64,000 bases of DNA. Origin: Dehalococcoidia bacterium (GTDB lineage Bacteria > Chloroflexota > Dehalococcoidia > Lucifugimonadales > Lucifugimonadaceae). The stretch spans positions 768,848 to 832,847 of the forward strand of contig CBDCYP010000001.1 of the NCBI GenBank assembly GCA_965224235.1, written 5' to 3'. Shown piece after piece: positions 1 through 64,000 of this stretch. The position numbers and the translations under genes were made by a program. Positions within the stretch are counted from its first letter, which is position 1. Every line of letters begins with the position of its first letter. Below the pieces are notes generated by a model, which saw nothing but the letters and a program-made list of their open reading frames with translations, searched no databases and was not told where the DNA came from.

Positions 1-477
1 GCGGCTTATCGTCTTCAATCTGGCGTCGAGGGCCTGCGGCGGGTCTCTACGCGTAGTTGGGAAGACGACGTGCGCGCCCGTGTCGTACAACTTGGCGTAC
101 GAAGCGAAAACGATCGGCGTCATCTTGACCACCACGGTCGCCCGCTCCGGCTCCAGCAGAGATGTCCCCGACCCGCGCGAGATCATCTGCGTTACCCAAT
201 AATCGCCGTTCGGTTGACGCATCCTGTCGTTGCGGCGCGCCAACTCTTCCGTGATCGACTGCAGTTCATCTATCGACATGCCCGGATCGATCCGCACCAT
301 GTGAAGGGCCTTGTACAGCCGCTCCAGGTGTTCCCTCAGCCGGAACACCTTGCCCGCGAACGTCCGCTCTGTGTCGAAAACCGCATCGCCGACCGAAAGG
401 GCGCGGTCCAACACCGAGATCTTCGCCTCAGAGGTCGGCACAAACTCGCCGTTAACGTATTGGATCAGCTCTTGCAT
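1..477 (-). CDS. class IV (branched-chain / D-amino-acid) PLP aminotransferase, 5' part; 3' end lies outside the window
   Basis: Not in the ORF track because it runs off the window edge. Manual minus-strand translation from the ATG at 477-475 gives MQELIQYVNGEFVPTSEAKISVLDRALSVGDAVFDTERTFAGKVFRLREHLERLYKAL..., a typical fold-type IV aminotransferase N-terminus. The frame is open to position 1. Confidence 0.75.
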   Translation of the reverse strand, partial: MQELIQYVNGEFVPTSEAKISVLDRALSVGDAVFDTERTFAGKVFRLREHLERLYKALHMVRIDPGMSIDELQSITEELARRNDRMRQPNGDYWVTQMISRGSGTSLLEPERATVVVKMTPIVFASYAKLYDTGAHVVFPTTRRDPPQALDARLKTISR

Positions 478-558
478 TGGAATCACCCCGCTGTACCTGT
501 GCGTACGGATTGAGCGGATTTTAGGCCAATCGTCAGCCCGGCGCGCAAGGCTGGCGCC

Positions 559-1746
559 CTATTCCGCCGCATTCTTCAGCGCCCCCGCCAAATTGCCGCG
601 CGGCTCTACTGCCGTATGCCGCAGACCGAGCCACTCCGCCATCGACTCCAATTCCCGCGCCAAGGCCGCCGATACGTCGCCAGCGTCGCGGCCTTTCTCA
701 AGGTACGCGGCCTGAACCAGCAAGACGCCGGCGCCACGGTCTGCCTTCAGATCGACCCGCGCGACGAGTTCACCGGCGTGAAGAAACGGGTAGACGTAGT
801 AGCCGTACCGTCTCTTGGACTTCGGCACGTATATTTCGATGCGATATAAGAATTCGAAGAGCCGCTCTGTCCGGTCCCGAAACCAGACCAGGGAGTCGAA
901 CGGGCTAATGATGGCCGTTGCGCCGGCCCGACGCGGCAGCCGGGCGTCCCTGTGCATGTACGCACGCGGAGGCCAACCCTCGACGCTGGCTTCGTTAAGT
1001 AGGCCCTCTTCGACTATTTCCCGCACCCGGGGCCGTGCTTCGGGAACCTTGATCCGGTAGTAGTCGGCCAGGTCGGCCAGCGTCCCGATCCCGAGGGCCT
1101 CGGCGCCGAGTATGAGCATCTCGCGTTGGGCGTCTTCCCGTGACATTGGGGGCATTTGCAGGAACTTGGTCGGAATCACTCTTTCGGCCAAGTCGTAGAC
1201 CCGGGTGAAGTTCCCGCGTCTGCTCGCCGCGAGTGAGCCGGTGTGAAACAGCCACTCCAGGGCCACCTTGCCCCTGCTCAGCCCCCACCACGGGCCGTTT
1301 CGCTGGCCTGCCTCGTCAAGGTCAGACACGGTCAAAGGGCCGCGTGCGGCCACCTGTTGCCGCACTGACTCGATGTAGTCCCGATGCTCGTCGATCAGGC
1401 ATTGCAACTGCGGCCAGGGCCGCGCAGTATCCATACGGTGCCGAAGCAACGGGTAGTGGACCATCGGCATGAGCGATGCCATGTGGCCCCAGCCCTCGAA
1501 GAGCCTCGATTTGCTATAGGCGAAGTCGTCCAGGCGCTCACGGGGATAGGGTCCGAGCCGCGAGAACGCCGGCATGTAGTGCGTACGCACTGCCACGTTC
1601 ACCGAGTCGAGTTGCAGCAGCTTTACGTGCTTGAGCAGGCGGTCGTAGTGCCGGGCGTCGACACGTCCCGACGGCCGGTTGACGGCGAATCCCTGGGCGG
1701 CGAGGGCAACGCGGCGCGCCTCTGCGCGGGTTAGTGCGATCTTCAT
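559..1746 (-). CDS. ycaQ: winged-helix DNA glycosylase of the YcaQ/AlkZ (DUF1006) family
   Basis: ORF 559..1800. Family-typical N-terminus MKIALTRAEARRVALAAQGF... begins at the internal ATG 1746, so the TTG at 1800 is probably too far upstream. Length and motifs (HYMPAFSRLGPY, FEGWGH, YVPKSKRRYGYYVYPFL) match the family from memory. Confidence 0.75.
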   Translation of the reverse strand: MKIALTRAEARRVALAAQGFAVNRPSGRVDARHYDRLLKHVKLLQLDSVNVAVRTHYMPAFSRLGPYPRERLDDFAYSKSRLFEGWGHMASLMPMVHYPLLRHRMDTARPWPQLQCLIDEHRDYIESVRQQVAARGPLTVSDLDEAGQRNGPWWGLSRGKVALEWLFHTGSLAASRRGNFTRVYDLAERVIPTKFLQMPPMSREDAQREMLILGAEALGIGTLADLADYYRIKVPEARPRVREIVEEGLLNEASVEGWPPRAYMHRDARLPRRAGATAIISPFDSLVWFRDRTERLFEFLYRIEIYVPKSKRRYGYYVYPFLHAGELVARVDLKADRGAGVLLVQAAYLEKGRDAGDVSAALARELESMAEWLGLRHTAVEPRGNLAGALKNAAE

Positions 1747-2037
1747 GAGCAGAAGACGAATGAAGCGCGGCGCGGCGGTCCGGATTTCCGAAGCGGGCAA
1801 CGACCCAACGTCATGGCGAAGCGGCTCATGGCCTCACGATGCCTCCGTCGGCGCGCCGAATCTCGTTCCACGCGCCCCCGAACTCCCATTCGCCATGCGG
1901 AAACTTCGCCGCAAGTTCCTCGTCGATGTCGATGCCCAGGCCAGGCTTGCCGTTTGACCACATGTGACCGTCCCGGACCTCGGGGCAGCCGGGGAATACC
2001 TCTTTCGTGAGCTCGCCGAAAACGGCGTATTCCTGCA
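1685..2037. repeat. direct repeat copy 1 (353 bp; manD 3' end + intergenic + ycaQ 5' end)
   Basis: Aligns base-for-base with 3127-3479 at an offset of 1442, with no indels and 6 substitutions counted by eye. Confidence 0.95.
1826..2037 (-). pseudogene. 3' fragment (last ~70 codons) of a ManD-type enolase-superfamily dehydratase
   Basis: Collinear with the 3' end of CDS 3268..4560 and encodes ...EVFPGCPEVRDGHMWSNGKPGLGIDIDEELAAKFPHGEWEFGGAWNEIRRADGGIVRP*. Homology stops abruptly at 2037 and there is no upstream part of the gene. Confidence 0.85.
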
Positions 2038-2049
2038 GGACCGGACCAA

Positions 2050-2214
2050 GTGTCTAGAGGTCTAGGGACACTCTGAACAAGTGGCCGATGCGCTTGGCAG
2101 AGCGGAGGTTCCCCCCTCCTGAATCCTCCCCCTATGGGGGAGGAGGCCAGAACCCTTCGACAAGCTCAGGGCGAACGGATTGGAACGCGGAGTTGTTCAG
2201 AGGTTCCCTAGACG
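2050..2214. mobile_element. MITE/REP-like element with 23-nt imperfect terminal inverted repeats
   Basis: Left end 2050-2072 is ggtctagggacactctgaacaag. The reverse complement of right end 2192-2214 is cgtctagggaacctctgaacaac, matching 19 of the 23 aligned positions: a 9-nt block (gtctaggga) and a 10-nt block (ctctgaacaa) separated by two mismatches. The interior holds the GC hairpin cctccccc-tat-gggggagg (2125-2143) and the string ttcgacaagctcagggcgaacgg, which resembles dispersed repeats seen in uncultured high-GC genomes. Confidence 0.55.
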
Positions 2215-2571
2215 TTCACATTTTTCGGCAAACTGTATTCGAGTCATCTCATCCTTTTCACCGACGACATCCGAGTGAGCTTCAAAAGACTCGTCCGGCG
2301 TATGCTCAACCGCCTGGTTCAAGCTCCAACAGGTCGCAACTGTGACTCGCACCACGCATCCTGTTTCGGACCACTTTGGGAATTTTGCGAGTACCTGTTT
2401 GGGGGTCGCTAACTGCTCTGCCGCGACAGACATCCGGTTTGTCTTCACAGGGCGCGAATTGTTTTGGAAGGCACCGGGAACGATTGACCCATTCGGTTCG
2501 ATCCATCTCGGATGCACGGCGCGCAATAACCCGTCATCGGCTTGAAAGTCGATCCTCGCAGTCCGTGACAT
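2197..2571 (-). CDS. hypothetical protein (124 aa), downstream gene of the inserted two-gene cassette; no family recognised
   Basis: ORF track 2197..2571 with an ATG start, 19 nt after the stop of the upstream gene. No Tyr residues. The last 5 codons and the stop lie inside the right inverted repeat of the MITE-like element. Confidence 0.6.
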   Translation of the reverse strand: MSRTARIDFQADDGLLRAVHPRWIEPNGSIVPGAFQNNSRPVKTNRMSVAAEQLATPKQVLAKFPKWSETGCVVRVTVATCWSLNQAVEHTPDESFEAHSDVVGEKDEMTRIQFAEKCERLGNL

Positions 2572-2590
2572 TCTTGGGGTGCGTTGACCG

Positions 2591-3022
2591 TTAACTATCG
2601 AATCTTAGTCCGACCAGACGATCAACGACCTCATTCCCGCATCCGGCTGCCCCCTCCTCGGCCTCCAATTCACCGGTCGCAGCTCTCACGGCTCGCACCA
2701 ATCGGATTTCACCGCAAACGTCTACGCGCGCAAGGAGACGATCTGTGCCACGGGTTCCCCAAGACAATTCAATCCCGCCGTCAACCAGCGGCGCCGCGAA
2801 AGGAGACGGGCAGTCGGTGGGAGCAATTACGCTCAGCACTTGGTAAGCCACTGAATAGGCGGAGCGAGATGGAGCAATGGACTCATCGTCATACCAGCCG
2901 TCTTCAAGCTCTCGAAGGGTTGCCAATTGGCAAATATCGTCCGGTCGAGGTGCCGCGGTCCGCGTTCCACCGGGGACAAAAAAGGCCTCGATTCCTGTAA
3001 CCTCCTCGCGTTCAATAGTCAT
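2591..3022 (-). CDS. hypothetical protein (143 aa), upstream gene of the inserted two-gene cassette; no family recognised
   Basis: ORF 2591..3151 trimmed to ATG 3022, which has a GGAGGG Shine-Dalgarno 7 nt upstream (ccctcc at 3030-3035 on the plus strand). Notable motifs are LATLRELEDGWYDDESIAP and DGGIELSW. Codons are visibly more A/T-ending than in neighbouring genes. Confidence 0.65.
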   Translation of the reverse strand: MTIEREEVTGIEAFFVPGGTRTAAPRPDDICQLATLRELEDGWYDDESIAPSRSAYSVAYQVLSVIAPTDCPSPFAAPLVDGGIELSWGTRGTDRLLARVDVCGEIRLVRAVRAATGELEAEEGAAGCGNEVVDRLVGLRFDS

Positions 3023-3096
3023 CACAATTCCCTCCAATAAGGAGAATGTTTGGGCGATTCCAAACCCGACGCAGTCGCGGCACTGATCGGAACGCG

Positions 3097-3188
3097 AGCT
3101 TAACACGCCCCGACAACCGCTTCCCTGCGAATCCCTGGGCGGCGAGGGCAACGCGGCGCGCCTCTGCGCGGGTTAGTGCGATCTTCAT
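3097..3188 (-). pseudogene. 5' remnant of a ycaQ allele (about 30 codons)
   Basis: MKIALTRAEARRVALAAQGFA is identical to ycaQ codons 1-21. The next part, GKRLSGRVK, is still recognisably related to ycaQ VNRPSGRVD, and after that the sequence is unrelated. It forms part of the chimeric 76-aa ORF 3012..3242. Confidence 0.8.
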
Positions 3189-3479
3189 GAGCAGAAGACG
3201 AGTGAAGCGCGGCGCGGCGGTCCGGATTTCCGAAGCGGGCAACGACGCAACGTCATGGCGAAGCGGCTCATGGCCTCACGATGCCTCCGTCGGCGCGTCG
3301 GATCTCGTTCCACGCGCCCCCGAACTCCCATTCGCTATGCGGAAACTTCGCCGCAAGTTCCTCGTCGATGTCGATGCCCAGGCCAGGCTTGCCGTTTGAC
3401 CACATGTGACCGTCCCGGACCTCGGGGCAGCCGGGGAAGACCTCTTTCGTGAGCTCGCCGAAAACGGCGTATTCCTGCA
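3127..3479. repeat. direct repeat copy 2 (353 bp)
   Basis: See copy 1. This copy is contiguous with the complete dehydratase gene 3268..4560. Confidence 0.95.
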
Positions 3480-4560
3480 CTCCGAAGTTCCAGCAGTTCA
3501 GGTCCATCATCAGGTTTGCGGCGTGGCCGACTGGAGACGTATCCCCCGGCCCATGCCACGCCGTTCGCACCCCGAACATCTCCGCCATCGCGGCCAACTT
3601 GCGGCACGGCGTGATCCCGCCCATCTGCGAAACGTGGATTCGTATGAAGTCGATCAGCCGGTCCTTGACCATGGGAATCACCTCGTGCGGGTTGTTCCAC
3701 AGTTCGCCCATCGCCAACGGCGTTGCGCATAACTGACGGACCAGCCGGAAGTAGTCTTGGTCCTCCGGCGAAAACAGGTCTTCGAGGAAGAACAGGCGGT
3801 ACTGCTCGACCTCTTTGGCGAACCAAACGCCGCCGATCGCCGGGATGCGCTCGTGGACATCGTGGAGCATCTCGAAATCCCAGCCGCACTGTGAACGAAC
3901 GCGGTCGAACAGCCCCAGGGCGCTGTTCATGTACGGCTTCGGCTCAAATATGCCGGGCGGGTGCGCGTATTTCTTGTCGGGCGACAGTTCCTTTGTCCAG
4001 GTGGCAACGGGGCGAGGACCGCCGCCGGTCCCCGGGGCAGTTTCGGTTGATGGAAGCAAGCCTTTTGTGCCGTACGTCGCGTAGCCGGGCGTGTCGACCT
4101 GAACGCGGACGTGGTGGAATCCCTGATCCAGGAAGGAGCTCACTTTGTCCGCTACCTCTACCGACTCTCTTCCGCTTGCGTGGACATAGACTGCGGCGGC
4201 CTCACGCGCCCTCCCTCCCAGGAGGTCATACACCGGCATGCCGGCCATCTTGCCCTTGATGTCCCACAGAGCCTGATCGACTCCGCTCAGCGCATTGTTG
4301 AGAATGCCGCCGTTGCGCCAATACGAACTGACGTAACTCGATTGCCAGATGTCCTCGATGTCGCTCACGTTCCGACCGATCAGAAACGGGCGCAGATAAT
4401 TCTCCACCGCGACCTTCACCGGCAGCGGCCGCTGGGTGAACGTGGCGCAGCCGACCCCGTAAAGGCCCGGTTCGCTTGTTTCCACCTTGACGATCACGAG
4501 GCGGATGCCGTCCGGTTCGGTCAGGATGACTCTTATGTCTCTGATCGTGACGTTATTCAT
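3268..4560 (-). CDS. enolase-superfamily dehydratase, D-mannonate/D-galactonate dehydratase (ManD/RspA-like) subgroup
   Basis: 430-aa ORF with N-terminus IRDIRVILTEPDGIRLVIVKVETSEPGLYGVGCATF...VDQALWDIKGKMAGMPVYDLLGG, typical of the mandelate racemase / muconate lactonizing family. GAGGAG Shine-Dalgarno before the ATG. Confidence 0.8.
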   Translation of the reverse strand: MNNVTIRDIRVILTEPDGIRLVIVKVETSEPGLYGVGCATFTQRPLPVKVAVENYLRPFLIGRNVSDIEDIWQSSYVSSYWRNGGILNNALSGVDQALWDIKGKMAGMPVYDLLGGRAREAAAVYVHASGRESVEVADKVSSFLDQGFHHVRVQVDTPGYATYGTKGLLPSTETAPGTGGGPRPVATWTKELSPDKKYAHPPGIFEPKPYMNSALGLFDRVRSQCGWDFEMLHDVHERIPAIGGVWFAKEVEQYRLFFLEDLFSPEDQDYFRLVRQLCATPLAMGELWNNPHEVIPMVKDRLIDFIRIHVSQMGGITPCRKLAAMAEMFGVRTAWHGPGDTSPVGHAANLMMDLNCWNFGVQEYAVFGELTKEVFPGCPEVRDGHMWSNGKPGLGIDIDEELAAKFPHSEWEFGGAWNEIRRADGGIVRP

Positions 4561-4619
4561 GTGAATCTCCTCGTCCGGGTATGTGTCGCCGGTCGTCGTC
4601 GATGCTGCCGCTCAGGGAC

Positions 4620-5867
4620 TCAAGGCCGGACAATCGCGCCGTCGGCGCTGCGAACGAGTTCCCTGAACATGTCCCGCTCCGGTATCGGATAACTCGCTGC
4701 CAACTTCTCGTCGATATCGACGCCAAGTCCGGGCTTGCCGTTAGGCCACATATGACCCTCCCGTACTTCGGGGCAGCCGGGGAATACCTCGCGGGTCCGT
4801 TCGGGAAACACCGCCCACTCGTGGACGCCGAAGTTCCACGTGTTCAACTCCAGCATCAGGTTGGCTGCGTGCCCGACGGGGGAAGTGCCTCCCGGCCCGT
4901 GCCACACGGTGCGAACGCCGAACATCTCGCTTAACGCAGCGTACTTGCGGCACGGTGTAAAGCCTCCCACCCGCGAGACGTGAATCCGGATGAAATCGAT
5001 CAGGCGCTCTTTGACCATCGGGATGATCTCGTGCGGGTTCGACCAAAGCTCCCCCATGGCGATGGGAGTCGTACAGATCTGGCGCACATGCCGGAAGTAG
5101 TCCTGATCCTCGGGGGTGAACAGGTCTTCCAGGAAGAAGAGGCGGTACTGCTCCACCTCTTTGGCGAGCCACACTCCGTCGATCGCCGGGATGCGTTCGT
5201 GGACGTCGTGCAGCATCTCGAAATCCCAACCGACCTTGCTGCGGAGGTGATCGAACAGGCCGAGGGCAGACTTAATATAGGGCTTCGGCCCGAAGATTCC
5301 GCCGGACCATGACGTCACGGCCCGCGGCCCGCCCATCGTTCCGGTACGCCCGTCCACGTCGAGGCCGCTGCGCGCGCCATAGGTATGGTATCCCGGCGTT
5401 TCGACCTGAACCCTCAGGTAGTGGAAACCCTGCTCAATATAGGCGCGCACCTGATCCTCGACAGCTTCGTTGTCTCGCCCGCTGGGGTGCACGTAGACTG
5501 CGGCCGCTTCTCTGGCGCGGCCGCCCAGCAGATCGTACACAGGCATGTTCCCCATCTTGCCCTTGATGTCCCACAGGGCCTGATCGACCCCGCTGAGAGC
5601 GTCTCCCAGAATCGTGCCGTTGCGCCAGTACGAACTGACGTTGGCAGACTGCCATATGTCTTCTATATCGAAGACGCTGCGGCCAATGAGAAACGGACGC
5701 AGATAGTCGTCCACCGCGGACTTGACCGTGAACGGTTGCCGGTCGTACGTCGCGCAGCCGAGGCCGTACAGACCCGGCTCGGTAGTTTCGACCTTGACGA
5801 CGGCGAGGGCGTTGTTGTCCGGCTGAGTAAGTATCGTCCGGATGTCGCGGATTTTTGGGTCGCTCAA
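4620..5867 (-). CDS. enolase-superfamily dehydratase (ManD/RspA-like), tandem paralog
   Basis: 415-aa ORF, collinear and highly similar to 3268..4560. TTG start preceded by GGAGGA. Confidence 0.8.
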   Translation of the reverse strand: MSDPKIRDIRTILTQPDNNALAVVKVETTEPGLYGLGCATYDRQPFTVKSAVDDYLRPFLIGRSVFDIEDIWQSANVSSYWRNGTILGDALSGVDQALWDIKGKMGNMPVYDLLGGRAREAAAVYVHPSGRDNEAVEDQVRAYIEQGFHYLRVQVETPGYHTYGARSGLDVDGRTGTMGGPRAVTSWSGGIFGPKPYIKSALGLFDHLRSKVGWDFEMLHDVHERIPAIDGVWLAKEVEQYRLFFLEDLFTPEDQDYFRHVRQICTTPIAMGELWSNPHEIIPMVKERLIDFIRIHVSRVGGFTPCRKYAALSEMFGVRTVWHGPGGTSPVGHAANLMLELNTWNFGVHEWAVFPERTREVFPGCPEVREGHMWPNGKPGLGVDIDEKLAASYPIPERDMFRELVRSADGAIVRP

Positions 5868-6046
5868 ATGATGTCCTCCGGCACGCAGCCCGATGTCAGG
5901 CGGGTACGGCGGATTGTATTACCCGCGTGATACTTCCCTAAACGGTCCGCTCAGGGACTCGGCTCGCGGTCGTCTGGCTCAGGTCCGGCCTTGTAGGCGT
6001 AGGACCGGGCTTATCCGGCCGGCGCAGAGCGTCGGACCGACGGGCG

Positions 6047-6250
6047 CTAGCCCCCGCCCACGGGCCGGACTATCTCTACCCGGTCACCGTGTCCGATCGT
6101 CGCATCGCCAAATTGACCCCGCGGCAACACGTCGCCGTTGATCGCCACAGCGAGGGAGCGGTTGGATAGACCCCGATCGTCGAGATAATCGACAAGACGA
6201 GTCGGGCCGTCGAGTTCGTAGGGCTTGCCGTTAATTGTTACCGAGATCAT
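6047..6250 (-). CDS. thiS: sulfur-carrier protein ThiS
   Basis: 67 aa ending in ...VGGG, a ubiquitin-like carrier. Overlaps the thiE stop by 4 nt. Confidence 0.85.
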   Translation of the reverse strand: MISVTINGKPYELDGPTRLVDYLDDRGLSNRSLAVAINGDVLPRGQFGDATIGHGDRVEIVRPVGGG

Positions 6251-6921
6251 TGGGTGTCATCGTCCAGCCCGCGCCGATCCATGGCATCTGTGATGGCAGC
6301 CGCCGCAAGACGCGGGTCTTTGGTTGCAAGTATCGCGCTAATGCAGGCCACACCCACCGCGCCCGCGCGCATCACCCAAGCCGCGTTCGACGCATCGATG
6401 CCGCCTATGCCAATGACGGGCAGGTCCACCACCGCGACGATGTTCCGGATGATGCCGGTCCCGCTTGCCTCTCCGCCGGGGTGGGACGAAGAGGGGTACA
6501 CGGTGCCCGCCATCAGATAGTCTGCACCTTCCGCCGCGGCCGACTCCGCCGCGGCAGCGCTGTGCACCGATCGGCCTGTGAGAAGTCCGGTCCCCGCGAT
6601 TCGCCGTGCCCGCGAGACAGGCATCGCCGACTCGGGGAGGTGTACCCCGTCGGCGCCGGTCTGCGCCGCCGACTCGGGGTCTCCGTTCACAACGAAAATC
6701 GCCCGGCCCCTCGTGACATCCCGAACAGCCATTGCCAGGTCAACTCTCGCGCAGCCGATCGACACATGGTCGCGCAACTGGACCATGTTGACGCCGCCTT
6801 CTATTGCCGCGTCGATGACGCTAGCCAATTGCGCCGGCGCGATGTGCGGACCCGGCCCGGCGACAAGGCACAGGACACGGTCCGGAACCAACGCGGGCGA
6901 CACTTGCCCAATCCGGCCCAT
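6247..6921 (-). CDS. thiE: thiamine-phosphate synthase
   Basis: 224 aa with VQLRDH, GADGVHL, GADYLMAGTVYPS and PVIGIGGI motifs. Confidence 0.85.
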   Translation of the reverse strand: MGRIGQVSPALVPDRVLCLVAGPGPHIAPAQLASVIDAAIEGGVNMVQLRDHVSIGCARVDLAMAVRDVTRGRAIFVVNGDPESAAQTGADGVHLPESAMPVSRARRIAGTGLLTGRSVHSAAAAESAAAEGADYLMAGTVYPSSSHPGGEASGTGIIRNIVAVVDLPVIGIGGIDASNAAWVMRAGAVGVACISAILATKDPRLAAAAITDAMDRRGLDDDTQ

Positions 6922-6946
6922 GCTACTTAAGCCCGTTGGGATTCCG

Positions 6947-7738
6947 TCAGCCGCTCAGCCCCGCGGCCACCGCAACGCCGGCGGTTGGACTACTTGGGGA
7001 GGCCTGTTCGCTCATGGGGATGCGACCGGCCAAGTACGCCATCCTGCCCGCCTCGACACCCAGCTTGAACGCCTCACCCATGGCCCCAGGGTCTTCCGCT
7101 TGTGCGATCGCCGTATTCACCAACACACAGTCCGCTCCCATCTCCATGACGCTGGCCGCATCTGACGGTACGCCCAGCCCGGCGTCCACTACAACCGGCA
7201 CGCTTGACTGCTCGATGATTATCTGAATCTCTTCGGCGGTCAGAACTCCCCGGCCTGAGCCGATCGGCGACCCGAGCGGCATAACCGTGGCGCACCCGAT
7301 GTCTTCGAGGCGCTTGGCCAGCACCGGATCGGCATGGATGTATGGCAGCGCCACAAACCCCTCGGCGATCAGACGCTTGCACGCCTCATACGTGCCGATA
7401 GGATCGGGCAACAAGTACTGGGCATCCGGGATCACCTCTACCTTGATCCAGTTAGAACCCGTTACCTCACGGGCCAGACGCGCCGTGAATACCGCCTCAT
7501 CGGCCGTCTTCGATCCGGCCGTGTTGGGGAGTATCCGGTAGCGGTCCCAGTCGAGGTGGTCGAGCAATGTCTCCTGATTCGGGTCGTCGAGATTGAGCCG
7601 GCGAATCGCAACGGTGATCATCTCCGTGCCTGAGCGCCGGACGGAGTCGATAAGGTCCTGTTTCGAGCGGTGTTTGCCTGTGCCCGTGATCAGGCGGGAC
7701 TTGAAAGTTACGCCTGCGATTACCAAATCATCATTCAT
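6947..7738 (-). CDS. thiG: thiazole synthase
   Basis: 263 aa. N-terminus [18 protein letters not shown] and the [13 protein letters not shown] motif are typical of ThiG. Confidence 0.9.
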
Positions 7739-7764
7739 AGCGGTATCTCCAGTTTCGCGATCGA

Positions 7765-7870
7765 TAAAGAGGGAGTCGCCGCGCCGTAATGTGTGCGCTC
7801 AGGTGGTGGGGTCGGCGCAAATTCAAGCGCCCTCTCAGCCCGATTTCCCGAGCCCCCGTACCCTAGCGTT
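7765..7870 (-). promoter_or_regulatory. TPP (THI-box) riboswitch in the thiG leader
   Basis: The minus strand reads ...GGGGGCUCGGGAAAUCGGGCUGAGAGGGCGCUUGAAUUUGCGCCGACCCCACCACCUGAGCGC...GGCGCGGCGACUCCCUC. This matches the conserved GGGG..CUGAGA..ACCC..ACCUGA.. core when compared from memory with E. coli thiM. It lies about 30 nt upstream of the thiG ATG. Confidence 0.7.
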
Positions 7871-8046
7871 AACCAGAGGGTTTCATTACTAGCGTAACGT
7901 AGATTGGGGCCAACGGCGCGTCGATTTCGATTCACTTGCGGCATTTGGGCGTGGCATGATTACCGCATGGGCGGCGACCCGCCGGTGTGAGAATACGCCG
8001 TTACGGAAAATCGTCGGGCGCGCCAGACCGATACTGGAGCTTAACA

Positions 8047-9027
8047 ATGGGCAGCAGGGTCATTTATTGGGGGCCAACCGTGGACCCCCGCACCGTACGG
8101 GCGCGGGAGTTGGTCCCACCTGACCTCGACGTCAACTTTGTCGATCCCGCTTACGGCGATGTTACCCGCGGCCGGCAACTGGCCGATTGCGAATTCCTCA
8201 TCGTGGGAGTCGGCGGTATCGACGAGGAAATCCTGCGCTTCATGCCTCGTCTTAAGACGCTGCAGATCCTGAGCGCGGGATTCGATCGCATCGACGTTAT
8301 AGGCTTGCGAGAGAGAGGCATCGAAGTCTGCAACAACTCCGCCGCCATCGCCAATTCGGTCGCGGAACACACCATCACGCTCATCCTGGCTATCTACAGA
8401 CGCGTCTCGCAGTCCATTGAGGGCGCGCGTGATGGCAGGTGGCAGGCCGCGGCAAAGACCGGCCGGTTCGGGCAACTTTTTGAGCTCACGCACAAGACCG
8501 TAGGCATCGTCGGAATCGGCCACATCGGCTCTCTCGTGGCCCGGCGTCTGCGGGGTTTTGAGACCACGACTCTGTATCACGACGTTCGGGCCCTACCGCC
8601 CGAAACCGAACGAGAGCTTGAGGTCGCCCGCGTGCCATTCGACGAACTGTTGGAGCGGTCCGACATCGTCACCGTGCACATGCCTCTGAACTCGGCGACC
8701 CGCGGGATGTTCAGCGCCCGTGAGTTCAACTTGATGCAACCGCATGCGGTTTTTATCAATACCTGCCGGGGCCCCGTGCATGATGAAGAGGCGCTGATCG
8801 AAGCGCTAAACGAAGGTGAGATACGGTCCGCAGGGCTTGACGTGACGGAGGTTGAGCCAACCCCTGGGGACAACCCCCTGCTGAAAATGGAAAACGTAGT
8901 AGTCACGCCTCACATCGCGGGTTCGACTGAGGAACGCGTCGACCGGGCCATCGAATTCTCGTACGGCAACGCGCTGCTTGTACTCAATGGCGGCAATCCA
9001 CTGAGTCCTGTGGTGATCCAGGACTGA
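8047..9027 (+). CDS. D-isomer-specific 2-hydroxyacid dehydrogenase (PGDH/GyaR-like)
   Basis: ORF 7987..9027 trimmed to ATG 8047 (MGSRVIYWGP). Contains the GIVGIGHIGSLVARRL Rossmann motif and the TPHIAGST catalytic region. Confidence 0.8.
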   Translation: MGSRVIYWGPTVDPRTVRARELVPPDLDVNFVDPAYGDVTRGRQLADCEFLIVGVGGIDEEILRFMPRLKTLQILSAGFDRIDVIGLRERGIEVCNNSAAIANSVAEHTITLILAIYRRVSQSIEGARDGRWQAAAKTGRFGQLFELTHKTVGIVGIGHIGSLVARRLRGFETTTLYHDVRALPPETERELEVARVPFDELLERSDIVTVHMPLNSATRGMFSAREFNLMQPHAVFINTCRGPVHDEEALIEALNEGEIRSAGLDVTEVEPTPGDNPLLKMENVVVTPHIAGSTEERVDRAIEFSYGNALLVLNGGNPLSPVVIQD

Positions 9028-9040
9028 ATCAGCGGCATTC

Positions 9041-9778
9041 GTGTTAAAGCCATCCGGTCTGCTGATCGATCTCGACGGCACCTTGATCGACAGTAACGAC
9101 CGGTGCTCCCCTGTCGTCACGAGAGCGGTGAAGCGGGCCGCAAAACGAATCCCCGTGGCCATCGCCTCGGGCCGGGAACCCGACGAGGTTTCCCACTTCG
9201 CGCGGATGCTCGGGCTCCAGCTGCCGCAGGTCTGCGACAACGGCGCACGCCTCGTCGATCCGTTGACCGGCCGTTCCCTGCGACACAGTCCGTTGCCCGA
9301 ACCTGTGGCCCGAGGATTAATCGATTCGATCTGCGCCGAAGGCCTGAGTTTCTACGCGGTAGAAAATGGCCGAATGGTGAGAACCAACGACGGCTTCAAG
9401 GAATGGGCCGTCACCATCATCGCTGCCCACGCCGGCGATGAAAGGTTAGCCAGATCCATCGCAAGCAAGTTGGCGTCGGACGAGACCACTACGGAACTCT
9501 CTACCAGCCCCGATGGCGCCTTCTGGTACGTGAATTTCGTGCTCGCCGGCATCGATAAGGCCCACGGAGTACGGCAATTTGCCAGTACCCAGCGGATTGA
9601 TCCACGGGAGCTGATGGCAGTCGGCGACGGCCTCAACGACTTATCGATGTTCAAAATGGTGGGCCTGCCCGTAGCCATGGGGAACGCGCCGGAAGAGGTC
9701 AAACGATGTGCCGCGTTCGTTGCAGGAAGCCTCGCAGACGACGGTCTGGCCGGGGCCATCGAACGATTCGTCCTTTAG
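9041..9778 (+). CDS. HAD-superfamily hydrolase, Cof-like (subfamily IIB)
   Basis: LLIDLDGTLI motif I and GDGLNDLSMF motif IV. Confidence 0.75.
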   Translation: MLKPSGLLIDLDGTLIDSNDRCSPVVTRAVKRAAKRIPVAIASGREPDEVSHFARMLGLQLPQVCDNGARLVDPLTGRSLRHSPLPEPVARGLIDSICAEGLSFYAVENGRMVRTNDGFKEWAVTIIAAHAGDERLARSIASKLASDETTTELSTSPDGAFWYVNFVLAGIDKAHGVRQFASTQRIDPRELMAVGDGLNDLSMFKMVGLPVAMGNAPEEVKRCAAFVAGSLADDGLAGAIERFVL

Positions 9779-11595
9779 CCCGGTCCGTCAGCGTCGCGGA
9801 ATTCGCTGTCGTCTCCACGCAGGGCGCTTACACCGGCCGCCAGAGCCGCCTGCCAGACGCGTAACTCTCGGCGCACGGCAGACTGGAATCGGCTCCCGTA
9901 TTCGCCCACGCTGCGGTACTTCTTCTGCCGCCTCCGCACGAGCGTGCGCCGCCTCTTGTCCCGCAGTTCTATGAGCGCCCGCATCAGGCTCCGCTTGAGC
10001 AGCCGGGCAGCCTCGTCCGGTGAGCCGTCGGCCGGTTCAGGCACTATGAGGTCCACGATGCCCATATTCAGGCAGTCGGTAGAGGTGAGTTTCAGCGCTT
10101 TGGCCAGTTCTTCTGCACGGGCGGCGTCGCTCAACTCGGTCTCGGCGCCCTCTTCCGGAGCGATGGGGGTGTAGATGGCGTTCTGCTGCATCAGAACGAT
10201 GTCGGCGACGCCGAGGGCCAACGCTGCCTCGCTACCTCCCTCTCCTATCAGCACGGAGATAGTAGGAACTTCCGCGTTGGACATGGCGTCGATCGTTCCG
10301 GCTATTGCGCCCGCTATTCCCTGTCGCTCTGAGTCGAGTCCGAGTCTGGGACCCGGAGTGTCCACAAGGGTGATCACGGGCAGGGTGAATCGTTGGGCCA
10401 GTTTTATGGCGCGAATCGCCTTACGGAATCCCTCGCTGGTTATCCGGCCCTCGGTTTCCGATCCATGGGCGCCGTCCAACTTGGCAGGGCCAGCCTGTTT
10501 CTGTTGCCCTATTATTACCACTGATTCTCCAGCCAGCCTTGCGAGCCCGACGACGATCGCAGGATCGTCTCCGCGCAGGCGGTCGCCATGCAGTTCGATG
10601 AAGTTTGCGAAAACCCGGTCGATGTAGTCACGCGCCTTTGGCCGGTCGGGTCGCCGCGCAATTTTTACCATCTCCCACGGCTCGAGCGGCGCAACGCGGG
10701 TCTCGACCGGCTGCGTACGCCGGGACGTCGCCAATTTGAACTCGGGGGTTATGATGTCCAGAATGGACGCGACCTCGTGCTTAAGGCGCTGCCGACCGAC
10801 TACCCGGTCTACGTGGCCGTGGGCCTGGAGGAACTCGGCCGTGTAGTCGTCCTCGGCGCGTTTGCGTCCTTCCGCACCCTGCTCCGCACGGAACGGCGCA
10901 AATCCCACGTGTGCGCCCGGCTCTGCGAATATTACGTCGGCGAGGGAGGCGAAACTGGCGAGCACCTGACCGGTGCATGGATTGCCCAAGACTGCGATCA
11001 ATGGCATGCCCTTGCTGTGAAGAGAGTTGAGCGCCACCACCGTCTTCGCCATCTGCATCAGCGAAAGCACGCCCTCTTGAATCCGTGCGCCTCCGCTGGT
11101 AATGACGGCTACGGCCGGCAACTTCCTTCGGGCGGCGAGTTCAAGGGCCAAGGCCACCTTCTCGCCGACCACCAGGCCCATGCTGCCGCCAAAGAACCCG
11201 AAATCAAGGACGATTACCACCGCGTGCGTGCCACCGATGTAACAGACGCCCGTGACTGCGGCCTCGGAGAGTCCGGTGCGGGTCTGATCCTGGAGCAGCC
11301 TCACCCGATAGGAGATTCTGGGTGAGAATTCCAGCGGGTCAAGAGATTGGATCCACTGGCTCGTCTCCCTGAACGTTCCTTCGTCAGCGAGCATGGCGAT
11401 TCTCCGCCGTGCCGAGATGTTGTAGTGGAACTTACACCTTGGGCATACGCGCAGTCGACGGTAGAGGCGGGACTGGCTCAGTCCGGCGCCGCACGCCAAG
11501 CAGTTCGGCCTGGGCCGTTCAAGATCGAGGGCCGGGTGTTCTGTCAGTTCCTGTTCAAGCCGCTCTTCCGGAAAAAGCGGCGTGACGTTGCTCAT
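9775..11595 (-). CDS. accD/accA: acetyl-CoA carboxylase carboxyltransferase, fused beta (AccD) - alpha (AccA) subunits
   Basis: ORF 9775..11778 trimmed to ATG 11595 (MSNVTPLF, with a GGAAGGG Shine-Dalgarno). The N-terminal half has the AccD zinc ribbon (CLACG...CPRCKFHY). The C-terminal half has AccA motifs (PWEMVKIARRPDRPKARDYI...FIELHGDR). Confidence 0.85.
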   Translation of the reverse strand: MSNVTPLFPEERLEQELTEHPALDLERPRPNCLACGAGLSQSRLYRRLRVCPRCKFHYNISARRRIAMLADEGTFRETSQWIQSLDPLEFSPRISYRVRLLQDQTRTGLSEAAVTGVCYIGGTHAVVIVLDFGFFGGSMGLVVGEKVALALELAARRKLPAVAVITSGGARIQEGVLSLMQMAKTVVALNSLHSKGMPLIAVLGNPCTGQVLASFASLADVIFAEPGAHVGFAPFRAEQGAEGRKRAEDDYTAEFLQAHGHVDRVVGRQRLKHEVASILDIITPEFKLATSRRTQPVETRVAPLEPWEMVKIARRPDRPKARDYIDRVFANFIELHGDRLRGDDPAIVVGLARLAGESVVIIGQQKQAGPAKLDGAHGSETEGRITSEGFRKAIRAIKLAQRFTLPVITLVDTPGPRLGLDSERQGIAGAIAGTIDAMSNAEVPTISVLIGEGGSEAALALGVADIVLMQQNAIYTPIAPEEGAETELSDAARAEELAKALKLTSTDCLNMGIVDLIVPEPADGSPDEAARLLKRSLMRALIELRDKRRRTLVRRRQKKYRSVGEYGSRFQSAVRRELRVWQAALAAGVSALRGDDSEFRDADGPG

Positions 11596-11804
11596 TCGGC
11601 GGCCCTTCCGTTCTTGTAGTCGTGCCCGAGCAAGTACACGATTCAAGTCTGGCACATATTCCTGCGCCTGGAATCCGCACAAGCGCGCAAATTTTGCCGC
11701 ATCGGCAATTCGCCCGGGACTCTCGACGCCCGTTTCTTGTGGCCGAATCAGCCGCTCGGGACGGGATTTTGCGGCCACTTGTGGCCGAGTGAGAACCGGA
11801 TTGG

Positions 11805-14120
11805 CTACAAGACCTTCCGGGGCTTGCCAGCCTCGCCCGGACCCACCACGCCTTCGTCTTCCAGCTCATCCATCAGTCGAGCCGCCCGCGGGTAGCCGAT
11901 CCGCAGTCTACGCTGCAACAACGAGGTGGACAACGTGCGTTGCGTCTTCGCCAACGACACGGCGTTGTCAAAAAGGGAGTCGCCGCCGCTGGGCGCCACG
12001 TCGTTCGAACCTTGCTCCTCATCGAAGTTGACCTCGAGCATTGGCATTTCCGGACAATCTACGTTTCGCCAGTATTCGACCACGGACTCTACTTCGTCGT
12101 CGCCGAGGAACGCTCCCTGTATTCTGAGCGGCCTTGCCCGATCCACCGGCAGGAACAGCATGTCGCCTTTGCCTAACAGTTTCTCTGCGCCCGGGCTGTC
12201 CAGAATTGTGCGGGAATCGATCTGCGACATTACGGAGAAGCTGATTCGGCTTGGGAAGTTAGCCTTTATCAGCCCGGTCACGACATCCACGGACGGCCGC
12301 TGAGTAGCCACGACCAGGTGTACTCCCGTCGCCCGGCCAAGCTGCGCAAGGCGCACGAGCAGCCGCTCCACGTCGTTGGCGCCGGTGAGCATAAGGTCCG
12401 CCAGTTCGTCGACCAGGATCAGCAGATACGGCATCTTTATGGCGGACTTGGCGTTGAACGTGGCTATGTTCCTGACACCAGCCGACTCCAACAGCCGAAA
12501 ACGCTCCATCATCTCCTGTACGAGAGAGCGCAGAATCACCAGCGCCCGCTCCGGCTCTACAACGGGCTCGGTGTAGAGGTGGGGTATCCCCGCATACGGC
12601 GTGAGCTCAACCCGCTTGGGGTCGATCATTACCATCCGCACCTGCTCTGGAGTGCGATTCATCAGAAGCCCTACGACCAGGGCGTTGATACACACGCTTT
12701 TGCCCGATCCGGTCGCTCCGGCGACGAGGAGGTGCGGCATACGGGTCAAGTCTGCGATGGCCGGTTGACCCCCTGAGTCGAGTCCAAGGGGCACGGGCAG
12801 CCCCATTTTTGCCTGGGCAGACTTGTACAGGTCGACGTCCATTACTGACTTGACCGTGACCGGCGCGGGATTAGTGTTCGGCACCTCGATGCCGACTACC
12901 GATTCGCCCGGAACCGGGGCTTCGAATCGGAGGTTCGGAGAAGCCAACGCAAGAGCAAGGTCTTTCTCTCGATTAAGGATCGTATCGACCCTGACCCGCT
13001 GTGTGCCCTCTGTCTCACCCTTGCCGCCCTTCCAACCGGGCTTCAGGCCATACATCGTCACGGTAGGCCCGACGCGAACCTGATCTACCGAAACACTGAT
13101 TGCGTGTTGCCGAAGCGCTTCTACGATCAGTTCACCCGTCGCGGTCAGTTCGGACCTGGAAACACCTCCGCCTGAAGCGGACTTAAGCATCGAAAGGGGA
13201 GGAAGCTTCCAGGGAAACGGAGGAATTCCCAGGGCAGCCGCATCGCGTGATGGGGCCTTTCGCACAGGCCCATCAGGCAGCCCGTCCACCTCTTCTAACC
13301 CGACCACCTCACTTGCTTCCACGAGATCCGGCAAGTCGACTTCGCCAAAACCATTGATGTTAGAGGCAATACTCGGATCGGTCGTCAGTTCGACCGAATC
13401 GTCGATCAGTTCGGCGCCGGCGATCTTCATATCGTCAATCGCGACAGGAACGGCCTCTCTCTTTTCCTGCTGCCGGGCAGCCCGTGCCTCACGCCACTCG
13501 GCGAATCTGGCCGCCGTCCACGCCGCCGACGCTATCAACGCCGAAGCGGCATATCCGGCGCCGATCCACACCCCTCGGCTTGCCACGAGCGCGCCGCGAG
13601 GTGAGATGACCGCCCCGGCCAATAAAACGAGAACCGCAACCCGCAACCCGGCGAAGGCATACTGGCCGGTGGTGACCCCGTAGGAGTCCCACTCCGAGGG
13701 CCATCGCGCCAACAGTTCGCCCACACGCCCGCCGAGAGACTCGTCAGCGTAGAACGCTCCCGGTTTGGCCGTGATGCCGAGTGCGGCCGAGGCCGCCGCG
13801 GCGCCCAGGAGACTTGCCGCCAGAGCGCGGTACCAACTCACGATCAGTCTCGGTCGTCCATTTGCAAGATAAAGGACCACTGCAAGCCAGCCCAGAAGTG
13901 GTACTGCGCTCCAACCCAGCCAACCGATGAACTGATCTCGAACAACAAATGCGACCACCAGTCCCGTCGCGACAACAACAGCAAGGAACCTGCCACCCTG
14001 GGTCAGGAGCAACCTGAATAACGCGCCAGTGGTGTTTTTTAGTTTAGATTTCACCAGATAACCACTTAGGATGGGGCCAGTCGGCCCATCAAGCCGGCCT
14101 GACGGCGAAATTAGGCGCAA
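11805..14120 (-). CDS. ftsK: DNA translocase FtsK/SpoIIIE
   Basis: 771 aa with N-terminal transmembrane helices, Walker A GATGSGKS, VDELADLM, and a C-terminal gamma-domain winged helix (LLQRRLRIGYPRAARLMDELE). The TTG start is uncertain. Confidence 0.9.
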   Translation of the reverse strand: MRLISPSGRLDGPTGPILSGYLVKSKLKNTTGALFRLLLTQGGRFLAVVVATGLVVAFVVRDQFIGWLGWSAVPLLGWLAVVLYLANGRPRLIVSWYRALAASLLGAAAASAALGITAKPGAFYADESLGGRVGELLARWPSEWDSYGVTTGQYAFAGLRVAVLVLLAGAVISPRGALVASRGVWIGAGYAASALIASAAWTAARFAEWREARAARQQEKREAVPVAIDDMKIAGAELIDDSVELTTDPSIASNINGFGEVDLPDLVEASEVVGLEEVDGLPDGPVRKAPSRDAAALGIPPFPWKLPPLSMLKSASGGGVSRSELTATGELIVEALRQHAISVSVDQVRVGPTVTMYGLKPGWKGGKGETEGTQRVRVDTILNREKDLALALASPNLRFEAPVPGESVVGIEVPNTNPAPVTVKSVMDVDLYKSAQAKMGLPVPLGLDSGGQPAIADLTRMPHLLVAGATGSGKSVCINALVVGLLMNRTPEQVRMVMIDPKRVELTPYAGIPHLYTEPVVEPERALVILRSLVQEMMERFRLLESAGVRNIATFNAKSAIKMPYLLILVDELADLMLTGANDVERLLVRLAQLGRATGVHLVVATQRPSVDVVTGLIKANFPSRISFSVMSQIDSRTILDSPGAEKLLGKGDMLFLPVDRARPLRIQGAFLGDDEVESVVEYWRNVDCPEMPMLEVNFDEEQGSNDVAPSGGDSLFDNAVSLAKTQRTLSTSLLQRRLRIGYPRAARLMDELEDEGVVGPGEAGKPRKVL

Positions 14121-14165
14121 GCGGGTATTTTGGACGAGTCGTCCCGAACCCCGAAACGAACTGCG

Positions 14166-15836
14166 CTAGACGTCTACGGGTACCAGAACGATGAGCGGGC
14201 GCCGCCGGGTGCGTTTCCCCAGAAACTGGCCGGCCACCACCCTCAGTTGATGTTCAATCTGATTCCACTGTATTGATTCGTTTCTCGCCCGGTCAAGGAT
14301 GGGAGAAAGCGCGTCTTTGGTGTCTTTGAAAAGCACGTCGGATTGATCGGAGTGAACGAATCCGGCTGAGACGAATTTTGGTTCGCCTTTTACTCGACCG
14401 TTGCGCCCGCGCGCCAGAGAGATGACCACGATTCCGTCGCGGGCCAGAGAGCGTCTTTCGACAACGACGTTGCCGGATTCGTCCCACATCCCGAGTCCGT
14501 GGACAAATACGTGTCCTGCCGGCAGGCGATCGATGACTTCGCCTCCATTTGCGGAAATCTCGAGATGATCGCCATCCGTGAGGACAAACACGTTCTCTGC
14601 CGGCACGCCGTGATTCATGGCCAGTTCGGCGTGGGCCTTGAGCATCCGGTATTCGCCGTGCACAGGAACAAAGTAGCGGGGCTGAGTGAGGTTGATCATC
14701 GTCCGAAGTTCCTCGCGGCGCGCGTGCCCCTGTACGTGAGTCACTCGCCGCCGATTCGTGATGACCCGGGCGCCCAGTCTGACCAGGTCGTCTATCGACT
14801 CATTCACGGACACCTCGTTACCGGGTATCGCGTTCGCCGAAATGACGATTGTGTCTCCCCCCCGCACTTCCACGTCCCGATGATCCCCGCGTGACATCCT
14901 GACCAGGACCGAAGTGGGTTCGCCCTGGCTGCCCGTGGTCATATACAGGACCTTGCGGTCCGGCAGGCTTGCCGCTTCCGCAGGTTTCACCATTAAATCC
15001 TGGGGGATATCGAGATGGCCGAGGTCCCTGGCTATACGGATGTTGTTGATCATGCTGCGGCCGAGTACCACCAGTTTCCGGCCGTAGGCCCGCGCTGCGT
15101 CTGCCGCTATCTGCACGCGGGCGATTTGCGAGGCGAAACTGGCGACGAATACGCGGCCTTCAGCCTCTGCGATCACTTTGAACAGTCCTTCGGCCGCAAC
15201 GCGGTCCGAGCCCGAGTAGCCCTCCTCTTCCGCGTAGGTCGAGTCGGAGAGAAGCAGGAAAACCCCGTCCTCCGCAATACGCGCCAGGTCGGTGAAATCG
15301 GTTGGATCGCCGATTACCGGATCGTGATCGATCTTGAAATCACCGGTGTGAATCACGGTGCCCAAAGGCGTGTGCACCGCTATGCCGTGGGCGTCGGGGA
15401 TGCTGTGGCAGACAGGAAACCACTCCGCGGTGAGCTCACCCGCCCGAACAGTTTGACCGGGCCTGGCGATGCGCAGCTCCGTTCCTTCAAGTCGGCGGGA
15501 TTCGCGCAGTTTTTTGCGCAGCAGTTCAACGGCCATTGGCGGCGCGTAGACAGGCGCGGAAACCTGATCGACCAAGTACGGCACCGCGCCGATGTGGTCC
15601 TCGTGCCCGTGCGTGATCAGGATGGCCCGGACCCTGTCGGCGTTCTCCGACAGGTAGTCGAGGTTGGGGATAACGACCTCGACGCCCGGCATGTCGAATT
15701 CCGGAAAGAGGACGCCGGCGTCGATGACGACTATGTCCTCGCCAACCTCCAGGACCATCATGTTCTTGCCGATCTCCCCCAGGCCGCCGAGCGGCAACAC
15801 CTTCAGAGTTGGCTGTGTTCCGACTTTTAACGCCAT
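14166..15836 (-). CDS. rnj: ribonuclease J (beta-CASP metallo-beta-lactamase)
   Basis: 556 aa with the HGHEDHIG motif, the beta-CASP region and a typical RNase J N-terminus (PLGGLGEIGKNMMV). Confidence 0.9.
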   Translation of the reverse strand: MALKVGTQPTLKVLPLGGLGEIGKNMMVLEVGEDIVVIDAGVLFPEFDMPGVEVVIPNLDYLSENADRVRAILITHGHEDHIGAVPYLVDQVSAPVYAPPMAVELLRKKLRESRRLEGTELRIARPGQTVRAGELTAEWFPVCHSIPDAHGIAVHTPLGTVIHTGDFKIDHDPVIGDPTDFTDLARIAEDGVFLLLSDSTYAEEEGYSGSDRVAAEGLFKVIAEAEGRVFVASFASQIARVQIAADAARAYGRKLVVLGRSMINNIRIARDLGHLDIPQDLMVKPAEAASLPDRKVLYMTTGSQGEPTSVLVRMSRGDHRDVEVRGGDTIVISANAIPGNEVSVNESIDDLVRLGARVITNRRRVTHVQGHARREELRTMINLTQPRYFVPVHGEYRMLKAHAELAMNHGVPAENVFVLTDGDHLEISANGGEVIDRLPAGHVFVHGLGMWDESGNVVVERRSLARDGIVVISLARGRNGRVKGEPKFVSAGFVHSDQSDVLFKDTKDALSPILDRARNESIQWNQIEHQLRVVAGQFLGKRTRRRPLIVLVPVDV

Positions 15837-15930
15837 GGGTTTGGGAGCGTTATGTATGTATTTGGCAGAAAATGCCTCCGATTACGAGTTTGATGGCCGT
15901 CGACGGCCCTGTGCAGGGGGATTGCGGCGG

Positions 15931-16659
15931 TCAAAACATGCTCAACTGTTGCCGATCGCCCGGATCTTCGATGTCCGGAGAGACCTCGGCGCCAGGCGAC
16001 TGATCCGCAGTATCTCGCTTCTCCGCATCTCGCTTCACCTGTTGCCCCGAGCCGACGTCCGGCGCTGGTGGCTCCACGGGCGTAAGAGCTGCGAGAATCG
16101 CTTCGGGGATCCGCTTGAAGTCCTCGACAGTGGCTTGCATCACCTGCGTCGATCTTAGCGCGGCAGCCGGGTGATACAGGGGGTAAATGACTCGGCCTTG
16201 CCAACGCATTATCGTGCCGTGGTCACGCGAAATTCGGGCATTCGGAACGAAGCGCAACAGTGAGTGTCTCCCAAGGGTAGCAATTACCCGCGGGTTGATT
16301 AACTCGATCTGGGCTTTCAAATAGCCGCTGCACGCATCCACCTCGTCCGGTAGTGGGTCCCTGTTGTCCGGCGGGCGGCACTTGACGACATTTGTGATGA
16401 ATACGTCTTCCCGCCTCATCGGCACGGACCCAAGGAGGTCATCGAGCAACTTGCCCGCCCTTCCGACAAATGGCCGGCCCTGCTGGTCTTCATTGAATCC
16501 CGGCCCCTCGCCGATGAACATCACGGCCGCATCGGATGAGCCTTCGCCGGGAACGGCCTTCGTCCTTGCTTCGGCCAGCCGGCAAAGCGTGCAAGCAAGT
16601 ACGTCATTGGAGACGGACTCGAGGGAATTCCAGGATTGCGGGCCGGCAGACTCGGGCAT
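15931..16659 (-). CDS. udg: uracil-DNA glycosylase, family 4, with a charged C-terminal tail
   Basis: FIGEGPGFNEDQQGRPFVGRAGKLLD motif. About 40 aa of acidic, proline-rich C-terminal extension. Confidence 0.8.
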   Translation of the reverse strand: MPESAGPQSWNSLESVSNDVLACTLCRLAEARTKAVPGEGSSDAAVMFIGEGPGFNEDQQGRPFVGRAGKLLDDLLGSVPMRREDVFITNVVKCRPPDNRDPLPDEVDACSGYLKAQIELINPRVIATLGRHSLLRFVPNARISRDHGTIMRWQGRVIYPLYHPAAALRSTQVMQATVEDFKRIPEAILAALTPVEPPAPDVGSGQQVKRDAEKRDTADQSPGAEVSPDIEDPGDRQQLSMF

Positions 16660-16891
16660 TTGCGTAAACGGATCAATACCGCGAAAGGGGAGACTAAATA
16701 GGTCCCCAAGTTACCACATACGCCCGGCCGGGCCTCAATGCCCGGGGGTTATGTCACAACGTCGCCGTACGCCCGTGCCAATTTTCCTGCACAAGGAGAA
16801 TATTTTAGACAGACCGGGCGACAGCAGTCGACCGTTCGCGTGCTGTGTTATTCGCGAGTTCGCCGTTATGCCCAGGGGCGATGGCAAAGGT

Positions 16892-17149
16892 CTAGCTGCT
16901 TATACCGCGTTCCTGAAGATACGTGACGGCGTCGGTAACCGTCCTGATGTTCTCAGCTTCCTCGTCGGAGATCTCCAGAGGCTGCTCGTCGGTTCCGAAT
17001 TCTTCCTCAATCGCCATGATCAGTTCAACGACGTCCAGTGAGTCGGCGTTAAGGTCTTCAGTAAATGATGACTCGGCGTTTATCTCGTCCGCGTCCACAC
17101 TCAGTTTGTCTGCTGTGATGTCGCGCACCCGTTCGAACACGGTGGCCAT
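16892..17149 (-). CDS. acpP: acyl carrier protein
   Basis: 85 aa with the [21 protein letters not shown] phosphopantetheine site. GGAGG Shine-Dalgarno. Confidence 0.9.
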
Positions 17150-17250
17150 GTGGCTCTACCTCCGCGATTTCCTTGTTTCGGCCTCTCCGGGCCCAACATC
17201 GGTCAATTCGTGACTACGTGTTTGATCTGAAACTGAACAACGCAGTCCAG

Positions 17251-17844
17251 TTATCGTAGCAGAGCGCCAAGGACACCGTTAACGAATTTCCCGGACGATT
17301 CTGAGCCAAACAAACCGGCGATCTCGACCGCCTCGTTTATGACTACCGCTACGGGAAGGTCGGGAAATGCCTCAATCTCCGCCATAGCCACCCGCAGCAC
17401 GCTGCGGTCTATGGCCGCGATCTGCCCGGTGGGAAATTCGCCCGCCCTCTCGCTGATGTGCCTGTCGAGATAAAGACGATCCGGCTCAACCCGTTCGACA
17501 AGACATGCGGCGAACTCCAGCAGGCGTTTGCTCAATCCTTGCTCTTTGGCCAGACGTATCAGGGCAGCTTGCGCCGGGCGGCCGTTCAGATCGGTCTCGT
17601 ACAGCGCCTGCACGGCCAACGCCCTCGCCCTACGCCGGCCGACAGGCAGGGAGGGTGAGATTTCACTTACGGCTTCCCCGTCGACCAGATCGGTAAGACG
17701 GTCCTGCAGGTCGTCAGGGTTGGTTGCGCCGGCTTCCGAAGAAGAAATCGCGGCGGCAGGCGTCAGATCTGGCGCCGTCAACGTCGGTTTACGGAAGGTG
17801 CGGTCAAGCCGCCGCGTAGGCGCATGCGCCCGCGTAGTCTCCAA
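17251..17844 (-). CDS. nusB: transcription antitermination factor NusB with an N-terminal extension
   Basis: The C-terminal ~135 aa match NusB (ARALAVQALYE...AIDRSVLRVAMAEI...VVINEAVEIAGLFG...KFVNGVLGAL). The start is uncertain: TTG 17844 overlaps the fabD 3' end, and an in-frame TTG at 17781 is an alternative. Confidence 0.75.
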   Translation of the reverse strand: METTRAHAPTRRLDRTFRKPTLTAPDLTPAAAISSSEAGATNPDDLQDRLTDLVDGEAVSEISPSLPVGRRRARALAVQALYETDLNGRPAQAALIRLAKEQGLSKRLLEFAACLVERVEPDRLYLDRHISERAGEFPTGQIAAIDRSVLRVAMAEIEAFPDLPVAVVINEAVEIAGLFGSESSGKFVNGVLGALLR

Positions 17845-18742
17845 TGCTCGTTACCGAAACAGTACGGTCCATCCGTTTCATAAGGCCGCCCAATACCCGT
17901 CCCGGACCGAGTTCGACGTAATGTTCGATACCGCTGCCGAGCATGAAGCGCATCGTACGGTTCCACTGCACGCAAGACATTAGTTGAAGACGCAGCTCTG
18001 CCTTTACGTCCGCAGCGGTATTCAGCGCTTTCGCTTCGACGTTGCCGACGATCGGGATACCTGGCTCGTTGAACTCAAGAGATTCGATCAACTCATTAAG
18101 TTCGTGCTGGGCAGGCGCCATGAGGCCGGAATGAAAAGCGCCGGCGACCGAGAGAGGGATTGCCTTGCGGGCGCCTCTTGCCGCTGCTAGGTCGATGGCT
18201 CTGGCCAACTCCATGTGAGTGCCGCTGATAATGATCTGTTCGGGACTGTTGATATTGGACGTGTAGGCGCCGGTCTCGCGGCAAATCTCTTCGGCCGTAA
18301 CCTCGTCTATCCCGATGATCGCCGTCATGCCGCCAGGTCGATCGTCACACGCACCCTGCATGAATCGGCCGCGCTGGGCCACGAGACGGATCACGTCGGA
18401 GATCCCAAGCACCCCGGCGACGGCCAACGCCGTATACTCGCCCAGGCTGTGGCCGGCCACCATATCGGGTACCTGGGGCCTACCCGATACCTCCTCAAGG
18501 GCCTTCCAGGTTGCCAACGACACCGCGGCAATAGCCGGTTGTGCGTTTTCAGTGTGGATCAGGACCTCGGCGGGGCCTTCAAACATGGTCGAACTCAGCT
18601 TCATGCCGAGAGCATCGTCGGCCTCTTTGAACACCTCTCTCGCCGCGGCGGAGGCGGAGTAGAGTTTCTTGCCCATGCCCACCGCCTGCGCCCCTTGACC
18701 GGGAAACAGGTACGCAATTTTATTACCGCTTGGGACTGGCAT
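17804..18742 (-). CDS. fabD: malonyl-CoA:ACP transacylase
   Basis: AYLFPGQGAQ and GHSLGEYTAL motifs. ATG 18742 is preferred over GTG 18754. Confidence 0.9.
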   Translation of the reverse strand: MPVPSGNKIAYLFPGQGAQAVGMGKKLYSASAAAREVFKEADDALGMKLSSTMFEGPAEVLIHTENAQPAIAAVSLATWKALEEVSGRPQVPDMVAGHSLGEYTALAVAGVLGISDVIRLVAQRGRFMQGACDDRPGGMTAIIGIDEVTAEEICRETGAYTSNINSPEQIIISGTHMELARAIDLAAARGARKAIPLSVAGAFHSGLMAPAQHELNELIESLEFNEPGIPIVGNVEAKALNTAADVKAELRLQLMSCVQWNRTMRFMLGSGIEHYVELGPGRVLGGLMKRMDRTVSVTSIGDYAGACAYAAA

Positions 18743-18782
18743 TCTCAGAAACACTCCCTGAGACCTAAATCACCGGTGGAGC

Positions 18783-19001
18783 TCATTGCCCGGTCTCCGC
18801 CTCAGCAGCAGCGCCGTCGCCGCCCTGGTCGGCCGCCGTATAGCGGCCGTTGTAAAATCCGCATTCGCCGCATGCCCGGTGAGGCAGCCGCGTGGCGCCG
18901 CAGGCCGAACATTTAGAGAGGGTCACGCGCGTCAAGCCGTGGTGTGCTGCCCTTCCACCCTTTCGGGCGCGGGAATGTTTTTTCTTTGGTAGTGGGGGCA
19001 T
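18783..19001 (-). CDS. rpmF: 50S ribosomal protein L32
   Basis: MPPLPKKKHSRARKGGR... with a CxxC...CxxC zinc knuckle. Lies downstream of yceD, as in many bacteria. Confidence 0.9.
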   Translation of the reverse strand: MPPLPKKKHSRARKGGRAAHHGLTRVTLSKCSACGATRLPHRACGECGFYNGRYTAADQGGDGAAAEAETGQ

Positions 19002-19037
19002 AGTTTCGGTGGTCTCTGGTTGCCGAATGTGGGCGGA

Positions 19038-19619
19038 TCAACCGGCAGGGGCCCTCGATTCGAGGGCGATTTCTGCAAGAGCGCTCCACTGTGAGTTTTC
19101 AGTCGTTTCTTCGCAGTTGCATACTTCGGAATTGAGTCGGGCCGAACAACGGGGGCAAAGTCCTTCGCAGTCTTCACGGCACAACGGCGCCATGGGCATT
19201 GTACTTGTAAGCGATTGCCTGACCGCTTCTCCAAGGTCGACAAAGTTCCGTTCATCGATGCGAAAGGCCTGTTCTTCAGGTTCAAGCGCGAACAGACCTG
19301 TGTCCATTTGGGCGGCGTTTGCCGGGAAATACTCCTGCTCGATCGTGGCCCAGAGTTCAATATGGGCAGGGTCGAGACAACGTGCGCAACTTACTGTCGT
19401 GTATCCACTGACTTCCGCGGTAGCCAAGATGGTCTTGCCGGTGTTAAGCAACTGCGCCTGGCCGCTGATATCCCAAAAATCTCCATACTCGGTTTCCAGG
19501 AACTCACCATCCAGATCAGTGTACCGAGTGGCGCCCGTTGGACCCATCATCAGTCCATATACATTGAATATCATCGTGCCGAAATCGACCAACAAACGCG
19601 CTCGTACCCATTTGGGCAC
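19038..19619 (-). CDS. yceD: YceD/DUF177 family protein
   Basis: CARCLDP and CREDCEGLCPRCSARLN motifs. Conserved position upstream of rpmF. Confidence 0.8.
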   Translation of the reverse strand: MPKWVRARLLVDFGTMIFNVYGLMMGPTGATRYTDLDGEFLETEYGDFWDISGQAQLLNTGKTILATAEVSGYTTVSCARCLDPAHIELWATIEQEYFPANAAQMDTGLFALEPEEQAFRIDERNFVDLGEAVRQSLTSTMPMAPLCREDCEGLCPRCSARLNSEVCNCEETTENSQWSALAEIALESRAPAG

Positions 19620-19765
19620 AGAGCGAAATACTATTCTCGACTGTCGAATGTGTCAATATTCACAAACTCCTCAGCACAGCATCGTAACCCCTCGGAAACA
19701 TCTGGAACGGCCCGCGGGGGCCGCGAGTAAACAGCCCGGGAAAGTCGTAAAGCCCCTGGACACGG

Positions 19766-20956
19766 TCAATCTGAGGATTTTCCCAACAGCGCCCGCGAGA
19801 TCACGATTCGCTGAATCTCCGACGTTCCTTCATAGATTTCCGTAACCCGCTGATCACGGTAGATCCGTTCGACTATGCTCGGCCGGAAGTATCCGGCGCC
19901 GCCGTGAATCTGCAACGCCTTGGATGCGATGCGCCCCGCGGCCTCTGACGCGAACAGCTTGGCCATTGATGCCTCTGCGCCGTGCGGCATCCCGGCGTCG
20001 TAAAGGCTGGCAGCACGAAAAGTGAGCAGCCGCGCCGCGTCCAGTTCGGTCGCCATGTCGGCAAGCATGAACTGTATGGCCTGACGGGACGCGATCGACC
20101 GGCCAAACGACTCCCGATGCTGTGCATATTCGATCGCCGCTTCCAGCGCGCTTCGTCCAAGTCCGACACACTGGGCCGCAATCATGATGCGGCTCGAATT
20201 GAGGATCGCAAGCGCGGTCCGATAGCCTGAACCCTCTTCGCCGAGCAAATTGGCCCTCGGAACCCGGCAGTTCTCGAAGACGAGCTCGGCTGTGCCCGAC
20301 CCTCGCATCCCCATGTTTCCATGCTGTGGATTGGCAGTAAACCCCGGTGTGCCCTTCTCCACCACTATGGCGTTGATCCCGCGGTATCCGGCCGAACGGT
20401 CCTGATTCGCAAAGACAACGAAGACGTCGGCAACGGCGCCGTTGGTACAAAACACCTTGCTGCCATTCAAGATGAAGTCGTCTCCGTCGGGGATGGCAGT
20501 TGTTACAAGTCCAAGGGCGTCGCTGCCGGACTGGGGTTCGGTGAGGGCGAACGCAGCCACCAGTTTCCCTGAGGCCAGGTCGGGGATCCAACGCCGCTTT
20601 TGGGCGTCATTGCCCACCTGATTGATCGGCTGGGCGCCAAGGGATACATGGGTGATGAAAACCGTGCTCGTCGATCCGCACGCCGCGGCGACTTCTTCAG
20701 CCACAACCATCATGTCCCTGTAGCCGCCGCCCGCTCCGCCATACGCTTCGTCTAGCGTCAGTCCGGTAACGCCGAGGCCGGTCAGCCCTGCGAACTGGCT
20801 GAAGGGGAATTCTCCCGATTCGTCTACGTTTGACGCGTGCGGCGCCAACTCGTCCTTGGCAAACTCCGAGACCGCGCCGAGAAGGAGGTTTTGCTGTTCT
20901 GAGTAAAGAGGCTTCATTGATTTTGCCGCACTGTGAAAATGACTGACCGAACTCAC
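19766..20956 (-). CDS. acyl-CoA dehydrogenase
   Basis: 396 aa with a typical ACAD C-terminus (QIHGGAGY...ERIYRDQRVTEIYEGTSEIQR). The GTG start has a GGAGG Shine-Dalgarno 9 nt upstream. Confidence 0.85.
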   Translation of the reverse strand: MSSVSHFHSAAKSMKPLYSEQQNLLLGAVSEFAKDELAPHASNVDESGEFPFSQFAGLTGLGVTGLTLDEAYGGAGGGYRDMMVVAEEVAAACGSTSTVFITHVSLGAQPINQVGNDAQKRRWIPDLASGKLVAAFALTEPQSGSDALGLVTTAIPDGDDFILNGSKVFCTNGAVADVFVVFANQDRSAGYRGINAIVVEKGTPGFTANPQHGNMGMRGSGTAELVFENCRVPRANLLGEEGSGYRTALAILNSSRIMIAAQCVGLGRSALEAAIEYAQHRESFGRSIASRQAIQFMLADMATELDAARLLTFRAASLYDAGMPHGAEASMAKLFASEAAGRIASKALQIHGGAGYFRPSIVERIYRDQRVTEIYEGTSEIQRIVISRALLGKSSD

Positions 20957-21075
20957 ATTACGATACCTCCAAAGGGCCAGACAATGACCATCTCGCGGCT
21001 GTCGGCTCCGAACGCTTAGACGTCCAAACGACTGGCCGGCGACGGTCGACGGTTTCCATTCCGCTTGCAGCCGAT

Positions 21076-21570
21076 TCAGGTCTTTCTGGAAAACACCCTT
21101 ACGGAGGACGTATCAAAGTCGCATGAAATTAGGAACGCTGCGTCGCGGGCGTCCTCGGCCTTCAGGATCGAATAGATCCGCTCAATGCCCTGAGACCGGC
21201 AGAACTCTGACAGAACGTTTATAAGTTTTCGGCCCACACCGCGGCGGCGCATCTCCGGGATCACCGTCAAGGCAACGATGCGGGCCCCGGGCGGCAACCC
21301 GTAGCCGGACGACTGCTTTTCTGCGATCAGAAAGCCGACTATTTCGCCATCCTGTTCTGCCACATAACAGCCCCACGGCGGGTGCGGAAGCACGTCCAGA
21401 TCGCTCACCGCAAGGAATCTCTCAAGGTATGTTGCCCACGTTTGCGACCGGTCGGCGCCCAGGATGCGCCTGTCCAGTTCGCGGACCATTTCTGAATCCG
21501 ACTGCATGAGTTGACGGATTTGCAAGTAAGACCTCCGTAAGTTTCGAGTCTCATCAACATCGTAGAGCAT
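21076..21570 (-). CDS. GNAT-family N-acetyltransferase
   Basis: RRRGVGRKLI acetyl-CoA-binding motif. Confidence 0.7.
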   Translation of the reverse strand: MLYDVDETRNLRRSYLQIRQLMQSDSEMVRELDRRILGADRSQTWATYLERFLAVSDLDVLPHPPWGCYVAEQDGEIVGFLIAEKQSSGYGLPPGARIVALTVIPEMRRRGVGRKLINVLSEFCRSQGIERIYSILKAEDARDAAFLISCDFDTSSVRVFSRKT

Positions 21571-21710
21571 TCTCGCATCGAAGGGCTGAGGGCGATCGGC
21601 CCTTCAGACCATGACGTGCGGGTCGCGCCCATGATGGGAACTCCGTAGAATCACCCCATAGCGCCGCTACGGACGAATAGACCCAATGGCGACGGCGCGG
21701 GAGTGGCAAC

Positions 21711-22265
21711 GTGCGCGTGCTCGGCATCGATCCCGGATTGCGTAACACCGGATACGGCGTGATCGACACCTTACGCGGGGCCTACTCGGCCGTCGAGGGC
21801 GGAGTGGTAACCACCGCCACCGCCTCTCCGCTTGAGGAGCGCCTGCTCACGATCTACCAGGATATTCGGGACGTGATCAAGGCCAACAAACCCGATGCGA
21901 TGGCGGTAGAGGACCTACACTCTCGCTACGTCAATCTCAAGACCGCCATAGTGATGGGCCACGCCCGCGGCGTTGTGTGCATGGCCGCGGCGGAGGCGGG
22001 CATTCCGGTGTTTCACTATCAGCCGACGATGGCAAAGAACGTCGTGACCGGTTCCGGCCGTGCCGGCAAAGACCAGATTAAGCGGGCAGTAGCCGCACAC
22101 CTCGAAGAGCCGGACGCGGCCCGCAATGAACATGTGGCCGACGCCTTTGCGATAGCGATTTGCCACGCAATTATGGCTGGCAGCAAGGCAGTAACCGCAA
22201 TATCGGCGGCGGGAAGCGGCACAGGACACGGCCGGCGGAAAATAGCAGCGGCCAAAAAGGCCTGA
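21711..22265 (+). CDS. ruvC: Holliday-junction resolvase RuvC
   Basis: VLGIDPGLRNTGYGVID N-terminus with catalytic Asp/Glu positions. GTG start. Confidence 0.9.
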   Translation: MRVLGIDPGLRNTGYGVIDTLRGAYSAVEGGVVTTATASPLEERLLTIYQDIRDVIKANKPDAMAVEDLHSRYVNLKTAIVMGHARGVVCMAAAEAGIPVFHYQPTMAKNVVTGSGRAGKDQIKRAVAAHLEEPDAARNEHVADAFAIAICHAIMAGSKAVTAISAAGSGTGHGRRKIAAAKKA

Positions 22266-22322
22266 GCCGGCTCGGCAGGGTCGAGGCGTCAAGTCGGCAA
22301 AAAACTGCGGACGTACGAAACC

Positions 22323-22982
22323 ATGATCACCTATCTCAATGGACTCATTAGGACCCTGAATCGCGATCCGGCCCGCGCCGTCGTAGTCTGCGGGGGCGTC
22401 GGGTATGAGGTCACCCTGCCTGTTTTCGTCCAGCAGTCGCTCGCAAATGAAGGGCTGGAAGTGGGCGATCAGGTCGAGTTGGAAATCTACTATCACGTCA
22501 CCGACCGGCAGCCGAAGCCGTTGCTTGTCGGGTTCAGACGCCCCGAAGAACGCGAGTTTTTCGAACAGCTGGTGCAGGTCGAGGGGATCGGGCCGGTTAG
22601 AGCCGCGGCCGCGCTCGTCTTTCCCGTGTCGGTGATCGCCCGCGCAATCGAATCAGAGGACACCGCGGTCCTAACGCAGCTTCCCGGCGTCGGCGCGCGG
22701 GCCGCCCAGAAAATGATCGCTACATTGCGCGGAAAAGTTACGGCGACCGCAATGTTGCGAGACGATGGGATTACGGATTCGCGGTCGGCGGCCGTGGTCA
22801 CTGACCCGCGAGTTGAGGCGATAGACCTGCTGGTCGGCCTCGGCTATCGGCCCATCGAAGCGCGCGACAGCGTTGCGGACGCGATAAACAGGCGTCCGGA
22901 AATGGCGGACGAGGTGCAGGAACTGGTCAGGGAAGTTTTCAGGGGACAGGCCGCACGGCAACAGGAAGCGAGTTCGACATGA
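22323..22982 (+). CDS. ruvA: Holliday-junction helicase subunit RuvA
   Basis: MITYLNG...GGVGYEV OB fold, HhH motifs (VEGIGPVRAA, LPGVGARAAQKM) and a C-terminal domain III. Confidence 0.9.
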   Translation: MITYLNGLIRTLNRDPARAVVVCGGVGYEVTLPVFVQQSLANEGLEVGDQVELEIYYHVTDRQPKPLLVGFRRPEEREFFEQLVQVEGIGPVRAAAALVFPVSVIARAIESEDTAVLTQLPGVGARAAQKMIATLRGKVTATAMLRDDGITDSRSAAVVTDPRVEAIDLLVGLGYRPIEARDSVADAINRRPEMADEVQELVREVFRGQAARQQEASST

Positions 22983-23145
22983 AAACCGCGAGGCTCGGGG
23001 GAATACGAACTGTCCTTCGACTTCGACCGGGGAAGGTCCGGCCGGGGGCGCAATCCCTAATGAACCTGTCTCATAACTCCATCCTGTCCGACTTGAACAA
23101 CGCATCAACCGTCTTCTCCGACCCGCAACCTATCCGACATCCCGA

Positions 23146-23186
23146 CCCCGATCGGGGAACCCCGGGGCGGTTTGGTTTCCCGTTTT
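23146..23186 (+). terminator. candidate intrinsic terminator after ruvA
   Basis: GC palindromes ccccgatcgggg (23146-23157) and ccccgggg (23160-23167), followed by the T-rich tract tttggtttcccgtttt. Confidence 0.4.
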
Positions 23187-23213
23187 CGGAGACCTTTGGA
23201 TAACCTCAACGCA

Positions 23214-23252
23214 TGTCATTCCTCACTCTGTTTCGCTACGTTCGGGATGACA
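23214..23252. repeat. REP-like palindromic element
   Basis: tgtcattcc...(22 nt)...gggatgaca forms inverted termini with one mismatch. The sequence style (gtcattcc / ttcgggatgac) resembles dispersed intergenic repeats of uncultured high-GC bacteria. Confidence 0.35.
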
Positions 23253-23389
23253 CATTGTGGAGCTAGTACGCAAAAGTCTCTTTTCACGGGGACGACGGGG
23301 TTTTAAGCGGAGTAGCCAGCTTTTTGAGACGGGCACCAGAGGTTGGCCTCATACCCGGGCTGCATCGAAGCGATTGAACTGAATCGGTC

Positions 23390-24472
23390 ATGGCGAAAGA
23401 GACCATCGTAAAAAGAACGGACGGCACGAACCGATTGTCTGACGCGCCCGGCGACGCGCCGAAAGCCCCCGGAAAACCCGCAGTGGAGCGTATGGGGAGC
23501 GACCTGCGGCCCCGGAACTTTGACGAGTACGTCGGTCAGAGGAGGGTCGTGGAGGCCCTCAACATCGCGGTGCGGGCGGCAAAATTACGAGGCGAGGCCC
23601 TGGATCACGTACTGTTTCACGGCCCGCCGGGCCTTGGCAAGACGACCTTGGCTCACATCATCGCGAAAGAACTGGACAGCGTCCTGTCACACACGTCGGG
23701 GCCCGCGTTGGAGCGGCCCGCCGATGTCGTCGGCCTGCTGTCCAATCTCAACGAGGGCGACGTAATCTTCATTGACGAAATCCACCGCCTTTCGTCGGCA
23801 GTCGAGGAGTACCTCTACTCAGCGATGGAAGACTATCGAATCGATTTCGTGACAGGATCCGGCGCGTTCGCCAAGACGATCAGCCTGCCGGTCGATCGAT
23901 TCACTCTAGTCGGATCGACCACGCGGGCCGGCATGTTGAGCGCGCCGCTGCGGGAGCGATTCGGCCTCGCCTACCACCTCGACTACTACTCCGAAACTGA
24001 ACTGGCCATGGTCGTAACGCGTTCTGCCGGCATCCTTCGCATTGACCTCGAACCCGATGCTGCGTCCGAGATCGCCAGACGGGCGCGCGGCACGCCCCGG
24101 ATCGCAAACCGGCTACTCAGGCGAGTAAGAGATTTCGCTGAAGTCCAAACCGGCGGAGGGGTCACGTTGACCGTCGCCCGCGATGCGCTGGAACTCGAAG
24201 GGGTCGATGGATTGGGGCTCGATCGGCTCGATCGGTTATACCTGAGGACCCTGGCGCATAACTACAGCGGTGGACCGGCCGGAATCGAGGCGCTCGCCGC
24301 CACAATCAATGAAGAAAAGCAGACGCTCACAGACGTCGTAGAGCCTTTCCTGCTGAAGATCGGATTCATAGTCCGTACACCCGGCGGAAGGAAAGCCACC
24401 GGGCCGGGCATGGATCACGCCGGTGCGCCGCACCAACTCGACGCCGGACGAGGCCAGCCCCGCCTACTCTAA
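23390..24472 (+). CDS. ruvB: Holliday-junction helicase RuvB
   Basis: LRPRNFDEYVGQ, Walker A GPPGLGKTT and Walker B FIDEIHRL. Confidence 0.95.
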   Translation: MAKETIVKRTDGTNRLSDAPGDAPKAPGKPAVERMGSDLRPRNFDEYVGQRRVVEALNIAVRAAKLRGEALDHVLFHGPPGLGKTTLAHIIAKELDSVLSHTSGPALERPADVVGLLSNLNEGDVIFIDEIHRLSSAVEEYLYSAMEDYRIDFVTGSGAFAKTISLPVDRFTLVGSTTRAGMLSAPLRERFGLAYHLDYYSETELAMVVTRSAGILRIDLEPDAASEIARRARGTPRIANRLLRRVRDFAEVQTGGGVTLTVARDALELEGVDGLGLDRLDRLYLRTLAHNYSGGPAGIEALAATINEEKQTLTDVVEPFLLKIGFIVRTPGGRKATGPGMDHAGAPHQLDAGRGQPRLL

Positions 24473-24505
24473 AACGGACAAAACGGACGGAAGCGCGGGC
24501 CGCGC

Positions 24506-26851
24506 CTAATCGAAAAGGGACAAGGCGGCGTTGAAAATGCCTTCCGAGTCAATTCCGTAGTGCCGGTAGAGCTCCGGGATGGTGCCGGATTGCCCGAACG
24601 CATCGACTCCGAGGTGAATCGACCGGCCCTGAAACGGGCCGCCAAGGAAGCTCAAAACCTGCGAGTGCCCGTCGATCACTGTCACGATCGGACGGCCAAT
24701 TTCACCCCAATCCAGCAGGCCGGTGGGTTCGGGCTGCGTAGATTCACCGCCATAGACGCTGCCGATGGCGGCATCCCTGAAACGGCGGTAAAGCAGGTCG
24801 GGGCTGGTGATGACGAATACGTTTGCGTCTATGCCCTCCGAACCCAGGCGGTCGGCGGCTTCCAGCGCAACTGGGACCATTGCGCCGACCGCGAAGATGT
24901 GGGCGGTTTCGCCTGTGGCGGGATCGGCGGCGCGCAGGCGGTAACACCCCTCAAGGGCCTGCCGCCTGCGTTCGAGCGGATCGTATTCATCGCCGTCTGC
25001 GCCGAACAACGATTGATCTACGAGCTTGGTGCTTAACCGCAAAATAACCGACTCGCCCTCTCCCCTGCCGATGTTCCGCACCGCCTCCAGCAGAATCCAC
25101 TCCAGATCCCGCGCAAAGGCCGGCTCGTAATAGGTCGTGCCCGGCACGCCGATGCCGAAGCCCGGGGTCAGAATGCCCTGGTGCGCACCACCCTCGCTAC
25201 TCAGGGAGATGCCGGATGGAGTGGCCACGGCAATGAACCGCGAACCTTGGTAAACGCCGTAGATGAATGCATCCAGACCCCTGTTAATGAACGGGTCGTA
25301 CACAGTCCCTATTGGAATAAGCCGTTTGCCGGACAGCTCCTCGGACAGCCCAAGTTGGCCCAATAGCAGGAACAAGTTGTTTTCCGAAATGCCGAGTTCG
25401 ATATGGCGGCCGGACGGGCCGTAAAGCCATTTCAGGATTCGATCCTGAAATCCCAGGTAGTCCGGAGCCTGATCGTGCGACCAGACACCGCAGCGGTTTA
25501 TCCAACTGGCCAGATTGGTCGAGGTCGCTACGTCGGGTGAAACAGTGACCACTCGTTTAGCCGACTCTGGAGAGGTCCTGTCCAGTTCCACCAGTATTCG
25601 GCCGAACGCGTCCTGGGTCGACGCCGTACCGGGCACCGATAGTTCGGTTTCGTTGAACTCAATTGGTCTCTCCCTTTCCAGGATGGGACGCTTCAGCCGC
25701 TCGGCCGCCGCCATGACGTAGTCGTTTTCCAACGATCCTGCGGGGAATTTCGCCCACGGTTCCTCGACTGAAACTCGGCAGCGGTCCGCGAGCGCTTCAT
25801 ACTCGGCCCCGCTCAGAAGCGCCGAGTGATTGCGTGGGTCACCGGCTGTGGGCAGGCCCCAGCCTTTGATGGTGTATGCAAAGACCACTGCCGGTGAATC
25901 CGTGGCCGACGCCTCTCTATAGCACCTCACCAGCGTCCCGACGTCGTGGCCGCCGAGGTTTACGATGCGGCTCGCCAACTCGGCGTCCGGCACGTCGTCC
26001 ATGAGTGTTTTCAGGTCATGTCGGAGGCGTCCCGAACCGTCGAGGAGCCTTCCGCGCACCTCTTCGTCAGGAATACGGAGCATCCCCTGATACTCCTCGT
26101 TGCTCATGTCGTCTATGCGGCTGCGGAGCGCCTCTCCGCCGGGACGTTCCATCAACTCGGTCAACCGGTCCCCGTACTTTGCTGTGATCACGGTCCAGCC
26201 GTTCGCCTCGAACATCCGACGGAATCGTTGAATCCGTATTCCGGGAATCACCCGGTCAAGACTCTGCCGGTTGAGGTCGATGATCCAGATGCACCGGTTC
26301 AGTTCCTCGACCAAAGGCTCGTCGGCAGACTCCCACACGCACCCTTCGTCCAGTTCGCCATCGCCGATGTGTGCAAAAAAACGGCCGGAAGTGGGTGTTA
26401 GCTCGTGTGACGCCAGGTACTCGCGGGTCAATGCCCCAAAGGCGACTGCGGCAGGGCCCATTCCGACTGCCCCGGTAGAGTAGTCCACGTCGTCCGGGTC
26501 TTTGGTCCGGCTGGGGTATGCCTGCAGGCCGCCAAAAGCCCTGAAGCGGGCCAGAAAACTTTCGGGCAAGTTGCCGAGGAGGTACTGTATGGCGTGAAAA
26601 ACGGGGGAGGCGTGCGGTTTGATGGCGACCCTGTCGGACGCGTTGAGCGTCTCGAAATACAGGGCGGTCAGCAGGGCGACGGACGAGGCGGATGCGCTCT
26701 GGTGGCCTCCGACCTTCATGCCGTCCGGGCTGGATCGGACATTATTGGCCCAATGCACCATTGCGCAGGCGAGCCACAACACCCTGTCTCTCACGTTTCG
26801 GCGAACGTCGTCGTGACCGGCCGGCTGCTGTCTTTCCTTGACTGGGAGCAT
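24506..26851 (-). CDS. thiamine-diphosphate-dependent 2-oxoacid dehydrogenase E1 component, homodimeric AceE-like type
   Basis: 781 aa with VGGHQSASASSVALLTALYF, GDGELDEG and a transketolase-like C-terminal half. Confidence 0.7.
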   Translation of the reverse strand: MLPVKERQQPAGHDDVRRNVRDRVLWLACAMVHWANNVRSSPDGMKVGGHQSASASSVALLTALYFETLNASDRVAIKPHASPVFHAIQYLLGNLPESFLARFRAFGGLQAYPSRTKDPDDVDYSTGAVGMGPAAVAFGALTREYLASHELTPTSGRFFAHIGDGELDEGCVWESADEPLVEELNRCIWIIDLNRQSLDRVIPGIRIQRFRRMFEANGWTVITAKYGDRLTELMERPGGEALRSRIDDMSNEEYQGMLRIPDEEVRGRLLDGSGRLRHDLKTLMDDVPDAELASRIVNLGGHDVGTLVRCYREASATDSPAVVFAYTIKGWGLPTAGDPRNHSALLSGAEYEALADRCRVSVEEPWAKFPAGSLENDYVMAAAERLKRPILERERPIEFNETELSVPGTASTQDAFGRILVELDRTSPESAKRVVTVSPDVATSTNLASWINRCGVWSHDQAPDYLGFQDRILKWLYGPSGRHIELGISENNLFLLLGQLGLSEELSGKRLIPIGTVYDPFINRGLDAFIYGVYQGSRFIAVATPSGISLSSEGGAHQGILTPGFGIGVPGTTYYEPAFARDLEWILLEAVRNIGRGEGESVILRLSTKLVDQSLFGADGDEYDPLERRRQALEGCYRLRAADPATGETAHIFAVGAMVPVALEAADRLGSEGIDANVFVITSPDLLYRRFRDAAIGSVYGGESTQPEPTGLLDWGEIGRPIVTVIDGHSQVLSFLGGPFQGRSIHLGVDAFGQSGTIPELYRHYGIDSEGIFNAALSLFD

Positions 26852-26940
26852 AATCCCGGTTCACGTTGAAATGTGCGGAGGTCGATGGCCTCAGCCTAAC
26901 ACCGCACGTACCGACAAAACAGGGCGCTTTAACACAAGGA

Positions 26941-26961
26941 AGAGGCCTGCTCCAGGCCTCT
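26941..26961 (-). terminator. candidate terminator of the ABC exporter operon
   Basis: Perfect 9-bp stem agaggcctg / caggcctct with a 3-nt loop, 65 nt downstream of the stop at 27026. On the minus strand it is followed by cttccttgtgtt. Confidence 0.45.
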
Positions 26962-27025
26962 CAAGAGGCAGCGCACACCATCCAGTCCGCAGGTCACAGC
27001 CAAGGGCAATGCGCCTGGCAGAAGA

Positions 27026-28912
27026 TCAGGTCGTCGTTCGGTACGCCTGTGTGACCTCCAAAATCAATTCGTCCGGCATGTCGTCGAACGAAGCGTAGTT
27101 GAGTGAATAAAGCCGCGCGTAGAGTCCGCCGTGTTCCAACAAATCGCCGTGCGTGCCGGTCTCGATTATGCGCCCATCCTGTAACACGATGATCCGGTCG
27201 GCGTTCCTTATGGTGGCCAGACGATGGGCGATTACCACCCCGGTCTGTCCTTCGAGAAGCCTTGCGAGCGCCTGTTGAATCAGCATCTCGGTGTAGCTGT
27301 CGATGTTGGCCGTAGCTTCGTCAAGCACAAGAATTTTGGAATCGGCGACGATCGCCCTGGCGAAACTGACCAGCTGCCTCTGACCGATCGAAAGGTTGCC
27401 GCCGCGCTGCTCCAGCATGGTTTCGTAGCCGTCGGGCAGGCGCATGATGAACTCGTGCGCGCCAACCGCCCGCGCGGCGGCGACGATGTCCTCTCTGGTG
27501 GCCTCCAGTTTCCGATACCTGATATTGTCGTAGACGGAGCCGGTGAACAGATAGGGGTCCTGTAACACCATCGACACCTGTCGGCCGAGGGACTCCTGAG
27601 TCACGTCCCGAACGTCGTGACCCCCCACCATCACCTGTCCTTCCCAGGTCTCGTAGAAGCGGTGAATAAGCGCCGTTGTCGACGTTTTCCCCGAACCGGT
27701 CGGCCCGACGAGGGCGACAGTTTCGCCTGGCTCGACGCGAAAGCTCACGTTGTTAAGTACCGGTTGATCGGGAAAGTAGCCAAAGGTGACGTTTCTGAAC
27801 TCAATTGCACCGTCGGTATCCTTGAGATCGATGGCGTCGCCCTTGTCCCGTATGTCGACGGGCACGTCGAGCACCTCGAAAATCCGTTGGCCGGAAGCCA
27901 TAGCCCGCTGCATGGTGGTGTAGTGCATGGTCAGCGAGCGGATCGGGTCGAAGAATCTCTGCACGTAGAGCATGAACGCCACCATCACCCCGACCTCGAG
28001 CGCGCTGTCGAGCACAAGACTCCCTCCGACAATCACCACAATGGCCATGGCCGCACCGGTCAGCGTATCGACCACAGGTAGCAGAGACTGTCCGAATAGC
28101 GCGGCGCGTTGCTGGCTCTTCAGGGCTTCTGCCGCCTTCTCGTCGAACATTTCGAAGTTGATGCGTTCCCGTACCATGCCCTGGACGATCTTGACGCCAT
28201 TGATGTTTTCGTTCAGCGCGCCATTGACCTCCGACAACAATTCCCGCGCCCGCAAAAAAGCGCGCTTCGCACGGGGCAGCCAGACGATGCGTACGAGGAA
28301 CAGAGCCGGTATGACTATCAGGGTCAGGCCCCCCAGCATCGGGTCGAGGATCAGAAGAACGCAGATGATCCCGATTAGCGTAAGCATGTCTCCGACGGCG
28401 AATACCGCAGTCTCGAGGAACTCCTGAAGAGCCGCGACATCACCTTGCAGACGCGCCATCAGCCGGCCGACCTCCGTCTTGTCCATGAACGACATTGAGA
28501 CCCGCTGAAGGTGCAGGTACATGGACCGGCGCAAGTCGAACAGCACGCGCATGGACAGGCGAACCACGATGATCTCCTGCAGGAAATTGCTGAGGTAGTT
28601 CAGCAACACCGCTCCGAACAACGCGGCCACCGCAACCCCCAACAGCTCTTTGTCCCCAGCGCCCTGAAGACCCCGATCGATAGCGTATTTGACGAGCAGC
28701 GGAAAGGCGAGGGTCGTCGCGCTAAAGATCAGAACGGCCACCATGGTCATGGCAATCAGTTTGCGGTAGGGATACACAAAAGTGATGAATCGCTTGACAA
28801 CCTGCCCGTTAAACGCGTCTCCGAAGATCTGCTCGGCGGTCTGCCCCGGCCGCACCGATGACTGGCTGCCCATCGACATGCCTCGGCCCATGCCTCCGCC
28901 TCCACCCCTCAT
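27026..28912 (-). CDS. ABC exporter, fused permease/ATPase (type I exporter half-transporter, subunit 2)
   Basis: Six-TM domain plus Walker [10 protein letters not shown], signature LSIGQRQ and Walker B ILVLDEAT. ATGA overlap with the upstream gene. Confidence 0.9.
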   Translation of the reverse strand: MRGGGGGMGRGMSMGSQSSVRPGQTAEQIFGDAFNGQVVKRFITFVYPYRKLIAMTMVAVLIFSATTLAFPLLVKYAIDRGLQGAGDKELLGVAVAALFGAVLLNYLSNFLQEIIVVRLSMRVLFDLRRSMYLHLQRVSMSFMDKTEVGRLMARLQGDVAALQEFLETAVFAVGDMLTLIGIICVLLILDPMLGGLTLIVIPALFLVRIVWLPRAKRAFLRARELLSEVNGALNENINGVKIVQGMVRERINFEMFDEKAAEALKSQQRAALFGQSLLPVVDTLTGAAMAIVVIVGGSLVLDSALEVGVMVAFMLYVQRFFDPIRSLTMHYTTMQRAMASGQRIFEVLDVPVDIRDKGDAIDLKDTDGAIEFRNVTFGYFPDQPVLNNVSFRVEPGETVALVGPTGSGKTSTTALIHRFYETWEGQVMVGGHDVRDVTQESLGRQVSMVLQDPYLFTGSVYDNIRYRKLEATREDIVAAARAVGAHEFIMRLPDGYETMLEQRGGNLSIGQRQLVSFARAIVADSKILVLDEATANIDSYTEMLIQQALARLLEGQTGVVIAHRLATIRNADRIIVLQDGRIIETGTHGDLLEHGGLYARLYSLNYASFDDMPDELILEVTQAYRTTT

Positions 28913-30627
28913 GACGGCGACTCCCCAGTGGATTCGTCCAACTGTTCGCTACTCCGGTCCAGGTCCATCTCCGGCCGAATCTGTAGCTCGTAAAGTTCCT
29001 GGTACTTGCCGCCCTTGGTGATCAACTCTTCGTGGCTACCGCGCTCCGCTACGAGGCCTTCCTCAATGAACAGAATCTCGTCGGCGTGCATAAGGGAACT
29101 CAGGCGGTGGGAAATGATGATCACCGAGCGGTCCCGCGTCACGTCAGCCAACGCAGCCCTGATCCGCTGCTCCGTCGCCGCGTCGATCGCCGCAGTCGAG
29201 TCGTCGAAAATAATCACGGACGGCCGGAGCATGATGCTGCGGGCGATGGACAGCCGTTGCCGTTGCCCGCCCGAAAGCGTTACGCCGCGCTCGCCCACCA
29301 GTGTCTCGTATCCGAGCGGCAGGGTCGACACGTACTTGTGAAGCTGCGCAAGGTCGGTGGCGTTCTCTACGTCCGCCCTTCTGCCGTAAGGCTCCCCGTA
29401 CGCCACGTTCTCATAGACGGTCGTCGAAAACATGAACGTGTCTTGCTCCACGACGCCCACGGCGTGCCGAAGGGAGTCGAGCGTAACGTCCCGAACGTCC
29501 TGCCCATCGACCGTAATCGCGCCTGCAGTGCAGTCGTAGAACCTGGGAATGAGATGAGCGATGGTCGATTTGCCGCTGCCAGGCGGGCCTACGATGCCTA
29601 TGGTGTGGCCAGGCCGGGCCTCGAACGAGATGCCCCTGAGTACCGGCTCGTCGTTGTAGCTGAAATGGACGTCGGTGAACTTGACGGCGCCATCGCTGAT
29701 GTTCAGGTCTTTGGCGTCCGGCTTGTCCCGGATCTCGGGCACAAGGTCCAGCACCTCGAAAAGCCGGGCCCCTGACGTAGTGGCCCGCGCATACCCGTTG
29801 ACCATCATGCCCAATTGGCGCACAGGCATCTGCAACATGCCCATGTACGCAAGGAACATGACCAACTCGCCCACGGTCATCGTTCCGTCGATGACGTTGA
29901 GTCCGCCGACCCACACGATTAGCGCCCACACCGTTAGAAACGCGAACGTTATGAACGTGGAGTTGCGGACCCAGACGCCGATAGTGGCATTCGAGAGCGC
30001 CAGCGCCTCGTTTGACTTCACGTCGAACTTGGCCATTTCGTAGTCTTCGGCCGCGAAGGCCCTGACGACTCGCGTGCCCCCCAGGTTCTCCTCCATGACC
30101 GTGGTGAGTTCTCCCATCTTCTCCTGCCGCTTCATCCACATCCGGCGCAACTTCATTCTCGCGACCGATGCTCTCCACGCCACGATCGGGACGAAACTGA
30201 GACTGATGAGCCCCAGTTGCCAGTTGGTAGAGATCATCAGGTAGGCGCCGGCGCCGATGAGGATCAACAGGTACACGGTCCTCAGCATTGCAGTGTTCAC
30301 GAACATGCGCACACCCTCGAGGTCCAGGATGCCGCGGGCCAGAATGTCGCCGACATGCACGCGATCGTGGTAGCTGAAACTGAGACGCTGAAGCTGTTCG
30401 TAGTAAGCCATCCGCAGCCGGTACGCCATGCGTTGACCAATCGACTCGCCAAGGTACGTGTAGAACATCGAGAAGCCGCCGCGGAGCCCGCCTGCCACGA
30501 CCAGCAAGACCCCCGTGGCGATTAGCTGCGACCGGGCCTCGCCGACATCCGTGAGGGGGTCCGTAAGCAGCGTGAGGGCACGGTCGACCGACTGCCCCAA
30601 TAGTTGGGGAATCCAGAGCTGGAACAC
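28909..30627 (-). CDS. ABC exporter, fused permease/ATPase (subunit 1); the true start is probably upstream of 30627
   Basis: Walker A GPPGSGKST, signature LSGGQRQ and Walker B IIFDDST. The reading frame stays open upstream to the TAA at 30820-30822 and encodes the missing TM1 (RLGIAFAAAATAAV-FQLWIPQLLG), but contains no ATG, GTG or TTG. Confidence 0.85.
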   Translation of the reverse strand: MFQLWIPQLLGQSVDRALTLLTDPLTDVGEARSQLIATGVLLVVAGGLRGGFSMFYTYLGESIGQRMAYRLRMAYYEQLQRLSFSYHDRVHVGDILARGILDLEGVRMFVNTAMLRTVYLLILIGAGAYLMISTNWQLGLISLSFVPIVAWRASVARMKLRRMWMKRQEKMGELTTVMEENLGGTRVVRAFAAEDYEMAKFDVKSNEALALSNATIGVWVRNSTFITFAFLTVWALIVWVGGLNVIDGTMTVGELVMFLAYMGMLQMPVRQLGMMVNGYARATTSGARLFEVLDLVPEIRDKPDAKDLNISDGAVKFTDVHFSYNDEPVLRGISFEARPGHTIGIVGPPGSGKSTIAHLIPRFYDCTAGAITVDGQDVRDVTLDSLRHAVGVVEQDTFMFSTTVYENVAYGEPYGRRADVENATDLAQLHKYVSTLPLGYETLVGERGVTLSGGQRQRLSIARSIMLRPSVIIFDDSTAAIDAATEQRIRAALADVTRDRSVIIISHRLSSLMHADEILFIEEGLVAERGSHEELITKGGKYQELYELQIRPEMDLDRSSEQLDESTGESPS

Positions 30628-31085
30628 GGCCGCTGTGGCGGCGGCGGCAAACGCGATCCCGAGCCGCGAACGGTGTTTGGCCGCCAGACGGACGATTCGC
30701 AGAACTACCGCGGCGTTCGGCCGACGGTCAGGGGCCTCGGGACGGGGACGTGGTTCACCCGCCCCGCGCCCAACTCGAATTGATTGTGTGGCCGCCGTGA
30801 TTAAATCTCGCGTGGTACTTTAGGAATGCAAGGAACAGTTTCGCGCCGCTGTGTCCCCGATGCAGCGTGTTCCCGTTACGTTTTACGTCCCTTTTGGCCT
30901 TGCCGGCAAGGCCAAACCTGTGGGAAACGCACGCGCATTGGCCCGACGCGGTCCGGCGCGTGAATATGCCGATTGCTAATATACCGGTGCAATCAGCCAT
31001 TCATGCGACGAATTGTAACGTGCGCTCAGTTTCAGATCCGGAACTTAAAAGGTCCCAGTCAACCCCCATCACCGGGGCAAAACCG

Positions 31086-31790
31086 ATGACGGACGCGGAT
31101 GCCGGGCAGTCGATTAACCCTTACGGAGTCCGCACGGCCGACCCGCACGACGCTCACGTGTTGGCAAAGGTGGAGCGCAAGGCATTCCCCAACCTTGAAC
31201 ACCCCACGAGGTTCCGGCGGGAGTTACAGCGGGACAACGCGACGTACTTCGTGGCGGAAAGGGCCTGGACCAGCGAAGAACGGCGTAACACCAGATGGGG
31301 CAAGCATCCGTCAGGCAATAAAGCGTACTCCAGCGGTCCATTTAGCTGGGTCAGGGAATTCGTCTTCTGGTTGACTACTCAAAGACCGTCCGTTCTGGGC
31401 GGCCAACGGAACTCAAAATACGTGGGCGGGTTCGCAGGAATGTGGTTCGTCCTCGACGAGGCCCACGTGGTGATCATCGCCAGCAGACCGGACGAAAGAC
31501 GGCGGGGAGTTGGGGAGTTGCTGTTGATCGCCTGCCTCGACCGGGCCCTCCGGCGAAATTCGCGCATCGTCTCTCTGGAGGTCAGGGCATCCAACGATGC
31601 CGCCATATCCCTGTACCGCAAGTACGGTTTTCAGGACATCGGGGTGAAAAGGCGATACTACTCCGGCACTGAAGACGCAATCATCATGAACACCCTCCCG
31701 ATTCAGACCGAGAACTACCGGCGGCAATTTCAAACGCTCGTAGAAAAGTACACGATCCGCTGGGGGGAGTCGGCCAGAGTCATTACCTGA
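31086..31790 (+). CDS. rimI: RimI-like ribosomal-protein-alanine N-acetyltransferase (GNAT) with an internal insertion
   Basis: ORF 30867..31790 trimmed to ATG 31086. The core RRRGVGELLL...LEVRASNDAAISLYRKYGF...RRYYSGTEDAIIM closely parallels E. coli RimI. Confidence 0.7.
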   Translation: MTDADAGQSINPYGVRTADPHDAHVLAKVERKAFPNLEHPTRFRRELQRDNATYFVAERAWTSEERRNTRWGKHPSGNKAYSSGPFSWVREFVFWLTTQRPSVLGGQRNSKYVGGFAGMWFVLDEAHVVIIASRPDERRRGVGELLLIACLDRALRRNSRIVSLEVRASNDAAISLYRKYGFQDIGVKRRYYSGTEDAIIMNTLPIQTENYRRQFQTLVEKYTIRWGESARVIT

Positions 31791-31867
31791 ATCGTCGGGA
31801 CCGGCAAGGCCACCTAAAGCCGTGACCCACTTTTTACGACAGAGACCGGTCAAGTCGAAGAGCGCCT

Positions 31868-33565
31868 ATGCCACTTACCCGCGCCAGCCTGCGCATCCCG
31901 ATAGTTTGCCTGTTGTCGCTTGCGGCGCTCGTAGCCATGGCGTGCAGCGGGGCGGACGAATCGCCCCAAGCTGCTCCGACGGCTACTGAGGCGGCAACCG
32001 CTGTTGCAACGGCCGACTCATCGGCATACGGTCCGGCGGACGAAACGCCCGTCGAGCGCACCAATGGGGTACTGCGGATCGCCCAGGCGCGGGACCCCAC
32101 GAGTTGCGACCTCCCCATGTCACAGGCTACGAGTTACCAGTCCGTTCACCCCTGCAACCCACTGCTGTCGCAAATCGTCAAGGGTTCGGCGCAGGACCAT
32201 TCGGTCATCGTGCCCGACCTGGCGATAAGTTGGGAAACCTCTGACGACGGTAGCGAGTGGACCTTCACCGTCAGGCCGGATATCAAGTGGCACAACGGTA
32301 GGGCGCTCACCTCCGACGACTTGAAATTCAGCCTCGACAGGATCATCGACCCGCCGGCCGGGATGACTATCGGGCGCGGTGGCGTCATTGCGAGATACGT
32401 AGGCTCCGTTTCACAGTTAACCACCCCGGACCAGTCGACGCTCGCAATAACACTCGACTTTCCTGCCGCTTCGTTTTTGCCTAATCTGTCGAGTGTCTAC
32501 GTATCGGTCTATCCCCGGGCCGAGACCGAACTCCTCGATCCACCGTCCATGGCGCAATTTTCGAGCGTAGTCGGAACCGGTCCCTTCACGGCCGGCTCAG
32601 TGACGAGGGGTTCCGCGTACAGCCTGCTGAAAAATACCGGCTACTACGAACCGGACTTGCCGAAGTTGAACGAGGTGCGGTTTCTTGTCATTCCGGAGCC
32701 GGCCGTACGCATGGCCGCCCTGCGCACCCACGAGATCGACGCAATAGCAATCATCACGGAACCGGAGGCGCAGGTTCTGGAACGGGACTTCGCCGGTGAA
32801 ATCAATGTGTTCAGGTCGCCCTCTGCCGGAGGCAACACAGTTCAGCTAAACCTTAACGAGCCGCCATTCGACGATCCGCGGGTGAGGCGAGCAGTGAACT
32901 TGGCGCTTTCCAGACCGGACGCAGACCTCGCACTGGGGCCAGGGTACGCGGGCGCTATCTTGCCGCCGGGCGGGCCGTGGGGACTCGATCAAAGCGAGGT
33001 GATGACGTTGGCGGGCTATGGCGACAAGGAGGTGGAACGAGCCGAAGCGCGGACTCTGCTTGGACAGGCCGGATACCCAGACGGACTTGAAGCACCCATG
33101 TTGACGCAGGCCAACCCGTTCTTTCAGACGCTCGCCGACTTCGCAGCGGGGCAACTCAGCCTGGTTGGCATCAAGTCGGAAGTGACTCCCGTTGAGCCGG
33201 TCGATTACCAACGCATCATCAGGACCGGCGAATTCACAATCATCGGCCACAGTCACTCATTCTCGTTGGACGATCCCGACCCGATTCTCACCGATCACTA
33301 CTCGTGCGGCGGCAGCGAGAACTTTCCGGGCCTGTGCGACCCCGAACTCGACCGAATGATCGAACAGCAGAGCCGTCTCCTTGACTCCGGGGAACGAAAG
33401 GCGCTCCTCGACGATATCCAGCGAAAGATATGGCTGGAGAACGCCAAGATCTGGTTCCAGTGGAGTTCGAGACGTGAGCCGGTGTGGACGAACGTCCACG
33501 GATTGGAACCCGGAGGCCCGAGCTTGTACCAGGGCAGACGCCTAGAGCGGGTATGGATCGAGTGA
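31868..33565 (+). CDS. ABC transporter substrate-binding lipoprotein, family 5 (peptide/nickel, DppA/OppA-like)
   Basis: Signal peptide with the Cys in LVAMAC-SG. Family-5 length and motifs (WHNG..LTSDDLKFS). Confidence 0.8.
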   Translation: MPLTRASLRIPIVCLLSLAALVAMACSGADESPQAAPTATEAATAVATADSSAYGPADETPVERTNGVLRIAQARDPTSCDLPMSQATSYQSVHPCNPLLSQIVKGSAQDHSVIVPDLAISWETSDDGSEWTFTVRPDIKWHNGRALTSDDLKFSLDRIIDPPAGMTIGRGGVIARYVGSVSQLTTPDQSTLAITLDFPAASFLPNLSSVYVSVYPRAETELLDPPSMAQFSSVVGTGPFTAGSVTRGSAYSLLKNTGYYEPDLPKLNEVRFLVIPEPAVRMAALRTHEIDAIAIITEPEAQVLERDFAGEINVFRSPSAGGNTVQLNLNEPPFDDPRVRRAVNLALSRPDADLALGPGYAGAILPPGGPWGLDQSEVMTLAGYGDKEVERAEARTLLGQAGYPDGLEAPMLTQANPFFQTLADFAAGQLSLVGIKSEVTPVEPVDYQRIIRTGEFTIIGHSHSFSLDDPDPILTDHYSCGGSENFPGLCDPELDRMIEQQSRLLDSGERKALLDDIQRKIWLENAKIWFQWSSRREPVWTNVHGLEPGGPSLYQGRRLERVWIE

Positions 33566-33587
33566 GCGAGCCAACCCGTTCGATGAA

Positions 33588-34550
33588 TTGACCCGTTATC
33601 TGGTGCGGCGGGCGGCCATCTCCGCCATCACTATTTGGGGGGTCAGCCTGATCGCGTTCGTTCTGCTCCGAATCGCTCCGGGCGATGCCGTCCTCGCCGC
33701 TATGGCCAGATCCCCTGGCGAGGGGAGCCTCAGCGCCCAACAGATGGAAGACCGGCGCGCCGCCCTCGGGTTGGACCGCAGCTACCCTGTCCAGTACTTC
33801 GCATGGATGGCGGGCCTGGCCCGCCTCGACGCCGGAAAGTCACTCGTTAGCGGAGTCCCGGTAAGCGAAGAGGTGACTCCGCGAATCGCCGTGACCATCG
33901 AGCTATCGTTGCTGTCGTTAGTGTTGGCGGGGGTGACAGGCGCCGTGACCGGCGTCACGGCCGCCGGTGCGATAGGCGGACGATTTGACCTGGCAGCACG
34001 CGCCGCGGCCCATGCCGGACTTTCGGCCCCGACGTTTTGGCTCGGTCTGATCGTCGTGTTGGCGTTGGCTATATGGGCCGACCTGTTCGTTGCCGCCGGT
34101 TACAGGCCGATCTGGGAGGATTCCATCGGCAACCTAGTACGCATGGTTCCTGCGGCCGCGGTAATGGCGGTTCGACCCGGAGCGCTGATCTTCAGGGTCG
34201 TTCGGACAGCAACCGCCGAGATTCTGGAAAGCGACTTTGTCAGGACTGCGCGAGCCAAAGGTCTGAGCCGATCGGGAGTTTTATGGGGCCACGCATTTCG
34301 CGCTTCCGCCCTGCCGGGCCTGACCGTGCTGGGCGCGCAGACCGTGTTTCTACTGAGCGGTTCGGTCGTGATTGAACAGGTCTTCGGCCTGCCCGGGCTC
34401 GGCAGATTGCTGACAGACGGCGTTCTCTCTCGCGACTATCCGCTGGTCCAGTTTTTGGCGCTTCTATTCGGGATATTCGCCGTAGTAGCCAACCTCGCCG
34501 TGGACTTTGCGTACTCGCGCCTCGACCCGAGGGTGAGGCTCGCGGCATGA
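33588..34550 (+). CDS. ABC transporter permease (DppB/OppB-like)
   Basis: N-terminus YLVRRAAISAITIWGVSLIAFVLLRIAPGD and the EAA-loop region (DFVRTARAKGLS). Confidence 0.85.
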   Translation: MTRYLVRRAAISAITIWGVSLIAFVLLRIAPGDAVLAAMARSPGEGSLSAQQMEDRRAALGLDRSYPVQYFAWMAGLARLDAGKSLVSGVPVSEEVTPRIAVTIELSLLSLVLAGVTGAVTGVTAAGAIGGRFDLAARAAAHAGLSAPTFWLGLIVVLALAIWADLFVAAGYRPIWEDSIGNLVRMVPAAAVMAVRPGALIFRVVRTATAEILESDFVRTARAKGLSRSGVLWGHAFRASALPGLTVLGAQTVFLLSGSVVIEQVFGLPGLGRLLTDGVLSRDYPLVQFLALLFGIFAVVANLAVDFAYSRLDPRVRLAA

Positions 34551-35407
34551 CGGCCACCAGCATGGCATTTCGCATTGCCGCATCAAACTCCGCGAGGGCC
34601 GGCCTGATGTTGATGCTGGCGCTACTGTTACTGCTGATATTGGGTCCACTCGCGAGCGAAGACGGTGGGCGAGGCGACCTCGAAAACAGTTTGACCGGCC
34701 CGTCGTGGTCGCATCCGATGGGGGCCGACCAGCTCGGGCGGGATGTACTGACGCGCGTCGCCAAAGGCCTTCGAGGATCGCTGATGGTCGGGGTAACCGC
34801 TGCTGCGATATCGGGAATCGCGGGCGGTATTCTCGGCCTGGCGTCTGGATTCTGGCGAGGATGGCCTGATCTGCTACTTCAACGCCTGATCGACTCCCTG
34901 ATGGCCCTGCCCCTGCTCGTACTTGCGCTGGCGGTGATCGCAGCGACCGGCCCGACGCGTACGGGTGTCATCATTGCGCTGTCTGTCGCGTTCACGCCTC
35001 TCATCGTGCGAGTGGCCAGATCGTCGGCGCTCACTCTCAGGGAAGCGGGATTCGTAGAGGCAGCATGGGCTTCAGGGGCGTCGACGCGGCACATCATATC
35101 GAGTCACTTGGCGCCCAACGCGTTTGGTCCATGGGCCGTAGTGGTGTCGACGCAGGTCGGAGGGGCCGTTTTGGCCGAGGCTTCGCTCAGTTTTCTGGGC
35201 GCCGGGCCGGGCGGCAGCGCCTCTCTGGGCGCGTTGCTCGGCGGCGAGGCGCAGACCTACGCGTTCTCCGCGCCGTGGCTGATCATCTGGCCCGGCATTG
35301 TTTTGGCCATGGTGTCGATATCCGCCAGCCTCATAGGGGACGGGTTGGCTCAATCGGCTACCCCGACTCCCGCGCCATCATCCAAATTAACCCCAACGCT
35401 CTGCTGA
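34547..35407 (+). CDS. ABC transporter permease (DppC/OppC-like)
   Basis: The HPMGADQLGRDVLTRV motif typical of DppC. 4-nt overlap with the upstream permease gene. Confidence 0.85.
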   Translation: MTATSMAFRIAASNSARAGLMLMLALLLLLILGPLASEDGGRGDLENSLTGPSWSHPMGADQLGRDVLTRVAKGLRGSLMVGVTAAAISGIAGGILGLASGFWRGWPDLLLQRLIDSLMALPLLVLALAVIAATGPTRTGVIIALSVAFTPLIVRVARSSALTLREAGFVEAAWASGASTRHIISSHLAPNAFGPWAVVVSTQVGGAVLAEASLSFLGAGPGGSASLGALLGGEAQTYAFSAPWLIIWPGIVLAMVSISASLIGDGLAQSATPTPAPSSKLTPTLC

Positions 35408-35455
35408 CAACCGGCCAAATAACCCCGCGCCTTGGCGGGGCGTTGGAATCCGAAT

Positions 35456-36217
35456 TTATGGAATCGTTTCGCCGGGCGAGCCCTGAAGCACAATAATTAA
35501 CAAGATGGCCGACATTGCCGTAGCTGCGAGACCCACAATTAGCCAGGTCTTTTGCGCGTTTGCAAAGTGCGCGGTACTAGTCCACTTCTTGCTTCGCCAC
35601 GCAAGTTCGTTCCCTTTGAATCCAAGGTATAAAGCGAGCGCCAACGTGATGAGAAGTCTGATCCCGATCGGTATCTGCGGGAAAACGCTGATGAATCCAA
35701 TCAGACCGATCCACACCTGGTTGAACAGGCTCCAGATTGGGCCCATGAGGAATGCGCCCCAATTGAAACCCCTCAGAGATTTCGGCAGTTCGGCCCCGCG
35801 AATCCCAGAACCATTCTCGGCAATCGGACTCGTCGCATTCGGCAACCCCTCCGCAGGCCGGATCGATTCTTGACTACCAACGTTGGCCCGCGGCTCAGGC
35901 GTTCGGCGCCGCGGCCCAGGCGGACTTGTGACTCGGCTCCGCGGCTGCGGCTTTTCTGTGACCCGGCTCGACGACGCTACACCGTCCGGTGAGATTCTGA
36001 CCGCCGATTCCATGGAGTGGCCGCAGTCCACGCAGTAGAAGGCGTGGGCCTCGTTTGGCGCGTTGCACTTGCCGCACGCCGCAAGGCCCAATGGCGGCGG
36101 ATGATCGCTATTCGGCCGATAGATGCGCTCCCCACACCTGTCGCAAATATAGGCGTCCGGCTTGTTCCGGGTACCGCAGTGGGAACAGAAGATTGAACTT
36201 GCCTGGGCGGATGTCAT
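35456..36217 (-). CDS. double zinc-ribbon / proline-rich linker / DUF2628-like membrane-domain protein
   Basis: N-terminus CSHCG..CDRCG and CGKCN..CVDCG. The C-terminus NWGAFLMGPIWSLFNQVW plus two TM helices resembles DUF2628. Confidence 0.6.
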   Translation of the reverse strand: MTSAQASSIFCSHCGTRNKPDAYICDRCGERIYRPNSDHPPPLGLAACGKCNAPNEAHAFYCVDCGHSMESAVRISPDGVASSSRVTEKPQPRSRVTSPPGPRRRTPEPRANVGSQESIRPAEGLPNATSPIAENGSGIRGAELPKSLRGFNWGAFLMGPIWSLFNQVWIGLIGFISVFPQIPIGIRLLITLALALYLGFKGNELAWRSKKWTSTAHFANAQKTWLIVGLAATAMSAILLIIVLQGSPGETIP

Positions 36218-36281
36218 CCCGATATGTCCTGGTTCGTCATCGCCGTATTGTACCGTCGCGCCGCCATATTGAGCGCCGCCG

Positions 36282-38216
36282 CTAACCCTCCGACACGGCC
36301 GGTATCACGGGCAAAACGACTTTTGACGCCCGATCATGATCGTGAAATACGGTGTTGTTTGCCGCCGCGCGCCTGCGGTCCAGGCCTATCGGCTCCCCGG
36401 TGTTGGGATTTACGTCGAAACGCGGGTGGTTTGAACTCGATATGTCGAGCCTGATCCGATGGCCTTGTGCAAACACATTGCTCGTCGGGTACAACGTGAT
36501 CGTCACCTGTACGGGTTCACCGGGTTCGACGAACTCAGCGCGCTCGAATCCGTTCCTGTAGCGAAGCCTCATGATCGAGTCGGTCAAATTGAGGTGATAG
36601 CCGAACGGGTACCAATAGGTCGGAGGGTAAACGTCGATGAGCTTGGCCGTGAAGTCCGTGTCGAGCGCATCCGTGGCTACCCACAGTTTGACCTCGATCG
36701 GGCCAGTGACTTCGACTGCCTCATCCAGTGGGTCCGTCTGGAACACGAGCACATCGGGACGAGACCCGAGCGGCAGGTAAGGCGGGCTGCAGCCGAACAC
36801 ATCGGGCCGTTCAGTTTGGTCAAATCCCCCAGCGACCATAATGTCGTGCTGCCGTTGCCCTCGTGGTACCAGGGACGGGTCGGAGAATCCGGCGGGCATT
36901 GGCGCAAGCTCTCGAAGCGAGGATACGCTGCCGCCAATCGACGGCACGGGGTTGCCGGGGTCGAAGCGGTAAGTGGCGCTCGATTCGGCCGTCTGTGGCG
37001 GGGAAGAGTCAAGCGATCCACCTTCGCGCAGGAAGTATTCGGTAAAGCGCGTGCGCGCAAGCGGCCATTCCCTCTCGGAGCGCCACTTGCCGCCGTGCAT
37101 CATGCGTCCTCCGGGAGTGCGGCGCCCCGAACCCCCACCCATCACGAATATCCTCAGAGGGGCATCTTCATCGATGGAGGTATCCACACCTTTCATCCAG
37201 CGGTCGAACCACTTCAAATGAACTGCTCTGAAGCTGTCGAGCGCCGCCTGCGCGCCAAATTCAATGTCGCCCGCGTAGTCCAACTCCGTAGTCGTTGTAC
37301 CGTGCGTCCACGGACCCATCAACAGCCGTACCGGGCCAGTCTTCTTCGCCGTCAGGTCCTTGAAGTTCTCGACCGAGGCGCGGGCGTAAGAGTCGTACCA
37401 CCCGCCAACCAGGAGAATCGGCACATCCGGGATGCTGTCGTAGTGCTCCCTTGGGTTGACACTCGGATGCTTCCAGTACTCGTCGTAGTCGGAGTGTCTG
37501 AGTAGTTCCAGAGCCCATTTTTCGTATGGCGGCACGATGGCGAGTTGTGTTTGGCCTTTGCGAATCGGCATTCGCGTTAGCCACTCGCCGAACGTCGGCG
37601 CGCCGAGATTTAGCGCAGGGGTGACGAAATCCTTCTCATTTAGATGTTTCTGGCTGTTCGACGCTGAATGCCAAAACGCCCACGCGAGAAAACGAAGCTC
37701 CAACGCTCCGCCCTGACGCACCGAACTTTCGTGAGCGTTCGATCCGCTCATGTTCGGGATCATCGCGGCCAGATTGTCCGGACCCAAGGCAGCCAACGCC
37801 GTCTGTGTCCAACTCGCCCACGAACAACCCCATGTCCCGACTCGGCCGGTTGACCAGGGTTGTTCCTTCATCCACTGCATCGTGTCGAATCCGTCCTCCG
37901 CCTCGGGAAACAGAAAATCTACTTCCCCTTCGGATTCGAAACATCCGCGGCAGTCCTGAACCACGACCGCGTATCCTCGTTCGGCGAACCAATGCGCATC
38001 CCCCGAAGACAACTCGACTTCGGTCTTGTTGTACGGAGTCCGTTGGAGGAGCGTAGGCAGGGGACCCGGCAGGGGCTTCCCGGCGCGCGCTGGCAGATAC
38101 ACGTCGGTCGACAGCAAGACGCCGTCTCTGGCGGCAACCTTCACGCCTTCGGTCAGGTCAACGTCGTATTGAGGGACCGAAGGCCGGACGGCAGGGTCGA
38201 TTGGTAATGGCTGCAT
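36282..38216 (-). CDS. CocE/NonD-family hydrolase (S15 X-Pro dipeptidyl-peptidase-like)
   Basis: 644 aa with LLQRTPYNK, the nucleophile region GTWGCSWASW and a C-terminal jelly-roll domain. ATG 38216 is preferred over TTG 38228. Confidence 0.8.
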   Translation of the reverse strand: MQPLPIDPAVRPSVPQYDVDLTEGVKVAARDGVLLSTDVYLPARAGKPLPGPLPTLLQRTPYNKTEVELSSGDAHWFAERGYAVVVQDCRGCFESEGEVDFLFPEAEDGFDTMQWMKEQPWSTGRVGTWGCSWASWTQTALAALGPDNLAAMIPNMSGSNAHESSVRQGGALELRFLAWAFWHSASNSQKHLNEKDFVTPALNLGAPTFGEWLTRMPIRKGQTQLAIVPPYEKWALELLRHSDYDEYWKHPSVNPREHYDSIPDVPILLVGGWYDSYARASVENFKDLTAKKTGPVRLLMGPWTHGTTTTELDYAGDIEFGAQAALDSFRAVHLKWFDRWMKGVDTSIDEDAPLRIFVMGGGSGRRTPGGRMMHGGKWRSEREWPLARTRFTEYFLREGGSLDSSPPQTAESSATYRFDPGNPVPSIGGSVSSLRELAPMPAGFSDPSLVPRGQRQHDIMVAGGFDQTERPDVFGCSPPYLPLGSRPDVLVFQTDPLDEAVEVTGPIEVKLWVATDALDTDFTAKLIDVYPPTYWYPFGYHLNLTDSIMRLRYRNGFERAEFVEPGEPVQVTITLYPTSNVFAQGHRIRLDISSSNHPRFDVNPNTGEPIGLDRRRAAANNTVFHDHDRASKVVLPVIPAVSEG

Positions 38217-38260
38217 TATTCCCCCCAAGGGATGTTGTTGACGGGCATGAGCCGTCGTTA

Positions 38261-39169
38261 TTACAGATTGGACACATCTAGATCGAGCGCTCCGAGGACA
38301 TCGTCCAATTCTGTGCGCGTCGCTTCATCGAGGGCGGGCGCGGGTCTGCGCACCGCAGGTACATCGAGGAAACCCCGTTTCGCAAGAATGTGCTTTCTGA
38401 TGGACAGGCCAATGCCCTGCTGGTTCTCGTATCGAATCAGCGGCAGCCAACGGTAAAAGATGCTGCGGGCGCCATCCACGTCACCGGCGGCATGGCGGCG
38501 ATGTATAGCCGCGAGCACTTCGGGATATGCGAAACCCGTCATCGTCCCGACAGCCCCCCGCTGGAGTTCTTCAAGCAGGAAACCACCTCCCATACCGCCG
38601 AATATGCCCATGCGGTCTCCGGTCAGGGCCAGAACCCGGGTTATCTTGGGCGGCGTTGGCGGGTCTTCGAGTTTGAGGTATTTCGCCCCGGGAAGCTCGC
38701 GGTTGAGCCTCGCAATGAACGCTGGGTCCATATGCACGCCGGTCTGTTCAGGGAGATCCTGGACCACGATAGGAATAGCGGTAGACTCCTGAATCTGAGC
38801 GTAGTAGCTGAATGTGGACTCAGGATTGGGTTTCGCCATCCTCGCCGGCGACGCCATCACAGCGGTTGCCCCTGCCCGTTCAGCCTCGTGTGACCGTTCT
38901 GCGACCACCTGCTCGCTGTCGGCGCTGATCCCGACTGTGACCGTAAGATTGCCGGAAACCGCAACAACCGATTCAAGAACTTGCGATCTTTCTGCGTCGG
39001 TCAACCGATGCGCCTCCCCCATTACCCCCAGGCACACAACCCCTCGGCACCCCGCAACCTGAGCCGCGCCGAGGAGCCGGGCAAAGGGTTTTACATCCAA
39101 ACGTCCATCCTCTGAGAATGGTGTCGGAAGCATGAAATGGATTCCGTTTAGAGAATTGTCGCCGCCCAT
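38261..39169 (-). CDS. dihydrodipicolinate synthase/N-acetylneuraminate lyase-family (DapA-like) class I aldolase
   Basis: PTPFSEDGRLD N-terminus and family length. AAGGTGG Shine-Dalgarno. Confidence 0.7.
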   Translation of the reverse strand: MGGDNSLNGIHFMLPTPFSEDGRLDVKPFARLLGAAQVAGCRGVVCLGVMGEAHRLTDAERSQVLESVVAVSGNLTVTVGISADSEQVVAERSHEAERAGATAVMASPARMAKPNPESTFSYYAQIQESTAIPIVVQDLPEQTGVHMDPAFIARLNRELPGAKYLKLEDPPTPPKITRVLALTGDRMGIFGGMGGGFLLEELQRGAVGTMTGFAYPEVLAAIHRRHAAGDVDGARSIFYRWLPLIRYENQQGIGLSIRKHILAKRGFLDVPAVRRPAPALDEATRTELDDVLGALDLDVSNL

Positions 39170-39461
39170 TTAGACCACCTTGTTGCTTCAATGCCGTTGA
39201 ATTACCCTGATATGGTGCGGTTCACAGGCAGCCGGGCGCAACCCGAACTGCGAAATTACATCACTTTGACGCTATCTCTGCAGCATTGGTAAACTTCGCA
39301 TGATGCGACCTATGGGCAAATACTGTTCATGTTGTGGACCGTAGGGCACGGTTTTGACACATCGCGACAATTTCGGCCCCACACCAGAAAGCGGCGTGGG
39401 GCCGAACTGTTAACGGGCATAAGTTGTATTTCGACCGGAAATCCGGTCAGCATTTGGGCGC

Positions 39462-41309
39462 ATGCCAGACTGTGACGTCAGACTACACAGGCAGGCAGGC
39501 AGGGAGACAGGATTGACCACAACAGCCAATCGAACCACGGCCGGAGAAAAATGGACTCCGAATCCAGCAGGGAGACGCGTACTGCCCATCCTGCCAGAAG
39601 AGATCGAAACCTTTGAAGAGGAAGTCCAGCGCTTCCGAGCCGGCGAGTGGGACAACACTGAGTTCACCCGTTTCAGGCTGCGCCAGGGTATCTACGGGCA
39701 AAGACAACCAGAAAGCCAAATGATCCGGATAAAGGTCCCATTTGGCGGCCTGACCGCAGACCAGATGGACGTAATGGGGCAGATTTCGGACCGCTTTGCG
39801 CCTTTGAAAAAAGGGCATCTGACCACCCGGGAAAATGTCCAGTTCCACCACGTGCCGTTGCCGGAAACACCGGAGGTCCTGCGGGCACTGGGCGACGTGG
39901 GCCTGACCACTCGCGAGGCTTGCGGCAACACGGTTCGCAACGTCGTGGCCCCTCCAGAGGCCGGCGTTGCAAGTGATGAGGTTTTCGACGTGACTCCTTA
40001 CGCCGGGGCGTACGCCCGGTACTTTCTGCGGCACGCCACTACCCAAAACATGCCGCGCAAGGTGAAGACCGCGTTCTCGGGATCAGAGAACGACGTATCG
40101 ATTACGGCTATTCACGACGTCGGTTTCATAGCCCGCGTCAGGGACGGCCAAAGAGGTTTCAAGATGGTGGTCGGCGGCGGACTGTCGATCATGCCACGGA
40201 TGGCCGACACGCTCTACGAATTTGTCCCGGTGGACGAGTTCCTGAAGGTCTCGGAAGCGTGCCTCAGGATTTTCAACAGGTCGACCGAAGAGCGCAAAAG
40301 CCTCATGAAGGCTCGCATCAAGTTCCTGATTGCAAGAGAAGGGATTGAAGAGTTCCGGCGATTGGTTGAGCTCGAACTCGAAGGCGAGTGGGCAAAGAAG
40401 AGTGTCGATCTGGACGTCCTCCTCTTCGTCGAAGAAGAGGAAACCGATGCGCCCGGACCGGCGGCGAGCTGCACACCCGAACCGGCGGACGACGATTCGT
40501 ACGCCCTTTGGAAGCGAGAGAACACGAGCCCGCAACGCCAGACCGGCTTTAACCTCGTCTACGTACGAGTGGAGCGGGGCGACATCTACGCCGAACAGTG
40601 GTCCCCGTTAGGCGACATCGCAAGAGGCTTCGCGGGCGGACGGGCGCGCATCGACCAGCAGCAAAACCTGATATTCAGATGGGTTCGCGACGAGGCGCTC
40701 TACGACGTCTATCTGAAGCTCAGGGATCTGGACATGGCCGCGGCGGGCCGTGAAACTATCCGCGACATCGTTACCTGTCCGGGAACCGATTCCTGCAAAC
40801 TCGGAATCACCTCATCGATGGGGCTCAACAAGGCTTTGGGCGAGGTCATTGACAAGCTCGACACAGACGATCAGCAGATCAGGAAAATCCACATCAAGGC
40901 CAGTGGTTGCCCCAACTCATGCGGCCAGCACCACATCGCCGATATCGGCTTCCACGGCGCCGTGATGAAGGGAAAGGGCGGCCAGGTGCCGGCGTACGAG
41001 TTGTTCCTAGGCGGTAAATACGATGATGGCGATGTTCTAGTGGGCCAGCGCGTCAAAGCGCGGGTGCCCGCCCGGTTCGCGCCGCGTGCTCTCACTTCGG
41101 TTCTCGACTACTACCGCGAGAATCGGAACGCTGACGAGCCGTTCGCCAGTTTCGTGCAACGCGTGGGCACTGCGCCCTTTGAACAGATGTTCCGACCCTA
41201 CAAAGAGGAGGTCGGACCTCTCGACAGGGAAAACATCGACAGCTACATGGACTGGGGCAAGACGGTCCTGTACAAGTTGGAGCGCGGGGAGGGCGAGTGC
41301 GCCGTCTAG
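39462..41309 (+). CDS. sir: ferredoxin-dependent sulfite/nitrite reductase (siroheme-[4Fe-4S] hemoprotein)
   Basis: RFRLRQGIYGQRQ..MIRIKVPFGGLTADQ, TTRENVQFHH, and the Cys cluster TCPGTDSCKLG...ASGCPNSCGQH. The alternative TTG start at 39513 has a better Shine-Dalgarno (GGGAGA). Confidence 0.85.
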   Translation: MPDCDVRLHRQAGRETGLTTTANRTTAGEKWTPNPAGRRVLPILPEEIETFEEEVQRFRAGEWDNTEFTRFRLRQGIYGQRQPESQMIRIKVPFGGLTADQMDVMGQISDRFAPLKKGHLTTRENVQFHHVPLPETPEVLRALGDVGLTTREACGNTVRNVVAPPEAGVASDEVFDVTPYAGAYARYFLRHATTQNMPRKVKTAFSGSENDVSITAIHDVGFIARVRDGQRGFKMVVGGGLSIMPRMADTLYEFVPVDEFLKVSEACLRIFNRSTEERKSLMKARIKFLIAREGIEEFRRLVELELEGEWAKKSVDLDVLLFVEEEETDAPGPAASCTPEPADDDSYALWKRENTSPQRQTGFNLVYVRVERGDIYAEQWSPLGDIARGFAGGRARIDQQQNLIFRWVRDEALYDVYLKLRDLDMAAAGRETIRDIVTCPGTDSCKLGITSSMGLNKALGEVIDKLDTDDQQIRKIHIKASGCPNSCGQHHIADIGFHGAVMKGKGGQVPAYELFLGGKYDDGDVLVGQRVKARVPARFAPRALTSVLDYYRENRNADEPFASFVQRVGTAPFEQMFRPYKEEVGPLDRENIDSYMDWGKTVLYKLERGEGECAV

Positions 41310-41370
41310 GAACGCGCCTCCCAACCCACAGATCGGCTAAAACCAGATCCCTAACAATGGGAGCGGTAAA

Positions 41371-41398
41371 AACTTCTTCCCCCTTTTCGGAGGAAGTT
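41371..41398. terminator. hairpin between convergent genes (candidate terminator)
   Basis: aacttcttcc-cccttttc-ggaggaagtt forms a 10-bp stem with one mismatch. On the minus strand it is followed by tttacc. Confidence 0.35.
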
Positions 41399-41440
41399 CA
41401 GGGCGAGGGTGAATGTCGCCGCCGCCGATGTATGGCGGGC

Positions 41441-41878
41441 CTAACGGTCGCCGCGCTTGAACCACCTCTGTAGCAGACTGGGCCGGTGTTCCCGAAAGTC
41501 GACCACGTTGCCGCTGTCCCGCGAGGGTTCGGTCTCTTGGCCGCGCCACCATGTCGCAGGCTGTTCGCCCTTGCGAACCCGCGGCTTGGCCTTTCGCCCG
41601 CCCCTTACTGACATCCAATACCCTGCGGCAAAGAGCCCCGCTCCAAGAAGAGCGAACGGCAGCGTCAGAGGCCGCCCAAGAAATCCCGCCGCGATGAGGG
41701 TGACCATCCCCAGCACAACGAGATGACCGGATGTGATTCCGATACGGCCGATCTGTGAAACCGGGCGTGCCATCTTCGGAGCGGCGACCGCCAAAGGCTC
41801 TTTGACTTCGTCCTTCGCAAGTATCTCCTCGATCTCACGCCGGACCCGTTCACCTGACTCCCTGGATTTTTCCTGCAC
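41441..41878 (-). CDS. hypothetical membrane protein (2 predicted TM helices, charged N- and C-termini)
   Basis: ORF track. Hydrophobic stretches HLVVLGMVTLIAAGFLG and LPFALLGAGLFAAGYW. No family recognised. Confidence 0.5.
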   Translation of the reverse strand: MQEKSRESGERVRREIEEILAKDEVKEPLAVAAPKMARPVSQIGRIGITSGHLVVLGMVTLIAAGFLGRPLTLPFALLGAGLFAAGYWMSVRGGRKAKPRVRKGEQPATWWRGQETEPSRDSGNVVDFREHRPSLLQRWFKRGDR

Positions 41879-42149
41879 CTGTATTCCTCCGCATGGCCTA
41901 ACGCGTCGGAGCCCTGAGAGGGCATCCCTGACGCGTTTGCCCTCTAACCGGCGACGCTAAGTCAGTTGCCCTCGGCGTGCTGCCCTTAGCCGCCGGCGGA
42001 CGTTACGCCCATAAGTAAATGGAAACGCGTAGTTGAATACGCCTCGCGTCTCATCCGAGTTGGCGAACCTTGCTTAACTCTTCGAAGGAGCGGCCATGCG
42101 CACTGCTCATTGAGCGGCGGAACAGTGCCCCTTCCCTTCGCGACGCGGG

Positions 42150-42506
42150 TCAATAGGGACTCTTGTCCTCGGCGACTTGCAGGCTGACATGGCCGCTTGC
42201 AATCTGCGCGGTATCGCGAGGCCGAACTCGCTTCGCGATATCCATTGCAGACTCGATCTCCGCCACCCGCAACTCAAACGTCTTCTGAAGGTTCAGCCAG
42301 AGTTGCGGTGTAGTACCGAAGTAGCGAGATAGGCGCAGAGCCGTATCAGCGGTTACCCCGCGTTGGCCCTTCAGGATCGTCGTAATCCGGTTCGCGGGAA
42401 CCCCCAAGGCGCCAGCCAGCGCATTGGCAGACATGCCAAACTCCTCAAGCTCTTCGCCCAATATCTCACCCGGGTGTACCGGCCGCATTCCGTTTTTCAC
42501 ACTCAT
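42150..42506 (-). CDS. higA: HigA-family antitoxin (Xre-type HTH)
   Basis: ORF 42150..42665 trimmed to ATG 42506 (GAGGAG Shine-Dalgarno). The sequence RPVHPGEILGEELEEFGMSANALAGALGVPANRITTILKGQRGVTADTALRLSRYFGTTPQLWLNLQ is a textbook HigA/VapI. Confidence 0.9.
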   Translation of the reverse strand: MSVKNGMRPVHPGEILGEELEEFGMSANALAGALGVPANRITTILKGQRGVTADTALRLSRYFGTTPQLWLNLQKTFELRVAEIESAMDIAKRVRPRDTAQIASGHVSLQVAEDKSPY

Positions 42507-42516
42507 CTCAAACTCC

Positions 42517-42798
42517 TCACCGGTGGTAATCCACGATCTCCACGTCGTACGGTCCATCGTGGCTCCAGCGAAAACAGATGCGCCACTGGCGATTGATCCG
42601 TATGCTGCGCTGCCCTGACCGAACGCCGGAGAGCGATTCCAACCGATTACTAGGTAAACCCCCAAGGTCTTGCAGTGTTGAAGCTGAGTCCAACACCGTT
42701 AGCCGACGCGTCGCCTGATTGGCAAATCCCTGGAACGCTCGGACCAACTGGCCTTCGTAAAACCGCCTGGTCGACCGATCCTTGAATCCCTGTATCAT
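42517..42798 (-). CDS. higB: HigB toxin (plasmid maintenance system killer, RelE/ParE superfamily)
   Basis: 93 aa with the PSNRLESLSG..RSGQRSIRINRQWRICFRW....VEIVDYH motif. Lies 10 nt upstream of higA. Confidence 0.9.
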   Translation of the reverse strand: MIQGFKDRSTRRFYEGQLVRAFQGFANQATRRLTVLDSASTLQDLGGLPSNRLESLSGVRSGQRSIRINRQWRICFRWSHDGPYDVEIVDYHR

Positions 42799-42822
42799 TG
42801 TACGTCTTACGTAAAGTGTACA
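42799..42822. promoter_or_regulatory. palindrome abutting the higB start codon (candidate HigA operator)
   Basis: In tgtacgtcttacgtaaagtgtaca, the outer arms TGTAC/GTACA enclose the near-palindrome cttacgtaaag. Confidence 0.35.
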
Positions 42823-43033
42823 TCATTCCCGCACCCTGTGGGGCAATCAGGAACGATTCTTCAAACGAATATATCCCTTCCGCGTTGGAAGAGACCCTGG
42901 CGCAACTCAATCATGGGGCGCCGAATGTCCGGTCCGGCAAATCGAGACGGCAACGCACTCACCGCATTCAGCGGGACAAGGCCGGGAAGGGTGGAACAAT
43001 CCGCCCCCGGGAACTGGCTACAACCGCCCTGCC

Positions 43034-43300
43034 TCAGGTGTTCAGGCCGGGCTCGGAACTGTCGTAGTCGTAGTCGTAGTTGAGCGGGATGAATTCTTGC
43101 TGATCGTCCGGTACCTGATCTTCAGGGAAGATGGCGTTTACGGGGCAAACAGGTTCGCACGCCGCGCAGTCAATGCACTCGTCCGGACTGATGAACAGTT
43201 GCCGGTCACCCGGCTTTGAGTAGATGCAGTCGACTGGGCATACATCGACGCATGCTCCGTCCATCACGTCTACGCAATCTTTTGCGATGATGTAAGTCAT
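43034..43300 (-). CDS. fdxA: 7Fe-type ferredoxin ([3Fe-4S][4Fe-4S], FdxA-like)
   Basis: ORF trimmed to ATG 43300. MTYIIAKDCVDVMDGACVDVCPVDCIY...CIDCAACEPVCPVNAI. Confidence 0.85.
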   Translation of the reverse strand: MTYIIAKDCVDVMDGACVDVCPVDCIYSKPGDRQLFISPDECIDCAACEPVCPVNAIFPEDQVPDDQQEFIPLNYDYDYDSSEPGLNT

Positions 43301-43429
43301 CCGGCGACCTCTCCTAACGCTGCCAGCATCAGGCGCGCGAAACAATCAAGTCTGAATCCGACGGCGGATTATACGTAACCGGCGCCACCCCGTGCAGTGT
43401 TCGGCGACCCGTACGAGCCGTATTAACTG

Positions 43430-43786
43430 TTAACCACCTGAGCAGCCGCAACCGCCCCCACCGCAAGCACAACCGCCAGCAAAGTTCGGATTCGAGATAA
43501 CGAACCCTGAACGCTGGAACCCCTCTACGTAGTCGATGCTCGACCCATCAAGCAGCGGCGCGCTGTCTTCATCGATCAACGCTCGAACTCCACCAGACTC
43601 AACGGTTCTATCTTCTTCGCCAGCATCTTCTTCGAGCCCGAACACGTACTCCACGCCCCCGGCAGGGTTTTGGGTGACCGCGATACGCAAATACGATCCT
43701 TCGGCATCTTGCTCTTTAAGGACCTCTGACAGCTTGGTCGTGGCAGCCTCAGTGAATGCCACAATTTGCTGATTCTCAATGACCAT
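43430..43786 (-). CDS. HesB/IscA-family iron-sulfur cluster insertion protein with a Cys/Gly-rich tail
   Basis: ORF trimmed to ATG 43786 (GGGAGGG Shine-Dalgarno). Contains LRIAVTQNPAGGVEYVFGL and LIDEDSAPLLDGSSIDYVE. The C-terminus is GGCACGGGGCGCSGG. Confidence 0.75.
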   Translation of the reverse strand: MVIENQQIVAFTEAATTKLSEVLKEQDAEGSYLRIAVTQNPAGGVEYVFGLEEDAGEEDRTVESGGVRALIDEDSAPLLDGSSIDYVEGFQRSGFVISNPNFAGGCACGGGGCGCSGG

Positions 43787-44132
43787 CAAACCCTCCCGGC
43801 GCGGGAAATCGGCGCGTCGTTCCCCGCTGGACGCTGTAATTGATTCGCCAGAGATAATTCTACTTGATGACGGGCCCACGCTGGCAAACGACCTGGGCTG
43901 GGCCAATTTTTCGGCGCCGATATCGCATTTCGTACGAATTGGGCTTTCGACTCTCCGATTTGGTATGTATTATTTCGAATAAGGGTGGCTTAACGATTCA
44001 TGTTCTGCGAATTCCGCCGCCGTATCAAAAACCTTAATCGTCGCCTACGACCAGCAGTGACTGCCTCTAAACGGTCAACCCGGGTAGTTTTACCGCGAAT
44101 TCCTGGCCAACGCGACTAAAGAACGGGGAACC

Positions 44133-44573
44133 ATGGACGATCTCGACCGCAAAATTATCAATATCCTAGGGCAATCCGGCAGGGCGCCCAACGCTCACAT
44201 CGCACGGGACGTGGGCGTCAGCGAAGGCACTGTCCGACGTCGACTCAAGCGCCTTATCAACGAAAAGATTATCAATGTCGTAGCCCTGCCGGACCCCCGA
44301 AAACTGGGTTACGAATCCGAAGCGCTGATAGGCGTGCAGGTCGATCCAGACAAGATTGATGCCGTCGCCAACGAGATTTCCAAACTGACTGCAACCCGGT
44401 GGGTGGCCGTTACGACCGGAACCTACGACGTCTTCGCGTGGGCGACGTTGCCAAACGCCGAAACATTGGGGCGATTCCTGCGGGACCAGGTGGGCACCAT
44501 CGGCGGCGTCCGCCGCACTGAGACGTTCGTGAACCTCGCCGTTGTGAAGAGGTCTGCCGGAATACCAGTATGA
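44133..44573 (+). CDS. Lrp/AsnC-family transcriptional regulator
   Basis: LDRKIINILGQSGRAPNAHIARDVGVSEGTVRRRLKRL HTH followed by a RAM domain. Confidence 0.85.
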   Translation: MDDLDRKIINILGQSGRAPNAHIARDVGVSEGTVRRRLKRLINEKIINVVALPDPRKLGYESEALIGVQVDPDKIDAVANEISKLTATRWVAVTTGTYDVFAWATLPNAETLGRFLRDQVGTIGGVRRTETFVNLAVVKRSAGIPV

Positions 44574-44809
44574 ACTGACTGAGCCTTCGCGCTCCGGGGT
44601 GTCAGCCCGCTCGACGACGTTGACCGGGCTTTCAACCCGTTTCCGCCCCGACAAGTCCGATTAATCCAGGGCCGTGTCCGGTCCACGTCGGATGATTCAG
44701 CTGGGAGTACCCCTCCCCCTCTCGAAACCATTACATAACCTCGAAAGATCGGATTGCCTGGCGCCATGGCCGGTGGATTCGCCGCATTTTCCGGGGTAGA
44801 AGGCAAAGT

Positions 44810-46597
44810 ATGTACAAAAACAGGGATTGCGGCGCGCCCCGCAGGGAAGACGAAGGCGGCGAAATACAGGTCGCCGGGTGGGTGCACCGAAGGCGGGACC
44901 ACGGCTCGTTGATATTCATCGACCTTCGGGACCGCTCCGGCGTCCTCCAGGTGGTCTTCAACCCAGAGGTTTCGCCCGAAGCCCACGAGCTCGCCGGTGA
45001 TCTGCGCTCAGAGTGGGTCGTACAAGCCACCGGAATCGTCAAGCGCCGGTTGCCAGGCGCCGAAAACCCGAATATCCCGACCGGCGATGTCGAGTTGGCG
45101 GCCTCTGAACTGCGGGTGCTTGGCCCGGCAAAGACACCGCCTTTTGAAGTCGACGACAACGCTAACGTGGACGAACTTCTTCGTCTGACCTACCGGTACA
45201 TTGACCTGCGACGGCCCAGGATGCAGGAAATGCTGCGGCTGCGCCACGAAACCACTCGCATCATCTGGGAACACCTTGGGGGAAAAGGGTTCGTCCACGT
45301 CGAAACGCCGATACTCATCAAGAGCACACCGGAGGGAGCCCGGGACTACGTGGTGCCAAGCCGGGTACATCCCGGCCAGTTCTACGCCCTCCCGCAGTCG
45401 CCGCAGCAGCTAAAACAACTCCTCATGGTGTCCGGGGTCGAGCGCTACTTCCAGATTGCCCGATGTTTCCGTGACGAGGACCTGCGAGCGGACAGGCAGC
45501 CTGAACACACGCAACTCGACTTCGAAATGAGCTTCGTTCACCAGGAAGACGTACTTGGTCTTGTCGACGGCCTGTATCGCCGCATTACGACCGAGATGCG
45601 GCCCGGCGCACGCGTCGAGGCTCCGTTCCCGCGTATCCCACACCGGGAGGCCATCGACCGGTTCGGTACTGACAAGCCGGACATTCGTTTTGGTCTGGAA
45701 TTGGCCACGCTGACGGACGCGGTAGCCCACAGCGGGTTACGGCTTTTCGAATCGGTGGCGGCATCCGGTGGCGCCGTTCGCGGTTTCGCTGTGCCGGGGT
45801 GTGCCGGGTACACCCGCAGACAGACGGATGAACTGATCGGCAATGCCCGGAGCAGCGGAGCGCAAGGCCTGATAACGGTCGCGCTGGCTGACAGCGCCAA
45901 TCCTGGGAATCTGACCCTGGATGACGTCCGTTCGCCAGTAAAGTCACATGTTTCACTTGACGTGATGTCGGAGATTGCCCGCCTGACCGGCGCCGGCGCC
46001 GGAGATCTGATTCTGATCGTGGCAGGCGCGGCAAAAACGGTGAATGCGGCCCTGAGCAACCTGAGGAACGAAATGGGCCGGCGTCTGCGTTTAACTGATC
46101 CGGACGAATTCAGATACTTGTTTATTACCGACTTTCCCCTGTTCGAATTCGACGATGAACTTCAGAGTTGGGCGCCTGAACATCACGTATTCTCCGCCCC
46201 ACAGCCTGGTCACGAAGACTATCTCGAGACAGACCCCGGAAGAGTCCACGGCCAGCTTTTCGACCTCGTCTGCAACGGCTCGGAATTGGGCAGCGGGAGC
46301 ATTCGAATACATGACCGGAGCGTTCAGGAACGCGTATTCAACGTCATCGGGTACAGCAAGGAAGAGGTCGATGTGCGCTTCGGCCATTTGCTCAAGGCGT
46401 TCGAGTACGGCGCGCCCCCGCACGGCGGCATGGGCCTTGGCCTGGACAGGCTGATCGCAGTCCTCGCAGGCGAAGATTCGATCAGGGAGGTGATCGCCTT
46501 CCCAAAGACCCAGACTGCGGTCGATCCACTCTTCGACGCGCCCGGTCCCGTATCCGAGGAACAACTCGCCGAACTCCACATTCGGCCCGCCCTTTAA
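44810..46597 (+). CDS. aspS: aspartyl-tRNA synthetase
   Basis: 595 aa with GWVHRRRDHGSLIFIDLRDRSG, QSPQQLKQLLM, FRDEDLRADRQPE and the GGMGLGLDRL class II motifs. Confidence 0.95.
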   Translation: MYKNRDCGAPRREDEGGEIQVAGWVHRRRDHGSLIFIDLRDRSGVLQVVFNPEVSPEAHELAGDLRSEWVVQATGIVKRRLPGAENPNIPTGDVELAASELRVLGPAKTPPFEVDDNANVDELLRLTYRYIDLRRPRMQEMLRLRHETTRIIWEHLGGKGFVHVETPILIKSTPEGARDYVVPSRVHPGQFYALPQSPQQLKQLLMVSGVERYFQIARCFRDEDLRADRQPEHTQLDFEMSFVHQEDVLGLVDGLYRRITTEMRPGARVEAPFPRIPHREAIDRFGTDKPDIRFGLELATLTDAVAHSGLRLFESVAASGGAVRGFAVPGCAGYTRRQTDELIGNARSSGAQGLITVALADSANPGNLTLDDVRSPVKSHVSLDVMSEIARLTGAGAGDLILIVAGAAKTVNAALSNLRNEMGRRLRLTDPDEFRYLFITDFPLFEFDDELQSWAPEHHVFSAPQPGHEDYLETDPGRVHGQLFDLVCNGSELGSGSIRIHDRSVQERVFNVIGYSKEEVDVRFGHLLKAFEYGAPPHGGMGLGLDRLIAVLAGEDSIREVIAFPKTQTAVDPLFDAPGPVSEEQLAELHIRPAL

Positions 46598-46733
46598 GGG
46601 CCGTTGGCCGAGCCTCGCGCAGCCACCGATTAGAATTGACGCGTCCCTTTCCGGGACTGCGCGATACAATATGAAGGTTGTCGCAGCATAGTCCCGCCGC
46701 AATTTCTGGCAATCCGATCCGTAGGAGCAGTTA

Positions 46734-48086
46734 TTGAAAATCACTCGTGAGGAAACGCCAGACCGGCAGGCCATCCTTCACATCGAGGTCGACAAGGACC
46801 GGCTGGACGACTACATGAACCGCGCTTTTCAGCGGCTGGTCCAACGAACTAACATCCCCGGTTTTCGTCGCGGAAAAGCCCCGCGGGCAATCGTCGAACG
46901 ATTCGTCGGCCGCGATTACATGCTGGACGAGGCCCTTGAGGGGCTCGTCCCCGCTGTGGTCAGCGATGCGGTCAGAGAACAGAACATCGAACCGGCCGCC
47001 ACGCCCCGAATATCGATTGTCGAGCGCGAACCCAGCGTAAAGCTGGACGCTACTATCGCCCTTCGCCCTGAAGTAAAACTGGGCGATTACACCTCAATCA
47101 CGTTCGATGACAAACCTGAGCCGGTCCCCGATAGCCAGGTGGATCGCCATATTGAGCGCATTCGGGATATGCAGACGACTTATGATCCGGTCGAACGTGC
47201 CGTCGAGGTCGGAGACATGGCTACGGTCACGGTCGAGGGCAACGTGGACGGTCTGCCGCTGGTCAGTTTAGAGAATACGCGTATCCCGGTTAACCCCGAG
47301 AATGATCGAATATTGCCAAGGTTCTCGGAAGCCTTGGTCGGCCTGAATCCGGGAGAGTCCAGGCATTTCGAATTGCCGGTTCCAGAAGACTATCGGGAAT
47401 CGGAATTCGCTGGCAAGACCGCCGTATTTGCGGTCGACCTGTCGAGGTTAGAGGAGCCGAACCGGCCCCCGCTTGACGATGAACTTGCGAAGCGTTTCGA
47501 TGGGGACATCGAAACGCTGGATGACTTTCGCGCTCACATCAGGGATGGTTTTCAAAAGAACGCTGAGGATGAACTCAGGCAATCGCTTGAAGATAAAGTG
47601 GCCGACGCTCTTGTGGAAGGCGCAGACATCAAGATGGCCCCGCTGCTGGTCGAGCACGAGACGGAGCACATGCTAAGTGAACAGCAGGAAATGCTGGCCA
47701 GACACAATCTCAACCTCCAAAACTACATCCACAGCCTTGGACAGACCAGCGACGACTATATTTCAAACGCACGATCGACCGCCGAAACACGGCTGAAACG
47801 CTCGTTGGTATTCGAAGAACTTGCAATTGCCGAAAACATCGAAGTTACGGACGGGGAAGTTTCGGAAGAGATCGAACGTATCCGCCAAAATGGGCAGGAA
47901 ACCGCCGATCTGGATTCTGACGAAACGAGGGGCGCCGTAAGGCGGATGCTCAGGCGCAGAGCTGCGATTGACAGGGCCGTGGAACTTGCCCTCGAGGAAA
48001 AGAGCCAGCTGTGGACACCCTCAAGCCCCGGTGCGCGAGCCGGTCACCCACCCGACGCCGCCGGTGACACGGTGGTCGCAACTTAG
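46734..48086 (+). CDS. tig: trigger factor
   Basis: N-terminal ribosome-binding motif GFRRGKAP. Sits upstream of clpP-clpX. TTG start with a TAGGAG Shine-Dalgarno. Confidence 0.9.
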   Translation: MKITREETPDRQAILHIEVDKDRLDDYMNRAFQRLVQRTNIPGFRRGKAPRAIVERFVGRDYMLDEALEGLVPAVVSDAVREQNIEPAATPRISIVEREPSVKLDATIALRPEVKLGDYTSITFDDKPEPVPDSQVDRHIERIRDMQTTYDPVERAVEVGDMATVTVEGNVDGLPLVSLENTRIPVNPENDRILPRFSEALVGLNPGESRHFELPVPEDYRESEFAGKTAVFAVDLSRLEEPNRPPLDDELAKRFDGDIETLDDFRAHIRDGFQKNAEDELRQSLEDKVADALVEGADIKMAPLLVEHETEHMLSEQQEMLARHNLNLQNYIHSLGQTSDDYISNARSTAETRLKRSLVFEELAIAENIEVTDGEVSEEIERIRQNGQETADLDSDETRGAVRRMLRRRAAIDRAVELALEEKSQLWTPSSPGARAGHPPDAAGDTVVAT

Positions 48087-48146
48087 CCAATTTGCCCGAC
48101 TGTTCCGGATCCAACCGGGACGGTGAGCAAGGAAAAGGAACAACAC

Positions 48147-48776
48147 ATGGCGATGCAGCCGGAAAACATAATCCCCATGGTGATCGAACAGGGCGCCAGG
48201 GGCGAGCGCGCGTTCGATATTTACTCGCTGCTCCTAAAGGAGCGAATTATCTTCCTCGGCACGCCGATAACTGACCAGGTGGCCAATCTCATTGTGGCTC
48301 AGCTTCTGTACCTCGCCAGAGAAGACCCCGAAAAAGACATCAGCCTCTACCTGAACTCGCCCGGCGGCGTGGTCACATCAGGATTCGCGATAATGGACAC
48401 GATGGAGCACATCCCGTGCGACGTGTCGACCATCTGCGTCGGACAGTGCGCCAGCATGGGAACCGTTCTCCTCATGTCCGGGGAGAAAGGCAAGCGATTC
48501 GCCCTCCCAAACTCCACAATACACATGCATCAGCCGCTAGGCGGCGTGCAGGGCCAGGCATCTGATATGGAGATTGCGGCAAGGGAGATACTGAGGCTGC
48601 AAGACAAGCTGAGACAACTGATCGCAGACAAGACCGGACAGCCCTACGAACGCGTTGCAAGGGATACCGACAGGGACTACTACCTGACGGCCGAGCAAGC
48701 CGTGGAATACGGCCTGATCGACGAGGTATTGCGCGCCAATCCGGAATCGGCGAATGGCTCTTCCCAATCCAGTTAA
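48147..48776 (+). CDS. clpP: ATP-dependent Clp protease proteolytic subunit
   Basis: [19 protein letters not shown] and GQCASMG (active-site Ser). ATG 48147, with an AAGGAA Shine-Dalgarno, is preferred over GTG 48123. Confidence 0.9.
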
Positions 48777-48830
48777 ACCGCCGGTCTGCGCGTTAGTGCC
48801 GCAGCGGCCTATTCCGATATCGGATAAGAC

Positions 48831-50129
<1,299 letters not shown>

Positions 50130-50185
50130 TTCACGGCAGGGGCTAAATGGAACCAGGTTAAACAGAGAGCCCCACCGATTCGTCT

Positions 50186-51004
50186 TTAAGCCCCGTCGAC
50201 CAGCCCCACAGCGCGCTCTACCGATTCCGTAAGATCGGCCGGATCGCGCCCTCCGCCCGAAGCCACTTCCGGATCTAACAGGCCATCCGCCACCGCGCAC
50301 AACGTCTCCACGAGTAGCGCCCGTTCCCTGAGAAGCCCCACCTGCCGCACGGCGCGGAATAACGGTAGATCCTCACCCTGTTCCCTCCTGACATCGCTCA
50401 ATTCAAGGCCCACTATCGCCGCCCAAAGGGAATCGAATTGCGGACCCCTGATGGGGTAGGAGCAATACGACAGCACGGGTCCCCCGTCCACTTCCTCCGT
50501 CACCACGTGGACCATCGCGCCGGTGCGGTCCGCCCGCTGTCCAATCAGGTCCCAAATCACGTTCTGCCACATACCTGTGGGGCCGTTCGGTAGAGCCGGG
50601 TGAACGTTGATCATCCTGAATGCACGGCACAGCGCCGGAGCGATCAACATGTATCCGGCGTTGACCGAAAGGTCGGGGTTGTGATCCGGCAGAAGGTCGG
50701 CGGCGGCCAGGTCGAAGGACTCCCTCAACACGGACCAGGGGCGATTTTTGTGCTCCTTGCGAAAGCGGCGGGACGATAGAGCGACCAGGGGAATATTTTG
50801 AGATTCCACAAAGTCCATGAAGCGATCGGAGCCTGCCGCCTGACCTCGTTCCCTGTTGCAGAACACGAAATCTATCGACGCGAGGAGCCGGCCGTCTTGA
50901 ATCGCATTGAGCGTAGCTGTGAGCAGTCCAAGCGAACCTTGACCACGGCCTGTCGAAAACCATCCCAGATTGAGCGGCGCGCGCGGTAGTCTAGTCAACG
51001 CCAT
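50186..51004 (-). CDS. formyltransferase-family protein (PurN/Fmt N-terminal-domain-like) with a C-terminal extension
   Basis: The INVHPALP motif and an Asp-containing region (VVTEEVDGGPV), as in folate-dependent formyltransferases. At 272 aa it is longer than PurN. Confidence 0.5.
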   Translation of the reverse strand: MALTRLPRAPLNLGWFSTGRGQGSLGLLTATLNAIQDGRLLASIDFVFCNRERGQAAGSDRFMDFVESQNIPLVALSSRRFRKEHKNRPWSVLRESFDLAAADLLPDHNPDLSVNAGYMLIAPALCRAFRMINVHPALPNGPTGMWQNVIWDLIGQRADRTGAMVHVVTEEVDGGPVLSYCSYPIRGPQFDSLWAAIVGLELSDVRREQGEDLPLFRAVRQVGLLRERALLVETLCAVADGLLDPEVASGGGRDPADLTESVERAVGLVDGA

Positions 51005-51073
51005 TCTCGCCGATTCTTCCCGACGCGATCATTCAGAGTCGTTTATTGCACTCTCGCGCCAAGGAATGCCTCG

Positions 51074-51367
51074 TCACGATCCCGACGGCGCATCTTCGGC
51101 GTACATGTCATTCTCGTCCGGAACAAGGGCCATCTGATCCGAAAACCTTGACTGAAGGTGTGTGATCTTCAACTCGGCGGAAGTCAGCAGTTCGTTGCAA
51201 CGGGAAGCCAGGCGCATACCTGACTCGAACAGTTTGGTCGCCTCATCCAGTGTCAGATTGCCCTCTTCCAGCCTGCGAACCGCGCTTTCCAGCTCCCGCA
51301 GCGACGTTTCAAAGGTTCTCGAACGACTCTTGGAGCCACCATCTCCACCTCGTGTGATTTTCGTCAT
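51074..51367 (-). CDS. xseB: exodeoxyribonuclease VII small subunit
   Basis: FETSLRELESAVRRLEEGNLTLDEATKLFESGMRLASRC. ATG 51367 (AGGAGA Shine-Dalgarno) is preferred over GTG 51412. Confidence 0.85.
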   Translation of the reverse strand: MTKITRGGDGGSKSRSRTFETSLRELESAVRRLEEGNLTLDEATKLFESGMRLASRCNELLTSAELKITHLQSRFSDQMALVPDENDMYAEDAPSGS

Positions 51368-51444
51368 ATCCGGGTTTCTATCTCCTGAAGCGACATTGTA
51401 ATTCCAGACCACATCGCGCCGCTGTACGCTGTCATTTCAGCACT

Positions 51445-52746
51445 TTACGAATTTCGTCTGATAAACTTCGCCTCGGCGTCCACCTCGCCGTCCCTGAAAG
51501 TAATCGACATCAGATCTCCGGCATCGATGCCCTCGACGCCGGTCAGGACCGAGCCGTTCGCTGATCGGACCATGGCGTAGCCGCGCCCCAGGATCTTCGC
51601 GGGGCCGAGGGCGGCGAGTTGGACGTCCAGCGTGTGAAGGTATGCCCTCTTTGCCTCCAGAACTCTTCGGACGGCCAATCCGGCGGACCTCAACATTACG
51701 TCAATTTGTTGCCTCGGCGTCTTGGTATCTGGGACACGCATCCCCAGCCGATCGATATCCTGGTCAAGGGCCGTCCGCGCATCACCCAACATCCGCACCA
51801 TCCTCGACTCCATCGAATAGGCTGCGCCGGCGAGCCGCACAGCGAGATCCATCACGTCGGGGGTGGCCAATTCCGCCGCGGCTGACGGCGTGGGCGCTCG
51901 CACGTCGGCCACGAAATCGGCGATCGTCACATCGGTTTCGTGACCCACCGCGCTGACCACCGGGATGCGGCTGGCGAAGATTACCCGAGCCACTTGCTCC
52001 TCATTAAATGGCCACAGATCCTCAAGCGAGCCGCCGCCCCTGGCCAATATAACGAGATCTATGTCCGATTCGGAGTCCAGAGTTTCGAACGCCCCGACCA
52101 ACTCGGGAGCGGCGCGCTCCCCCTGAACTGCCGAAGGGATAACGACCACTTCGACAAGAGGGTAACGACGGGAGAGAACGTTGAGAATGTCCTGGATGAC
52201 AGCGCCGGTTGGCGACGTGATAACTGCGATCCGCCCGGGGAACTCTGGCAGCGGCCGTTTCCGGCCGGGGTCAAACAGCCCCTCGGCGCCAAGCCGGGCC
52301 TTGAGCTCCTCGAATGCCTGCTGCAATGCTCCCTGCCCAGCCGGACGGACAGACTCGGCGTAAAGCTGCATGTCGCCTCGCGCTACGTACATCGAGATTC
52401 GCCCGCGAATCACCGCCTGCGCGCCGTCTTGAAGGTGCCGGCCGCCGCGGCCGGAGCGAAACATCACGCAGTTCAGCGACGCCCGCTCGTCCCGGAGCGA
52501 GAAGTAGTGGTGGCCTGAGCCGGGGTTCCGATGGTTCGCTACTTCGCCAATGACCGTCAGGTCTGCAAACACCGGGTTTGATTCCAGGTAATCCTTGAGG
52601 TGTCCGGAAACCTCGGACACCGTGTAAACGGACTCACCCCATTCGTTGGCGCGGGTTGAGAGGTCTGTAGGCGCCATGGCTGACTCGGTAGTACGCGCTA
52701 AGGTCGCTTCGGGATCAGATGGGCTGGCAGACCGGTGGCCCTCCAA
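51445..52746 (-). CDS. xseA: exodeoxyribonuclease VII large subunit
   Basis: YTVSEVSGHLKDYLE...VIGEVAN OB fold, VITSPTGA and ARGGGS. The TTG start is uncertain, with an alternative ATG at 52677. Confidence 0.9.
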   Translation of the reverse strand: MEGHRSASPSDPEATLARTTESAMAPTDLSTRANEWGESVYTVSEVSGHLKDYLESNPVFADLTVIGEVANHRNPGSGHHYFSLRDERASLNCVMFRSGRGGRHLQDGAQAVIRGRISMYVARGDMQLYAESVRPAGQGALQQAFEELKARLGAEGLFDPGRKRPLPEFPGRIAVITSPTGAVIQDILNVLSRRYPLVEVVVIPSAVQGERAAPELVGAFETLDSESDIDLVILARGGGSLEDLWPFNEEQVARVIFASRIPVVSAVGHETDVTIADFVADVRAPTPSAAAELATPDVMDLAVRLAGAAYSMESRMVRMLGDARTALDQDIDRLGMRVPDTKTPRQQIDVMLRSAGLAVRRVLEAKRAYLHTLDVQLAALGPAKILGRGYAMVRSANGSVLTGVEGIDAGDLMSITFRDGEVDAEAKFIRRNS

Positions 52747-52816
52747 GTTGTACGAAGAAGGCTATGGGTCTGAGGATCCGTACTGAACGCCAGCGCGGGG
52801 TGAACTGCCTACTACC

Positions 52817-53380
52817 TTAACCGACGCGCTCAAGATAACCGCCATTCCGTATATCGACTTTGACGGAATCGCCGGCGTTGATGAACAGCGGCACCTGCAG
52901 CGTCAGGCCGGTCGATGTAGTGGCGGGCTTGGTCGCTCCGCTCTGCGTATCGCCCTTTAATCCCGGATCGGTGCGCTCGATAGTGAGGTTCACCGCGGCC
53001 GGCAACTCCACCTGCACCGGGTTGTTCTCAAAAATCAGGACCTCGATCGAGTCCCCCTCCATGAGGTATTGAAGGTAGTCGCCGAGCAGTTCATCTGTAA
53101 CTGTGAACTGTTCGTATGTCTCGTTGTCCATGAAGTAAAACAGATCGCCGTCCCTATAAAGGTACTGGGACATCCGGCGTTCGGTCTGCGCAACGCTCAG
53201 TTTCTGGTTGCCTGGCACCTTGCGCTCATAAACGTTTCCGGTCCTGATCTGGCGCAGCCTCATCGTAAGGGTCGGCGGCGCCTTTGGCGCCTGCCGGTGT
53301 TGCCAGTCCAAAATGGAATACAACTCCCCGTCCAGAATGATGGTCATATTCCGTCTAATTTCGCTCGATGAAATCGTCAT
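52817..53380 (-). CDS. efp: elongation factor P
   Basis: ORF trimmed to ATG 53380 (GAGGAG Shine-Dalgarno). EF-P architecture and the C-terminus ATTSTGLTLQVPLFINAGDSVKVD. Confidence 0.9.
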   Translation of the reverse strand: MTISSSEIRRNMTIILDGELYSILDWQHRQAPKAPPTLTMRLRQIRTGNVYERKVPGNQKLSVAQTERRMSQYLYRDGDLFYFMDNETYEQFTVTDELLGDYLQYLMEGDSIEVLIFENNPVQVELPAAVNLTIERTDPGLKGDTQSGATKPATTSTGLTLQVPLFINAGDSVKVDIRNGGYLERVG

Positions 53381-53464
53381 CGGTAGGGTTGCTCCTCGTT
53401 GCTGGCCTTCGATCACATCGCCAGGCGGAGTGATCGATCATTTTCAAATTGGGGTTATTTGGGG

Positions 53465-54538
53465 TCAGGGCAACCGTTTTCGCGCCTTGCTCAGGACTCG
53501 GGCCTTTCCCTGTTCCAATACCACGACGTCTTCAATTCTCACACCGCCCCAGCCTTGCAGATAGATGCCCGGCTCGATGGTGAACACCATGCCATCTTTC
53601 AGTTCACCCTTGCTGTTTGGCCCCACTCGGGGGTTCTCGTGCACCTCCAGACCCACGCCGTGCCCCAGGCTATGGCCAAAGTCATCGCCGTGGCCGGCCT
53701 CCTGAATCACCTTGCGCGCAACCAGATCGGTGTCACTGCCGGTCATGCCGGCTTCGACCAGTTCTATGGCAGCGAGCTGGGCGCTCAGGACGATGTCGTA
53801 AATCCGTTTGGTCTTGTCATCGGCCCCGCCGAGCACAATTGTGCGGGTCAAGTCGCTACAGTAACCCTGATAGCGCGCGCCCATGTCGATCACGACGGTT
53901 TCGCCCTCGCGAATCGCCGTTTCGCTCGCCCGGTGGTGTGGACGAGCGGCGTTGGACCCGGCCGCGACGATTGTGTCGAACGAAATCGACTCGGCGCCGC
54001 GACTTTTGACCGCCCGTTCTATACGCTCCGCCACCTCGATCTCGCTCATGCCCGGTGCGATCTCGGCGGAAACCTCGTCAAACGCCTCGTCGCCAATCTG
54101 GATAGCCCTGGAGAGCAATTCGAGTTCGCGTTCGTCCTTGACCGCTCTCAGATCGAGGGTCAGGTCGGCGGTCGGTTCTAGACCTGTCTCTAAGTCCTTG
54201 TCCCCGAACGCATGCCTGAATCGCTCGAACTGCGACACCGTAATGTCATCCGCCTCGAATCCAAGCTTCTTCACGTCGAACTCGGCGCAAAGGCTCGGCA
54301 GCCAGTCCAACTGGTCGGAGATCCGGTCTACCCGATAGTCGGGGGCCTGCTGAGCCGCCTGCTCCGTGTATCGGAAATCGGTGGCAATAACGGCGCTGTT
54401 TCTCGTGATGAACAGATACCCGGCCGTTCCGACGAAACCCGAAAGATAGCGCCGGTTGTCGGAATCTGAGATGAGCAGCGCGTCGATGGGCCTTTCCTCG
54501 ATCGCCGCGCGCAGGTTATCTAGCCGTTGCTCGATCAT
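53465..54538 (-). CDS. pepP: Xaa-Pro aminopeptidase (M24B, PepP-like)
   Basis: N-terminal creatinase-like domain. M24 metal ligands lie in VIDMGARYQGYCSDLTRT, HGLGHGVG, FTIEPG and IRIEDVV. Confidence 0.85.
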   Translation of the reverse strand: MIEQRLDNLRAAIEERPIDALLISDSDNRRYLSGFVGTAGYLFITRNSAVIATDFRYTEQAAQQAPDYRVDRISDQLDWLPSLCAEFDVKKLGFEADDITVSQFERFRHAFGDKDLETGLEPTADLTLDLRAVKDERELELLSRAIQIGDEAFDEVSAEIAPGMSEIEVAERIERAVKSRGAESISFDTIVAAGSNAARPHHRASETAIREGETVVIDMGARYQGYCSDLTRTIVLGGADDKTKRIYDIVLSAQLAAIELVEAGMTGSDTDLVARKVIQEAGHGDDFGHSLGHGVGLEVHENPRVGPNSKGELKDGMVFTIEPGIYLQGWGGVRIEDVVVLEQGKARVLSKARKRLP

Positions 54539-54577
54539 ATCGTCACCGATCCCGGACCCTTGCGCCAATTCGTTCGC

Positions 54578-55015
54578 TCAGCCATTCGACTCGGCAACCA
54601 GGAATTCCAGGGCGTAGACATATCCCCGCCACCCGAGGCCGGCAATCTGGCCGACAGCATATGGCGCGATCACCGAGTGGCGCCGGAACTCCTCGCGGCC
54701 ATGGATATTGGAGATGTGCACCTCAACAACGGGCCGTGAGGCATCCAGCAATGCATCCAGAATTGAGTACCCGACCTGCGTCAACGCGCCGGCGTTGATG
54801 ATGAAACCCGATGATCCAGCCGAATTCTCTTGAATGAAATCGACCATTGCGCCTTCGTGATTCGACTGAAAAAACAGCACTTCGACGCCCAGCTCGCGGG
54901 AGCGATCCCCGACCCGGCGCTCTATATCCGCGAGAGTGGTCGAACCGTATTGGGATGGGTCCCGTCGCCCCAGATTGTTGAGATTCGGTCCGTTAATTAC
55001 GACGTATTTGGTCAA
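54578..55015 (-). CDS. aroQ: type II 3-dehydroquinate dehydratase
   Basis: VINGPNLNNLGRRDPSQYG, FFQSNHEG and VEVHISNIHGRE. Confidence 0.95.
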   Translation of the reverse strand: MTKYVVINGPNLNNLGRRDPSQYGSTTLADIERRVGDRSRELGVEVLFFQSNHEGAMVDFIQENSAGSSGFIINAGALTQVGYSILDALLDASRPVVEVHISNIHGREEFRRHSVIAPYAVGQIAGLGWRGYVYALEFLVAESNG

Positions 55016-55058
55016 TGTGTCTAGTCCGGTCTGCGCGCATCAATTTGCGGCTACTAGC

Positions 55059-55952
55059 CTACAACCTGTAGATACGCACCGCGTTATCGTGAAACAGATT
55101 GGAGCGTTCGTCAGGTGTAAAATCCCGGGTCGTCTCGTCAAACGCCCGCCAGATCTTGCTGAACGTCCCGAACAGCCTGTCGACTGGGTAGTTGCTGGCG
55201 AACATACACCTGTCGGTTCCGAACGCCTCGATAGTGTCGAGCACGAATGGCTTGATGCGGTCCGCGTCCCACTGGCGGTCCAGCATCCCAAGTCCGGAGA
55301 TCTTCGCCGACGCGTTCCCGTTCGCGGCGAGGGCCTTAAGGCCCTCGCGCCACTCGCTCATTCCGGCCGGGTCGCGGTTGATAGGCATGCCGGTGTGATT
55401 CAGGATCACCGGAATTTCCGGGTTGTCACCGGCCAGCCTTGCCGCGTCCCGAAGCTGCCAGGGCCAGACCTGGCAATCGAACGACAGACCGAACTTTGCC
55501 AGTTGGCGGTATCCGGAAAGCCATTTGGGGTCCCGCGTCAAGCCGTCTCTGGGGGCGAACCGCATCCGCGGCTCGTCGCCGTAGTTGAGCATGTACCTGA
55601 TTCCGCGCATTACGGAATATTCGCAGTGGCGGGCCAGGACCTCTTCGATGTCGCCGGCTTCAAAATCGGCGTACGCCACGGCGGCGCTCGGCAGACCCTC
55701 GGACGCAGGGTCATCGTGCACCGACTGCAACCACGCCGTCTCCCCTACCGGATCGGAATGGTCGTATTCAGCTTGCAGATGGACCGATTTCGAGAGTTCA
55801 AACTCCGACGCGTCGTGTTGAAGATCACCGATCAAGTAGGTGCGGCGGATGTCCGAATAGTCGCCGGCGAAGTGCTCTACCGGCTCCTGCAACCACGGAT
55901 AACGATTGTTCTCCAGGTCCCACAGATGGTGGTGTGCGTCAGCGATCTTCAT
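55059..55952 (-). CDS. amidohydrolase-2 (PF04909-like) metal-dependent hydrolase
   Basis: MKIADAHHHLWD N-terminal metal-binding motif. TIM-barrel-sized at 297 aa, with FASNYPVD near the C-terminus. Confidence 0.7.
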   Translation of the reverse strand: MKIADAHHHLWDLENNRYPWLQEPVEHFAGDYSDIRRTYLIGDLQHDASEFELSKSVHLQAEYDHSDPVGETAWLQSVHDDPASEGLPSAAVAYADFEAGDIEEVLARHCEYSVMRGIRYMLNYGDEPRMRFAPRDGLTRDPKWLSGYRQLAKFGLSFDCQVWPWQLRDAARLAGDNPEIPVILNHTGMPINRDPAGMSEWREGLKALAANGNASAKISGLGMLDRQWDADRIKPFVLDTIEAFGTDRCMFASNYPVDRLFGTFSKIWRAFDETTRDFTPDERSNLFHDNAVRIYRL

Positions 55953-56086
55953 CGTCCTGCCTCATTAAACCGACCCGCGTTATTGTGCCGACGCGGGCGC
56001 GGCGTTATGCAACATTTTTCCAGCCCGGGCGTTGCGAATTCAGTGTATCGGCAGAGGAACTCGGGCAATTCACCAATTGTCTCAGC

Positions 56087-57079
56087 TTATCTCGCAGGAC
56101 TGTCAGCGCCCAACCTGCCCGCCTTGCCAGCCCGCGGGTGAGCAGCAAGATACACCCTCCGCGCGCTTTCCGCCGATACATGGGTGTAGATCTGCGTCGT
56201 GGCCGGACTGGCATGGCCGAGCAATTCCTGGACCACGCGCAGGTCGGCGCCGCCATCTAGCAAGTGCGTAGCGAAGCTGTGGCGAAGTGTGTGCGTGTGG
56301 AAGTCAGGGTCCAGCCCCGCCTGCAGTGCGTACTTCTTGACCATCATCTGAATGCCCCGCACGGATAGTCTGCCACCGTACTTGTTGAGGAACAACGCAG
56401 CGTCACTGCGCCGCTTTGACATCGTTGGCCGCCCATGCTCCAGGTAGTGTTTGAGCCACCGCGCGGATGGAGCGCCAAGCAACGCCACTCGCTGCTTTGA
56501 GCCCTTGCCGATAACCCTGATCTCACGCGCGGCCAGATTGAGGTCTCCCAGGTCCGCGCCGTGCGCCTCGGATACCCGAAGCCCGGATGCGTAGAGGGCC
56601 TCCAGAAGCGCTTTATCTCTCATACCGGCAGCGGATTTTGTGTCCGGTTCGCTGAGCAATAATTCGACCTGCTCCAGCGATGCGGTCCCCGGAAGTCGCC
56701 TGTCCAACCGCGGCGCCGACACATTTTCAACCTGGTCCGACTTCGCGACGCTTGTCTCTTTCAAGTAACGGTAGAACTGACGCAGGGCGGTCAGTTTGCG
56801 GGAAACGCTGGGCCGCTCGTAGCCGATCTCGATCAACCATGCCAGATAACCGCGCAATAGCCTGCGCCCCGGACTGTCGAGTTCACGGACTCCCCGTTTG
56901 TCCAGATACGTGAAGAATGGAACAAGATCGCTCAGATAGTTCCGGACCGTATACGGGGACATTTGCCGCATTGCGCGTAAATGGTCGGCATATTTGGCTA
57001 CCACGCCGGACCAGGGAGTGCCTTTCAGGGCGTGCTCAAGCCCGGGAACGGGTATTTGCCCGCCGGTCTCGCTAATCAA
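56087..57079 (-). CDS. xerC: tyrosine site-specific recombinase XerC/XerD
   Basis: ASGLRVSEA, HTLRHSFATHLLDGGADLRVVQELLGHASPATTQIYTHV. Lies in the conserved dprA-topA-xerC neighbourhood. Confidence 0.85.
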   Translation of the reverse strand: MISETGGQIPVPGLEHALKGTPWSGVVAKYADHLRAMRQMSPYTVRNYLSDLVPFFTYLDKRGVRELDSPGRRLLRGYLAWLIEIGYERPSVSRKLTALRQFYRYLKETSVAKSDQVENVSAPRLDRRLPGTASLEQVELLLSEPDTKSAAGMRDKALLEALYASGLRVSEAHGADLGDLNLAAREIRVIGKGSKQRVALLGAPSARWLKHYLEHGRPTMSKRRSDAALFLNKYGGRLSVRGIQMMVKKYALQAGLDPDFHTHTLRHSFATHLLDGGADLRVVQELLGHASPATTQIYTHVSAESARRVYLAAHPRAGKAGRLGADSPAR

Positions 57080-57160
57080 AACGCCGACCTGGGCACTTGG
57101 CCGCGGACAACGAACGCAGGGTGGCCGGACCGACCCTGCGTGTGACGGCTCGTGGCCGGG

Positions 57161-59323
57161 TTAGACCTCGGCCATTTCTGGGACCTGATCGGCCTGAACC
57201 GGCTCCGGCGGAGGTCCTCTGAACTTGCAGTCCACGCAGCTCGCCGTGTTTCGTCCGGATAGGGTGAGCAGGCCCCCGCACTCCGGGCAACTCTCCTTCA
57301 GAGGCCGTCGTCCGGTTAGGAAATCGCAGTCCGGGTACGTCGCGCATCCGTAGAACGTACGGCTCTTGCTGTTCCGTTTCTCCAGCAGTTCGCCTTTGCC
57401 GCATTTCGGGCACGTGATTCCGGTGCCAACGCGGATTGGGCGCGAATTCCGGCACTCCGGGAAGCCGCTGCACGACAAGAATTTGCCGTAGCGACCGCTT
57501 CTTATGACCATTGGCCGTTCGCACTTTTCGCAGACCTCGTCGCTTTCTTCCACCAGCTTCGATCGGTCTACTCGAGCTGCGTGCTCTCTCGCGTGTTCTA
57601 CCTGTTTATCGAATGGTTCATAAAATTCGCCGAGCATCGGAACCCATTCGACGCGGCCCTCGGCGATCTGGTCCAGCCGCTCCTCCATGCCGGCGGTAAA
57701 TCCTGGATCCATTATGTCCGGGAAGTTTTCAGTGAGCAGGTCGGAGACGGCGGCGCCAAGCGGCGTGGGTTTGAATCTTCGACTCTCGCGGCTCACGTAC
57801 TCCCTTTGCTCGATTGTGCCCACTATCGACGCGTAAGTGCTAGGCCGCCCGATGCCCTGTTCCTCCAAAGTCCGTATGAGCATCGCCTCTGAAAAACGAG
57901 GGGGCGGTTTTGTGAACTTTTGCTCGGAGTTGACCTTGATCAGCGAAAGTTCCTGATCATTGGATAGTTTCGGAAGTCTCTTCTCGTCGTTTTCTTCTTC
58001 ATCGTCGCGGGCTTCGACATAGACAATGCGGAACCCCTCGAACTTCATTACCCTGCCCGCAGCCCGAACGGTGTATTCCTTGCCGTTACTCGCCACGGCC
58101 TGGATCTCCACGGTTGTCGAGTCCAGGATCGCGTCTTTCATCTGGCTGGCCACCATCCGTTTCCAGATGAGGTCGTATAGCCGAAGCTGATCCCGGCTCA
58201 CGTACTTTTTCAAGTCTGCGGGCGTGCGGTACGCTGAAGTCGGTCTGATCGCTTCGTGGGCTTCCTGTGCCGAACGGGCACTGGTTTTGTAGGTCCGCGG
58301 CTTGTCGGCGAACTCGGGGCCGTATTTTCCTTTAATGAACTTATTCGTTTCAGCAAGCGCGCTCGCCGCCAGGTTTACCGAGTCGGTCCTCATGTACGTG
58401 ATGAGACCCACGGGGTCTTCCTCACCTACCTGGATTCCCTCGTACAGCTCCTGCGCGATCCGCATCGTCCGTTGTGCGCCGAGTCCGAGCCGTCTGGCCG
58501 CCTCTTGCTGCATGGTGCTGGTCGTGAAGGGCGGCTGCGGCTTCTGCCGGATCTCGCGGGTCTTTACCTGACTGACGCGGTAGGCCGCAACCTGGAGGTC
58601 TGCCGTTATGGCGCTCGCCTTTTCCCCGTTCGGTACCTGGGCTTTGCCCTTCTCACCCGCTATTCTCTGCAAACTCGCCCTAAACGATGCCGTAGGCGCT
58701 CCGCCCTTGCCGGACAAATCGACGCTGATGGACCAGTACTCGACAGGTTTGAAAGCCTGAATCTCACGCTCGCGGTCGACTATTAGCCGCAGAGCCACCG
58801 ACTGAACACGCCCCGCCGAGAGACCTCTTCGGATCTTGCTCCACAAGACCGGGCTGAGTTTGTATCCGACGATGCGGTCCAGGATTCTCCTGGCCTGCTG
58901 GGCGTTGACCAGCTGCATATCGATCTGGCGCGGGTCGTTGAACGCTTCGTCGATGGCCGGCTTGGTTATTTCGTGGAACACAACCCGTTTCAGCGAGGAG
59001 GAATCCTGCCGGAGCCCCACTGCCTCGACCATGTGCCACGAGATCGCTTCGCCCTCACGGTCGGGGTCCGTTGCCAGATACACCGACTCCGCTCCCTTGG
59101 CCGCCTTCTTTATTTCCCGAATGACCGACTCTCGGCCCCGCACCTGTTCGTACGTCGGTTCAAAATCTTTTTCGATGTCGACGCCCATCGTTTTTCTTGG
59201 CAGATCGCGTACGTGCCCCATCGAAGCCTTCACGACGTATTTGTCACCCAGAAAACGAGCGACCGTCCGCGCCTTCGCAGGCGACTCAACGATCACAAGG
59301 TCTTTGTTCTTAGCTTTTGCCAA
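57161..59323 (-). CDS. topA: DNA topoisomerase I
   Basis: TOPRIM N-terminus LVIVESPAKA and the active-site region. The C-terminus has repeated CxxC zinc ribbons. Confidence 0.95.
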   Translation of the reverse strand: MAKAKNKDLVIVESPAKARTVARFLGDKYVVKASMGHVRDLPRKTMGVDIEKDFEPTYEQVRGRESVIREIKKAAKGAESVYLATDPDREGEAISWHMVEAVGLRQDSSSLKRVVFHEITKPAIDEAFNDPRQIDMQLVNAQQARRILDRIVGYKLSPVLWSKIRRGLSAGRVQSVALRLIVDREREIQAFKPVEYWSISVDLSGKGGAPTASFRASLQRIAGEKGKAQVPNGEKASAITADLQVAAYRVSQVKTREIRQKPQPPFTTSTMQQEAARRLGLGAQRTMRIAQELYEGIQVGEEDPVGLITYMRTDSVNLAASALAETNKFIKGKYGPEFADKPRTYKTSARSAQEAHEAIRPTSAYRTPADLKKYVSRDQLRLYDLIWKRMVASQMKDAILDSTTVEIQAVASNGKEYTVRAAGRVMKFEGFRIVYVEARDDEEENDEKRLPKLSNDQELSLIKVNSEQKFTKPPPRFSEAMLIRTLEEQGIGRPSTYASIVGTIEQREYVSRESRRFKPTPLGAAVSDLLTENFPDIMDPGFTAGMEERLDQIAEGRVEWVPMLGEFYEPFDKQVEHAREHAARVDRSKLVEESDEVCEKCERPMVIRSGRYGKFLSCSGFPECRNSRPIRVGTGITCPKCGKGELLEKRNSKSRTFYGCATYPDCDFLTGRRPLKESCPECGGLLTLSGRNTASCVDCKFRGPPPEPVQADQVPEMAEV

Positions 59324-60590
59324 TTTTCAGCCGATCCCTCAATTGTTTCCTGGCATCGTCCGATCCCAGAACAAACTGCATGGCCCCCGATTGTCGAACC
59401 TTTTGTTCCAGTTCGAGCATCGTGAGACTTGCCATTACATCTGCGGGTGGCGAGTCTACGGCACGTATGAGGTCATCAACGTGAGCTTGCCCCCCAAGAT
59501 CGCAAAGCGCGGCCAATATCCGGTTTTGCGTTGTTTCATTATTAGCAGACATTCCGGGCACGGAAATGGATTCGCCGGGCGAATCCGGAGTTTCTCTGGC
59601 CGAAAGTCCGGAAGATCCCGGTTGCGACCTGGGCAACTCCAATTGCTGACCAATACCCGCAATGTTCAACTCGTCAAGGACATCGTGGTGGTCAACCACG
59701 AGTTTGGCGCCCTGCTGGATAAGCCAGTTTGTGCCTGCGCTATTCTCAGAGATGACCGGCCCCGGCACCGCAAACACCTCGCGGTCCTGTTCCAGCGCCC
59801 ACCTTACCGTAAGCATGGCGCCTGATTTCATCCCTGCTTCTATAACAAGAACGCCGAGCGCCAGTCCGCTGATCACCCTGTTCCTGCGCGGAAAGTATTG
59901 GGCCTGAGGCAGCTTGCCCAGCGGATATTCCGAGATTAATGCTCCCTGTTCGCAGATGCGAGAAGCAAGCTTTGCATGCTCGGGAGGGTATATGCGGTCG
60001 AGACCGCCGCCCACCACCGCGACTGTACGCCCACCAGCATCGAGGGCCGCCTCGTGCGAGATGCCGTCGATACCCCGAGCCAACCCGCTGAATATCGTAG
60101 CCCCTGAGGCTGCCAAATTCCCTGCCAGTCTCCGGGCCATCTCGCGTCCGTAGGGCGACGCCCGCCGGGTTCCGACGACCGCTACGCCGCGTTCGTCTTC
60201 CGGCGCAAGATGGCCTCTGATGTAGATAACACTTGGTGGGGCGAAGATTTCGCGCAGCTGGTGAGGGTATTCGTCAGATCGCAAGTGAATCGCTCTGACA
60301 CCGGCCTGATATAGCTCCTCCAATTCCCCATCCGGATCGATACGAGGTCGGCCGGACTGAACTCCCGCGGCGGTGCGGGCGTCGAGCCCGGCTGCGGAAA
60401 GTTGGGCCGGATTCGATTTCCAGGCATCTTCAAGATTCCCAAAAAAAGACTCCAGCTTGGCAAACCGCGCCGGACCCAGTCCGGATATCCGGTGAAATGC
60501 GACCCAGTATTTGAGATCGTCTACCGTAGATGGAGATGGCAAATTGGAATACCTGAAGCGAAAACATGGCTCGACAGCTGAGCCCGGCAC
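59310..60590 (-). CDS. dprA: DNA-processing protein DprA (Smf)
   Basis: Rossmann-like core VVGTRRASPYG...SGLARGIDG and GMKSGAML. C-terminal winged-helix extension. 14-nt overlap with topA. The GTG start is uncertain. Confidence 0.85.
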   Translation of the reverse strand: MPGSAVEPCFRFRYSNLPSPSTVDDLKYWVAFHRISGLGPARFAKLESFFGNLEDAWKSNPAQLSAAGLDARTAAGVQSGRPRIDPDGELEELYQAGVRAIHLRSDEYPHQLREIFAPPSVIYIRGHLAPEDERGVAVVGTRRASPYGREMARRLAGNLAASGATIFSGLARGIDGISHEAALDAGGRTVAVVGGGLDRIYPPEHAKLASRICEQGALISEYPLGKLPQAQYFPRRNRVISGLALGVLVIEAGMKSGAMLTVRWALEQDREVFAVPGPVISENSAGTNWLIQQGAKLVVDHHDVLDELNIAGIGQQLELPRSQPGSSGLSARETPDSPGESISVPGMSANNETTQNRILAALCDLGGQAHVDDLIRAVDSPPADVMASLTMLELEQKVRQSGAMQFVLGSDDARKQLRDRLKIGKS

Positions 60591-60873
60591 AGACTACCTT
60601 ACAGACATCAAGGCCGAAAGCCCGCGTTGGCGTCATACCTCCGCCAACGGTTCTCTGAGCCAAACCCGGGCTCTCACGATGGTGACGGCGCCGAGTATCT
60701 GTCCATCAATTCGATGTTCGGCACAACCTTGTTGCCCCGCATGACGGCCACGTCAAGTTCAAGCAAATTCGCTAAGTCTCGCCTGATCGCCCATCCGAAA
60801 TCCAACTATCAGGCGCGATGCTCAGTCGACAAAATGCTGGCATTCCTAGTCGGTGATTCGAAATGCGGGCAGC

Positions 60874-61372
60874 ATGAATCGAGCACAGTGGCAGATTGTT
60901 TCATTTGTTGGCATCGTGGTCATTGCAACGCCTGCGTTTACCGCCTGTGGTGACGGCGACTCCGAAGCTTCTCCCCAGCCGACGCTCCCCCCGAAGTCAG
61001 ATCCGGCCGCGTATACCCAGGCCTTCGTACGGCAAGCCATCGACCGCTAAAACGCCGATGGGCTAGAGGAGGCCGTCGCGTTCTACAACGACAGTGATAG
61101 CGTCGATGGGCAGTGGCACATATTCGTCGCCGAGGACGACGGCCCAACGATCGCCCACATCGGTGATTCCAAACCTCGTCGGCCAACCATTCGTCGACAT
61201 TGTGGGGCCGGAAGGGTCTCCCGTCGGAATAGCGACCATGGATGGGGCCACGGCGGATGGCGCGTGGATCGACTACACCTATACAAACCCTGATTCCGGC
61301 GAAGTCGAATCGAAGCGCTCGTGGGCCGTCATTCACGACGGGCTCCTCTTCGGCTAAGGCTGGTACGAATAG
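60874..61372 (+). pseudogene. decayed gene for a Cache-like (single Cache / sCache_2-type) periplasmic lipoprotein
   Basis: Signal peptide plus lipobox MNRAQWQIVSFVGIVVIATPAFTAC. The homology-consistent reading requires read-through of TAA 61048-61050 (IDR*NADG), a +1 frame change near 61158-61175 (TIAHIG.. to ..IPNLVGQPF), and read-through of TAA 61355-61357 (LLFG*GWYE). Confidence 0.6.
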
Positions 61373-61543
61373 GCTGATAAGCCGCGAATAGCTGGACGCG
61401 CTCCGGGGATTCGTCCAACCATTCTTCCAGCGCCAAGCCCCCCACAAAGTTATCCGCTGTTGCTGACGCACCGGGGCCTGCATAATTTAAGCCGGTCCAA
61501 ATGGGGACGACTCAGTGAACAGGGATCGGCTCATTGGCCGATG

Positions 61544-61635
<92 letters not shown>

Positions 61636-61694
61636 CACGAACCAAGCGCACGACGCCCGGAGCAGATATTGCCGCCGACGCGAGTCGCACCGCC

Positions 61695-61785
61695 TGGCGG
61701 AGAGGGCGGGATTCGAACCCGCGATACCCGAACCGGGTATACCGGTTTTCGAGACCGGCGCTTTCAACCACTCAGCCACCTCTCC
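61695..61785 (-). tRNA. tRNA-Ser (anticodon CGA), CCA encoded
   Basis: GGAGAGGTGGCTGAGTGGTTGAAAGCG-CCGGT-CTCGAAA-ACCGG-long variable arm-GCGGGTTCGAATCCCGC-CCTCTCCGCCA. Closely resembles E. coli tRNA-Ser(CGA) as recalled from memory. Confidence 0.9.
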
Positions 61786-61795
61786 AAGCCAGAAA

Positions 61796-61804
61796 ATTGT
61801 ATCA
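61796..61804 (-). promoter_or_regulatory. candidate extended -10 (TGATACAAT) for the tRNA-Ser pair
   Basis: On the minus strand, TGATACAAT lies 10 nt upstream of the mature 5' end of tRNA-Ser(CGA). There is no good -35 element. Confidence 0.35.
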
Positions 61805-62083
61805 AAGGTCCAGGTGACCCCACCCGCGAGAATGGGGATGCCCGTCACTTTCAATTCGGCCCGCTCCACCGATTCCCCTTATTGACAGGGTTGACACTTT
61901 CGAAATGCCATACTTAGCATTGTCTTGTTCGCCACGCGCTGAAAATCTCATTCGTACCGGCCCAAAACCCATGACACCGTACGTGCTCCACATCTTTGGA
62001 CCACGTACACGTCCTTTATTGTCCGCTCGGGATTCAGGCGCATCGTTCTTCGATCCGCGTTCGAAGGGGGACGGGTCCGCAGA

Positions 62084-63451
62084 ATGACAAACGCCTTTAG
62101 GGGTGTCATCCTGGCAGCCGGCAAGGGCGCCAGAATGAAGTCCAGCATTCCAAAAACGCTGCACGAAGTGTGCGGGGCGCCGATGCTCAGCCACGTTGCC
62201 GCTGCCATTAGAAACGCCGGTGTCAATCAGCTTGTTGTAGTGGCCGACCCAGTGACGGCTGAGTCTCCGCTGTTGGCGTCCGCCGCCGGAAGCGGCGCAA
62301 GAATCGCCGCGCAGCCCGAACCGCTTGGCACGGCCGACGCCCTGATTTCAGCGAAAGAGATGTGCGAAAATTCTGCATCCGTTCTCGTCTGCGCGGCCGA
62401 CATGCCGCTCGTAAGATCTTCTTCCGTAAGACGCCTGCTAGCGGAACACGACAACAGCGGCGCGCTCGTGACCGTTCTGACAGCCCGAGTGGACTCCCCC
62501 AATGGGATGGGTAGAATTCGCAGGAGTTCTTCGGGTGACCCGGTCGCCATCATTGAGGAAGAGGCCGCCGACGGTGAAACCCTCGCCATCGAAGAGGTCA
62601 ACACCAGTTGGTACTGCTTTGCGTCGGAATGGTTGTGGGACTCTCTGGAAAGAGTGCAACTCTCAAACAGTGGCGAAAAGCATCTTACTGACCTCTTGGA
62701 AGTGGCTGCTCGGGAGGGATCAGCCGCCGCCGTTGAGGTGGAGGATCCCACCGAGGCGCTGGGAGTGAACGACCGCAGCCAGTTGGCTGTTGTCGAAGGG
62801 CTAATGAGGGACCGCATCAGAACCCGCTGGATGCGGGCAGGCGTTACGCTCAAAGACCCGGCAACTACGTACATAGACATCGACGCTGTACCGAGCCCCG
62901 ACAGCGTCATCTATCCAGGTACTCACATCCTGGGTAACACCCGAATCGGAAGAGATTGTCAAATTGGTCCCGCCACCGTGCTCAAGGACTGTGAAGTCGC
63001 AGACGGGGCGACAGTGATCAGTTCTCACTGCGAAGGCGCCAGCATCGGCGCGAGGACGTCGGTGGGTCCCTTGAGCCGGCTTCGCACCGGCGCGAAACTC
63101 GCAGACGGGGTATACGTTGGTAACTTCGTAGAGATCAAAAATAGTGTCGTCCGAACCGGCGCACACATCGGCCACTTCAGCTACGTGGGCGATGCGGAGG
63201 TGGGGCGAGACGCAAATGTCGGCGCCGGCGCAGTGACATGCAACTACGACGGCACGAACAAGCATAAGACCATAGTCAGGGACGGGGCTTTCATTGGATC
63301 AGGCTCCATGCTCGTTGCGCCGGTAGACATTGGCAGCGGCGCGCGCACCGGCGCAGGGGCCGTAGTGATAAATGACGTACCGGCCGGCGAGTTGGTAGTC
63401 GGCGTTCCGGCCCGCAAGATAGACCGAAAGTCACCCACAGGAGAGATGTGA
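62084..63451 (+). CDS. glmU: bifunctional UDP-N-acetylglucosamine pyrophosphorylase / glucosamine-1-phosphate N-acetyltransferase
   Basis: VILAAGKGARMKSSIPKTLH N-terminus and C-terminal left-handed beta-helix hexapeptide repeats. Confidence 0.95.
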   Translation: MTNAFRGVILAAGKGARMKSSIPKTLHEVCGAPMLSHVAAAIRNAGVNQLVVVADPVTAESPLLASAAGSGARIAAQPEPLGTADALISAKEMCENSASVLVCAADMPLVRSSSVRRLLAEHDNSGALVTVLTARVDSPNGMGRIRRSSSGDPVAIIEEEAADGETLAIEEVNTSWYCFASEWLWDSLERVQLSNSGEKHLTDLLEVAAREGSAAAVEVEDPTEALGVNDRSQLAVVEGLMRDRIRTRWMRAGVTLKDPATTYIDIDAVPSPDSVIYPGTHILGNTRIGRDCQIGPATVLKDCEVADGATVISSHCEGASIGARTSVGPLSRLRTGAKLADGVYVGNFVEIKNSVVRTGAHIGHFSYVGDAEVGRDANVGAGAVTCNYDGTNKHKTIVRDGAFIGSGSMLVAPVDIGSGARTGAGAVVINDVPAGELVVGVPARKIDRKSPTGEM

Positions 63452-63539
63452 CTCCAATGACGAATCTCGAAGATGCAGGATGCAGTACCAGCGCCGGGGC
63501 GGATCCGGATGATACGGACGCCGCGCCCGGGGGTGAACG

Positions 63540-64000
63540 ATGACCTCCGAGGCGTGGCTGCCCTGGGCCATCGTGGGCCTGAGCGCGTTCGCCGGCCTGC
63601 TGATAAATCTGGCGACGACCGTGTTTGGCCCGGCAGGCGGCGGATTGGCCGGGCTCGGCCGCGCCAACAACGGCTCCGATGACACTGAGTACCTCCCACA
63701 ACTGGACGCAGGCGCCCGCGGCCTGGCGAACACTCTCCGCGTTGGGGGCCTGCTGGCAGGCGCCGCCGCGTTTTCCGTGGCGTTGGAGGGAACTCCGGTA
63801 AAGACCGATGCAATCATCGCAGGAAGCGGGGCTAGCTTGGGCGTCGGGGTGGCGACGGCGGTGTTGTCCTCGACAGTCGGCAACCGATTCCGAGACGGCC
63901 TTCGGCCAGTCATTTCCCCCGTCGCATTTGCGCTGAGGTTCGGCGCGTCCCTCTCCGGGGTCTCCCGAATGACGTCGGTAGTAGCTGGACACAAAACGGG
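63540..64000 (+). CDS. hypothetical membrane protein, 5' part (runs off the window)
   Basis: Not in the ORF track because it has no stop within the window. ATG 63540 is the first start after an in-frame TGA, and the frame is open to 64000. Strong G/C third-position bias. Translates as MTSEAWLPWAIVGLSAFAGLLINLATTVFGP... with hydrophobic segments. The competing minus-strand ORFs look like shadows. Confidence 0.55.
   Translation, partial: MTSEAWLPWAIVGLSAFAGLLINLATTVFGPAGGGLAGLGRANNGSDDTEYLPQLDAGARGLANTLRVGGLLAGAAAFSVALEGTPVKTDAIIAGSGASLGVGVATAVLSSTVGNRFRDGLRPVISPVAFALRFGASLSGVSRMTSVVAGHKT

Follow-up and report, generated by a model that had tools for sequence, protein, structure and literature searches.

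An old 377-bp gene-junction duplication around a decaying accessory cassette in Dehalococcoidia, probably re-homogenised by gene conversion

Introduction

In uncultured, streamlined bacteria, accessory and defence genes frequently come with no mobility machinery to be seen, and little is on record about how they are gained and lost. A 64-kb stretch of a Dehalococcoidia genome (hereafter the window) poses the problem in compact form, since two nearly identical direct copies of one gene junction bracket a short insert. How did the junction come to be duplicated, and does the close similarity of its copies mean that the insert is a recent arrival? An earlier note, made from the sequence alone, proposed that a circle carrying the insert and a foreign allele of the repeat (R) had recently integrated by one Campbell-type crossover.

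Results

Base-by-base comparison of positions 1685-2037 with 3127-3479 gives 353 bp at an offset of 1442, with no indels and six substitutions (1760/3202, 1805/3247, 1856/3298, 1859/3301, 1894/3336 and 1997/3439); the length and the number of substitutions are those of the earlier note. The content of the repeat is also as described there: the last 70 codons and stop of a ManD-type dehydratase gene, a 79-bp intergenic region and the first 21 or so codons of ycaQ. Four differences are coding, three of them synonymous (Val gta/gtc, Ile att/atc, Arg cgg/cga) and one Ser/Gly. Homology at lower identity extends 24 bp further (1661-1684 against 3103-3126, seven mismatches), and comparison with related loci sets the true duplicated unit at 377 bp (1661-2037 plus 3103-3479). 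Because the related loci show this longer unit, the insert is 2038-3102 (1065 bp); the left end proposed earlier holds, but the right end moves from 3126 to 3102. Elsewhere in the window, long direct repeats occur only between the two tandem manD paralogues. The features of the locus are listed here.

559-1746, minus strand: ycaQ, complete gene for an AlkZ/YcaQ-like DNA glycosylase (Pfam PF06224, E = 5.9e-63)
1661-2037, minus strand: Ry, ycaQ-linked copy of the 377-bp duplicated junction, from comparison with related loci
2038-3102, minus strand: U, accessory insert, a degraded version of a cassette of ~1.92 kb with three genes, geneA-geneB-geneC
2066-2207, no strand: MITE of 142 bp within the 3' end of geneC, with CTAG duplicated at 2062-2065 and 2208-2211
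2197-2571, minus strand: geneC, 124 aa, intact, 88% identical to P0001
2591-3022, minus strand: in-frame fusion of 143 aa, the start of geneA (codons 1-9) followed by the last ~134 aa of geneB, a conserved stretch
3023-3102, minus strand: cassette leader, 80 bp, upstream of geneA, beginning at the Rm/U junction
3103-3479, minus strand: Rm, manD1-linked copy of the 377-bp duplicated junction, from comparison with related loci
3268-4560, minus strand: manD1, complete gene for a ManD-like enolase-superfamily dehydratase (Pfam MR_MLE_N/C)
4620-5867, minus strand: manD2, tandem paralogue of manD1, given for context, source of weaker repeats of 72-76%

Ry consists of ycaQ codons 1-29 (1661-1746), the 79-bp intergenic region (1747-1825) and a non-functional 3' fragment of manD1 that retains its stop codon (1826-2037). 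Rm consists of a 24-bp tip (3103-3126), a ycaQ 5' fragment of codons 1-21 (3127-3188), the intergenic region (3189-3267) and the functional 3' end of manD1 (3268-3479). The best NCBIfam match of manD1 is ManD (NF043051, E = 7e-116), under the curated cut-off. Exact-protein look-ups for manD1 and geneC of the window returned no match.

The earlier note suggested examining the ycaQ-manD junction in relatives. Seven related Dehalococcoidia genomes (L001-L007), whose ycaQ orthologues are 78-93% identical, have an empty site: the order is manD2-manD1-ycaQ, with R intact, single and contiguous, and no U. The view of the insert as foreign is upheld to the extent that it is accessory DNA that these seven genomes lack. 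The same R-U-R arrangement as in the window, with R duplicated around U and with identical junctions, was found on 12 contigs from five metagenome assemblies. Loci that share both the Rm/U and the U/Ry junction with the window are L081 and L085-L093/L096. The Ry/U junction (2037/2038) is the same in 12 of 12 related filled loci, and the Rm/U junction reads, on the minus strand, GT followed across the boundary by TAAGCTCGCGTTCCGATCAG. Support for the filled loci reaches 22x coverage and includes an 804-kb contig; among the contigs are some of long-read style, at 6-22x, and one assembled with SPAdes. Other cassette homologues (L082-L084, L105-L109) are on contigs too short to reveal flanking repeats.

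These contigs also decide whether the layout could be an artefact, in which strain variants of the junction, with one R per molecule, were chained through an unrelated insert. The window contig is metagenome-derived, the population is rich in strains, and short-read contigs of the cassette family do break near the repeats. Such an origin is nevertheless scarcely credible, because 12 independent contigs from five assemblies share the architecture with identical junctions, which effectively excludes an assembly chimera. The window differs from the other filled contigs by ~12-17% throughout and therefore cannot have been pieced together from them. That the two copies were resolved separately is shown by their six differences and by the diverged tip, and the fusion ORF of the window stands on a 1.14-Mb contig record. 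The R-insert-R layout of the earlier note is thus real, being reproduced in independent assemblies.

Because all filled loci share the same two junctions, R-U-R evidently arose once. In a recombining Dehalococcoidia population it has been kept as a presence/absence polymorphism. The empty L002 groups within the filled strains. Between the two local haplotype clades, alpha (that of the window) and beta (its sister), identity is 95-97% for the aminotransferase gene just past ycaQ, against 88% for manD1 and ycaQ. Across nine contigs, cassette diversity is ~0.002 against 0.03-0.11 in the flanks, with the shift falling within ~100 bp of both junctions. An ancient, fixed R-U-R with core insert genes had been named beforehand as the outcome that would count against a recent insertion; the arrangement proves ancient and widespread, but it is polymorphic rather than fixed and the insert genes are not core.

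The insert has a G+C content of 54-59%, against 61-67% in the flanks, and its orthologues are the U segments of L081 and L085-L096. The window cassette is decaying: geneA has been lost, geneB cut to its conserved domain and the end of geneC invaded by a MITE. Relative to the full cassette ~0.98 kb (about 1 kb) is missing, in frame, with the deletion junction at 2996/2997, and the resulting fusion ORF is identical to P0005, recorded on an NCBI/ENA contig of 1,143,247 bp. The dN/dS ratio of geneC against L086 is 0.19, and the cassette genes overall range over 0.19-0.24.

The element at 2066-2207 has the marks of a MITE, namely 15-bp terminal inverted repeats (GGACACTCTGAACAA and GGAACCTCTGAACAA), a target duplication, no coding content, an empty orthologous site and copies elsewhere. 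In all beta-clade cassettes the site is uninterrupted, with a single CTAG, and elements of 130-150 bp with the same ends occur on five unrelated metagenome contigs. Its insertion changes the C-terminus of geneC from ERLDL to ERLGNL. The inverted repeat at 2060-2213 had also been considered as an integron attC-like or terminator structure, which was dropped in favour of a MITE given the uninterrupted orthologous site. The ends of IS5-group elements resemble GGAAGGTGCGAACAAG, and their target duplication is a 4-bp YTAR. By its ends, the 142-bp element may belong to an IS5-derived family: its inverted repeats begin GGAAC, and the CTAG duplication, the empty orthologous site and the same-ended elements elsewhere also agree, although its parent IS was not found.

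For the three cassette proteins, Pfam, NCBIfam and PHROGs gave nothing useful. Profile searches detected no protein family for geneA, whose structure prediction (pLDDT 49.6) is too poor for use, and Rfam gave no match in the window region or in L104/L086. In PADLOC, geneC matches PDC-M32B (E = 2.6e-7, ~90 of 123 model positions), and the C-terminal domain of the fusion matches PDC-M32A (E = 1.1e-10; the range for geneB and the fusion is 1e-10 to 1.5e-9), the latter match spanning only ~65-75 of 375 model positions. In prophages of Sinorhizobium, PADLOC is reported to find PDC-M32 (PMC12429752). Adjacent cassette genes match the A and then the B model, in the right order. PDC-M32 has two genes, A of ~375 aa and B of ~123-131 aa, whereas the cassette has an extra upstream geneA and covers only a small part of the A model, and PDC-M32 is itself without demonstrated function. 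The matches are weak, and the cassette is a candidate defence or toxin-antitoxin-like module.

The AF2 model of a geneC orthologue (pLDDT 95) weakly matches proteins of the ADP-ribosyltransferase fold (Tpt1/KptA, RES), the top Foldseek matches being Tpt1/KptA, AvrPphF ORF2 and an Xre-RES toxin (E = 0.06-2, TM = 0.4-0.55); residues S48, Q86, H99 and G104 are conserved. The geneC family comprises ~96 clusters at 50% identity. Because PLSDB plasmids, INPHARED phages and IMG/VR contain no geneC relatives, a phage or plasmid vehicle is unsupported. A JGI metagenome scan with geneC likewise found no relatives, and therefore no additional alpha-clade filled loci.

A clade that has diverged by ~12% from the window has both of these junctions, and R-U-R is, on the sequence comparison, demonstrably as old as the split of the two local haplotype clades. 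Between the window and L086, dS is 0.36 for geneC and 0.51 for the C-terminus of geneB, against 0.45 for manD1, 0.51 for manD2 and 0.33 for ycaQ in the flanks; in so recombinogenic a population this "vertical co-divergence" of cassette and flank holds at the level of the haplotype, not of the genome. In the beta clade, identity between the two R copies of one genome is only 85.7-96.0%, and each Ry there has lost 3 bp close to the junction, a deletion absent from the window Ry.

The six differences between the window copies were polarised against 22 related R sequences. Three are unique to Ry (window positions 1997, 1859 and 1805, which are A, T and G in coding-strand sense), one is unique to Rm, and two fall at sites polymorphic in relatives. 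Four bases, at R positions 28, 95, 251 and 284, are common to both window copies and occur in no other sequence. The 24-bp tip of Rm reads FAGKR, as in the beta clade and outgroups, while the functional ycaQ of the window reads FAVNR, the alpha type. Since dS is equal in cassette and flanks and the four lineage-specific bases are found in both copies, the near-identity of the copies appears to be best explained by gene conversion acting on old repeats, rather than by a recent crossover with a foreign allele. The window represents the only filled alpha-clade genome available, and so the timing of conversion rests on one lineage. Double-crossover import from a beta donor was also considered and rejected, since the right-hand crossover would need to lie within ~5 bp of the junction. 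In the beta genome L081, Rm carries an alpha-type patch of ~150 bp, which either needs inter-clade recombination or is a consensus problem at 2x coverage.

Recent integration of a circle by a single crossover, as first proposed, agrees with the topology of R-U-R, the low G+C of the insert and the empty sites; three of the four coding differences are synonymous; and the very low cassette diversity in diverged beta strains shows that the cassette does move or sweep through recombination near R. We judge it decidedly unlikely all the same. The divergence of the window cassette from every other copy matches that of the flanks, and the cassette has its own private decay in the deletion and the MITE. 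A circle derived from an old filled locus would have brought fossil halves of R with it, and the window Ry is free of the fossil marks of beta Ry. The two copies are not reciprocal host/donor hybrids with one crossover point, as they share four private bases and otherwise differ mostly by singletons scattered over either copy. In beta strains the uniform, cassette-linked part is ~90 bp in Rm and only ~20-40 bp in Ry, lengths that are not complementary, with heavy mosaicism blurring the test. The earlier interpretation of the substitutions as two functional alleles from different lineages therefore fails on polarisation, and synonymous changes are a weak signature of it, since three of four may well arise by chance (P = 0.04-0.10) and the excess is not significant. 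Of the Campbell-type mechanism, the topology and the empty site stand, but the predicted hybrid alleles and the recency do not.

The length of the repeat, as had been pointed out, far exceeds that of a target duplication made by a transposase: it measures 377 bp, no transposase was detected at the insert by Pfam, NCBIfam or PHROG, and there are no terminal inverted repeats at the insert ends. The ends of the cassette do not form inverted repeats and show no conservation from one independent copy to another, and no integrase or recombinase domain was found in the three cassette genes or their neighbours. In another genome (L104) a homologous cassette lies at an unrelated site, downstream of selB, inside its own 343-bp target duplication. 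A long target duplication may be a recurrent property of insertion by this cassette.

It is conceivable that the cassette family has an insertion mechanism of its own, encoded by the cassette or supplied by a dedicated vehicle, and that the repeat is a giant target-site duplication of ~350 bp. Two independent sites with repeats of similar length (377 bp at manD1/ycaQ, 343 bp at L104) fit this reading. At both, the insert is lower in G+C and the upstream copy contains a truncated 5' piece of the gene that lies downstream; a geneA of no detectable family fits as well. It remains unlikely, as the informative loci number only two, conserved termini, inverted repeats at the cassette ends and a recognisable recombinase or nuclease are all lacking, the inserted unit is not constant (L104 has an extra ~720 bp between repeat and geneA), and the structure model of geneA is unusable.

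Discussion

Most likely the 353-bp repeat is the best-preserved part of a manD1-ycaQ junction duplication, 377 bp long, around a recombinase-less accessory cassette, an arrangement that is old, of single origin and probably re-homogenised by gene conversion. It may have been founded when a circle with a captured junction entered in Campbell fashion, or by a replicative template switch. In the window, conversion over 353 bp would have copied the functional end of manD1 onto its fossil fragment and the functional start of ycaQ onto its own fossil, ending 24 bp before the cassette and leaving a tip of ancestral type; a few new mutations would then have arisen in both copies. Recombination between Ry and Rm would delete the cassette precisely and restore an intact junction, and repeats and flanks together would let the cassette move between strains through host homologous recombination. 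Recombination mediated by R is a plausible route both into and out of the site.

The duplication at L104 hints at a dedicated insertion mechanism, beyond what this explanation provides. There is some chance, though not a good one, that the cassette is a recombinase-less mobile unit that creates a target duplication of ~350 bp on insertion and whose duplicated arms then serve as homology of its own, by which RecA would drive precise excision, the formation of circles and re-entry into empty sites. If so, a candidate defence module would possess a "homology-addressed" mobility, which could explain a near-invariant allele amid flanks that differ by 3-11%. Should ~350-bp target duplications recur around the cassette family, they would point to an undescribed insertion route.

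The locus offers a natural series, from the empty site through the full cassette in many strains to a decaying copy. Its long duplication shields the genes on both sides and provides the substrates on which precise loss, gene conversion and exchange can act. Near-identical repeats can be old and homogenised, and low divergence between them is accordingly no evidence of recency.

A literature search for a described equivalent returned nothing specific, and the locus bears comparison with several known systems. Campbell-type products are familiar from suicide plasmids and lambda-dgal-type heterogenotes. Like them, the locus has direct repeats of one chromosomal segment that is single in the empty site, and recombination between the repeats would excise the insert precisely. 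Unlike them, it has no replicon or vector backbone, its repeats are not simple hybrids of host and donor, and the arrangement is ancient and homogenised.

Minimal mobile elements (MMEs) are islets exchanged by homologous recombination between conserved genes, for example the Neisseria MMEs and flexible genomic islands. The present cassette similarly lacks mobility genes, has the same two core genes on either side and is present or absent among strains, and its pattern of diversity indicates exchange by homologous recombination in the flanks. MMEs are not known to be flanked by a long junction duplication, whereas here a 377-bp duplicated arm belongs to the locus, and such duplication recurs at another site (L104).

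Concerted evolution through intrachromosomal gene conversion is known for tuf and rrn copies. As in those cases, old repeats are near-identical in the window genome and diverged in sister genomes, with a sharp edge to an unconverted segment. The converted units of the window differ in being half functional and half fossil, and in lying on either side of an accessory cassette.

Duplicated gene junction and accessory insert

Base-by-base comparison at an offset of 1442, with which a repeat search agrees, confirmed the 353-bp repeat described in the earlier note: positions 1685-2037 and 3127-3479 differ by 6 substitutions (1760, 1805, 1856, 1859, 1894 and 1997) and 0 indels across the 353 bp compared. 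The surrounding gene content, ycaQ and a ManD-type dehydratase, is also as described there. Beyond the left boundary drawn at that time lie 24 bp more of weaker homology (1661-1684 versus 3103-3126), and alignment of the copies with empty sites gives a duplicated unit, R, of 377 bp at every filled locus.

Features of the locus in the window
559-1746, minus strand: ycaQ, AlkZ-like (PF06224)
1661-2037: Ry, ycaQ-linked copy of R
2038-3102: U, the insert
2066-2207: MITE, 142 bp, with CTAG target duplication (2062-2211 overall) and 15-bp terminal inverted repeats GGAMCMTCTGAACAA
3103-3479: Rm, manD1-linked copy of R
3268-4560, minus strand: manD1, enolase-superfamily dehydratase; top NCBIfam match ManD, under the curated cut-off
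4620-5867: manD2, tandem paralogue of manD1

G+C content is 54-59% in the insert versus 61-67% in the flanks. The manD1/manD2 pair (3268-5867) shows 72-76% nucleotide identity and is tandem in all relatives; the weaker repeat families D1 and D3 stem from these paralogues. No second repeat of the R-U-R kind was found elsewhere in the 64-kb window.

With YcaQ as the query, seven Dehalococcoidia MAGs (L001-L007; 78-93% amino-acid identity) came up among species-representative genomes. Each of them has manD2, manD1 and ycaQ side by side, carries R once there and lacks the insert altogether. This arrangement is the empty site, and it bears out the earlier view of the insert as accessory DNA. The insert's 124-aa ORF, used as a query, identified a protein 88% identical (P0001). 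On its contig, L081, this site is filled: R occurs twice, around an insert longer than the window's. Identical cassette proteins were then looked up, giving eleven more contigs (L085-L093, L096) from five ENA assemblies. Filled contigs reach 22x coverage and 804 kb, include one SPAdes contig, and all show the order manD1 - geneA (219 aa) - geneB (218/219 aa) - geneC (123 aa) - ycaQ. The window's 143-aa ORF is database protein P0005, on record from a 1,143,247-bp NCBI/ENA contig.

Both junctions are the same at every filled locus: ...GGGCGTGT meets TAAGCTCGCGTTCCGATCAG on the manD1 side, and ...GGTCC meets TGCA(G/A)GA... on the ycaQ side. Because these junctions are identical in sequences 12-17% diverged, an assembly chimera is excluded; their identity also argues for descent of the filled loci from one founding event. 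Haplotypes at the locus form two clades about 88% identical to each other, alpha (the window and empty L001, 94-97% nucleotide identity) and beta (all other filled contigs and empty L002).

A candidate defence cassette, degraded in the window

In the full cassette, an 80-bp leader precedes three genes read in the same direction, and a tail of about 20 bp follows them; no recombinase, transposase or terminal repeats were found in it. In geneB the N-terminus is variable, and the C-terminal domain, of about 130 aa, is conserved. PADLOC weakly matches geneB to PDC-M32A and geneC to PDC-M32B, a system reported by PADLOC in Sinorhizobium prophages (PMC12429752). PDC-M32 is a candidate defence system, and the cassette is a candidate defence module. 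GeneC belongs to a small family (about 96 clusters), and a high-confidence model of the protein shows a weak resemblance to enzymes of the ADP-ribosyltransferase fold (Tpt1/KptA, AvrPphF ORF2, RES toxin). For geneA, no assignment to any family was obtained.

The window's cassette is degraded, both by deletion and by the MITE. An in-frame deletion of about 0.98 kb joins geneA codons 1-9 to the conserved geneB domain (ORF 2591-3022; junction 2996/2997). The fusion ORF is intact and retains the PDC-M32A match, and together with geneC it may form a functional minimal two-gene module. The MITE lies in the 3' end of geneC, where it alters the C-terminus; none of the beta-clade cassettes has it at the orthologous position. 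The same ends, with different cores, occur in 130-150-bp elements on five JGI metagenome contigs (L099-L103); these ends are reminiscent of IS5-group elements.

Age of the arrangement

Synonymous divergence (dS) between the window and L086, a filled beta contig
geneC: 0.36
geneB C-terminus: 0.51
manD1: 0.45
manD2: 0.51
ycaQ: 0.33

In the same comparison, dN/dS for the cassette genes is 0.19-0.24. Cassette dS is like that of the flanks, and therefore the cassette co-diverged with them; by this measure it did not arrive recently in the window genome. Rm and Ry of beta genomes are just 85.7-96.0% identical. Fossil marks of a dead manD1 fragment, namely a 3-bp deletion and substitutions, are present in the first 20 or so bp of every beta Ry.

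Near-identity of the two copies in the window

The earlier note read the layout as the product of a Campbell-type crossover, and the two copies as alleles from different lineages. When the six differences were polarised with 22 related R sequences as reference, three proved private to Ry (1997, 1859, 1805), one private to Rm (3202), and two fell at sites polymorphic in relatives (1894/3336, 1856/3298). Four bases, at R positions 28, 95, 251 and 284, are common to both window copies and occur in no other sequence. At its 24-bp tip (3103-3126), Rm is of beta/outgroup type (FAGKR), and the window's functional ycaQ is of alpha type (FAVNR). Polarisation and the shared private bases stand against a recent crossover of two lineage alleles, and the argument from synonymous substitutions is weak on its own (P = 0.04-0.10 by chance). 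The window's Ry is free of the beta-Ry fossil marks, up to the junction itself. A fresh Campbell event cannot yield the window pattern, since a circle from an old filled site brings fossil R halves; import by double crossover fails too, as it would have to place its right crossover no more than about 5 bp from the junction.

These sequences are most simply accounted for by non-reciprocal homogenisation within the lineage that led to the window. By gene conversion, the functional manD1 end would have overwritten the manD1 fossil fragment, and the functional ycaQ start the ycaQ fossil, with a tract that ended 24 bp before the cassette; a few mutations would have followed in the R copies.

Recombination in the population

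Empty L002 sits nested among filled beta strains. Between clades, manD1 and ycaQ are about 88% identical, versus 95-97% for the aminotransferase just past ycaQ (class-IV, window 1-480; compared with beta-clade contigs). This jump indicates frequent recombination, with a boundary no more than about 1 kb away from the repeat. Nine beta contigs, drawn from three assemblies, share a 1.9-kb cassette at 99.6-100% identity (diversity about 0.002); in manD1, both R copies and ycaQ their diversity is 0.03-0.11, and the switch from low to high falls within about 100 bp of either junction. Either a single cassette allele has swept across diverged backgrounds, or the flanks are constantly re-diversified through exchange with genomes that lack the cassette and cannot touch U. 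In both cases, recombination breakpoints must fall inside R.

A second beta cassette allele (L081, L085) is 89% identical in geneA, 74% in the geneB N-terminus, and 98% in the geneB C-terminus and geneC. The 74% nucleotide identity applies to cassette positions of about 853-1110 (L086-L096 versus L081/L085), and this N-terminal half has the look of a specificity region that is hypervariable or has been exchanged. The Rm of L081 (about 1530-1680) carries an alpha-type patch of about 150 bp in an otherwise beta genome, covering the intergenic region and ycaQ 5' fragment and close to L001 and the window; it indicates inter-clade exchange, or possibly a low-coverage consensus artefact (1.98x contig). 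A few kb from the beta locus are large LRR / fibronectin-III / cadherin-domain proteins (L081 6531-8669, L092 9990-11498, L093 6538-8700). They are eukaryote-like repeat proteins, a type often reported in host-associated (e.g. sponge) symbionts.

The picture with the most support is that of a 377-bp junction duplication, old and of single origin, that surrounds a decaying candidate-defence cassette, has near-identical copies here through gene conversion, and segregates in a recombining population. The earlier note was correct as to the repeat and the accessory insert; the reading as a recent crossover of two lineage alleles is not supported.

A second long duplication at an unrelated site

P0010, a 55%-identical geneC, lies on L104, in another genome and at another site (downstream of selB). 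There a homologous A-B-C module, also lower in G+C than its surroundings, has a long target duplication on both sides:

L104 3555-3897 versus 6476-6818: repeat, 343 bp

Over the first 249 bp the two copies are almost identical, and over the last 94 bp identity is 81%; the repeat comprises the intergenic region and first 98 or so codons of a downstream 164-aa gene. Short-read contigs of the cassette family (L105, L082-L084, L106-L109), all 0.5-3 kb and ending near the cassette, are too short for repeats to be judged. L105 runs from within the left L104 repeat to 34 bp into the right one, the pattern to be expected where short-read assemblies are broken by flanking repeats.

Thus R-U-R with similar repeat lengths occurs in both independent insertions for which long contigs are available, the window site and L104. 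These two cases suggest that the long target duplication is tied to the cassette's way of inserting, which may be homologous recombination of a circle that carries captured target DNA, a replicative template switch, or some dedicated mechanism. The recurrence of the long duplication at L104 is the feature that deserves attention.

Follow-up and report, generated by a model that had tools for sequence, protein, structure and literature searches.

A chromosomal two-gene cassette related to the defence candidate PDC-M32, and the three-gene operon from which it derives

Introduction

The closest described relative of the genes analysed here is PDC-M32, a phage-defence candidate of PADLOC that consists of two components, A and B (Payne et al., bioRxiv 10.1101/2024.01.29.577857). 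The PDC systems are 145 candidates predicted by "guilt by embedding"; for PDC-M32 the defining genes were ones lying inside BREX, DISARM or type I RM systems. Only one paper names PDC-M32, reporting it in Sinorhizobium prophages in the form of PADLOC hits only. This candidate is the only catalogue entry for the two protein families described below; neither is in Pfam or NCBIfam and neither has a solved relative.

More distant parallels are provided by RES-Xre/MbcT-MbcA, DarT-DarG, ParT-ParS and CmdTAC, in each of which a small effector with an NAD+-fold-like structure is encoded beside a dedicated partner. CmdTAC has a three-component arrangement, as is sometimes the case for systems built on the ADP-ribosyltransferase (ART) fold. 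CapRel is a defence protein in which toxin and antitoxin are fused. The ART superfamily also includes Tpt1/KptA (PF01885), which uses NAD+ (PMC9503650).

Results

Layout of the A-B cassette

The window is a stretch of 64,000 nucleotides of DNA from a Dehalococcoidia bacterium. The cassette within it, preceded by a short leader, is made up of two small genes:

3022..2591, minus strand: gene A, 143 aa (open reading frame list)
2571..2197, minus strand: gene B, 124 aa, intact (open reading frame list)
3023..3102, minus strand: cassette leader, orthologous by alignment to the region 5' of gene X in the related locus L001 (1687-1766)

The open reading frames and the sequence confirm the layout given by an earlier, sequence-only reading, including the coordinates, the shared strand, the intergenic gap of 19 nt with gene A upstream, and the GGAGGG Shine-Dalgarno sequence, which is at 3035..3030, 7 nt ahead of the ATG of gene A. 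On inspection of the sequence no comparable Shine-Dalgarno was seen for gene B. A promoter and terminator scan and an Rfam search around the cassette gave nothing informative, with no promoter-like site.

Neither gene is broken (0 stops and 0 frameshifts). GC3 is 0.53 for gene A and 0.58 for gene B as against 0.75-0.79 in five neighbouring genes, which bears out the excess of A/T-ending codons and the foreign origin that had been proposed, and the GC content across the insert goes down to 0.535-0.59. Gene B is also free of tyrosine, as had been noted. Comparison with the orthologs in L001 gives dN/dS values, each an average over the whole branch, of 0.19 for gene B and 0.28 for the retained domain of A, with 0.24 for the flanking AlkZ gene; genes A and B are under purifying selection. 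Homologs were found for both proteins, and together with dN/dS values of 0.19-0.28 they led us to reject chance open reading frames. The two genes are real and foreign, having been acquired horizontally.

The X-A-B operon in relatives

The ancestral unit has three genes, X then A then B, which overlap or lie a few nucleotides apart. Such operons were seen in L001, L002, L005, L006, L016 and L019, as well as at some 31-33 of the 46 metagenomic loci, and encode proteins of ~220-260 aa for X, ~140-300 aa for A (218-293 aa in close relatives) and ~125 aa for B. Gene X is extremely variable. At least 10 clusters of protein are found at the X position, with no mutual similarity by phmmer, by hmmsearch or, over the reduced set that it covered, by hhalign. 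The proposal that all X-position proteins belong to one family is not supported by these comparisons.

Gene A is directly upstream of B on the same strand in all 71 of the metagenomic loci with room upstream, and the median gap between the A and B domain envelopes is -12 nt. This count includes three loci in which A overlaps B by 66 nt, past the 60-nt limit of the script. All other loci examined likewise have B behind an upstream A, so that the tight coupling claimed from the window alone holds wherever B was surveyed. In P0047 the two are naturally fused in a single protein of 315 aa. L011 and L014 have a gene A but no B, and in L013 A lies beside a 45-aa remnant of B; B without A was not found in any locus examined. 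These three features, the absence of B without A, the existence of A alone or with a B remnant, and the natural fusion, fit the logic of a toxin and its partner. One of the loci, L009, adjoins HerA/NurA genes and a toxin-antitoxin pair of the PIN/PhdYeFM kind.

The B family comprises 96 clusters, and its distribution is sporadic and chromosomal. Searches with a subfamily alignment of B gave 336 hits in metagenomes but, among 2.9 million viral contigs, a single one, in an IMG/VR contig that carries X-A-B. No match was obtained by tblastn in isolate phages (50,697 records) for window B, for the B-subfamily member P0019 or for full-length A, nor in isolate plasmids for window B or P0019. Phages and plasmids carry next to no members of the family, which counts against its being a conflict system. 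The same searches, together with the absence of phage genes beside the cassette in the window, make it very improbable that the cassette came from a phage as a counter-defence or superinfection module and stayed behind in the chromosome, a reading towards which the one IMG/VR contig with X-A-B, the PDC-M32 hits in Sinorhizobium prophages, the match of the A domain to PHROG 30544 and the structural resemblance of B to one unnamed phage protein (E 5.7e-4) would point.

Relation to PDC-M32

The statement in the sequence-only reading that neither protein can be placed in a family is correct for Pfam and NCBIfam, which find nothing, but not for PADLOC. Residues 32-95 of A match positions 261-324 of the 375 in the PDC-M32A profile (E 1e-10), and residues 11-101 of B match positions 3-91 of the 123 in PDC-M32B (E 2.6e-7); the orthologs P0001 and P0002 likewise match PDC-M32B. 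The suggestion of a defence-like pair is strengthened to this extent, A and B corresponding to both halves of one catalogued candidate anti-phage system. From these matches, X-A-B is evidently a distant relative of candidate PDC-M32.

In both systems a larger partner is followed by a protein of ~125 aa, in the same order, and most of the 123-position model is covered by B. They differ in that PDC-M32A has ~375 aa, whereas A has 143 aa here and 218-293 aa in close relatives, and in that a separate X gene precedes A in the relatives of the window cassette. Window A and the full-length relatives alike match PDC-M32A only at ~260-337 of 375. No match to the PADLOC models was found for the X proteins, and the first ~260 positions of PDC-M32A are without a counterpart. 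For PDC-M32A as a fusion of X and A, the lengths would fit, but support from the sequence is absent. For A, B, X and the 65 members of the B family, searches of Pfam, NCBIfam and PHROGs yielded no informative match; the sole hit was that of the A domain to PHROG 30544, a phage family of unknown function.

Conserved residues and predicted fold of protein B

Members of the B family are single domains of 100-150 aa. Across 65 sequences Ser48, Pro92 and His99 are invariant, and Gln86 (57/65), Gly104 (61/65) and Lys106 (54/65) are nearly so. An arginine is likewise near-invariant: Arg17 is found in 51 of the 65, most of the others having an arginine at position 18 and two a histidine at 17. Window B carries all of the invariant residues and also Arg17, Phe35, Gln86, Gly104 and Lys106. 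The stretches picked out earlier as holding candidate catalytic residues (LLRAVHPRW, NRMSV and VEHTP...AHSD) do indeed contain the conserved Arg17, Ser48, Gln86, Pro92 and His99.

The AF2 model of B has a pLDDT of 94.9 and a pTM of 0.88. When it was compared with the PDB using Foldseek, 13 of the 19 best hits were chains of Tpt1/KptA, and chains of HopF (AvrPphF ORF2) and of a RES toxin were also in the top 20; the only structural neighbours of B have folds of the ART superfamily. The best match had a probability of 0.97 and a TMq of 0.53 with an E-value of only 0.08; nothing in the PDB reached E <= 1e-3, TM values being ~0.5, and the match to a chain of an Xre-RES complex had a probability of only 0.15. 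The viral library again returned RNA 2'-phosphotransferases, along with the unnamed phage protein mentioned above. In the model Arg17 is on strand 1 (14-19), Ser48 on strand 2 (46-51) and Gln86 just before strand 4 (87-90), an order that matches that of the ART motifs. Set against the ART triad of [H/R] on strand 1, [Y/S] on strand 2 and [E/Q/D] on a later strand, B would offer Arg17 or 18 (His in two members), Ser48 and, in 57/65, Gln86, with His99 invariant; a conserved catalytic Glu, present in most ARTs, is not found in any position of the 65-sequence alignment. B appears to have the fold of the ADP-ribosyltransferase superfamily, on the strength of weak structural scores and with no profile support, and from the model it may belong to that superfamily and use NAD+.

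By sequence, no match was found in Pfam for B or for any of the 65 family members even at E <= 10, nor in the PDB for the profiles of B, A or X save for weak hits of A to MS2/fr coat proteins. The families RelE/ParE, MazF, PIN, Doc/Fic, HEPN/MNT, GNAT, Zeta and HipA were each rejected for B, having neither a Pfam or NCBIfam match nor a place in the top 50 Foldseek matches. The RES-domain toxins (PF08808), marked by the RES profile and an R-E-S triad, were also rejected, as Pfam gives no such match in B or the 65 members and the Foldseek match to the Xre-RES chain has the low probability given above.

Of the systems described in the Introduction, RES-Xre/MbcT-MbcA, DarT-DarG, ParT-ParS and CmdTAC resemble the A-B pair in setting a small effector, NAD+-fold-like as B appears to be, beside a dedicated partner, CmdTAC also in having three components, and a RES toxin is among the structural neighbours of B. 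RES, DarT and ParT, however, have no sequence or Pfam relationship to B, A is not of the Xre, macrodomain or ParS type, and B differs from the ART toxins in lacking a conserved catalytic Glu while Ser, His and Pro are invariant. In the PDB and viral libraries alike, Tpt1/KptA comes out structurally nearest to B. It is a larger protein of ~180 aa (178-193 aa in the KptA sequences fetched, as against 124 aa for B) with an N-terminal RNA-binding lobe and an HGT motif that B does not have, and B is always paired with A. Comparison by hhalign of the B family with an alignment of 8 KptA sequences gave a probability of 0.2%. Membership of B in the Tpt1/KptA family was rejected, as there is no match to PF01885 and the two-lobe architecture is absent.

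These neighbours raise an explanation without any conflict system, in which B would be harmless, an enzyme that modifies nucleotides or RNA ends, Tpt1-like or otherwise, and A, together with X, would lend structure or specificity to a small complex for metabolism or repair. That RNA 2'-phosphotransferases, enzymes of repair or processing, are the best structural neighbours of B, and that the family sits in chromosomes and seldom in mobile elements, is what this would lead one to expect. The missing RNA lobe and the lack of profile similarity to KptA are not, nor are the sporadic distribution, the foreign composition, the hypervariable first gene and the match of A and B to a pair of defence-candidate models. 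The dependence of B on A but not of A on B would also be unexpected in a simple pair of enzyme and subunit, where either loss would be tolerated. We consider the benign-enzyme explanation improbable.

Conserved domain of protein A

The motifs quoted for A in the sequence-only reading, LxxLxxLxDGWYDDESIAP...DGGIELSW, prove to be the signature of the A family. Trp43, Asp44, Pro74, Pro78, Gly82 and Trp88 are invariant or nearly so in 62 A sequences. Residues ~25-140 form the folded domain, a conserved region of ~120 aa, and residues 1-17 are predicted to be disordered. The AF2 model has a pLDDT of 82.3, and Foldseek finds no relative for it, the best TMq being 0.31. When the A profile was compared with the PDB by sequence the best of the weak matches to MS2/fr coat proteins had an E-value of 0.019. 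These were taken to be due to chance since the proteins are not in the top 50 Foldseek matches of A. A shows no match to an HTH, RHH, AbrB or Phd module in Pfam or NCBIfam, and no structural relative that would suggest a DNA-binding module.

The properties of A bear on whether the pair is a classical type II toxin-antitoxin system, in which A would be an unstable antitoxin that also acts as repressor of the operon and, once proteolysed, releases the toxin B. The part of this proposal that stands is the gene organisation: A and B are small, adjacent and co-directional, with the presumed antitoxin first and A upstream of B at every B locus examined. The strict pairing, the orphan A genes with the one B remnant, and the PIN/Phd pair adjoining in L009 are also in keeping with it. 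A itself speaks against it, being compact and confidently folded with no match to a DNA-binding or autoregulatory domain. Its fusion with B in the single polypeptide P0047 argues against release of B through degradation of a separate antitoxin. Most relatives moreover have a third tightly coupled gene, and classical toxin folds are absent from the top 50 structural matches of B. A type II system of the classical kind would seem distinctly unlikely. The fusion resembles CapRel and suggests that A, when joined to B in one chain, can control it in the manner of an autoinhibitory or sensing domain, although the folds are unrelated and A and B are mostly separate genes.

Proposed function of the A-B pair

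The explanation that we favour is that B is a toxin-like effector held by its binding partner A, the window copy being a minimal derivative, and we would give this about an even chance of being correct. That A-B is the conserved core of an uncharacterised conflict-type operon, normally of three genes, seems to us a similarly balanced proposition. B would be a small enzyme resembling those of the ART superfamily, with a constellation of Arg, Ser, Gln and His, acting most likely on NAD+, and would either modify a nucleic-acid or protein target or consume NAD+. Free B would be harmful; the conserved domain of A would bind B and keep it inactive, while X and the variable front of A might tune or trigger its release, for example upon phage infection. 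The window copy would then be a minimal pair of A domain and B, an architecture natural in some lineages. We infer the toxicity of B, its neutralisation by A and the defence role from the features described above.

A bolder version, possible though to our minds doubtful, is that X-A-B is an immune system of three genes, widespread among bacteria of soils and sediments yet undescribed, in which X would be a hypervariable sensor, B would represent a new minimal Glu-less clade of ART-fold effectors and A a partner with a new fold, the window holding the smallest neutralising unit. With no catalytic Glu and a presumed site of Arg, Ser, Gln and His, B may catalyse an NAD+-dependent reaction not seen before or have a novel target. 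Should it prove to be an effector of toxicity or defence, it would rank with the smallest known enzymes of the ART fold, and its active site would be unusual. For candidate PDC-M32 itself, what is new is the linked A-B core, the fusion, the hypervariable third gene, the model of B that points to the ART superfamily and the invariant residues. Should B prove harmless, the operon would still define a family of three-protein complexes in hundreds of environmental genomes.

History and state of the window copy

Alignment with L001 and a repeat search place the following additional features in and around the cassette:

2999..3022, minus strand: the ~8 codons that open gene A (MTIEREEV), left over from the lost gene X (which opens with MAISGEEI in L001)
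3103..3479, minus strand: upstream copy of a 377-bp direct repeat (repeat search and base-by-base comparison)
1661..2037, minus strand: downstream copy of the 377-bp direct repeat (open reading frames, repeat search and base comparison)
2066..2207, no strand: MITE-like insertion of ~142 nt (inverted repeat and alignment with the empty site in L001)

By blastn, window 4784..2998 corresponds to L001 3..1791 and window 2996..2194 to L001 2790..3589. A deletion junction at ~2996-2998 is indicated by blastn, by the DNA alignment and by comparison of the proteins with those of L001. Relative to L001 the cassette lacks ~1 kb, in which all of X was lost together with 83 codons of A. On these alignments the present gene A is an in-frame deletion chimera of ~8 codons of X and the conserved C-terminal A domain. 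The cassette is accordingly not the native two-gene unit that it had been taken for, but a cut-down form of the X-A-B operon. The variable N-terminal third of A has been removed, so that the ribosome-binding site and start codon of X now precede the A domain, and the A-family alignment shows this domain to be complete. An in-frame deletion that spares the conserved domain fits, without proving, the idea that B cannot remain without the A domain, and marks the ~120-aa domain as a candidate minimal neutraliser. Short natural forms of A (144-149 aa) paired with B and without X are found in L009 and L018. The truncated protein of the window, P0003, is known from one contig only, full-length P0004 and P0005 being found elsewhere.

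With X lost and a MITE-like element inserted at the 3' end of B, the window copy may be inactive. It could be a decaying, non-functional relic whatever the role of the ancestral operon, which would be compatible with the favoured explanation for the family as a whole. The loss of ~1 kb, the replacement of the last codons of B by the insertion, the occurrence of P0003 on a single contig and the failure to find a promoter-like site would all be in line with this. The deletion is nevertheless in frame and has kept the Shine-Dalgarno sequence and ATG of X, nothing of the conserved A domain or of the invariant residues of B has been lost, there are no stops or frameshifts, and dN/dS is 0.19-0.28, though averaged over the whole branch. 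Two-gene forms with an A of 144-149 aa exist naturally, and the C-terminal residues of B altered by the insertion belong to the variable tail of the family. On balance we think a relic unlikely, if the least so of the alternatives set against the favoured explanation.

The mobile context that had been suggested for the cassette comes down to a duplication and a small insertion, with no integrase, transposase, phage or plasmid in its surroundings in the window and no match in isolate phages or plasmids. The two copies of the 377-bp direct repeat (3103-3479 and 1661-2037) are 96.6% identical, and the same duplication is present in L001. The upstream copy consists of the last ~215 nt of an MR/MLE (enolase-superfamily) gene, a 25-nt spacer and the first ~46 codons of an AlkZ-like gene, the AlkZ fragment extending as a 76-aa open reading frame (3242..3012) into the cassette leader. 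The downstream copy holds the 3' fragment of MR/MLE (45-aa open reading frame, 1963..1826), followed by the spacer and then the 5' end of the AlkZ-like gene, which is intact here (1800..559). The MITE-like insertion, for which the alignment with L001 shows an empty site, has terminal inverted repeats GGGAACCTCTGAACAA / TTGTTCAGAGTGTCCC and a duplicated (C)TAG on its flanks. It swaps the last two codons of B (DL* to GNL*) and provides the stop codon. The element is present in one copy within the 64-kb window and folds strongly (-78.7 kcal/mol, z -3.4).

The gene pair and its composition

Two small same-strand genes, 19 nt apart, had been proposed in the sequence-only reading, and both ORFs were confirmed:

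3022..2591, minus strand: gene A, ORF of 143 aa
2571..2197, minus strand: gene B, ORF of 124 aa

The strong Shine-Dalgarno sequence assigned to gene A is likewise present, with GGAGGG at 3035..3030, 7 nt ahead of the ATG. No ribosome-binding site comparable to it was found before gene B, which suggests that the translation of B may be coupled to that of A. The insert is compositionally foreign, as had been claimed: GC falls to 0.535-0.59 from 0.61-0.66 in the surroundings, and whereas five neighbouring genes have a GC3 of 0.75-0.79, that of A is 0.53 and that of B 0.58. A and B are real genes; homologs were found for both, and dN/dS relative to the orthologous locus, L001, is 0.19 for B, 0.28 for the part of A that is left and 0.24 for the flanking AlkZ-like gene.

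Gene A is a deletion chimera

The L001 contig is ~87% identical to the window in DNA and shares the insertion, flanked at the same chromosomal position by an MR/MLE enolase-superfamily gene on one side and an AlkZ-like gene on the other; there a further gene, X, precedes A and B. Window positions 3102..2998 correspond to L001 1687..1791, a stretch that takes in the leader with its Shine-Dalgarno sequence as well as the ATG and ~8 codons of X; from there the window passes straight to codon ~84 of A (2996.. in the window matching L001 2790..). About 1 kb of L001 is absent from the window and the junction is in frame. The N-terminal MTIEREEV of the window protein resembles the MAISGEEI that starts X in L001, and the remainder is 77% identical to residues 83-218 of L001 A. 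Gene A is a chimera of the start of X and the C-terminal part of A.

Sizes of the X, A and B proteins in three-gene loci
Locus; X; A; B
L001; 219 aa; 218 aa; 123 aa
L002; 223 aa; 257 aa; 139 aa
L005 (Dehalococcoidia MAG); 243 aa; 293 aa; 139 aa
L006; 229 aa; 199 aa; 135 aa
L016; 225 aa; A fused to B, 315 aa in total
L019; 245 aa; 173 aa; 124 aa

The more distant loci (L002, L005, L006, L016 and L019) also carry X-A-B, X of L016 being homologous to those of L001 and L002 (E 1e-23), which shows that the three-gene form is ancestral and the window copy a cut-down derivative. The idea of a native two-gene cassette does not, therefore, survive comparison with the relatives, gene A having been formed by the ~1-kb in-frame deletion. 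Pairs lacking X, with A of 144-149 aa, do occur naturally (L009/L010 and L018), so the window has converged on an architecture also present in nature. In L009/L010 (GCA_038324555.1) the overlapping A (149 aa) and B (128 aa) genes adjoin a PIN/PhdYeFM toxin-antitoxin pair and HerA (DUF87)/NurA genes.

Linkage of A and B, and the variable first gene

The proposed coupling of A and B holds well beyond the window. An A homolog lies directly upstream of B in every B locus of the first searches that has upstream sequence. A scan of metagenome contigs with the B-subfamily alignment gave 336 relatives, of which 80 loci were fetched; an A-family match was immediately upstream on the same strand in all of those with at least 330 nt upstream (71/71), including three scored negative at first in which A overlaps B by 66 nt. 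The median gap between the domain envelopes in these 71 loci is -12 nt. In L016 (2304-3251) the two are naturally fused in a single 315-aa polypeptide, P0047, whose A domain spans residues 71-172 and whose B domain spans 191-294; an X homolog precedes it.

In searches from A homologs, B was present in L018 and L019, was reduced in L013 (4001-4565) to a 45-aa remnant (E 1.7e-9) behind an intact A, and was absent from L011 and L014/L015, which have A alone. The A genes of L014/L015 adjoin genes for a DDE transposase and an N6 methyltransferase. Thus A can persist without B, while B without A was not seen among the loci examined, a one-sided dependence that suggests B may be harmful without A.

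A same-strand ORF of 215-297 aa, ending -14 to +34 nt from the start of A, precedes it in ~31-33 of the 46 metagenomic loci with room upstream, and the size of this first gene (~220-260 aa) and its tight coupling are kept across loci L029-L108. At least 10 clusters can be distinguished among the first-position proteins; phmmer, hmmsearch and hhalign found no similarity between them, and Pfam and PADLOC matched none. In the largest cluster the mean pairwise identity of both X and A is 0.42 and that of B 0.53, but between clusters X alone, unlike A and B, becomes unalignable; X thus either evolves very fast or has been replaced repeatedly.

Family matches

Neither A nor B was matched in Pfam or NCBIfam, and to this extent the earlier statement that they belong to no known family stands. 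It does not extend to PADLOC, where they match the two halves of one candidate system, PDC-M32: A matches PDC-M32A (E 1e-10, residues 32-95 on profile positions 261-324 of 375) and B matches PDC-M32B (E 2.6e-7, residues 11-101 on positions 3-91 of 123). While the PDC-M32A model has 375 positions, the 143-aa window protein covers only 261-324. The only match of the A domain in PHROG, to family 30544, which has no assigned function, is again at positions ~254-321 of 372. The two families are therefore already catalogued as a predicted defence candidate. PDC systems are, according to their authors, 145 predicted defence candidates, the prediction being based on the presence of such genes inside BREX, DISARM or type I RM loci (bioRxiv 10.1101/2024.01.29.577857). 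PDC-M32 is named in only one paper, as PADLOC hits in Sinorhizobium prophages (PMC12429752).

Conservation and predicted fold of B

Searched with a HMMER profile, 1.84 billion representative proteins yielded only 96 clusters of the B family, nearly all stand-alone proteins of 100-150 aa. In a 65-sequence alignment Ser48, Pro92 and His99 are invariant, and Phe35 (63/65), Gly104 (61/65), Gln86 (57/65) and Lys106 (54/65) are highly conserved. Position 17 is Arg in 51 of the 65, most of the others having Arg at 18 and two His at 17; no conserved Glu is found.

The AF2 model of B is very confident (pLDDT 94.9, pTM 0.88). Foldseek gave no strong match in the PDB, though the weak matches are mutually consistent. 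Thirteen of the best 19 are chains of the Tpt1/KptA RNA 2'-phosphotransferase (best prob 0.97, TMq 0.53, E 0.08), and AvrPphF ORF2 (HopF), which has an ART-like fold, and an Xre-RES toxin complex are also, weakly, within the top 20. In the viral library an unnamed 149-aa protein (E 5.7e-4) is followed by phage and baculovirus RNA 2'-phosphotransferases. Tpt1/KptA and RES are members of the NAD+-using ADP-ribosyltransferase (ART) superfamily (PMC9503650). In the model Arg17 lies on strand 1, Ser48 on strand 2 and Gln86 just ahead of strand 4, ordered as in the ART motif triad.

Sequence methods lend no support: no B-family member has a Pfam match, and comparison by hhalign with an alignment of KptA sequences from seven phages and E. 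coli gave a probability of 0.2%. For this reason membership of the KptA and RES families was rejected and an ART-superfamily-like fold for B is a lead of moderate strength.

The conserved domain of A

Conservation in the A family is confined to the C-terminal ~120 aa, with the pattern L..L...W-D-G...P...P.I.P...G-G/S-I-E/D-L.W, and the window protein retains this domain entire. Its AF2 model (pLDDT 82) has a helix-helix-sheet-helix domain from residue ~25 to ~140, disorder being limited to the chimeric first 17 residues. Foldseek found no structural relative (best TMq 0.31). Searched against PDB sequences, the A-family profile gave weak repeated matches to coat proteins of leviviruses (MS2/fr), over profile positions 64-125 and with a best E of 0.019; these are probably due to chance, since such proteins are absent from the top 50 structural matches. 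No DNA-binding module was found in A with Pfam or NCBIfam. A classical type II toxin-antitoxin design is less likely for the pair, as A looks like a stable folded domain, occurs fused to B in one protein and shows no DNA-binding part.

Proposed mechanism

A toxin/partner or abortive-infection-type model for A-B has, in our view, about an even chance of being right. B would be the conserved effector, a small and probably NAD+-dependent enzyme, and from the one-sided dependence would be harmful alone. The conserved domain of A would bind B, as their fusion, the overlap of their genes and the strictness of the linkage suggest, and would be needed to neutralise it; an in-frame deletion sparing exactly this domain is consistent with such a role. 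X and the variable front of A would be accessory, and are candidates for sensing or regulation. The general idea of a toxin- or defence-like pair thus remains the best-supported reading, though the families are a catalogued candidate rather than unrecognised, the native unit has three genes rather than two and the window copy is a cut-down derivative. The family is common in environmental genomes and uncharacterised, and clear, cheap experiments are now possible. Toxicity of B, A-B binding, NAD+ use and a role in defence are all putative.

The insertion site

Several further features surround or overlap the cassette:

1661-2037 and 3103-3479: 377-bp direct repeats flanking the cassette, 96.6% identical
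1826-1963: 45-aa ORF, a copy of the MR/MLE C-terminus, a fragment from the duplication
2066-2207: MITE-like element, ~142 nt long, bounded by terminal inverted repeats of 16-21 nt and with a duplicated (C)TAG on its flanks
3012-3242: 76-aa ORF, also a fragment from the duplication, in which the initial ~46 codons of AlkZ lead into the cassette leader and which stops 10 nt within gene A

The repeats duplicate the 3' end of the MR/MLE gene, the spacer and the 5' end of the AlkZ gene, and would fit the integration, by a single homologous crossover, of a circular molecule that bore the cassette together with a copy of the junction. As the same duplication is present in L001, where the copies are 85.7% identical, the insertion predates the split of the two lineages. 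In the window the two copies resemble each other more than they do either copy in L001, and so were probably homogenised after the split, perhaps by gene conversion. No integrase, transposase or phage gene was found near the cassette in the window, and the mobile context that had been described comes down to the duplication and the small MITE-like insertion. The cassette shares the orientation of its neighbours and no terminator was detected ahead of it, making read-through transcription possible.

The MITE-like element, present in one copy in the window and with a strong predicted fold (z -3.4), is inserted exactly at the last codons of B, the empty site in L001 being GTCTAGACC. IS5-type elements typically have a CTAG target.

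Directly upstream of the cassette are two tandem paralogous MR/MLE genes (3268-4560 and 4620-5867), roughly 72-75% identical in DNA. In L001 an MR/MLE gene (228-1521) is broken into two ORFs, and as contig coverage is about 2x the break probably reflects an error of sequencing and not a true frameshift.
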